From NCBI GenBank assembly GCA_023246145.1, contig JAHFIZ010000001.1, forward strand, positions 1 through 36,869: a DNA stretch of 36,869 nt, given 5' to 3'. The translations under genes were made by a program, and so were the position numbers. Positions 1 through 36,869 of this stretch are shown here, in pieces. The notes beneath the pieces were generated by a model. That model was not told the origin of the DNA, ran no database searches, and saw only the letters and a program-made list of their open reading frames with translations. The DNA comes from Candidatus Uhrbacteria bacterium. GTDB lineage: Bacteria > Patescibacteriota > Patescibacteriia > UBA9934. Each line of letters opens with the position of its first letter. Position 1 is the first letter of the stretch.

Positions 1-3000
1 AATTCGGCAACGGTCGCAATCAATTCCTCCGATTGGGATATTAATGCAACAGGAGATGCTACGGGAATTGGTGCGCTCACGATGGACGGAGCTTTTAGTC
101 AGACCGGAGCAACGACTTTTAGTACCGGAACAAGTACGGTTTCTTTGAACGGTGCTACCACGGTGGCTAACGGAAATATTTTCACCGCAAACGGTGGGCT
201 TGTGCTTGGTGACGGCGGAGATACAGCGGCAATCAACTCCTCCGACTGGGGCATTTCTACTACGGGTGCTCTGACGAACATCGCTTCCTACGCCGCAAAT
301 GACAACCAGTCCACGCTTGTTACAAACATTGGCGTAACTGGCACGGACGCTATTACCCATACCATTGATTTCCAAATTGACGGCACATCTCAGCTGTCCA
401 TTGCGGCTGACGGTGATGGCGCAGGGGGAGCAAACACTCCTGTTTTGACCATTGCGAGCCGTGTAGTCATAAATAATGACGCCGGAACAAACCAGACGTC
501 TCTTGGTACTGGCTCAACCACGGGTACGATCACTCTTGGTGGAACGGGGGCGCAGACTATTAATATTGGCACAGGGGCCGCGGCAAAGACGGTGACCATC
601 GGCTCGGCAAACACCACTTCAACCACCACCATCCGTGCCGGATCAGGTGGCCTTAACCTGACACCAACGGGCGCTGCGAACATCAACGTGAACAATAACC
701 AGGTTACGAACATTAATACGGGTACATCGAATACTCTCGTGTCCATCGGTGGTGGCAGCGGAACATTGGCCATCGATACGACCGTTTTTGATGTCACGGC
801 GGCCGGACTTTTGACTACCTCAGATGACATCGCCATTAACGGCGGTGACCTCACCTCCACTTCCTCAACATTTAATCTTCTTGATGCTGCTAGCAATTCA
901 ACTACCATTGAAATTGGTGGTGTGACGACAGACCTGGGAAATACGGTATCCATAGCTACAAACGCCACAACAGCTGATACGATCGCGATTGGTAATACGA
1001 CCGCCACCACTACGCTCGCCTTGAACTCTGGCACCTGGAACATGGCTTCCGGAGGCGTTTTAACCATGACGGCCACAAGTGCTCAGACCGTAGCCCTTGT
1101 GGTGACGGATACGGATTACACAACTGCCCTCTCCGTTGGAGATAACAATATTGCAGGCACCACCTTCTCTCTTATTGGCACTACCGCCACCATCAACTTT
1201 GATAACTTTGACGTTTCTTCTGCGGGTGCCGTTACTGTTGCCGGAGGACAGGGTATTGATACCAACGGCGCCGGCGCTCTGGCACTTGGCAATGTGAACT
1301 CCACGTCCGTTTCTATCTGTAACTCTGCCAACTGTGACTCCATTACACTCGGCACGAACACTGATGCGGACACCATCGCGATCGGCGACAGCTCGAATCT
1401 GGATACCGTTTCGTTGAACAGCGCCAACTGGCAACTGGCTACCACCGGAAATCTCAACTCAAACGGGGATATTATTTTCAGTGGGTCCGCGACGTTTGGT
1501 GATACCACCGGCACCGATCAGATCATTGTTACAAGTGGTGCTACGACAGGTGATGGCTTGCGTGTAAATATGAATGCAATCACTTCAGGAAATGGAGCCA
1601 TATTCCTTCGTGGAGATACGGCGGGAACTTTTTCCGGAAATGTTGTTGATATTGAAAATAATGAATCAACAGGAACTGGCACAGCACTTAATGTTATTGG
1701 ATCAGCAGCCGGGACAATTCTCAACGTTTCAAACACGGGAACAGGGTCTGGCATTTATGTCACCATGTCAACGGTCAGTAATGCAACTACTGCTCCAAAC
1801 AGACAAGGGCTCGTGATAGATGTTAATGAAAGTACAAACGCGGATGAAGTCATTTTGATTCGTTCGGATGCTGATAATAATGGCAGCGGAGTCGATACCG
1901 AGTTCCGTTTTGATAACCAAGGAGATGCCTTCGCTGATGGATCTTGGACTGGTAGCGGAGCTGACTTCGCCGAATACTTCTTGACATCGGACAGTTCCCT
2001 TGCGGCCGGGATGGTTGCTTGTCGGGATGCATCTCTCTCTAACAGCGTAAGGCGTTGTGTTGCGGGGGATGCGGCTGCGATGGGGGTCATTTCTGCTGCA
2101 GCAGGTTTTGTTGGTAATGCAGGCGGGGCAGAGGACGAACATGCAACTGATCCAAATTACCGCGTTGTTGGTCTCGTAGGACAAATTGATACCTTGGCTA
2201 GTGCAGCTGATGGGGCCATTGCTATTGGTGATGCGCTTTCGGCTTCATCGGTAACCACGGGGTACGCTGGAAAGGCGCGTGGACCAGGGAGCATCATTGG
2301 TTTTGCACTTGAGCCGATTGCCGCAGGCACCGGAACCATTAAGGTCTTGGTCCAGCCGCAGTGGTACGGTGGAGATATTCTTGGTCGTGATGGTAACGCG
2401 CTTGCAATTGCGGGTGGTGTAAAACTTTCAGCGCTCGCAAACGCTACAGCAAGCACGCCGGCGGTTGATTCAAACGCACTTAGCTTGGTTGGTTCCGCCT
2501 GGAACGGTGTTTCCGCGGAGAAGGTGGGCTTGAGTCTTGAGACCAAGGTCAATTCGGCAAGTGATTATCACCTCGCCATTCAAAATCAAGCTGGCGCAGA
2601 GGTGGCTTCATTCAATCAGGCTGGGGATTTGGCTATTTCTGGAAAATTCTATCCGTCAGACAGGGGAGTGGCCCAAGATTCGGCTTACATCTATTACGAT
2701 AGCTCGGCTGGTCCTGGCTACATGAAGACAAACGCTGCCGGTTGGAGCGTGGGTTCTTATGACTTTGCTGAAATGTTCCCTTCAAGCGATGCGCTTGCTG
2801 CAGGAGAAGTGGTCACATTCGGTGCTAACCCTCAATCAGTGGCCCGATCATCTGGTACGGCGTATGACAACAAAATCGCCGGTGTTGTTTCCACACGTCC
2901 AGGCTTCTTAGCTGGTGATTACAAGGCAGGCAGTTATCCGATCGCGCTCGCCGGCCGTGTGCCTACCAAGGTGAGTGCGGAAAACGGTGCTATTGCAGTA

Positions 3001-3966
3001 GGCGACCCGCTGACCACGTCTTCAAGGGCCGGTTACGCCATGAAGGCTACTAAAGCCGGTCAGATTCTGGGTTATGCCATGGAGCCAATGACTGGTGGGG
3101 ATGGTGTGATCACCGCTTTTATCCGCGCCTCCTATTATGCAGGGAACGGAACTGACGCTTCGCTGCCTAACACGGCCATTTCCGGACTTGGTACATCAAG
3201 CTTCGCCTCGCTCGACGTTACGGGGACACTCAATATGAGTGGCGGCAACATTCTTTCCATCGGTTCACTTGAAGGCGCGGGGGGAGCCTGGAAGATTACA
3301 CAAAATGGTGACTTCACCACTCGTGGAGAAATTGTGAAAAAGATCGCTTCCTATCAGGGCGATCTGGTGGACGCTTTCGCTGTAACTTCACGCCAGGTTA
3401 CTGTTCAGCTTTCTGGCACAACTATGCTCTCTAGTGGTCTAGCCGAAGTGAAGTTTGAGGATATTGACCCACGTTTCAATGACATTATTTCTACCAACAC
3501 TTCATATCGTGTTTTCCTGACGCCGTCTGGCATCACGGGCCAACTTTCTGCTGCTGACCGTTCAAACGAAGGCTTTACTATTCGTGATGCGGGCAATTCA
3601 AATGCAATTGCCGTTGACTGGCTGGTTATTGCGTATGAAAAGGATCACGAGCCTGTTGCGGTTGCACCGGATTCATCTCCTGTTGAGCAGCCGGTTGAAG
3701 AGCAAGATCCTGTAGCCTCAGACATTGTGGCTGATAATGGTGTGGAGACCCCACCAGAAGTCCCCACAGGAGAAGTAGCGGGGGAGTCTGATACCACCCC
3801 GCCGGTGGATGGAGATGTACCGCCGGTAGTTATTGATCCTCTGATTACAGATCCTGTTGTAGATCCAGCCGGTGAACCGGTCGTCTCTGATGCGCCTGTA
3901 GACGAATCGCTTTCCACTCCAATACAATCTGAGATAATGCCTCCTGCCGAGGCAGTAAATCCGTAA
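1..3966 (+). CDS. Giant repetitive secreted/cell-surface protein, 5' end outside window
   Basis: The frame of ORF 82..3966 stays open back to base 1 (NSATVAINSSDWDINATGDATG...). That stretch is a copy of the later AAINSSDWGISTTGALT motif, so the ATG at 82 is internal. The protein has G/T/A/N/S-rich degenerate repeats, two tandem C-terminal modules (GADFAEYF... and SYDFAEMF...) and a P/V/D/E-rich tail. No family assignment is possible by eye. Confidence 0.6.
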   Translation, partial: NSATVAINSSDWDINATGDATGIGALTMDGAFSQTGATTFSTGTSTVSLNGATTVANGNIFTANGGLVLGDGGDTAAINSSDWGISTTGALTNIASYAANDNQSTLVTNIGVTGTDAITHTIDFQIDGTSQLSIAADGDGAGGANTPVLTIASRVVINNDAGTNQTSLGTGSTTGTITLGGTGAQTINIGTGAAAKTVTIGSANTTSTTTIRAGSGGLNLTPTGAANINVNNNQVTNINTGTSNTLVSIGGGSGTLAIDTTVFDVTAAGLLTTSDDIAINGGDLTSTSSTFNLLDAASNSTTIEIGGVTTDLGNTVSIATNATTADTIAIGNTTATTTLALNSGTWNMASGGVLTMTATSAQTVALVVTDTDYTTALSVGDNNIAGTTFSLIGTTATINFDNFDVSSAGAVTVAGGQGIDTNGAGALALGNVNSTSVSICNSANCDSITLGTNTDADTIAIGDSSNLDTVSLNSANWQLATTGNLNSNGDIIFSGSATFGDTTGTDQIIVTSGATTGDGLRVNMNAITSGNGAIFLRGDTAGTFSGNVVDIENNESTGTGTALNVIGSAAGTILNVSNTGTGSGIYVTMSTVSNATTAPNRQGLVIDVNESTNADEVILIRSDADNNGSGVDTEFRFDNQGDAFADGSWTGSGADFAEYFLTSDSSLAAGMVACRDASLSNSVRRCVAGDAAAMGVISAAAGFVGNAGGAEDEHATDPNYRVVGLVGQIDTLASAADGAIAIGDALSASSVTTGYAGKARGPGSIIGFALEPIAAGTGTIKVLVQPQWYGGDILGRDGNALAIAGGVKLSALANATASTPAVDSNALSLVGSAWNGVSAEKVGLSLETKVNSASDYHLAIQNQAGAEVASFNQAGDLAISGKFYPSDRGVAQDSAYIYYDSSAGPGYMKTNAAGWSVGSYDFAEMFPSSDALAAGEVVTFGANPQSVARSSGTAYDNKIAGVVSTRPGFLAGDYKAGSYPIALAGRVPTKVSAENGAIAVGDPLTTSSRAGYAMKATKAGQILGYAMEPMTGGDGVITAFIRASYYAGNGTDASLPNTAISGLGTSSFASLDVTGTLNMSGGNILSIGSLEGAGGAWKITQNGDFTTRGEIVKKIASYQGDLVDAFAVTSRQVTVQLSGTTMLSSGLAEVKFEDIDPRFNDIISTNTSYRVFLTPSGITGQLSAADRSNEGFTIRDAGNSNAIAVDWLVIAYEKDHEPVAVAPDSSPVEQPVEEQDPVASDIVADNGVETPPEVPTGEVAGESDTTPPVDGDVPPVVIDPLITDPVVDPAGEPVVSDAPVDESLSTPIQSEIMPPAEAVNP

Positions 3967-3973
3967 TTTCTTT

Positions 3974-6382
3974 ATGACCATTTCTCCGGGACGAGCACTG
4001 TCTGTTCTAGCGCGCTATTCACTGTCTGCGCTCATATTCCTCATCCCGATCGTAGCGTTGCCCTGGACTACGGATGTGCTTGATTTCAATAAGTACCTGA
4101 TACTTGTTGTTCTCGGTACTATTTGTGCGCTTTCCTGGATTGGTGGCATGGTGGCTGAGCGGTCAGTGCAAATGAAAACGCACTGGTTTTTCTTGATCCC
4201 GCTTCTTTTCATTATTGCTACTGGGCTTTCCAGTGCTTTTTCCTTGGCTCCCTATACGAGCTGGCTTGGCGGAGGATCTCAGGACTACACAGCATTTCTT
4301 GGGACACTGCTCCTTGGGATAGTTTTTGTAGCGGCCAGCAATCTCCTTACGGAGGCGGCTGTGCGCCGCCAGGCGGTGAGTGCGCTTCTTCTCTCCGGTG
4401 GCATTTTAGGAATTTTTGTCATCCTTTCCTTCCTTGGCCTCCCGCTTGGCCTCCTTTCTAACACTGTTGGCGTGCCTACCGCTCTTGCACTGTTTTTCCT
4501 CGTGATGGCTATCCTTGGAAACGGTACGTGGCTTGTTACAGGGGAGAAGGACGCTCAGCCTTTTTTGCCAGAGGGAGCCATGGGTATTGCTGTTCGGGTA
4601 GCTATTGTGATCACGAGCATCACGAGCTTATTGCTTCTCCTCTCTATTGATAGCTTGTTCCTTTGGATCGTGACCTTTGCCGGGCTTGTTCCGCTTTTTG
4701 CCTTTGTGCTCGCCCTGCCAAAAGATTTTCCTCAGCCGTTAAAATTTGTTTTCCCACTCCTTCTTCTTGTTGCCGCACTTATCTTCACCTTCCTTCCTTC
4801 GGTTATTAAGAACCCCTATCCGCTCGAGGTTGCACCGAGCATGGGCACTACGGTAGAGCTCGTAAAGGATGCCTGGAAAGATCACTCGCTCGTTTTTGGT
4901 TCAGGACCGGGGACTTTTAGTAACGTGTACACCAAGTTTGCTCCACAGAGCGTCAACCAGACCATTTTCTGGGATACGCGTTTTGACCGCGGCGCAAGCC
5001 ACGTACTCACACTTTTTGCAACCCATGGTCTTTTGGGCGGAGCTATTTTCATCGTCTTCCTATCAGCTCTTCTTCTTTATTCCGTACATTATCTTCTTCG
5101 TTCACGCGTCCACGGCGGCTGGAGATGGATGTATGGTCCGTTTGCAGCTTGGATTGTCCTTGCGCTTGGTGCGTTCTTCTTCCCGGAGAACATGACCTTA
5201 GCGTTTGTGCTCGTTATTTTGTCTGCACTTCTGGCCGCACAAATGACGCCGCTCGCCAAAGACATTGCCTTTGCTAAATCTCCTAGACTGGCACTCGTTT
5301 CTGCCTTTGGCTTCATGCTTGTAGGTGTTTTGATGCTCATGGTGCTTTTTGTGAGCATCTCGCGCTACAGTGCGGACATTGTCTTTGCTCAGGCGGTGGC
5401 CGAAGGTTCCGATGCTAATAATTTGGATGCCATCATTACGCACCTGAATAAAGCCGCCACCCAAAACCGTTGGAGTGATCTGTACTTCCGAAATCTTGGA
5501 AACGCACTTCTCATGAAGACGGCGGCGGTGGCTAATGACAAAAATGCCGATCCGAAAACGGTTCAGAGCTATGTGGCAGCCGCCATTAACTCCGGTCTTG
5601 AAGCCACAAATTTGGCACCAAATACGGTCATGAACTGGGAGCTGCGCGGAACGCTCTACAGGGAACTTTCACCGCTCGTGCAGAACGCGAATGACTTTGC
5701 GATTGCTTCCTTCAGACGGGCGATTGAGCTCGCTCCTATGAATCCACGTTATGAGGTGGGTCTTGCTCGTACCTATATTGTCAGAGCCGATCTCCTGCGC
5801 ACACTTATTGAGGGCGATGATAAGGACCTAGCCAAGCAGGCTACTGATGCCAAGGTGGCAGCACTTCAGAGCGCCAAGGAGGCGCTTGATAAGGCGCTTG
5901 AACTGAAGAGCGATTACACGCCGGCTAGTTATTACACCGCGTTCGTTTCTGAACGGCAGGGGGATTTGGCTCTGGCGGTTAAAAACATGGAGCTTGTGAA
6001 GGCTACCAATCCAAGTGACGTAGGCGTGGGCATTCAGCTCGGCCTTCTCTACTTGAGACAAGGGAAAAATGATCTGGCGCAGGCGGAACTTGAACGCGTG
6101 CTCTCTATCTCGCCAAACTTTGCGAATGCTCGCTGGTACCTTTCCGTGATTTATGAAGACAAGGGAGAAAAGGATAAGGCTATCCATGAGCTTGAAGAGA
6201 TTCAAAAAACCAATCCAGATGACACCGCAGTACAGCAGAGACTTGATAGGCTGAAGCACGGCCAGTCTGCTCCGGTAAATGAGATTCCTGAACCTTTGAC
6301 GGAAGGAACTCCGCCTACAGATGCCGGAACCACGCCGCCAGTTGCGCCTACTACACCTTCATCACCAGTTGTTACTCCGTAA
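3974..6382 (+). CDS. Polytopic membrane protein, O-antigen ligase (Wzy_C)-like core with C-terminal TPR repeats
   Basis: There are many hydrophobic helices in the first ~460 aa. An O-antigen-ligase-like motif ASHVLTLFATHGLLGG (H..L....G..G pattern) is present. The C-terminal ~300 aa contain TPR-like repeats (AIASFRRAIELAPMNPRY, LGLLYLRQGKNDLAQAELERVLSISPNFANARWYLSVIY) followed by a Pro/Thr tail. Confidence 0.6.
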   Translation: MTISPGRALSVLARYSLSALIFLIPIVALPWTTDVLDFNKYLILVVLGTICALSWIGGMVAERSVQMKTHWFFLIPLLFIIATGLSSAFSLAPYTSWLGGGSQDYTAFLGTLLLGIVFVAASNLLTEAAVRRQAVSALLLSGGILGIFVILSFLGLPLGLLSNTVGVPTALALFFLVMAILGNGTWLVTGEKDAQPFLPEGAMGIAVRVAIVITSITSLLLLLSIDSLFLWIVTFAGLVPLFAFVLALPKDFPQPLKFVFPLLLLVAALIFTFLPSVIKNPYPLEVAPSMGTTVELVKDAWKDHSLVFGSGPGTFSNVYTKFAPQSVNQTIFWDTRFDRGASHVLTLFATHGLLGGAIFIVFLSALLLYSVHYLLRSRVHGGWRWMYGPFAAWIVLALGAFFFPENMTLAFVLVILSALLAAQMTPLAKDIAFAKSPRLALVSAFGFMLVGVLMLMVLFVSISRYSADIVFAQAVAEGSDANNLDAIITHLNKAATQNRWSDLYFRNLGNALLMKTAAVANDKNADPKTVQSYVAAAINSGLEATNLAPNTVMNWELRGTLYRELSPLVQNANDFAIASFRRAIELAPMNPRYEVGLARTYIVRADLLRTLIEGDDKDLAKQATDAKVAALQSAKEALDKALELKSDYTPASYYTAFVSERQGDLALAVKNMELVKATNPSDVGVGIQLGLLYLRQGKNDLAQAELERVLSISPNFANARWYLSVIYEDKGEKDKAIHELEEIQKTNPDDTAVQQRLDRLKHGQSAPVNEIPEPLTEGTPPTDAGTTPPVAPTTPSSPVVTP

Positions 6383-6387
6383 AATGC

Positions 6388-6420
6388 ATAAGCCCGCCTT
6401 CCACGTGGAGGCGGGCTTTC
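6388..6420. terminator. Bidirectional hairpin between convergent genes
   Basis: AGCCCGCCT (6391-6399) pairs with AGGCGGGCT (6409-6417). The hairpin is flanked by an A-rich 5' side and TTTC on the 3' side. A second hairpin (AGTCCC/GGGACT with inner GTCAGC/GCTGAC) follows at 6422-6454. Confidence 0.5.
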
Positions 6421-6452
6421 GAGTCCCAGTGTCAGCCGTTGCTGACGGGGGA

Positions 6453-7670
6453 CTACTTTTTCTTTTTGTGTTTCACCATGTCGTACACGGTGAAGCCGAT
6501 GCTCACCGCCGCACATCCGCCAGCCGCCCACGCCGTCCCTCCAAACGTGTCGATCTTGTCTGAGTAGGCGTTGTACTGATCCACCGTGGTCGACCCTTTC
6601 TGGTCTTCCATAGCTTTGGAGTACAGACCCACACTGACGGCGCTCGTAGCCGCGCAGGTTGCGCCTATCCCGATGCCAATCGGGGTGACCCACCTCCGGC
6701 GCGCCTGTTTGGGGATGATCACCGGATCCGGGATTTTCACCACCGGATCAGGCACGTCCGGCACCTTCACGGGCACCGTCTTGGACCCCGCGGCATCCAC
6801 GAACTTCAGGTAGTGATCCAAGTTGTCCCCGAAGTGTACGGGGACAGACAGGCGGTTCACGTCACCGGCGCTCTGTTTGCGCAAGCCCGTTACGAACCCG
6901 TTCAGGGTGATCTCCCCCTGATTGCTGTAGAGGGTGTCGATCAGGCGGTCGGCGAAGTGGTTCGGCCACACTTCGTCTGAGCTGCCCGTAGCCGAGATGA
7001 TGGTGGCGTTATCATCTTTCTTCCAATCGTCGGCCGTTACAGGTAGTGATGAGACATGCCAGTAACCTTTCGAAAGAATTACTGGCCGCGCTACATCAAG
7101 CACCACAGTCAGTCGCACGGTCAGCCGGTCCGTGTCTTCCGGACTCTGCGGGCGGTCGGTCTGGAGAAGTCGCGCAGAAAGTTCATCGATCCCGATCGTA
7201 GTGGCACCGAGCCGCGCAAAAGGATCTTCGCCGCTGCTCATGTCGAGGTCGCTGCAGACCAAGCGGCTGCCTTTTGGACCAACCGATGCGTGCAGCTTTC
7301 CTGCCGCATCCTTTGCGGTGTGGTTTGGATCTTTAACGCTATAGCCATACCAGATCAGGATACGGTGCTTCTTTTTTCCAGGGGCGATCCGCTTCATGAT
7401 GTTGTTACAGGTGGTTTCCTCCTCCGTCGTGAGGAGGACCACTTCACCCACGCGCCCCCGAATAGCGTTCGCTGTTCGGACTGCTCGGTCGTAGGGCGGT
7501 TCCTCGCTCGAATAATCGAGCTCGATCTGTTTTTCTTGCTTCCCCGAGAAGTGGCCCACCCCCACCACGTAGGCGATGGAATCATCATCGTTGCCTTGCG
7601 GCTCATCCGCCAGGGCGACGGAAGAGGAGAAGAGGACGATGGCGAGAGACGCCGTGATGGAGTTGAACAT
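6453..7670 (-). CDS. Secreted protein with C-terminal double membrane anchor; function unknown (weak caspase-like layout without catalytic dyad)
   Basis: A signal peptide is present (MFNSITASLAIVLFSSSVALA/DE). Two C-terminal hydrophobic segments (VTPIGIGIGATCAATSAVSVGLY and TAWAAGGCAAVSIGFTVYDMV) are followed by a KHKKKK tail. Codons are visibly G/C-ending compared with the neighbours. The gene has its own promoter-like site. Confidence 0.55.
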   Translation of the reverse strand: MFNSITASLAIVLFSSSVALADEPQGNDDDSIAYVVGVGHFSGKQEKQIELDYSSEEPPYDRAVRTANAIRGRVGEVVLLTTEEETTCNNIMKRIAPGKKKHRILIWYGYSVKDPNHTAKDAAGKLHASVGPKGSRLVCSDLDMSSGEDPFARLGATTIGIDELSARLLQTDRPQSPEDTDRLTVRLTVVLDVARPVILSKGYWHVSSLPVTADDWKKDDNATIISATGSSDEVWPNHFADRLIDTLYSNQGEITLNGFVTGLRKQSAGDVNRLSVPVHFGDNLDHYLKFVDAAGSKTVPVKVPDVPDPVVKIPDPVIIPKQARRRWVTPIGIGIGATCAATSAVSVGLYSKAMEDQKGSTTVDQYNAYSDKIDTFGGTAWAAGGCAAVSIGFTVYDMVKHKKKK

Positions 7671-7725
7671 TGTGTACCTCTGAAAAGGACGTTGGATGGT
7701 TTCTCCGACAGCCGGAGAACATCAC

Positions 7726-7754
7726 AAAGTAGCCTGAATTTTGAGAAAAGTCAA
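7726..7754 (-). promoter_or_regulatory. Sigma70-like promoter for the 6453..7670 gene
   Basis: On the minus strand the site reads TTGACT-17 nt-TACTTT (plus-strand agtcaa 7749-7754 and aaagta 7726-7731). It lies ~55 nt upstream of the ATG. Confidence 0.4.
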
Positions 7755-7762
7755 TCTAAGAA

Positions 7763-7882
7763 GGGGGTAGAGGGGGTAAAAGAGGTAGAGGGGGTTCCCG
7801 AAATATTGAAGGAAAGCAGAAAATCGTTTATTCTCCGATTCTCAGATACCCCTTCAACCCCCTCCTACCCCATCTACCCCCT
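7763..7882. repeat. Inverted repeat of G5/C5-tract arms in the divergent promoter region
   Basis: The plus-strand arm is GGGGGTAGAGGGGGTA...GAGGGGGTT (7763-7796). The reverse complement of 7849-7882 reads AGGGGGTAGATGGGGTAGGAGGGGGTTGAAGGGG. C tracts lie at 7849-7852, 7858-7862, 7868-7871 and 7877-7881. Confidence 0.6.
7806..7834 (+). promoter_or_regulatory. Sigma70-like promoter for ychF
   Basis: The site reads TTGAAG (7806-7811)-17 nt-TATTCT (7829-7834). It predicts a C-rich ~40-nt leader with no purine-rich SD before the ATG at 7883. Confidence 0.45.
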
Positions 7883-8959
7883 ATGCTAAACGTCGGAATC
7901 GTTGGCTTACCAAACGTAGGCAAATCTACCCTTTTTACCGCTATCACCAAAAAACAGGTGGATTGCGCTAATTTTCCCTTTTGTACCATTGAGCCAAACG
8001 TAGGCGTGGTTGAAGTTCCGGATGAGCGTCTCAAGGTTTTGAGCGCTTTATCCGGTTCTGAGAAGCTTATTCCCGCAGCTATTGAATTTGTAGATATTGC
8101 CGGTCTCGTAAAGGGCGCTCATAAAGGAGAGGGACTCGGCAACAAATTCCTCGCCAACATTCGTGAAGTGGACATGATTGCACACGTGGTTCGTGATTTT
8201 AAAAATGATGACATCGTCCATGTTGACGGGTCCATCGACGCGAAGCGAGACGTGGAAGTTATTGAGCTCGAGCTCTGTATGGCTGACCACGCCACGGTCG
8301 AAAAGCTGCTTTCAAATGTTGAGACCAAAATGAAGGGCGGAAAGAATGCTGATCTTGCACCTCAAGCATCGGCATTGAAGAAATGGTTTGACGCCCTTGC
8401 TAAAGGTACAATGGCGATTTCGGTTGAACTTACCGATGAAGAGCGCGAGGGGATTTCGACCATTCAACTTCTGACGAACAAACCAATTCTTTACGTCGTG
8501 AACGTAAATGAGGAAGACGCGAATAATCCAAATTGGGTTTCACCACTCGGACCAGATCGTTTAGCGGTTCCAATTTCGGTCAAGATCGAAGCAGAGCTCG
8601 CCGGTCTTCCTGATGCCGAGGCGAAAGATATGTTGGAAGCGCTTGGTATGAAGGAGTCGGGTCTCGATAAGGTAATAGGAAAGTGTTACGAGCTTCTTCA
8701 CCTGATCACGTATTTGACCACGGGTGAGAAAGAAACTCGTGCCTGGACTATTGAAAAGGGGATGAAGGCACCGCAGGCCGCTGGCGTCATTCACACGGAC
8801 TTTGAAAAGAATTTTATTCGTGCCGAAGTCATCTCCTATAACGATTTTGTGGAATTTGGGGGAGAATCCGGAGCTCGGGATAAGGGAAAACTTAGAGTGG
8901 AAGGAAAGGAATACGTGATGCAGGACGGAGATGTGTGTCACTTCCGCATTGGCGGATAA
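7883..8959 (+). CDS. ychF: Ribosome-binding ATPase YchF
   Basis: [18 protein letters not shown] is the P-loop and [17 protein letters not shown] is the G3 region. The C-terminal segment is YchF-type and TGS-like ([31 protein letters not shown]). Confidence 0.9.
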
Positions 8960-8969
8960 CAGGGCAATC

Positions 8970-9000
8970 AAAAAGCCGGATCCATGGGACCCGGCTTTTT
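8970..9000. terminator. Bidirectional rho-independent terminator
   Basis: AAAAA-GCCGGATCC-ATG-GGACCCGGC-TTTTT lies between convergent ychF and the methyltransferase gene. The stem is 9 positions with one A-C mismatch. Confidence 0.6.
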
Positions 9001-9007
9001 GCTGTGT

Positions 9008-10192
9008 TTATTTCTGTAAGGTGAAACGGTGAATGCGGCGGCCTACCATTTGGTTTTTGTGTTGGTAGATAAGCGGTTCAAACGGTGATGGTTCGTGCTT
9101 GTAGCCAAGGCTTGTCATGATTTCAATGGCATCAAATTCCAGCGATTCATCTTTGAAAGCATGGACAGGGGAGGTGAGGAGAACGGTTCCGCCGGATTTC
9201 AAAACGTTTTTGAGAGCTCCGAAACTTTCTTCGTAGATCGTTTTAACGTATGAAAGGGTTTGTTCGATGTCTTCACGTGATTCATTTCCTTTGCGCGGAC
9301 GGCCCAAGTACGTTTCGGTCACAATGACGTCCACAGAATCTTCCGGGATGGCATTACCAAGATCACTAGCGCGCATGGTGTAGAGCGTAGGTTCTGGAAC
9401 TTCCTCAGCTTCTTTTTTAATCCACTCCAAGTTTACCTGCGTGTCATTCACGGCCATTGGTGCAACGTCTCCACCAATAAGTGCTTTGGCACCCAAGAGT
9501 CCAGCTTCCATAAGCACTGTTCCAGATCCGCAGAAAGGATCAAGCACCGTGCCGAGCTTTTTCCCTTCTACGCCAGTCAAATTCACCATCATGCGGGCCA
9601 GTTTAGGAGGAAGCATACCTTGCTTGGCATTGCGGCGCGGACGTTCCATGTCTCGGTGAGACCAAACATCTACATCCTGTGCGGCCAATGATTTACCGAT
9701 GACAATATCGTTCTCGCGGATCAAGAAAACAAATTCTGCGCCTTTCGTGAGGAGATCGTTGTTCTTTAAGACCACACTTGAAAGTGTGGCTTCACGGGAA
9801 ATGACATAGCGCGCGCTACGGCCGGCTTCCTTAAGATGCGTTTTCAATTCAAAGCCAAGATTTTTCAAAGTATCTCGTGCGGCCATGACCTTGCTCTGAT
9901 TTTCTCCGTAGATACTGAAACCAAAGTGGATTTTTCCTTCCGGAACTTGTTCGATGAGGTCCGCAGACAAAAAAGCAGCAAGCTCGTTTTTGTCGAGCTT
10001 TTCGATTATGCCGACCACGGTGCCGAGCTTTTGTGTTCCGCCCAATTTGTCCTGAAGACCAGAGAAATTCCAAGCTACATCATCAAAAAGCGCCGTCTGC
10101 TCATCATTCCAAGAGGGAAGAGAACTGGTTACGGCATGGATTTCAGCCAGGGAGAGGCTAGGATGGGCTCCAAGAAGGGCAAAGGCTTGCAT
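9008..10192 (-). CDS. SAM-dependent methyltransferase, Trm11/UPF0020 (THUMP-associated)-like, with atypical motif IV
   Basis: MLPPKLARMMVNL and VLDPFCGSGTVLMEAG (SAM motif I) fit the N2-guanine/N6-adenine RNA methylase family. The expected (D/N)PPY is replaced by TETY in VDVIVTETYLGRP. Confidence 0.55.
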   Translation of the reverse strand: MQAFALLGAHPSLSLAEIHAVTSSLPSWNDEQTALFDDVAWNFSGLQDKLGGTQKLGTVVGIIEKLDKNELAAFLSADLIEQVPEGKIHFGFSIYGENQSKVMAARDTLKNLGFELKTHLKEAGRSARYVISREATLSSVVLKNNDLLTKGAEFVFLIRENDIVIGKSLAAQDVDVWSHRDMERPRRNAKQGMLPPKLARMMVNLTGVEGKKLGTVLDPFCGSGTVLMEAGLLGAKALIGGDVAPMAVNDTQVNLEWIKKEAEEVPEPTLYTMRASDLGNAIPEDSVDVIVTETYLGRPRKGNESREDIEQTLSYVKTIYEESFGALKNVLKSGGTVLLTSPVHAFKDESLEFDAIEIMTSLGYKHEPSPFEPLIYQHKNQMVGRRIHRFTLQK

Positions 10193-10317
10193 AAATAGAT
10201 TCGAGAGTACGAGAATTTGGCTAATTTGTCAATTATTTACGCATTCCCACTTATCAACTTCACTCCCTAGATTCGACATGATGTAATACGGAGGTAGGGC
10301 TATGCGAGATTTTTAGA

Positions 10318-10623
10318 TTGATCAAAACGGCCTTCACCCATTTTGTGAATGTTTCAGAAAAGAAGATAGAAGAGATTATTCAGTCGGTTCGACATCAGTT
10401 TAAGGACGATGTCGTGCAGGCTATTGAAGACAATAATCGTATTGTCGTCGATTTGTTGCGCCAGGAGATTAAGGCTTCAGCGCAAAACGTCAAAGATGAG
10501 CTTAGGTGGGAAATGCGTGTGATGCGGGACGATATCATCGACGTAATAGATAACGGCGTTTTGCCCCAAATTGACGGGCTGGATAGGCGGGTGACCCGGC
10601 TAGAAAGGTGGGCTAAAATTTAA
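10318..10623 (+). CDS. Hypothetical small coiled-coil-like protein (TTG start)
   Basis: This is a 101-aa ORF rich in charged heptad-like sequence and is followed by a terminator. The start is uncertain: it is a TTG, preceded by a 4-codon mini-ORF with a GGAGG site. Confidence 0.35.
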   Translation: MIKTAFTHFVNVSEKKIEEIIQSVRHQFKDDVVQAIEDNNRIVVDLLRQEIKASAQNVKDELRWEMRVMRDDIIDVIDNGVLPQIDGLDRRVTRLERWAKI

Positions 10624-10642
10624 AAGATCCGTGTTTTTGCTG

Positions 10643-10679
10643 AAAAGGGGTGCCGAAGCTTGACTTCAGCCCCCTTTTT
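10643..10679 (+). terminator. Rho-independent terminator
   Basis: GGGG-GCC-GAAG / CTTC-(A)GC-CCCC forms a hairpin (10647-10674) followed by TTTTT. Confidence 0.55.
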
Positions 10680-10759
10680 GGCTACTCTTTGCCCACTAAT
10701 TCTTGTCCGTGATCCCGAAAAAAGGATCGCCCGTACACTATTTACGGGCCAAGCACACT

Positions 10760-11239
10760 ATGATGTACGAAATCATGACGGTTGTGCCTACCAAATTCTC
10801 AGACAATGAGATTGAAGGCGTAACCGCAACGATCGGTAAAACGATCGAAGCAGGGGGAGGAAAGATAGAGAAGACGGTGAACCAGGGAAAGATTAAGCTT
10901 GCGTATCCTATTGAGCACCAGCGCTACGGTACGTACGTTCTTTTCTATGTTGAGGCTTTGGGTGAGGCTATGGCCAAGATTGACCAGAACCTCCGTTTGT
11001 CTGAGGAAGTGCTCCGTCACATTACGGTAGCTCGCAGAGAGGGCATCCCTACCAGTGACTACCGTCTTGTTTCTTACCAGCCACCTTTGAACGCTGAAGG
11101 CCGCCGCGCCGGTGAGCGTGAAGAGCGCGCTCCTCGTGAGCAGGCTCGTCCAGCAGCTGAAGCTTCTAAACTGACTACAGAAGAACTTTCAAGCAAGCTT
11201 GATCAGATCCTGGACTCGGATATCATGAAGAATGTGTAA
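10760..11239 (+). CDS. rpsF: 30S ribosomal protein S6 with long C-terminal extension
   Basis: (M)MYEIMTVVPTKFSD...YPIEHQRYGTYVLFYVEA is S6-like. The ORF-track start at 10703 looks like an upstream extension, so ATG 10760 or 10763 is preferred. Confidence 0.85.
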   Translation: MMYEIMTVVPTKFSDNEIEGVTATIGKTIEAGGGKIEKTVNQGKIKLAYPIEHQRYGTYVLFYVEALGEAMAKIDQNLRLSEEVLRHITVARREGIPTSDYRLVSYQPPLNAEGRRAGEREERAPREQARPAAEASKLTTEELSSKLDQILDSDIMKNV

Positions 11240-11266
11240 GCGGGTAATCCCATTAACATTCTCTAT

Positions 11267-11719
11267 ATGGCCGGATCTCTCAATAAAGCAATGATCATCG
11301 GAAACCTGACCCGTGACCCGGAACTCCGGAAGACAACGGGCGGCCAGTCAGTCTGTTCTTTCTCCATAGCTACCAACCGTGTGTACACGGACAAGGCCGG
11401 CAACAAGAAAGAAGAAGCTGATTACCACAACGTTGTAGCTTGGGCACGCCTGGCTGACGTCTGCGGACAGTATTTGACCAAAGGGAAGAAGGTATACATT
11501 GACGGCCGCATGCAGACCCGTGATTGGGAAGGCACTGATGGCGTGAAGAAGTACCGCATGGAAATCGTGGCGGAGAACATGATCATGTTGGACCGCGGCG
11601 GTGCTCCAGGATCTACCGGTCCTCGCTCCATGGAAGGATCTGATGAAGCACCTATTGTGGCTGACGAACCTTCTCAGACCCCGGATGATGAAATTAAGTT
11701 AGAAGATATTCCGTTTTAA
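11267..11719 (+). CDS. ssb: Single-stranded DNA-binding protein
   Basis: The N-terminus is an OB fold (LNKAMIIGNLTRDPELRKTTGG...YHNVVAWARLA) and the C-terminal tip is acidic (DDEIKLEDIPF). The gene sits in the rpsF-ssb-rpsR context. Confidence 0.9.
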   Translation: MAGSLNKAMIIGNLTRDPELRKTTGGQSVCSFSIATNRVYTDKAGNKKEEADYHNVVAWARLADVCGQYLTKGKKVYIDGRMQTRDWEGTDGVKKYRMEIVAENMIMLDRGGAPGSTGPRSMEGSDEAPIVADEPSQTPDDEIKLEDIPF

Positions 11720-11722
11720 TCT

Positions 11723-11950
11723 ATGAACAACAGCAAAACTCCTAAACAAGATCGTTACTGCTACTTCTGCGTAAACAAGGCAGTAGTCATTGATTATAAG
11801 AACACGGATCTTCTCCGCCGCTTCTTGTCTTCATTCGGCAAAATTGTTCCTCGCAAGCGCAGCGGTTTGTGCTCAGCTCACCAGCGCCAGGTAGCCGGTG
11901 AAATCAAGCGTTCACGCATCATCGGCCTCTTGCCGTTCGTGGTCGCCTAA
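11723..11950 (+). CDS. rpsR: 30S ribosomal protein S18
   Basis: CYFCVNKAVVIDYKNTDLLRRFLSSFGKIVPRKRSGLCSAHQRQVAGEIKRSRIIGLLPF is S18-like. Confidence 0.9.
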   Translation: MNNSKTPKQDRYCYFCVNKAVVIDYKNTDLLRRFLSSFGKIVPRKRSGLCSAHQRQVAGEIKRSRIIGLLPFVVA

Positions 11951-12013
11951 CCTACCAGACCTCCCCGGCCAACGGGGTTGGCCTCCAACCCCCTCCAGTG
12001 GAGGGGGATAACG

Positions 12014-12059
12014 AAATCCCCCATAGCTCCGAAAGGAGCGACGGGGGATTTTGTTTTTT
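12014..12059 (+). terminator. Rho-independent terminator after rpsR
   Basis: AAATCCCCC...GCTCC-GAAA-GGAGC...GGGGGATTT is followed by TGTTTTTT. Two further GC hairpins precede it: GGCCAACGGGGTTGGCC (11967-11983) and CCCCCTCCAGTGGAGGGGG (11989-12007). Confidence 0.7.
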
Positions 12060-12086
12060 GACGGGATTTGATCTTTTGTCTATATT
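12058..12086 (+). promoter_or_regulatory. Sigma70-like promoter for the 12124 ORF
   Basis: The site reads TTGACG (12058-12063)-17 nt-TATATT (12081-12086). A strong SD TAAGGAGGT (12111-12119) follows, then the ATG at 12124. Confidence 0.55.
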
Positions 12087-12123
12087 GCCGTGTCCGGCCA
12101 TCCTGGCTGGTAAGGAGGTTTAG

Positions 12124-12687
12124 ATGGAAGCAGACGCGATCTGGAACTGTCGTTCGTCCGTCCGGGAGAAGCAGCGGAGGGTCGAAGGCGCGTATCGTGG
12201 AGGCATACCGCACTACCTGTTCTATGATCTCGGACCCACCCCGCTCTGCCGGTCTCTCGATGAGTCTCTCGCGAGGCGGCGGATGATGAGCGCCCTTTTC
12301 TACTCTGATGACCGAGAGCGAATTGCGGGGATCGATGTCGACCGGTCGAACAAGATTCATGGGATCTCGCCACTTCCTGGAGAGCCATTCTGGGTTCTCC
12401 GGGTACGCGATCCGCACATCGTGGTGTATCAGCCTCTCGAGGTAGGTGGCCGCGAGTGTCATCTCCTGGAGTTTGCTCCCTACGACGACGACAACGAGCC
12501 ACCGTTTCATCCGCGGTACCCCAGGCGCTACTCCTTCGCGCTCCATTGGCGTGGACGGGCAGCGCCAAACGCTGATCCGGAGGTACTCATCCCCCAGCCA
12601 AAGGGGATGCTCGCCGGCATGGATATACCTCCTAGCCGCGAGAAGGAGATCACGAACGTGATTCGTTCCTGGTTTCATCTTTCATAG
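12124..12687 (+). CDS. Hypothetical protein, G+C-rich orphan cassette
   Basis: This 187-aa ORF is bracketed by its own promoter, a consensus SD and a terminator. I recognise no motif. An overlapping minus-strand ORF (11947..12678) runs through the rpsR terminator and is judged spurious. Confidence 0.5.
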   Translation: MEADAIWNCRSSVREKQRRVEGAYRGGIPHYLFYDLGPTPLCRSLDESLARRRMMSALFYSDDRERIAGIDVDRSNKIHGISPLPGEPFWVLRVRDPHIVVYQPLEVGGRECHLLEFAPYDDDNEPPFHPRYPRRYSFALHWRGRAAPNADPEVLIPQPKGMLAGMDIPPSREKEITNVIRSWFHLS

Positions 12688-12711
12688 GCTGGCGCCGCGC
12701 CGCCTCGTCGC

Positions 12712-12746
12712 AGTCCCCGGGCTTCTCCTGGGGACTTCGTGTTTTT
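12712..12746 (+). terminator. Rho-independent terminator after the orphan ORF
   Basis: AGTCCCC (12712-12718) pairs with GGGGACT (12730-12736), followed by TCGTGTTTTT. Confidence 0.5.
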
Positions 12747-12773
12747 GACCCTCTCGCTTCTTTTCTGTACACT
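12745..12773 (+). promoter_or_regulatory. Sigma70-like promoter for epmA, near-leaderless
   Basis: The site reads TTGACC (12745-12750)-17 nt-TACACT (12768-12773). Only 9 nt separate the -10 from the ATG at 12783. Confidence 0.45.
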
Positions 12774-12782
12774 TTTGCCCTT

Positions 12783-13688
12783 ATGCTTTCAAAAGCAGAT
12801 CTGGAATTACGGGCCAAACTTTGGAACCATGTCACCAAAGACATTCAAAGTTTTTTTGATACTCGCGGATATACGGAAGTGCGTACTCCACTTATTGTCC
12901 GCTCACCGGGGATGGAACCGAATTTGGATCCGGTAGGGGTAGATGTGAGACTGCTTGATGGCGTGACTCATCGCGGCGGCCTCATCACGAGTCCGGAATA
13001 TTCCATGAAGAAGCTTTTGGGGGGAGGGATGGAGCGGATTTATACGCTCACGCCAGTTTTTAGAAATGTGGAGAAGATGGGCGAACGCTGGAGTGTAGAG
13101 TTCACCATGCTTGAGTGGTACCGGACAGGCGCAGATTACAACGAGTGTATGAGAGAGACGGAGGAGCTCGTAAACGGCATCCTCGGCCTCACCGGAAGTT
13201 GGCCGCGAGTAAGTTATGTCAAAGAGTTCGAGAAGCAGTTCGGAGTTCATCCTGCGGATGCACCAAAAGACATGAATGTGGCTGACAAATTTCAGTTTGA
13301 GGTCATGCCAAGGCTTGAAAAAGAATATGACCGGTTTTTCTTGGTCGAGTATCCCGTAGCTGAGGCAGCATTGGCACAGAAGAATGCTGATGGCCGATCG
13401 GCCCAGCGCTTTGAAGGCTACGTGAAGGGTATTGAGATCTGTAACGGCTTCACGGAGCTCGTGGATTCCGCCGAGCAGCGGGTTCGATTTGAAGCTGAAG
13501 CAAAAGAACGGGCTGAAGCCGGAAAAGAGGTCTTTCCGATTGACGAAGAGCTTCTTTTAAGGTTATCCTCCGTGCCGTCGCCGACATTCGGCAATGCCCT
13601 AGGGGTAGATAGGCTCATCATGCTCAAAGCAGGCATGAACGATATTGATTCCATTCATTTGTTCCCTCCTTCAGAGAGATTTAATTAG
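12783..13688 (+). CDS. epmA: EF-P lysine-lysyltransferase (class II LysRS paralogue, EpmA/PoxA/GenX)
   Basis: The class II aaRS catalytic core is present without an anticodon-binding domain. Supporting segments are RTPLIVRSPGMEPNLDPV, ITSPEYSMKKLL, VFRNVE..SVEFTMLEWY, FEGYVKGIEICNGFTELVD and FGNALGVDRLIML. The gene lies immediately upstream of efp. Confidence 0.75.
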   Translation: MLSKADLELRAKLWNHVTKDIQSFFDTRGYTEVRTPLIVRSPGMEPNLDPVGVDVRLLDGVTHRGGLITSPEYSMKKLLGGGMERIYTLTPVFRNVEKMGERWSVEFTMLEWYRTGADYNECMRETEELVNGILGLTGSWPRVSYVKEFEKQFGVHPADAPKDMNVADKFQFEVMPRLEKEYDRFFLVEYPVAEAALAQKNADGRSAQRFEGYVKGIEICNGFTELVDSAEQRVRFEAEAKERAEAGKEVFPIDEELLLRLSSVPSPTFGNALGVDRLIMLKAGMNDIDSIHLFPPSERFN

Positions 13689-13692
13689 TACT

Positions 13693-14259
13693 ATGGCTTC
13701 TCCAAACGACATCAGAAAAGGAACGGTTATTAAAATAGATAATGAGCTCTGGGTAGTCATGAGCTTCCAGCGCGTGTCCCCAGGCAAGGGCAGCTCTTTT
13801 GTTCGTACCCGCACCAAGTCTCTTTCTAGTGGCAAGACGGTAGAAAATAACTTCAAGTCTGCTGAATCTCTGACCTTTGAGGATGTCAGTCACCGCAAGA
13901 TGCAGTTCATCTTTGGGGACGCTGACATGTTGACGTTCATGGATGGCCAGAGCTTTGACCAGGTCTCACTCAGCCGTGAATTGGTGGGTGAAGATGCCAA
14001 GTATTTGAAGGAAGGACTGGACGTGGTGGTCATCATGCACGGTGACGTGGCTATTTCCATGGAACTGCCGCTCAAGATTGAATACAAGATTGTAGAAACA
14101 GAACCAGCAGTGAAGGGTGATACCGCTTCCGGCAACGTCCTTAAGGATGCCAAAATGGATAATGGCCTCATGGTCCGCGTGCCAATCTTTGTAAAAGAAG
14201 GCGAATCCATCATGGTGAATACAGAAACAGGGGATTACGTAGAGCGTGTTTCCCGGTAA
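13693..14259 (+). CDS. efp: Elongation factor P
   Basis: MASPNDIRKGTVIKIDNELWVVMSFQRVSPGKGSSFVRTRTKSL carries the conserved loop lysine (PGKG). The ORF-track start at 13645 is an upstream extension overlapping epmA. Confidence 0.9.
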   Translation: MASPNDIRKGTVIKIDNELWVVMSFQRVSPGKGSSFVRTRTKSLSSGKTVENNFKSAESLTFEDVSHRKMQFIFGDADMLTFMDGQSFDQVSLSRELVGEDAKYLKEGLDVVVIMHGDVAISMELPLKIEYKIVETEPAVKGDTASGNVLKDAKMDNGLMVRVPIFVKEGESIMVNTETGDYVERVSR

Positions 14260-14273
14260 ATAACCGTTCACAG

Positions 14274-14298
14274 AAAGTCCCCGTTTCGGGGGCTTTTT
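14274..14298 (+). terminator. Rho-independent terminator after efp
   Basis: AGTCCCC-GTTTC-GGGGGCT is followed by TTTTT. Confidence 0.6.
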
Positions 14299-14313
14299 GA
14301 TTTCTGTTACAAT

Positions 14314-16602
14314 ATGAGGGCTATGGCACGTAAAAAGAAGAAGCAGGTAGATGAGGATGATATTGGACTGTCTGATGAAGTGCGGAAAAGTATTGTGGCC
14401 ATTGTTTTTGTAGCGGTCGGGGCCCTCATGCTTCTGTCCTTTTTTGGTTTTGCGGGAACCTTTGGAGAAACCCTGGATACCTGGCTTGGCATGGGATTTG
14501 GTATTTCCCGTCTCATAGTGCCGATTATTTTTATTCTGGGCGGAGCAAGTTTAGTTTTTTCAGACCGGAAGCCGCTTGGCGCTAAGGCCTTCCTTTGTTT
14601 TGTTCTCCTTCTTTTGAGTATTACGGGGCTGGTTAACCTTTTTCTTGCGCCGGGAATAACAGACCCTATGGTGGTGAAGAATGCCGGGGGAGCCATTGGC
14701 CTCCTTACGTCTTCTATTTTAGTGGGCGCGATGGGTTTTTGGGCGGCGTTTATTGTGGACGCTGCGGTTCTGCTTGTGACCATTCTTATCTTGTTCAACA
14801 AATCGCTTCACCCATTCGCTGCCATGTTTAGGAAATCTGGCGTGGAGGAGGGTGAAGACGGTGAGCCATACGTGGATGAACGAGATGAAGATGCTGGGGT
14901 CGACGTCCCTGTCGACCCAACCGATGAGGACGCGGACGGCGAGCCAGTAGCCAAGAGTGGCAAGGCAGCGGCTTATTTTGCTAATAAATCTCCGGCTGAA
15001 ACGGTCATGACCTCAAGCGAGCACCGCAAGATTGAAATTCCGCTTGATTTGCTTGATAACAAACGTTCTGAAGGAAAGGCGGGGGATGTAGCCAGAAACC
15101 AGGAGATTATCGCTCGCACGTTGGCCCAGTTTGGTATTGATGTAGAGATGCATGAGGTGAAAGTGGGTCCAACGGTAGCCCAGTATTCTTTTAGGCCGGC
15201 GCAGGGCGTGAAGCTGACCCGTGTCATGGCACTCCAGAATGATTTGGCGCTCGCACTCGCTGCCCATCCTATTCGTATTGAAGCGCCAATTCCTGGAAAA
15301 GCCTTGGTGGGTATTGAGGTGCCAAATCAATCGGTGGCTCGCGTGGGTCTGCGTGAGGGTTTGGAATCAAAAGAATTCTCTGCTCGCAAATCTTCTTTTG
15401 CGGTACCGCTTGGTAAGGATATTTCTGGTGGAACACCGCTTCTCTATGTAGAGAAGGCGCCGCACATGCTGGTGGCTGGTGCTACGGGTTCCGGTAAGTC
15501 CGTATGTTTGAACGGCATTATTATTTCTCTTCTCTATCAGAACGGACCGGATGATCTGAAGCTCATCATGGTAGACCCTAAGCGTGTGGAGCTTGGCGTG
15601 TACGCTGGTATTCCGCATTTGCTCGTTCCGCCAATCGTAAAAGCGGATGAAGCGGTCAACGCGCTCAAATGGGCAGTACGCGAAATGGAACGCAGATTGG
15701 ATTATCTGGCAAAGTTTGGTGCGCGCGATATTGATTCTTATAACGCTAAGGCAGCAGAGCGCATGCCACGCATCGTGATCATTATTGATGAGCTGGCCGA
15801 TCTGATGATTCAGAACAAGCGAGAGGTGGAGGCCGTGATTGTGCGTATTGCGCAGATGTCCCGTGCTGCTGGCATCCATCTTGTTCTTGCCACGCAACGA
15901 CCATCCGTGGACGTTATTACCGGAACCATTAAGGCGAACATCCCAACTCGTCTCGCCTTTGCCGTAGCTTCCCAGGTGGACTCAAAGACCATTATCGACA
16001 CCGCTGGTGCCGATAAGCTTCTTGGTCGCGGCGACATGCTCATGTCCACGCCTGAACTTTCCAAGCCGCGCCGCGTGCAGGGTGCATATGTTTCAGATAC
16101 GGAAATTGAACGCGTGGTGGCCTTCTTAAAGAAGGAAGGCGAACCTGATTACAATCACCAGATCATTGAAGGTGCTTCAAGCTCTGGGGGAGTATCACTG
16201 AATCCGGAAGATTCCGATTCTCTCCTTGAGGATGCGATTAATATTGCGATTGAGGCGGGTAAGGTTTCTACTTCTTACTTACAGCGCCGCATGAAGATTG
16301 GTTACTCCCGCGCCGCTCGAATTGTTGACCTGATGGAAGAAATTGGAGTTGTCTCTGCGGGGGACGGTGCTAAACCACGAGAAGTGCTCGTCACGGAATG
16401 GCCGCCAGCTGGAGCCGTACCTGATGAAGATTTTGATGATGAGGAAGAGGATGATGAGGAAGACGCGGATACCGCTGAAACTCCAGCCGATGATGAGGAA
16501 GAAGAGGAGGAGGACGGCGCTACTATTGATGACGTGGATGAAGATGACCCAGAGTTAGAGGATCTGGAAGAGGATGAAGGCGGAGATACAGAAAAGAGAT
16601 AA
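14314..16602 (+). CDS. ftsK: DNA translocase FtsK/SpoIIIE
   Basis: The N-terminus has TM helices. Walker A is AGATGSGKS and Walker B is VIIIDELADL. The gamma winged helix is YLQRRMKIGYSRAARIVDLMEE and is followed by a long D/E tail. The start is ATG 14314 or ATG 14323 (MARKKKKQ). Confidence 0.85.
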   Translation: MRAMARKKKKQVDEDDIGLSDEVRKSIVAIVFVAVGALMLLSFFGFAGTFGETLDTWLGMGFGISRLIVPIIFILGGASLVFSDRKPLGAKAFLCFVLLLLSITGLVNLFLAPGITDPMVVKNAGGAIGLLTSSILVGAMGFWAAFIVDAAVLLVTILILFNKSLHPFAAMFRKSGVEEGEDGEPYVDERDEDAGVDVPVDPTDEDADGEPVAKSGKAAAYFANKSPAETVMTSSEHRKIEIPLDLLDNKRSEGKAGDVARNQEIIARTLAQFGIDVEMHEVKVGPTVAQYSFRPAQGVKLTRVMALQNDLALALAAHPIRIEAPIPGKALVGIEVPNQSVARVGLREGLESKEFSARKSSFAVPLGKDISGGTPLLYVEKAPHMLVAGATGSGKSVCLNGIIISLLYQNGPDDLKLIMVDPKRVELGVYAGIPHLLVPPIVKADEAVNALKWAVREMERRLDYLAKFGARDIDSYNAKAAERMPRIVIIIDELADLMIQNKREVEAVIVRIAQMSRAAGIHLVLATQRPSVDVITGTIKANIPTRLAFAVASQVDSKTIIDTAGADKLLGRGDMLMSTPELSKPRRVQGAYVSDTEIERVVAFLKKEGEPDYNHQIIEGASSSGGVSLNPEDSDSLLEDAINIAIEAGKVSTSYLQRRMKIGYSRAARIVDLMEEIGVVSAGDGAKPREVLVTEWPPAGAVPDEDFDDEEEDDEEDADTAETPADDEEEEEEDGATIDDVDEDDPELEDLEEDEGGDTEKR

Positions 16603-16612
16603 TGCAACGAGT

Positions 16613-16650
16613 AAAGGCGGTCGGGATGCGTCCCGACCGCCCTTCGTTTT
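16613..16650. terminator. Hairpin terminator between convergent ftsK and the sigma gene
   Basis: GGCGGTCGGGA-TGCG-TCCCGACCGCC is an 11-bp perfect stem followed by CTTCGTTTT. Confidence 0.6.
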
Positions 16651-16652
16651 CT

Positions 16653-17216
16653 TCACGCCGCAGATCGTTCTAGCGGCTCTTTCATGACGGCGTTCTTCGC
16701 GCGGTTGATGCGAGACATGACGGTCCCAAGTGGGACGCTCAACATCTCCGCGATCTCTTTGTAGAGGTGCCCTGCCGCCCAGAGCAGGAGTATCTCCTGA
16801 TGAAGCTTGGGGAGTCTGTCCACCGCTTCCGAGGCTTTGATGCGGATACGTTTCCTCACGAGAGCCTCGTATGGGTCTTCGTAGAGGCTGTCCGTGAACA
16901 GCGCCGTGTCTTGGCTGAGGATTTCATCGCGTCGCCGTCGGTCACGGAGGAGATTGATCGCGAGGTGTTGGGCGATCGTTCGCAGCCAGCCTGCGAAGTT
17001 GAGCGGGGAGTATCCCGCGAGTGCCTTTCGGGCCTTGATGAACGTGTCTTGCATGACGTCCCAGGCGCTCGCGGGATCGCTGTCAAGGATCGCCCTGGCG
17101 CAACGGAGAACGTAATGGTTGTACTTCTGGTACAGCAGACCGAACGCCTGCTCATCACCTTTTACCGTTGCCCTAATGAGGGCATTGTCTGCTTCATGGT
17201 CGTTGAAGATGGACAT
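16653..17216 (-). CDS. ECF-type sigma-70 family RNA polymerase sigma factor
   Basis: Region 2 is FGLLYQKYNHYVLRCARAIL...DVMQDTFIKA. The region 4 HTH is LPKLHQEILLLWAAGHLYKEIAEMLSVPLGTVMSRINRAK. A GGAGG SD precedes the ATG. Codons are visibly G/C-ending. Confidence 0.8.
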   Translation of the reverse strand: MSIFNDHEADNALIRATVKGDEQAFGLLYQKYNHYVLRCARAILDSDPASAWDVMQDTFIKARKALAGYSPLNFAGWLRTIAQHLAINLLRDRRRRDEILSQDTALFTDSLYEDPYEALVRKRIRIKASEAVDRLPKLHQEILLLWAAGHLYKEIAEMLSVPLGTVMSRINRAKNAVMKEPLERSAA

Positions 17217-17251
17217 GGAACCTCCAGAGAATTCCTATATCAGTATAGCCT

Positions 17252-17280
17252 TTGTGTAAAGTCAGGGTTAAGGTTAAAAT
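17252..17280 (+). promoter_or_regulatory. Sigma70-like promoter for the RodZ-like gene
   Basis: The site reads TTGTGT (17252-17257)-17 nt-TAAAAT (17275-17280). A GAAAGGA SD and the ATG at 17292 follow. Confidence 0.4.
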
Positions 17281-17291
17281 AGAAAGGATTT

Positions 17292-18011
17292 ATGGCATTC
17301 GTGATGCGTCAGCTTGAAGTGGTCCCAAAAAATCTTGGGGAAAAACTGAGGACTCTCCGCCGTTCCCAGGCGGTAAGTTTGGAAATGATGGAAAAGATGA
17401 CCCGTGTCCGCCGTCATTATCTGGAGGCCTTGGAGTGGGGGAGATATGATGCTTTGCCGGACCCTTTGTATACAAGAAATTTTATCCGTTCGTACGCCAG
17501 GGCGCTTGGTGCGGATGAAACGTACCTGTTGGAATTGTATGAAGAAGAATCTGGGAGAATAGATTTGCTTGATCCTCATCGCCTGCCCCGTGAACGGGTG
17601 CGTAAAGGAAGTTTTGTGGTTTCTACGCGTCTGTTGAGCGGTATTGCGCTTCTTGTAGTGGTGCTTGGGATGTTTGGCTACCTAGGCAGTCAGGCCTCAC
17701 ACCTCTTGGCTCCGCCTGAGGTCATTGTTTTAAACCCTGTTGACCAGTCCGCTGTTGATTCCGCCCTCCTGCCGGTTACCGGTTATGTGAAAAGTGATGA
17801 GGTGCAGGTCTCTATTAACGGGAAGGACGTAGCGGTGAATGAAGATAAAAGTTTTTCTTTAACGCTAGACCTGACCAGGGGACTGAATGTGATAAAGGTA
17901 GAAGCTAAGCGGCGCTATTCCAGGCCTGCAGTGATCTATAGACGAGTGGTTTTTGATGAAGAGACTGCGGCCACCATAGGTAACGATAAAAAATCGCCAA
18001 ACGGGGGATAA
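17292..18011 (+). CDS. RodZ-like helix-turn-helix membrane protein with extracytoplasmic beta-rich domain
   Basis: The N-terminal HTH is LGEKLRTLRRSQAVSLEMMEKMTRVRRHYLEALEWGRYDALP...YTRNFIRSYARALG. One TM helix follows (LLSGIALLVVVLGMFGYLG). The C-terminus is an Ig-like segment. Confidence 0.6.
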   Translation: MAFVMRQLEVVPKNLGEKLRTLRRSQAVSLEMMEKMTRVRRHYLEALEWGRYDALPDPLYTRNFIRSYARALGADETYLLELYEEESGRIDLLDPHRLPRERVRKGSFVVSTRLLSGIALLVVVLGMFGYLGSQASHLLAPPEVIVLNPVDQSAVDSALLPVTGYVKSDEVQVSINGKDVAVNEDKSFSLTLDLTRGLNVIKVEAKRRYSRPAVIYRRVVFDEETAATIGNDKKSPNGG

Positions 18012-18025
18012 CTTGGATGAAGAAT

Positions 18026-18099
18026 AAAAAAGAGTAGGGTAAACTGTGTTCGCTATCTGTTCGTATAGTGAAAACAGACACAGTTAACCTACTCTTTTT
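18026..18099 (+). promoter_or_regulatory. 22-nt inverted repeat enclosing a -10 element directly upstream of recA
   Basis: AAAAAAGAGTAGGGTAAACTGTGT (18026-18049) is repeated inverted as ACACAGTTAACCTACTCTTTTT (18078-18099), with one indel. The loop contains TATAGT (18064-18069). The right arm ends at the recA ATG. Confidence 0.45.
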
Positions 18100-19152
18100 A
18101 TGGCCAAAGCAAGTTCAAATCCTCGCATCGCGGCTGCCGCTGAGGCGGTTTCACAAATTAAACAACGTTTCGGTGACGGCAGCATTATGCGGTTTGGTGA
18201 CGCGCGTTCTACAAATGTGGACGCGGTTCCTACCGGCTGTCTCTCTCTTGATCTCGCGCTTGGTGCTATGGGCGTCCCGCGCGGCCGTGTGATTGAAATT
18301 TACGGTCCTGAATCCAGCGGTAAAACCACACTCGCCCAGCATATTGTGGCTGAGGTACAGAAGCTTGGTGGGATTGCGGCGTTTATTGATGCTGAGCACG
18401 CACTTGATCCTGACTACGCCCGGAAGATTGGTGTGAACGTAGACGAGCTTTTTATTTCACAGCCTGACACGGGTGAACAGGCGTTGGAAATTGTGGAAAC
18501 TTTGGTGCGTTCTAATGCTATCGATGTCATTGTGGTCGACTCTGTCGCCGCCTTGGTTCCAAAAGCAGAAATTGAAGGAGAGATGGGGGATAGCCACATG
18601 GGACTTCAGGCTCGTCTCATGTCTCAGGCCCTCCGTAAGCTTACGGCTGTTATTTCAAAGACGGGAACAGTACTTATTTTCATCAACCAGATCCGCATGA
18701 AGATTGGTGTCATGTTTGGTAACCCGGAAACAACGCCTGGAGGTAACGCGCTGAAGTTTTACGCTTCCGTGCGTATGGAAATTCGTCGCAATGCGCAGAT
18801 TAAGCAGGGGGAGAAGATTATTGGCAACCGCGTGAAGGTGAAGATTGTAAAGAATAAAGTGGCTCCGCCATTCCGTACGGCAGAATTCGACATCATGTAT
18901 AACGAAGGCATTTCTCTCTCAGGAGATTTGCTTGACCTTGGTGTTGCCGTGGGCACCATTGAGAAGCGCGGGAATTCCTACTTGTTTGGAGAGGAAAAGC
19001 TTGGGGTAGGGCGGGAAGTGGCTAAGCAATATTTGCGTGATCACAAAGAACTCATGGCTACGATGCGTGGTGTCACAAGAGATGCTGCCTTGAAGGCTGA
19101 GGGTGTCATTTCACCTGACGCTCCTAAGGATGACGAGCCGGATGAGATTTAA
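18100..19152 (+). CDS. recA: Recombinase RecA
   Basis: Walker A is [11 protein letters not shown]. Further RecA-type segments are [50 protein letters not shown] and [28 protein letters not shown]. Confidence 0.95.
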
Positions 19153-19214
19153 GGTGCATAAAGGCCTTCCATCCTAGGCTTGATGGGGGTAGAAAGAAGT
19201 GGTAAGGTAATAGC

Positions 19215-19378
19215 CTCCCGCTTGAACGTTGCGGGGTAAGACGTATTTTCCAAAGTCAGATTCGTGTCCGAACGGCGCGGCAGGGTTCGCCTGTCCGCGT
19301 GATCTCTCTCCTTCGTTCTCACACATGGACCTGACTGATGAATTTTGCTGTTCTTATCCTGCGACTTTCCGGCGGGAG
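19215..19378 (-). ncRNA. Possible structured RNA of unknown class (weak)
   Basis: On the minus strand a GATAAT -10-like box (plus 19383-19388) precedes a closing helix CTCCCGC (19378-19372) / GCGGGAG (19221-19215). Inside are GGAAAGTC (19370-19363) and its complement GACTTT (19257-19252). At ~164 nt it is too short for RNase P, and I can assign no class. Confidence 0.2.
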
Positions 19379-19429
19379 TTTTATTATCCAAATTCTTGTA
19401 CATTATTTTGCATTTGTTACACTTTGCAT

Positions 19430-19760
19430 ACTCGCATCCTCGGAGTTCGCTGACTTAGGCCGGGGGACGAAGATTGGCTTCTTCCTCCCTTGATCATATC
19501 GCCGGCCATTAAACTGAGTTGGCACCGCTAAAAGCCTCGGTCGCTTAGGCCGGGCTCCTTGACTGGCGTTGGGCCAGTAAGAGGGGGCCTGTCGTGATGC
19601 CGGCAGGAACTTTCGACCAAACGAGGGGCGACAGGGGTCTGCAAGCGAGAGCTTTCAGGACTTGTCATAGACGGAGTCGCGCAAGTGATCTCCGACTAAT
19701 GTTCCTCACTCGGGCGCTCTCCAGGGGTCTCATCCCCCTGGAGAGCGCCGCTTCTTTTTT
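19430..19760 (+). ncRNA. Candidate ~330-nt structured RNA of unknown class
   Basis: A promoter-like TTGTAC (19396-19401)-16 nt-TACACT (19418-19423) lies upstream. The G+C-rich interior has many local helices and an internal repeat CCTCGG..TCGCT..TTAGGCCGGG at about 19438 and about 19534. It ends in a perfect 15-bp terminator. No credible ORF is present. Confidence 0.35.
19713..19760 (+). terminator. Strong rho-independent terminator
   Basis: GGCGCTCTCCAGGGG (19713-19727) pairs perfectly with CCCCTGGAGAGCGCC (19735-19749). The loop is 7 nt and is followed by GCTTCTTTTTT. Confidence 0.8.
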
Positions 19761-19801
19761 AGGCCTCCCTGGGACAGAAAATAACCTATTCACCCCGGGC
19801 G

Positions 19802-19830
19802 TTGACGGCCTCTGAGAAGCCTGCTACAAT
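19802..19830 (+). promoter_or_regulatory. Sigma70-like promoter for rpoBC
   Basis: The site reads TTGACG (19802-19807)-17 nt-TACAAT (19825-19830). It gives a ~190-nt leader. The leader's last hairpin (GGCACCTT/AAGGTGTC, about 19991-20014) sequesters the AAGGTG SD. Confidence 0.55.
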
Positions 19831-20025
19831 CGCGCTCACGCGCGTTAACCCAAGCTGTGTCAGTCAAACATAGCTAAGCGTAGCCAAAAATCTTCACTCG
19901 TCGGGCATGCTTTTCACCCAGCTGTCTACTGCCATTGTCCGGGAAACCGGCATTCGCGGGGATGGATCGCACGAGAAATAAGAACATAGTCGGCACCTTT
20001 TAAATGAAGGTGTCATTTGCGTTTT

Positions 20026-23000
20026 ATGCCAAAAACAAGCTCTAAGACCCCGGTTCAATTTGGAAACCGCAAAGCATTCACGCCAGTCAACATGGCCATG
20101 GATCTTCCGGACCTCATTGCGGTCCAGAAGGCCTCCTATGACTGGTATTTACAGGATGGTATCCGGGAACTCTTTAATGAGATCTCGCCTATCAAGGATT
20201 TTATTGGTCGTGATCTGGAGCTTTCGCTCACGGATTACTATTTGGATGAGGCAAAATTCGATGAAGCCACATCCCGCGCCAAGAACGTGACCTATGAGGC
20301 CCCGCTCCGCGTGAAGGCGCTTTTGAAGAACCTCCGTACAAACGAGACCAAGGAACAGGAGATTTACTTGGGTGACCTGCCGGTCATGACGCCGCGCGGT
20401 ACGTTTATTGTGAACGGCGTAGAGCGTGTGGTGGTTTCTCAGCTTGTTCGTTCTGCTGGTGCATTCTTTACGGCAGAAGTGATGCGCGGCCGCCGCTACT
20501 ACGGTGCCAAGATCATTCCTAACCGTGGCGCTTGGCTTGAATTTGAAACAGATGCCAAGAACGTGATCTGGGTAAAGATTGACCGTAAGCGTAAGGTGGC
20601 CGTAACGGCCCTCATGCGCGCCTTTGGTTACGGTTCAAATGAAGAAATTTTGGCCCAGTTCAAGGACGTGGATATTCACCCGCTCATTAAGTACATTGAA
20701 GCCACGCTTTCAAAAGATATCTCTTCAAATGAAGAGGAAGGCTTGCGTGAGGTATACAAGCGTATTCGCCCGGGTGATTTGGCTACTGCGGATAACGCTC
20801 GTTCCCTCATCCACGCCATGTTCTTCAACTTTGACCGCTATGACCTGGGCGCCGTAGGACGCTATAAGTTCAATTTGCGCTTCGGCAAAGAAGAAACTGC
20901 GCATGATGACGTCATGGATGAAACGCGCCGCATTTTGACCAAGGAAGATTTGGTCATGATTGTGCAGGAAATCATCCGCTCAAACATTGATCAGTCAGAA
21001 CCAGATGACGTGGACCACCTTGGCAACCGTCGTATTCGTTCTGTAGGCGAACTTTTGCAGTCTCGCTTCCGCATTGGTCTCGCTCGCATGGAGCGCATTG
21101 TGAAGGACCGCATGTCTACGCAAGATATTGACACCCTGACGCCAGGAAAACTCATTAATGCTCGTCCAGTCATTGGTGCGGTGCGTGAGTTCTTCATGTC
21201 TTCCCAGCTTTCTCAGTTCATGGACCAGACCAACCCACTGGCTGAGCTTGAACACAAGCGCCGCTTGTCCGCTATGGGTCCAGGAGGACTCTCCCGTGAA
21301 CGCGCTGGCTTTGAAGTCCGCGACGTACACACCACCCACTACGGCCGCATCTGTCCTATTGCTACTCCTGAAGGTCCGAACATCGGACTTGTGGGCCACT
21401 TGGCGTCTTACGCTAAGGTGAACACCTACGGATTTATTGAGACGCCGTACCGCAAGGTGGTACTCGTGAAGGGCAAGCCACAGGCTACGCAGGAAATTAT
21501 TTACTTGAACGCTTTTACAGAAGAAAAGGCCATCACCTGTCCGGCTACTGCTCGTATTGATGAGGACGGCTTCCTTTTGGATGAATACGTAGAAGCCAGA
21601 AAGTTTGGCGAACCACGTTTGGTACCGGCCAATGAGGTGAACTACATGGACGTATCTCCTACGCAGATTATTTCCATTGGTACGGCGCTCATTCCATTCC
21701 TTGAGCATGATGACGCTACGCGCGCCCTCATGGGAACGAACATGCAACGCCAGGCTGTGCCTACCATCCGTCCGCAGGCTCCGCTTGTGGGTACCGGCAT
21801 GGAACACCGCGCTGCGGTGGACTCCGGCCACGTACTTATTGCTGAAGAAGATGGAACAGTTTTGGAAGCTGACGGCGTGAAGATTAAAGTGGACTACAAG
21901 GATAAAGGCCTTGTTACCTATAAGCTCACCAAGTACTTGCGTTCCAACAACTCCACCGCTATTACCCAGCGCCCAACCATTCTTCCTGGCATCAAGGTGA
22001 AGAAGGGGGATGTGATGGCTGATGGTCCTTCCGTTGAAAATGGAGAGTTGGCACTCGGCCAGAACATGCTCGTGGCCTTCATGAGCTGGGACGGCTATAA
22101 CTATGAAGACGCTGTCATTGTTTCTGAGCGTGTAGTTCAGGATGACCGTTTCACCACCATCCACTTGGAGCACCTGACGCTGGATGTTCGTGACACCAAG
22201 CTCGGACCTGAAGTGGTAACGAGCGATATTCCAAACGTTTCTGAAGAGAAACTGAAGAACTTGGACGTGGAAGGCATTATCCGCACCGGTGCTGAGGTAA
22301 AGAGCGGAGACATTCTGGTAGGAAAGATCACGCCTAAGGGCGAGACTGAGCTTTCTGCTGAAGAGAAACTTCTGCGCGCCATTTTTGGAGACAAGGCCCG
22401 CGATGTTCGTGACTCTTCCTTGTATCTTGAACACGGCCGCAAAGGAAAAGTGGTAGACGTGAAGATTTTCTCCCGTGAGGAAGGAGATAACCTGCCGCCA
22501 GGAGTAATCAAGTCTATTCAGGTCACTATCGCTGACCTGCGTAAGCTTCAGGCTGGAGATAAGGTGGCTGGTCGCCACGGAAACAAGGGTGTGGTTTCTA
22601 TTGTGGTGCCGGTTGAAGACATGCCATTTACGGCTGAAGGTAGACCGGTAGATGTGGTTTTGACCCCACTCGGTGTGGTTTCCCGTATGAACTTGGGTCA
22701 GATTCTTGAGGTGCACCTTGGACTTGCTGCTGAGCGCCTTGGCTTCCGTGCAGCTACTCCGGTGTTTGCTGGAGCTCCTGCACAGGCTATTCGTGAGCAA
22801 TTGGTTCAGGCTGGTTACCCGGAGAGCGGACAGATTCGCCTCCATGATGGTCGTACCGGTGAAATGTTTGATAACCCGGTTACCGTGGGCATCATGTACA
22901 TGCTGAAGCTGAACCACATGGTGGAAGACAAGATGCACCAGCGCTCTATTGGTCCGTACTCGCTCATCACCCAGCAGCCGCTTGGTGGTAAAGCACAGTT

Positions 23001-23280
23001 TGGTGGCCAGCGTTTTGGAGAAATGGAAGTTTGGGCTCTGGAAGCTTACGGTGCAGCGCATACGCTCCAGGAAATTCTCACCATTAAGTCTGATGACGTT
23101 CCAGGACGCGCCAAGGCGTACGAGTCCATTATTAAGGGCGACATGATCACCAAGGTGAACATTCCGGAATCTTTTAATGTCTTGATCCGTGAATTGAAGG
23201 GTCTTGGCTTGGACGTAGAACTTCTCAAAAACAACCGCAAGGTAGAACTTGGAGACGGTGGTTCTCCTCGAAAATCATAA
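20026..23280 (+). CDS. rpoB: DNA-directed RNA polymerase subunit beta
   Basis: Full-length RpoB similarity is evident by eye ([69 protein letters not shown]). The ATG at 20026 is preferred over the TTG at 20017. Confidence 0.95.
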
Positions 23281-23284
23281 ATAT

Positions 23285-26200
23285 ATGGCAATGAAATTCG
23301 AAACATTAAAGTCCACGGACTTTGATTCCATCCGCCTCAAGGTTGCGTCACCTGACGTGATCCGCAGCTGGTCCTACGGTGAAGTCACCAAACCGGAGAC
23401 CATCAACTACCGCACCCAGAAGCCTGAAAAGCAGGGTCTCTTTGCGGAAGAAATTTTTGGACCATCCAAAGACTGGGAGTGTTACTGCGGAAAGTACAAA
23501 AAGATCCGCTATAAGGGCATTGTTTGTGATAAATGTGGCGTGGAAGTCACGCAGTCATCCGTTCGCCGTGAACGCATGGGCCACATTGAGCTCGCTGCCC
23601 CGGTAACGCACATTTGGTTCTTGCGCGGTGTCCCTTCTAAGATTGGTACCGTGCTTGATCTTGGTGTTCAGGCCATTGAAAAGGTGGTCTACTTCGGTGC
23701 TTTCATGATTACGGACGTGAATGAGGAAGCCCGCATCCAGACTATTGAACAGGTGAAGGAAGAATATAAGGCTAAAAAGAAGATGATTGAGGGGGAGAAG
23801 AAGCGTGATACGGAGCGTTTGGCCGAAAAGTTTGAAGGTAAGAAGGATGAACTTAAGGCCGAAATTGCCCGCATTGAAGCTATCGCTGACGCCAAGCTTG
23901 AGGAGTTGGAAGCTGACTTCATTCAGGTTGATAAGGACTTGAAGGAAATCGCTCCGCTTAAAGTTATTTCAGAAGCTACGTATCATGACTGGTCCATGCG
24001 CTATGGCCATGTGTTTGATGCCGGGATTGGTGCTGAAGCTATCACCAAGCTCTTGGATCGCATCAACATTTCTGAAACCATCAAGAAATTGACGGAAGAA
24101 TTGGCAGCTACAAGCTCCAAGGCCAAGTATGACCGCATCATGCGCCGCTTGAAGCTTTTCCGTGCGCTTGAAAAGAACGGCGTGCAGTCTTCTTGGATGA
24201 TCATGAAGGTTTTGCCAGTCATCCCACCAGATTTGCGCCCTATGGTGCCGCTTGATGGTGGACGTTTTGCTACGTCTGATTTGAACGATCTTTACCGTCG
24301 TGTCATTAACCGTAACAACCGTCTCCGCCGCCTCTTCTCTTTGAACGCGCCGGAAGTTATTACGCGTAATGAAAAGCGCATGCTTCAGGAGGCTGTTGAC
24401 GCGCTTATTGATAACTCCGCTCGCCAGTCAAAGACGGTTATTGCCGCTACCGGTAAGAAGCGTCAGTTGAAGTCTTTGGCAGACATCTTGAAGGGTAAAC
24501 AGGGTCGTTTCCGCCAGAACCTTTTGGGTAAGCGTATCGATTATTCGGGACGTTCCGTTATTGTGGTGGGTCCGCATTTGCAGCTCGACCAGTGCGGTAT
24601 TCCAAAGAAGATGGCACTTGAGCTTTTCCGTCCGTTTGTTATCAGCAAGCTCATTGCCCGTGAATACGTACATAACATCCGTTCCGCCAACCGCTTTATT
24701 GAAGGGGATCGTCCAGAAGTTTGGGATATCTTGGAAGAAGTCACGGCAGACAGCTTTGTGCTTCTGAACCGCGCTCCTACGCTTCACCGTCTGGGTATTC
24801 AGGCTTTCCGTCCAAAGCTTGTAGAAGGAAAGGCTATTAAGATCCATCCTCTGGTTTGTGAAGCGTATAACGCTGACTTTGACGGAGACCAAATGGCCGT
24901 GCACGTTCCGCTTACTGCAGAAGCTCGCTATGAAGCGGAGCACATCATGCTTTCCATCCGTAACCTCTTGAAGCCATCTTTTGGTGGTCCGGTTACTACG
25001 GCTGGTAAAGATATTGCTTGGGCTTCCTTCTATCTCACCATGACGCTCACGGAGCCTGATGAGAAGACCATGAAGTCATTCGCAGACAAGACTGAGGCTA
25101 TGTATGCTCTGAAGCAGGGCGCCATTAAGTATCAGGATTGGATCCGTGTCCGCATGGATAACGGTGAGCGTATTGTGACTACGGCTGGACGTATCATCAT
25201 GAACCAGGTCTTCCCAGAGAAGGTGGGCTATCAGAACAAGATTCTTGGTAAGAAAGAGCTCGCTAACATCATCCGTGATGTTTTGGAGTACTACGGCCAG
25301 GAGTTCACGGCGCGCATTCTTGATGAACTCAAGGAACTGGGTTTTGAATACGCTACGCGTTCGGGTTACTCTTACAGCATGCACGGTTTGCCGGATGTTC
25401 CAGGAAAGGCCGAGATTATTCTTGAAGGTGACAAGCGCATCTTGGAGATTGAAGATTACTTCGCCCAGGGACTTTTGACTCAGAGTGAACGTCACAGCCA
25501 GGTCATTAAGGTTTGGACAGACGTGAAGGACCGCATTGCGGAACTTTCTAAGAACATCATGCCTAAGGACAGCTCTGCCTACACCATGATTGAATCTGGT
25601 GCTCGTGGCGCTTGGGGTCAGTTGACCCAGACCATCGGTATGATTGGTTTGAAGACCTCTCCTTCTGGAGACATTATTGAGCTCCCTGTGAAATCCTCCT
25701 TCAAGGACGGTGTTTCCGTGCTGGAGTTCTTCATCTCTTCACACGGTGTGCGTAAGGGTCTTACAGACACCGCTCTGAAGACGGCTAACGCTGGTTACCT
25801 CACCCGCCGTTTGGTGGATGTGGCGCAGGACGTAGTAGTTCGCCTTGAAGATTGTGGTGATGATTTGGGTGTGGTTTTGACCAAAGCTGAATCTGATGAA
25901 ATTGGTGAGGCGCTCCTCATTCGTATCTTGGGACGCTTTGCCCTGTCTGACGTGAAGCTTCCGGGCGGCCGCAAGGCAATTATTAAGGCTGGCGAGCTCA
26001 TCACTGAAGATCATATTCGTGAATTGAAGGAAGCGGGTACGGAGTTGGAAGAAGCTCATGTACGCTCCGTGATGACCTGTAAGGTACGCCGCGGCGTCTG
26101 TCAGAAGTGTTACGGCTATGACTTGGCGTACAACAAGCTCGTGAAGATGGGTACTGCCGTAGGTATTATGGCTGCGCAGTCCATTGGTGAACCGGGAACG

Positions 26201-27313
26201 CAGCTCACCATGCGTACCTTCCATACGGGAGGTGTGGCTGGAAAAGATATTACGCAGGGTCTTCCACGTGTTGAAGAACTCTTTGAGGCACGTCTCCCTA
26301 AGCGTAAGGCCATCATGACGGAAGTCTCCGGCAAGGTGGAGCTTGAAAAGGCGGAACGCACTGTGGTCCAGGCAGGAACCGGAAAAGAAATCGTAGATAC
26401 CACGCCTGGCCAGAAGATTGTGCGCGTGCGCTATGACGCTATAGAGGAAAAGCCGTTCGTCATTGGACGTGGTGCCAAGATCTCCGTGAAGGAAGGAGAA
26501 AAGGTACAGGCCGGAGATGTTATTGCTGAAAAGACAAGCGGTGAAAAGATTGTGACGGATGTGGGCGGTGTTGTGAAACTGGTGAAGACTTCCGTTCTCG
26601 TGCTTCATGAGGCTGAAAAGATTCGTGAATACATCATCCCGCACGGTTACACCATGTACGTGAAGGAAGGTGATCAGGTTTTGGCCGGTGACGCTTTGAC
26701 GGACGGTCACTTGGACCTCCAGGCGCTCTTTAAGGCCAAGGGCCAGTACGCCGTGCAGCTTTATCTCTCTAAGGAAATGCAGTTCATTTACTCTTCACAG
26801 GGTCAGAAGCTGAACAACAAGCATATTGAGGTCATGATCCGTCAGATGTTCTCCCGCGCCCGCATCATGGACCCGGGTGATACAGATCTTCTTCCAGGAG
26901 AAGTGGTGGAGAAGGCAGCGCTTTTGGACGAACAGGAGCGTATGGAAACCACCGGCGGAAAGATTGCTGAGTTTGAACAGTTGCTGCTTGGTGTGACCAA
27001 GGTTTCCCTTTCTACGGAAAGCTGGTTGTCATCCGCATCCTTCCAGGAAACGGCTCGCGTGCTTATTAACGCCGCTGTGACCGGAAAGATTGATGAGCTG
27101 GCAGGTCTTAAGGAAAACGTTATCATTGGCCGCTTGATTCCAAGCGGTACCGGATTCCCGGGCAATGAAGTGGTCCTGGATATCCCAACTCCTGCTGAAC
27201 CTGTTTCAGCCACTCCAGAAATCATGACGGAAATTGCTGCCGCAGGTCCTCAGGTAGGGGACTTGGCCGCAACAGAAGAGCGCATGGTGGAAGTGAAAGA
27301 GAAGGGGGACTAA
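23285..27313 (+). CDS. rpoC: DNA-directed RNA polymerase subunit beta'
   Basis: The zinc motif is CYCGKYKKIRYKGIVCDKCG, the catalytic motif is YNADFDGDQMAVH, and GEPGTQLTMRTFHTGG is also present. The ATG at 23285 follows the rpoB stop, and the ORF-track start at 23249 overlaps rpoB. Confidence 0.95.
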   Translation: MAMKFETLKSTDFDSIRLKVASPDVIRSWSYGEVTKPETINYRTQKPEKQGLFAEEIFGPSKDWECYCGKYKKIRYKGIVCDKCGVEVTQSSVRRERMGHIELAAPVTHIWFLRGVPSKIGTVLDLGVQAIEKVVYFGAFMITDVNEEARIQTIEQVKEEYKAKKKMIEGEKKRDTERLAEKFEGKKDELKAEIARIEAIADAKLEELEADFIQVDKDLKEIAPLKVISEATYHDWSMRYGHVFDAGIGAEAITKLLDRINISETIKKLTEELAATSSKAKYDRIMRRLKLFRALEKNGVQSSWMIMKVLPVIPPDLRPMVPLDGGRFATSDLNDLYRRVINRNNRLRRLFSLNAPEVITRNEKRMLQEAVDALIDNSARQSKTVIAATGKKRQLKSLADILKGKQGRFRQNLLGKRIDYSGRSVIVVGPHLQLDQCGIPKKMALELFRPFVISKLIAREYVHNIRSANRFIEGDRPEVWDILEEVTADSFVLLNRAPTLHRLGIQAFRPKLVEGKAIKIHPLVCEAYNADFDGDQMAVHVPLTAEARYEAEHIMLSIRNLLKPSFGGPVTTAGKDIAWASFYLTMTLTEPDEKTMKSFADKTEAMYALKQGAIKYQDWIRVRMDNGERIVTTAGRIIMNQVFPEKVGYQNKILGKKELANIIRDVLEYYGQEFTARILDELKELGFEYATRSGYSYSMHGLPDVPGKAEIILEGDKRILEIEDYFAQGLLTQSERHSQVIKVWTDVKDRIAELSKNIMPKDSSAYTMIESGARGAWGQLTQTIGMIGLKTSPSGDIIELPVKSSFKDGVSVLEFFISSHGVRKGLTDTALKTANAGYLTRRLVDVAQDVVVRLEDCGDDLGVVLTKAESDEIGEALLIRILGRFALSDVKLPGGRKAIIKAGELITEDHIRELKEAGTELEEAHVRSVMTCKVRRGVCQKCYGYDLAYNKLVKMGTAVGIMAAQSIGEPGTQLTMRTFHTGGVAGKDITQGLPRVEELFEARLPKRKAIMTEVSGKVELEKAERTVVQAGTGKEIVDTTPGQKIVRVRYDAIEEKPFVIGRGAKISVKEGEKVQAGDVIAEKTSGEKIVTDVGGVVKLVKTSVLVLHEAEKIREYIIPHGYTMYVKEGDQVLAGDALTDGHLDLQALFKAKGQYAVQLYLSKEMQFIYSSQGQKLNNKHIEVMIRQMFSRARIMDPGDTDLLPGEVVEKAALLDEQERMETTGGKIAEFEQLLLGVTKVSLSTESWLSSASFQETARVLINAAVTGKIDELAGLKENVIIGRLIPSGTGFPGNEVVLDIPTPAEPVSATPEIMTEIAAAGPQVGDLAATEERMVEVKEKGD

Positions 27314-27447
27314 CAGATTTACGCAGATCTCAAACGGTTAGGCAGATTAAACGCAGATTCAAAAAGCGAGTCCTGAATGGGCTCGTTTTTTGTTCTCTTC
27401 CCATCTGCGTAAAATCTGCCGTATGATTCATATCTGCGTAAATCTAT
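27314..27447. repeat. 134-bp element: two ~47-nt inverted arms with three ACGCAGAT-type boxes each, flanking the rpoC terminator
   Basis: Left-arm boxes are at 27321-27328 (ACGCAGAT), 27340-27347 (AGGCAGAT) and 27351-27358 (ACGCAGAT). Right-arm boxes are at 27403-27410 (ATCTGCGT), 27414-27421 (ATCTGCCG) and 27432-27439 (ATCTGCGT). The outer 14 nt, AGATTTACGCAGAT, is an exact inverted repeat. Confidence 0.55.
27366..27391 (+). terminator. Rho-independent terminator after rpoC
   Basis: CGAGTCC-TGAAT-GGGCTCG is followed by TTTTTT. Confidence 0.6.
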
Positions 27448-27451
27448 TTTC

Positions 27452-27931
27452 ATGAAAAAGCCAGCGCGCATCTTGGGCTTTGATCCGGGCTATGGACGCC
27501 TGGGTTTTGGCGTGATTGATGTGATTAAGGGCAAATCGTCCGCAGTGGCGTTTGGTGTGATTACCACCAAAGCCGGCACGCCGAGCCTGGATAGACTTAA
27601 AGAAATAGCGGCGGATGTTCGGGCCCTCATCAAGACTCATAAACCTGATGCCATGGGCATAGAGGAACTCTTTTTTGGGAAAAATGTGACTACGGCCATA
27701 AAAGTAGCTGAAGTACGGGGCGTCTTGCTTCTTTTGGCAGCTGAGAATGATCTTCCCGTAACGGAGTTAAAGCCGGTTGAGGTAAAGATGGCCTTAACGG
27801 GTTATGGCAAGGCAGATAAGAAGCAGATGCAGCAGATGGTAAAGACCGTTTTTGGTCTCACGAGCATCCCCAAACCTGATGACGCGGCAGATGCTTTAGC
27901 TATTGCTTGGGCAGCTTCTACAATGCGCTAA
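27452..27931 (+). CDS. ruvC: Holliday junction resolvase RuvC
   Basis: ILGFDPGYGRLGFGVI carries the catalytic Asp. IEELFFGKNVTTAIKVAEVRGV, ELKPVEVKMALTGYGKADKKQM and PDDAADALAIAW are also RuvC-like. Confidence 0.9.
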   Translation: MKKPARILGFDPGYGRLGFGVIDVIKGKSSAVAFGVITTKAGTPSLDRLKEIAADVRALIKTHKPDAMGIEELFFGKNVTTAIKVAEVRGVLLLLAAENDLPVTELKPVEVKMALTGYGKADKKQMQQMVKTVFGLTSIPKPDDAADALAIAWAASTMR

Positions 27932-27958
27932 TATTAGCCACATAACAGCCTTTTTACA

Positions 27959-27987
27959 TTGACAAAGGGTCGTTTTTGTGCTATTAT
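27959..27987 (+). promoter_or_regulatory. Near-consensus sigma70 promoter
   Basis: The site reads TTGACA (27959-27964)-17 nt-TATTAT (27982-27987). Confidence 0.6.
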
Positions 27988-27992
27988 ACGCA

Positions 27993-28097
27993 GTTACGTA
28001 AAAGGCTAGGAACAAAGCCTTTGGGGTACGTAACAATGATCCCGCGATCCCCAAGTACCCTTATACGGTAATGGAAATCGCGGGATTATCTGTTTCT
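27993..28097 (+). ncRNA. Structured RNA or 5' leader of unknown class
   Basis: The RNA starts at the predicted TSS. P1 is GTTACGTA (27993-28000)/TACGTAAC (28027-28034) and encloses AAAGGCT/AGCCTTT. The second stem is ATCCCGCGAT (28039-28048)/ATCGCGGGAT (28077-28086). Its loop (CCCCAAGTACCC) is complementary to TTGGGGTAC at 28021-28029, so a pseudoknot or alternative fold is possible. TGTTTCT follows. Confidence 0.35.
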
Positions 28098-28116
28098 GGC
28101 CACTGCGGCTAGAACT

Positions 28117-28164
28117 GCCCCCCAGTCTTCATCACTTTCCCCAAAGTGGTGATGACCGAGGGGC
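28117..28164 (+). repeat. Hairpin repeat copy 1
   Basis: GCCCCCCAGTCTTCATCAC-loop TTTCCCCAAA-GTGGTGATGACCGAGGGGC has 19 stem positions: 15 Watson-Crick pairs, 1 G-U and 3 mismatches (hand-paired). Confidence 0.6.
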
Positions 28165-28220
28165 AGAAATGCCACCAAGTTCACCACTGGGCCTTCGCGC
28201 CCGCAACTCTGGAGAACGCT

Positions 28221-28826
28221 ATGCGTTCTTTGACCGTGCTATTCGCTCTGACCCTCACTGCCTGTGGGGGAGAAGAGCAGGAAGTCGTCGCGGAACCCGT
28301 CGTCACCCTCGCGTCGGTCATTCAGGCCAACCTCGAGAAGTACAAGACGGCTTCCGAGGCGGAAAAGGATAAGTACGTCGAGCACGTTCGTCTTCATCCT
28401 GAGATGGAGGAAGAAGAGCAGCGTGATCACCTCCTTTGTCACCCCATGACGATCGAGGTTACCGTGGATTCCGATGTCACGAATGGGTGGACGTTGTTCA
28501 CTCATCCGGACGGCATCGGCTTCCCTCGCGCACATCCGATCGAATCCGCGGAGGCTGAGCCTGGCGTTTATACGCTCTCGCAGACCTACGCGGTCCACGT
28601 CGCCGGAGAGCGGATCGAGGTTCTGGCGGATGCCTACGCCACGAACGGCTCTCACTACACCTTTCCGCTTATCGACCCTCGCGTCGTGCCGAGCGGCGAG
28701 CGTGACCAGATCACGCAGATCAAGCTGGACGGCAAGGTGGCCGAGATCGGGGAGCAGGGCAAAGCGCCTTGTTTCTACTGGCTCGATTACGACCGGTACA
28801 AGCTCATCTGCCTCGCTCCAAAATGA
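28221..28826 (+). CDS. Lipoprotein of unknown function
   Basis: MRSLTVLFALTLTAC/GGEEQ is a signal peptide plus lipobox. A GGAGAA SD lies 5 nt upstream of the ATG at 28221. The ORF-track start at 28146 lies inside hairpin repeat copy 1. Codons are G/C-ending. Confidence 0.6.
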   Translation: MRSLTVLFALTLTACGGEEQEVVAEPVVTLASVIQANLEKYKTASEAEKDKYVEHVRLHPEMEEEEQRDHLLCHPMTIEVTVDSDVTNGWTLFTHPDGIGFPRAHPIESAEAEPGVYTLSQTYAVHVAGERIEVLADAYATNGSHYTFPLIDPRVVPSGERDQITQIKLDGKVAEIGEQGKAPCFYWLDYDRYKLICLAPK

Positions 28827-28834
28827 ATCGTCCG

Positions 28835-28855
28835 CGTGATGATTACGTCGTCACG
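28835..28855 (+). repeat. Possible minimal inverted copy of the hairpin-repeat core
   Basis: CGTGATGA-TTACG-TCGTCACG is an 8-bp hairpin. Its arms are the complement of the conserved inner stem (TCATCAC / GTGACGA) of the three larger copies. Confidence 0.3.
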
Positions 28856-28879
28856 CCGGCCCCATGGAACGTTTCGTGG

Positions 28880-28942
28880 GTCCCTCAGTCCTCATCATCT
28901 TTCAGCTTTCCCCAAGGCTCAGGATGGTGACGACCGAGGGGC
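28880..28942 (+). repeat. Hairpin repeat copy 2
   Basis: GTCCCTCAGTCCTCATCATC-loop (contains TTTCCCCAA)-GATGGTGACGACCGAGGGGC has 20 stem positions. Its 2 mismatches fall at the same relative positions as in copy 1. Confidence 0.6.
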
Positions 28943-28959
28943 AAAAGAATGTTTGGCCC

Positions 28960-29018
28960 GCCCACTAGTCCTCATCATCTTCCAGGTCCATGCCTCTGGA
29001 TGGTGACGACTAGTGGGC
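28960..29018 (+). repeat. Hairpin repeat copy 3 (terminator-like)
   Basis: GCCCACTAGTCCTCATCATC-loop-GATGGTGACGACTAGTGGGC has an outer stem changed on both arms relative to copy 2 (compensatory). It is followed by ATTTATTTTTCT. Confidence 0.6.
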
Positions 29019-29061
29019 ATTTATTTTTCTGCCATAGTTGCCATAAATGGCAGCATACGGC

Positions 29062-29091
29062 TTGACAAATCCTTTATTTCGTACCTATAAT
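29062..29091 (+). promoter_or_regulatory. Near-consensus sigma70 promoter with upstream palindrome
   Basis: The site reads TTGACA (29062-29067)-18 nt-TATAAT (29086-29091). The perfect palindrome TGCCAT-AA-ATGGCA (29039-29052) lies just upstream, with an extra GCCATA half-site at 29031-29036. Confidence 0.6.
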
Positions 29092-29136
29092 CGGCTGTTC
29101 ATCCACGGTGGGTGAACGTTCCAAGAGAGGTGACTC

Positions 29137-29517
29137 ATGACGTCCGCCGACTGGGCATATATCTTCGCACTTCTCATTGTAATTGTGCCGCCGTGCGTCT
29201 ATGTGACGTGGCAGCATGGCTTCTTCCCCTCGGAAACCTCGAGCCCGAAGAGGTACAGCGATTTTGTGATGGGCACCACAATTCTGCCCGGGCTTGGCCT
29301 TTTCGCGGTGTTCATCCGCGGCATCGCAGAGCCAAATGCGAGCACGTTCTTTCGACTGCTCTCGTGTGTCGCATTCCTCGCCCTCGTAATCGTGATTTTC
29401 TTTGTCGGCCCCATGGCCGCACGAACGGTGGAGCAGCGCCGTGAGATCGAGCGGCAAATAACTGAAGACAAGGAGAAGACCGAGCCGCCAAAAGACGGCA
29501 CCGCACCCCGCGCATAG
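29137..29517 (+). CDS. Small integral membrane protein (3 predicted TM helices), unknown function
   Basis: An AGAGAGG SD precedes the ATG at 29137. The hydrophobic segments are WAYIFALLIVIVPPCVYVTW, FVMGTTILPGLGLFAVFIRGI and FFRLLSCVAFLALVIVIFFVGPMA, followed by a charged tail. The opposite-strand ORFs are judged spurious. Confidence 0.55.
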   Translation: MTSADWAYIFALLIVIVPPCVYVTWQHGFFPSETSSPKRYSDFVMGTTILPGLGLFAVFIRGIAEPNASTFFRLLSCVAFLALVIVIFFVGPMAARTVEQRREIERQITEDKEKTEPPKDGTAPRA

Positions 29518-29526
29518 CGCTAGAAG

Positions 29527-29565
29527 GACCACCGCGTCCTCGCGCTGTCGCGGGGTCTTTCTTTT
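29527..29565 (+). terminator. Rho-independent terminator after the membrane-protein gene
   Basis: GACC(A)CCGCG ... CGCGGGGTC forms a hairpin followed by TTTCTTTT. Confidence 0.55.
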
Positions 29566-29571
29566 GCAAAC

Positions 29572-29604
29572 AAAAAATCCTCCGCGTGAAGCAGGGGATT
29601 TTTT
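29572..29604. terminator. Bidirectional terminator abutting the 3' end of the tmRNA-like gene
   Basis: AAAAAA-TCCTCCGC-GTGAA-GCAGGGGA-TTTTTT. On the minus strand it follows directly after ...GCTCCA. Confidence 0.6.
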
Positions 29605-29852
29605 GGAGCGGGTGGAGGGAGTCGAACCCTCATCATGAGTTTGGAAAAAAATCCAGGGCTAACGAACGGAAATCTACAATCCACCAATGAACACACGGAA
29701 AATCCGCTGATACAGGCGGATTTTTCGTATCCGGCGGCTTTCGTCAACCTTCGTCTCCCGTACCCTCCGATCTCCAGGTTTAGGCTGCATTTGGGCAACC
29801 GGTGGGCAACGCGTCTGCGTTGACGTACCATGCCCCCGAATTGCGACGCACC
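29604..29852 (-). ncRNA. ssrA: tmRNA-like gene segment (ssrA-like); 5' acceptor strand not identified
   Basis: The minus strand ends GAGGG-TTCGACT-CCCTC-CACCCGC-T-CCA, which is a T-arm, a 3' acceptor strand and CCA, followed by a terminator. About 175 nt upstream is a tag-like frame GCA GAC GCG TTG CCC ACC GGT TGC CCA AAT GCA GCC TAA (ADALPTGCPNAA-stop, 29818-29780) in a GCAGCC-TAA-ACCTG context like known tags. I found no GGGG-type 5' strand able to pair with the 3' end. Confidence 0.45.
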
Positions 29853-29860
29853 ACGGACTG

Positions 29861-31504
29861 CTAGAGATGAAAGTCGGCGTAGGGCTGACCGTCGGGTAGG
29901 TTGGCTTGGTCTACCGTCCAGCGATCGCCGCCGAAACGGCGGGGCCACCAGCGCACGAAATACCTACCGCTTCGAAGGTACACGGCACCAAAGGAGTACC
30001 CGAAGGAGTCCCGAGGCTCACTTTCCGGTGGGTGGGTAGCGCCCGCGGAGAACCGCACATAGCGACTTCCATCGCTCGACATGAACGCGCCGGCTCGCTG
30101 GTCATGAACATGGCCGGAGAGGTGGATGACGGGCGATCGCGCGGCAATTTGGGTAGCCGCCCGCTCGTCCCGGAGCCACCCTCCCTCAAACGGATGATGG
30201 GTCAGGAGGATTGTTGGGTGGGAGCCGCCAGCGATACCGCGCGAGAGCACGTTAAGCCGTACCTCGCCCAGGTCGAGCTTGCCGACGTCGTCTTTCCAGC
30301 TGAACAGCGCGGAATTGAGCCCCACTATGTTGAAACGCCGGGCATCATCGGCGATCCGCGACCAAAATAGCTCCCCCGCGCCGAATGCTCCAACGCGTCG
30401 GACAAATTCCGCATAGTGGCGAAATCTCCGATGCAATGCGTCCCGAGACTGTCTCTTCGAAATGATCTGGTCGACGTCGATCCCTTTCAGCCGCGCGGAC
30501 AGGACCATGTACTTGATAAACTCCGTGTTGGCCGTAATGGACCAATCTACATCGTGATTGCCGGGCACGATGTAGATCGACTGCCGCGGGATCTGAAGCA
30601 CCGTATCAGCGAGATTCTCGAGCCAGGCCCTGGCAAGGTCATACTGCTTGAGGTTTCGGTACGGCCCCATGGTGGGCGCGACCCCATTCGAGCCGGAGAA
30701 TGCGACGTCGCCAGTGAAGAAGATCTGCTGCGGAAGTTCGATCTGCAGAGCGCTGTTGTTTAGCGCTTGTTGAATGTCTACCACGACCCCTTCCATCACG
30801 CGTGCTTGGTTCCAAGAGTGCGTCGTTGTCCCATGACCAACGTGCAAGTCTGATAGGTGGACCCAGGAACATACCACCGTATCCGATTTTGGCCGTGCCA
30901 TCGGCGTCTCGAATAGCTCAAGTTGGACGCGCGTCTTGAACGCAGCGGTGAGGACGGTTGGGTTTGTCAGCTCCTTTTCGAGGCGGACGCCGAAAGCATC
31001 CGTCGGAATCGGCGTTACTTGGATGCTGAGTTTCCAACGCTTTCGCGGAACGCTTGGGCTGACGCTTGCAATCGAGTAGAGCGTAAGCTCGCCGACCTCG
31101 GATAGACGGTCGCCGCGGATATTCAGCGTCATGGCGGACTCACCCTCGAACTCCGCCGTCTCGATCAGCGAGTAGTTGTCTACCAGTGCGTGATCGCGGC
31201 AGTAGTGATTGAGCAACCGAATGTCGCCTGTATTTGCCTCCTTTTTGTTTACCTTCACGCGCACGCGCAAGGTCTTTAATCGATTGTGTAGGCCTGGAAT
31301 TCCGAATTTAGACTCATCCGTGAGTGCGATGCGGATCTTGTGCATGAACACATGCGAGTCCCGTCCGTGCTCCGTTGCGCGTTGAATCGTGGCCAGACAG
31401 CGACTTAATCGCGCGTTCACGACGGCGCCGTCTAGCTGGACTGCGGGCGCATAGTCGACCACGTTGAGCGCGAATCCGAAGAATCGTTCGAGCAGCTGTG
31501 GCAT
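29861..31504 (-). CDS. Calcineurin-like metallophosphoesterase with ~205-aa N-terminal domain of unknown function
   Basis: All five MPE motifs occur in order: HLSDLHVGH (D219/H221), FFTGDVAF (GD 265-266), VPGNHD (315-318), LLTHHP (436-437) and LSGHVHD (464-467). I recognise nothing in the N-terminal 205 aa. Confidence 0.7.
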   Translation of the reverse strand: MPQLLERFFGFALNVVDYAPAVQLDGAVVNARLSRCLATIQRATEHGRDSHVFMHKIRIALTDESKFGIPGLHNRLKTLRVRVKVNKKEANTGDIRLLNHYCRDHALVDNYSLIETAEFEGESAMTLNIRGDRLSEVGELTLYSIASVSPSVPRKRWKLSIQVTPIPTDAFGVRLEKELTNPTVLTAAFKTRVQLELFETPMARPKSDTVVCSWVHLSDLHVGHGTTTHSWNQARVMEGVVVDIQQALNNSALQIELPQQIFFTGDVAFSGSNGVAPTMGPYRNLKQYDLARAWLENLADTVLQIPRQSIYIVPGNHDVDWSITANTEFIKYMVLSARLKGIDVDQIISKRQSRDALHRRFRHYAEFVRRVGAFGAGELFWSRIADDARRFNIVGLNSALFSWKDDVGKLDLGEVRLNVLSRGIAGGSHPTILLTHHPFEGGWLRDERAATQIAARSPVIHLSGHVHDQRAGAFMSSDGSRYVRFSAGATHPPESEPRDSFGYSFGAVYLRSGRYFVRWWPRRFGGDRWTVDQANLPDGQPYADFHL

Positions 31505-31841
31505 GGCAGGCTCCGCTGGTTCAGCGGCAGGTTACGTAAGGTGACGCGCGGCCGGGCGCAAGCGAAAAGCGACGGGTCCATGAGAGGACCCGCCGCTCGG
31601 TGTCACCACCCGCGTTCCGTTGCATCAGCGAGGGAACGCGACGAAATGCTATTGTCGCGGGTTTCGGCGGATAATCTGCAGCTTACCGCATGTTGACATC
31701 GCCACGGTACGGCAATCTCAAGGCGACTGTCAACCTTGCGAATAGGCGGTGAATCCCGCGGGGACACGGCTGGCGCGACTTAGCCAAGTCTTGCGAGCAT
31801 GGCACACCGACCTAACCCCTTGAGTGCGTCCCCTTGGAGAA

Positions 31842-33059
31842 TCACGCCCGTTGACGGGTCTCTTCGTGATCTAGCAGGGCGGTGGCTCGCGCGAGGAGCT
31901 CATCGAAGGTGATGATCTCTGGGTTGAGGAGGTTTCGCCGATACAGCTCGAACGACCCGAACTGCGGCTCGTTGATCTCGTTGTCGCGCTCGAACTCGGT
32001 TAGCGACCCGATGACAACGTAGGCTTTCGGTTGAAACATGAACGCCTGGTCGAGGCGATACCCCTCCGCGTGGCGCGGTTCCGAGCGGACCCGAACCATC
32101 GCCTTCTGTACGGTTTTCTGGACTTGAGCGACGCCGCCGGCGAGCTCGGCCGACGGCGCCCAACACTCACCCCGGTAGGCGGGTCGGTGCATGAGTTTCG
32201 TCGTGTGCGTCTTGATCTCGATGAAGCAGAGGCTTTGCACCGTGCCGATCGTCTTCATCAGGGCGTCGACTCGTTTCCCCGCTTCCTCGAAGGTGGCTCC
32301 TGTTGTCACCGCTTCGAGCGACGGCTCGTGGAATTTCGACATGAGCACGAGTCGCAGCGACATCCCGAAAATCCACGGATTAGCCTCGAAAAACTTCTGC
32401 CAAAGCGATTCGTCGCCGCGCAGTTCGAGCCGCACCTTTTCCGCCTCGAAGTAGGCAACATCATCGAGGAGGCGCCGAAAGCGCGTGAGCTGTTCCCGGC
32501 GGTAGGCGAGCGACACGACGTCGCGCTCGGAGAACTCGTGACGGATCAGGTGTTCCGCGACCCCTGGATTCCGGCGCACCCACTCCATTCCGGCCTTCTC
32601 GTCACCGTTGAGGAGATCGACAACGCGGCCGGTCGAGCCCTGACGGGCCGCCTGCGCGACGAGGGCCGAGAAGAGGCTCGAGAGAAGCTCGAACTGCTCG
32701 TCGTTGAGTTCAGCCTCTGCGGGCAAGCGGGAGAGCGCCTGGTTCGCCATGTGCAGCACGCGCGGCACGTAGTCGAGAGCCTGCATGCCAGTGAGCGCCT
32801 CCACCTGCTCGCGCCACTGAGAACCGCGGATCAGGTCCGCGAGTGCGGTCGGGTTGTCGGCCGCGGCGGCGAGCGTCGTGAGTGCGTTTGCGTCGTCAGC
32901 CGCGCCGGCCACGAGCGCCGTCGACCGAAGGTGCCGGGCGCGCCGCAGAAAATCCACACCGAAGACGATGCACGTCGACCCGTCGTCCAAACGATGAAGT
33001 TGCCGCGCGATGCCGGCCCGCTGGGTCAGGAGCAGGGTGATCTGCTCGCCGCGGGCCAC
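31842..33059 (-). CDS. Shedu-like (DUF4263-type) PD-(D/E)xK nuclease
   Basis: The C-terminal core is WQKFFEANPWIFG...GKRVDALM...LCFIEIKTHTTKL...GGVAQVQKTVQK...AYVVIGS. That matches my recollection of the DUF4263/SduA nuclease core (D265, E281, K283). The N-terminal region is variable. The start is GTG, and the frame stays open 159 nt further upstream without a canonical start. Confidence 0.65.
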   Translation of the reverse strand: MARGEQITLLLTQRAGIARQLHRLDDGSTCIVFGVDFLRRARHLRSTALVAGAADDANALTTLAAAADNPTALADLIRGSQWREQVEALTGMQALDYVPRVLHMANQALSRLPAEAELNDEQFELLSSLFSALVAQAARQGSTGRVVDLLNGDEKAGMEWVRRNPGVAEHLIRHEFSERDVVSLAYRREQLTRFRRLLDDVAYFEAEKVRLELRGDESLWQKFFEANPWIFGMSLRLVLMSKFHEPSLEAVTTGATFEEAGKRVDALMKTIGTVQSLCFIEIKTHTTKLMHRPAYRGECWAPSAELAGGVAQVQKTVQKAMVRVRSEPRHAEGYRLDQAFMFQPKAYVVIGSLTEFERDNEINEPQFGSFELYRRNLLNPEIITFDELLARATALLDHEETRQRA

Positions 33060-33256
33060 GCGTGGCGCGAGCTCCCGATCGAGCGAACGAAAGCCTGGGA
33101 AGCTCGTCTTGCGAAAGTCGCCCCCGCCGTCGTTCCACCAAAAATCATGGTAGACCTTGACTCCCGGCCTGGGGTGCGAACGGCACGGACCCCACGCTCG
33201 GAACGAACCTAGCGCGTGTCACACCGCGCGCTGGCCAGCAGGCCGACAACTGCACG

Positions 33257-36869: not shown

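Follow-up and report, generated by a model that had tools for sequence, protein, structure and literature searches.

Introduction

In integration of the mycobacteriophage L5 type, a tRNA-Gly gene is the attB, and the common core, about 43 bp long, covers the 3′ part of that gene. When a genomic island enters a tRNA gene, the gene is split; the attP copy carried by the island regenerates it at one border, and the opposite border is marked by the displaced fragment (PMC4383910). In the Islander survey of such tDNA islands (Hudson, Lau and Williams 2015, PMC4383910), a 3′ fragment was left by 3760 of 3919 islands. The crossover sites were classed by their sublocation, following Williams 2002 as cited in that survey, with site A in the anticodon loop and site J at the T-loop/acceptor junction; the anticodon-centred site A was used by 2083 of the 3919. 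A comparable arrangement has been described for the PYG1 island of Pyrococcus yayanosii, which is flanked by a 44-bp repeat of tRNA-Gln (PMC9897764).

We analyzed a stretch of 36,869 nucleotides (the window) that constitutes contig C1 of a Candidatus Uhrbacteria genome of 0.89 Mb (assembly GCA_023246145.1; 76 contigs, ∼50% GC, estimated to be 95% complete). A first-pass annotation of the window had proposed a tmRNA-like gene lacking its 5′ acceptor strand, either an att-site remnant or a disrupted ssrA. Our analysis corrects this misreading: the locus carries the scar of a tRNA-Gly gene and not a crippled tmRNA. The piece in question is almost certainly a 3′ fragment of tRNA-Gly(UCC) that bounds a foreign defence island, probably displaced when the island integrated at the anticodon loop.

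Results and Discussion

Identity of the tRNA fragment

BLAST of window positions 27300–29760 against 40 relatives led to a short segment near ruvC, which ARAGORN calls as an intact tRNA-Gly(TCC). The minus strand of the window is identical at 45 of 45 positions to residues 31–75 of the 75-nt tRNA-Gly(TCC) of four genomes from the same genus (G006, G008, G016 and G017), with an E-value of 1e-17. When the window is aligned to the intact genes, identity begins at TTTTCCAAAC, tRNA position 31, at the 5′ edge of the anticodon loop. Positions 1–30 are absent from the window, which accordingly holds no complete 1–75 cloverleaf. From 29648 down to 29604, the piece consists of the last base of the anticodon stem, the loop UU-UCC-AA, the variable region, the T-arm, the 3′ strand of the acceptor stem, U73 and CCA; the letters of the minus strand across the region read ...GCCCTGGATTT, then TTTTCCAAACTCATGATGAGGGTTCGACTCCCTCCACCCGCTCCA, then AAAAATCCCCTGCTTCACGCGGAGGATTTTTTG. 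Its anticodon loop, T-arm and acceptor 3′ strand, together with U73 and CCA, match the tRNA-Gly(UCC) of the lineage, and since it covers positions 31–75 including CCA, it is a terminal 3′ piece of the gene and not an internal one. The last 25 nt of the fragment gave no match in 100 shuffles. The real signal, far beyond chance, is confined to 29604–29648 plus the terminator that follows it (Table 1).

Table 1. Coordinates of the features at and around the tRNA-Gly(UCC) fragment, given as window positions
Feature	Position	Strand	Basis or remark
ruvC, conserved backbone gene next to the tRNA-Gly gene (3′ side)	27452–27931	plus	
Variable segment of 1.6 kb that separates ruvC from the tRNA terminator	27932–29569		GC 55.6%
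Lipoprotein-like ORF in the variable segment	28146–28826	plus	
Small membrane-protein ORF in the variable segment	29137–29517	plus	
Terminator native to the tRNA gene, made of A-run, hairpin and T-run	29570–29603	minus	folds as hairpin
Displaced tRNA-Gly(UCC) 3′ piece (probable att remnant)	29604–29648	minus	45 nt, tRNA positions 31–75
Visible part of the GC-rich foreign island, in place of the 5′ 30 nt of the tRNA	29649–36869		at least 7.2 kb, runs off the contig end
Terminator-like hairpin behind the phosphoesterase gene	29699–29725	minus	AAAAATCCGC/GCGGATTTT; sequence and fold
Calcineurin-like metallophosphoesterase	29861–31504	minus	Pfam Metallophos E=2.5e-8
Shedu (SduA) defence nuclease	31842–33059	minus	Pfam SduA_C E=3.2e-29; PADLOC SduA 326.7 bits
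B3/4-domain protein	34597–35259	minus	Pfam B3_4 E=4.7e-15
PHP-domain protein with ATPase-like part, 5′ end off the contig	35256–36869	minus	Pfam PHP E=2.9e-6

In an order-wide survey of 162 genomes, a near-full-length copy of the tRNA was found in 104 of the others, and all but three of these copies span positions 1–75. An ordinary, continuous tRNA-Gly(TCC) gene is present in each of the 18 same-genus relatives, and the source genome alone among the 162 has a perfect 31–75 piece as its sole match. The fragment is single-copy both in the window and in the bin; in the window, there is no second fragment either as a direct repeat or with up to three mismatches. An Rfam scan of 27300–36869 at a relaxed E-value returned only an insignificant sRNA match.

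The similarity to the relatives reaches beyond the tRNA into the flank that contains the terminator, with 84–86% identity over 29567–29648. The same succession of A-run, hairpin and T-run stands behind the intact tRNA in G002, G006, G008, G015 and G016. As the intact gene of the relatives has this same terminator architecture, the fragment has retained its native downstream flank.

Relationship to ssrA

The first-pass annotation had placed a tmRNA-like gene at 29604–29952. Its reading of the 3′ end was accurate: on the minus strand, a T-arm (GAGGG-TTCGACT-CCCTC) precedes CACCCGC-T-CCA, which ends at 29604, and the terminator follows the CCA immediately. A 5′ acceptor strand is indeed absent from the sequence, and the only candidate that had been suggested for it, GCTGGTG, lies where it was reported (29952–29946), within the phosphoesterase ORF. 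The gene itself, which ARAGORN and the tmRNA covariance models recognize by a tRNA-like domain with a tag reading frame and pseudoknots, could not be recovered. ARAGORN finds no gene in the window and Rfam reports none at gathering scores; covariance models run on 29400–30100 return none of the tmRNA families when the cut-off is relaxed to E≤10, and the best score within the tRNA clan, 15 bits, is noise.

Other elements that had been counted towards a tmRNA exist but carry a different meaning or little weight. The 8-bp hairpin is present (29725–29699); it is the terminator behind the phosphoesterase gene and not a part of a tmRNA. A tag-like frame with the ending ...N-A-A-TAA can be read up to 29780, although it comprises just three codons and a stop, and is recognized by no tmRNA finder. 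The reported dip in G+C amounts to 55.2% in 29649–29860 versus 57.7% and 58.6% in the flanking ORFs, a marginal difference.

U73 and a G3:C70 pair are features of glycine tRNAs, while tmRNA and alanine identity is defined by a G3:U70 pair and A73. An alanine or tmRNA identity was considered for the fragment and rejected: CACCCGC implies C70, and thus G3:C70 instead of G3:U70, the discriminator is T and not A73, and there is no 5′ strand. Disruption of ssrA is contradicted by an intact ssrA on contig C33 (C33:4257-4662, 98.7 bits), for which ARAGORN gives a tag peptide and whose 3′ end reads ...GGGAGTTCAATTCTCCCCGGGTCCACCA. We also considered a copy of the ssrA 3′ end, but the 3′ end on C33 is unrelated to the piece in the window and BLAST shows no similarity between them. 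What speaks for a remnant or disrupted copy of ssrA is a 3′ end of generic tRNA-like type with a terminator behind it, and nothing more; set against the lack of any tmRNA call by ARAGORN or Rfam, the U discriminator, the intact gene on C33 and the 45/45 match to tRNA-Gly(TCC), the probability of this reading is close to nil. The observation was real but mislabelled, and the tmRNA assignment is refuted.

Locus context and synteny

In the genus, the genes follow one another as rpoC, (c5), ruvC, tRNA-Gly on the opposite strand, c2, c4 and c6, where c2, c4, c5 and c6 are our own labels for conserved neighbouring genes (c4 is SMC-like). Of the 13 loci examined in relatives, 11 have a RuvC of 54–74% identity next to tRNA-Gly(TCC). 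In the source genome, rpoC and ruvC lie in the window, and c2, c4 and c6 are found on contig C30, with c2 running off the start of that contig about 37 C-terminal residues short. From ruvC, the layout therefore runs through the 1.6-kb variable segment to the tRNA terminator with its fragment, and then through other DNA of at least 7.2 kb and the assembly gap to c2. With c2 on C30, synteny predicts the tRNA 5′ part and its connection to c2 at the very place that the island occupies.

The variable segment between ruvC and the terminator is separate from the island that split the tRNA. Both of its ORFs have a strong promoter (at 27959 and 29062). The segment has no Pfam or PADLOC match, and no coding-DNA match in 40 relatives.

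This locus is prone to rearrangement. The tRNA and its terminator are inverted relative to ruvC and c2 in G006, G008 and G016, and these genomes as well as G010 and G017 have GC-rich DNA at the locus, in which we detected no att repeat, no recognizable integrase and no Pfam-recognizable genes. Such changes would favour a truncation that was not site-specific, whether by illegitimate recombination, deletion or inversion; the fragment would then be a pseudogene relic, and a working tRNA-Gly(UCC), unlinked to the island, would have escaped assembly. The search of the bin, which yielded neither an integrase nor a second copy, is in keeping with this explanation. However, the tRNA is broken at the anticodon-loop sublocation, which about half of the tDNA islands use; the piece is cleanly terminal with no mutation in 45 nt, and the first base beyond it already belongs to foreign DNA. 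We regard a truncation of this kind as unlikely.

The foreign island

The proposal, made in the first-pass annotation, of an att-type remnant at the edge of an island that extends to the right is borne out: the DNA on that side, with a GC content of 61%, is foreign to the order; defence genes are among its contents, and it begins exactly at the break in the tRNA. The base directly after tRNA identity stops is the first of the foreign DNA (29648/29649). The composition changes abruptly, with a GC content of 51.1% in the backbone (1–27931) and 61.2% in the island. A search of the other 161 genomes of the order gave no DNA match to the island. Its visible part of at least 7.2 kb is within the 2–200 kb range applied to Islander islands, and both its composition and the lack of matches in the order mark its content as foreign to the relatives.

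The gene nearest to the fragment encodes a metallophosphoesterase that matches the PADLOC models PDC-S60 (E=2e-12) and an endonuclease-type effector (E=4.6e-10). Its N-terminal region has no assigned domain. The Shedu gene beyond it is the sole copy in the genome. For the PHP-ATPase at the contig end, the nearest named relatives are from a Myxococcota MAG (61%) and Sporomusa (55%); these named relatives are distant and share no neighbours with it, and none was found in viral contigs. Pfam identifies no recombinase in the visible 7.2 kb. We conclude that this is a horizontally acquired anti-phage defence island. The tRNA fragment thus fixes one precise boundary of a Shedu-bearing island from a GC-rich donor in a very small genome.

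Independent assembly of the junction

A Logan contig from run SRR14366796 (same sample) equals window positions 27442–29633 exactly. This match shows that ruvC, the GC-richer 1.6-kb segment and the tRNA 3′ end are not a chimeric join. Logan graphs are built from 31-mers (PMC12424806), and the contig takes in just 30 nt of the fragment (k-1 for k=31) before it ends; the graph therefore branches at the base after CCA. The branch implies a second molecule in the sample that shares the tRNA 3′ end and has a different 3′ flank. A restored gene at the far end of the island is expected to look like this, and another species with the same tRNA could equally account for it.

The junction on the other side of the fragment bears on a different concern, namely that the assembler joined the 3′ flank of the host tRNA-Gly at the shared 45-mer to another replicon or organism, for example through the attP of an episomal element. 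The abrupt change of composition and the branching of the Logan graph inside the fragment would both be compatible with such a chimera. Yet a tRNA segment shared with another organism would yield a complete-looking tRNA and not a 45-nt piece abutting non-tRNA DNA; consequently, a 45-nt fragment beside island DNA must exist in some molecule anyway. Nor does any contig of the bin join a tRNA 5′ half to c2, as an empty site would. The small ORF on the left and the Shedu gene on the right each occur in a second record of 50–200 kb, possibly on different contigs, and GC-rich stretches are embedded in several other contigs of the bin. Taken together, these observations make an assembly artefact quite improbable.

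The missing tRNA and the integrase

Neither an intact tRNA-Gly(TCC) nor a 5′ half of this tRNA is present in the bin, and the 45 nt do not recur in it. The glycine tRNAs that ARAGORN finds in the bin are Gly-GCC and Gly-CCC only, and GGA codons are frequent in the backbone (43, 23 and 25 in three genes). With GGA so common and these two glycine tRNAs alone in the bin, the genome must have an intact UCC gene that the assembled contigs do not include; by synteny, its place would be in the gap just before the start of C30. It is very improbable that tRNA-Gly(UCC) is truly broken with no restored copy, with GGA decoded through a split tRNA, an island-borne tRNA or some other source.

A split tRNA gene deserves separate mention. 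Under this hypothesis, the 3′ half would be expressed alone and joined or paired in trans with a separate 5′ half. The break does adjoin the anticodon loop, a weak promoter-like site (9/12) lies upstream on the same strand at 29747–29720, and the bin is without an intact gene. However, no 5′ half was found anywhere in the bin, the gene is continuous in 18 of 18 same-genus relatives, and what lies upstream of the fragment is a foreign gene's 3′ end together with the terminator of that gene. We therefore give a split gene almost no credence.

The preferred explanation, which we consider likely, is that the fragment was displaced by an island that integrated at the anticodon-loop site, and that the restored tRNA and the integrase are in the assembly gap. 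A GC-rich mobile island would have recombined site-specifically with the anticodon-loop sublocation of the single tRNA-Gly(UCC) gene. The island's attP copy of 45 nt would have restored the full tRNA at the far end, beside the integrase, and the original 3′ end of the tRNA would have been pushed to the near end and left as an inert scar. As the restored copy and the integrase are unseen in the bin, we infer the events at the far end, and with them the recombination mechanism itself.

The bin contains one tyrosine recombinase (C9:726-1703), with orthologues of 61–83% identity in 18 of the 20 relatives searched; this distribution identifies it as the housekeeping Xer. A large serine recombinase is encoded on contig C3 beside tRNA-Glu and belongs to another locus. 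Contig C1 ends inside the island, and no contig of the bin overlaps its end. Attempts to reach the far end by protein look-ups gave short Logan contigs or nothing, and exact-pattern scans of metagenome contigs gave nothing. A contig consisting mostly of island DNA at 61% GC may easily have been lost in binning. The probable reason why the bin lacks an essential tRNA is thus that the gene lies with the GC-rich far end of the island and was left unassembled or unbinned. An intact gene together with a 45-nt fragment at this tRNA occurs in none of the 161 other genomes of the order, so that integration here is not a documented habit of the lineage.

Comparison with known integration systems

Integration sites at ssrA 3′ ends resemble this locus in their logic, as a tRNA-like 3′ end serves as the target of integration; they differ in that the sequence in the window is not ssrA and the genome's own ssrA is intact on C33. 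The mycobacteriophage L5 system likewise differs in its host, isoacceptor and element, and no phage genes are visible in the window. PYG1 is closer, with a tRNA 3′ fragment of almost the same length (44 versus 45 nt) belonging to an integrative element, and confusion with an RNA gene is, as here, possible for this and the other tRNA fragments discussed in PMC9897764. In PYG1, however, one replicon holds the two repeats as well as the intact gene, whereas the fragment stands alone in the window.

The closest parallel is with the tDNA islands of Islander (PMC4383910). One end of the element is visible here. Islander requires a full-length cognate tRNA on the same replicon, upstream of the 3′ fragment and oriented like it, as well as a tyrosine integrase within the island; both are absent from the assembly. 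In other respects, the likeness is close: the window has a terminal 3′ piece of 45 nt that starts at site A, with the break at position 31, and this piece keeps its native downstream flank and abuts compositionally foreign DNA with accessory (defence) genes. A 45-nt fragment that starts at the anticodon loop, ends in its native terminator and has foreign DNA at the next base fits the tDNA-island pattern. Features of this kind are well known, and the fragment is an ordinary, textbook scar.

Rearrangements at the tRNA-Gly locus in related genomes

In three species of the same genus (G006, G016 and G008), an intact tRNA-Gly(TCC) gene lies, together with its terminator, in inverted orientation with respect to ruvC. 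The same inversion holds with respect to the conserved neighbour gene c2 in G006 and G008. In all three genomes, 4.5–6 kb of DNA, mostly of 54–61% GC, separates ruvC from the 5′ side of the tRNA; ten of the open reading frames within this DNA had no Pfam match.

The ancestral orientation of tRNA-Gly is retained in another relative, G017. Here, 5.5 kb of GC-rich DNA begins directly 3′ of the CCA of the tRNA, the native terminator is absent, and no att-like repeat of tRNA-Gly was detectable at the locus. Located 57 nt upstream of this tRNA-Gly is an odd tRNA-like gene, labelled ‘tRNA-?(Thr|Asp)’ by ARAGORN, whose anticodon loop has 6 nt.

Coordinates of the loci and features described
Feature	Genome	Location
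Inverted tRNA-Gly locus	G006	L022 2180–7127
Inverted tRNA-Gly locus	G016	L023 1210–5828
Inverted tRNA-Gly locus	G008	L024 4479–10558
tRNA-Gly locus, ancestral orientation	G017	L021 4207–9694
Odd tRNA-like gene	G017	L021 3999–4075
ACGCAGAT-box element	G000	window 27316–27448
Promoter and transcript start	G000	window 27927–27990
PHP-ATPase gene	G000	window 35256–36869
Large serine recombinase	G000	contig C3 5179–6727

Foreign DNA and recurring elements beyond the locus

Embedded stretches of 1–2.5 kb with at least 57% GC occur in many contigs of the genome to which the window belongs (G000, with an overall GC content of roughly 50%), among them C3, C17, C26, C43 and C62; thus, foreign GC-rich DNA is also present outside the window. 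Contig C3 also encodes, near tRNA-Glu(CTC), a large serine recombinase with a Resolvase domain (110 bits) inside a 504-aa open frame, which may be part of another integrated element.

The PHP-ATPase of the island has no neighbouring genes in common with its named relatives, and its last 135 residues are unmatched in them, the alignment being confined to residues 1–402.

The intergenic region between rpoC and ruvC holds a dispersed repeat, a palindromic ACGCAGAT-box element. BLAST found further copies, at 74–89% identity, on five other G000 contigs (C51, C23, C67, C68 and C34) and in relatives G008 and G003. Downstream of ruvC lies a strong promoter (TTGACA-17-TATTAT) with the beginning of its non-coding transcript. 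This segment has no Rfam match, and BLAST matched it at 76–91% to other loci in G016, G008, G017, G002, G014, G019 and G023, of which two are from the wider family and the others from the same genus. These matches suggest a recurring promoter or small-RNA module.
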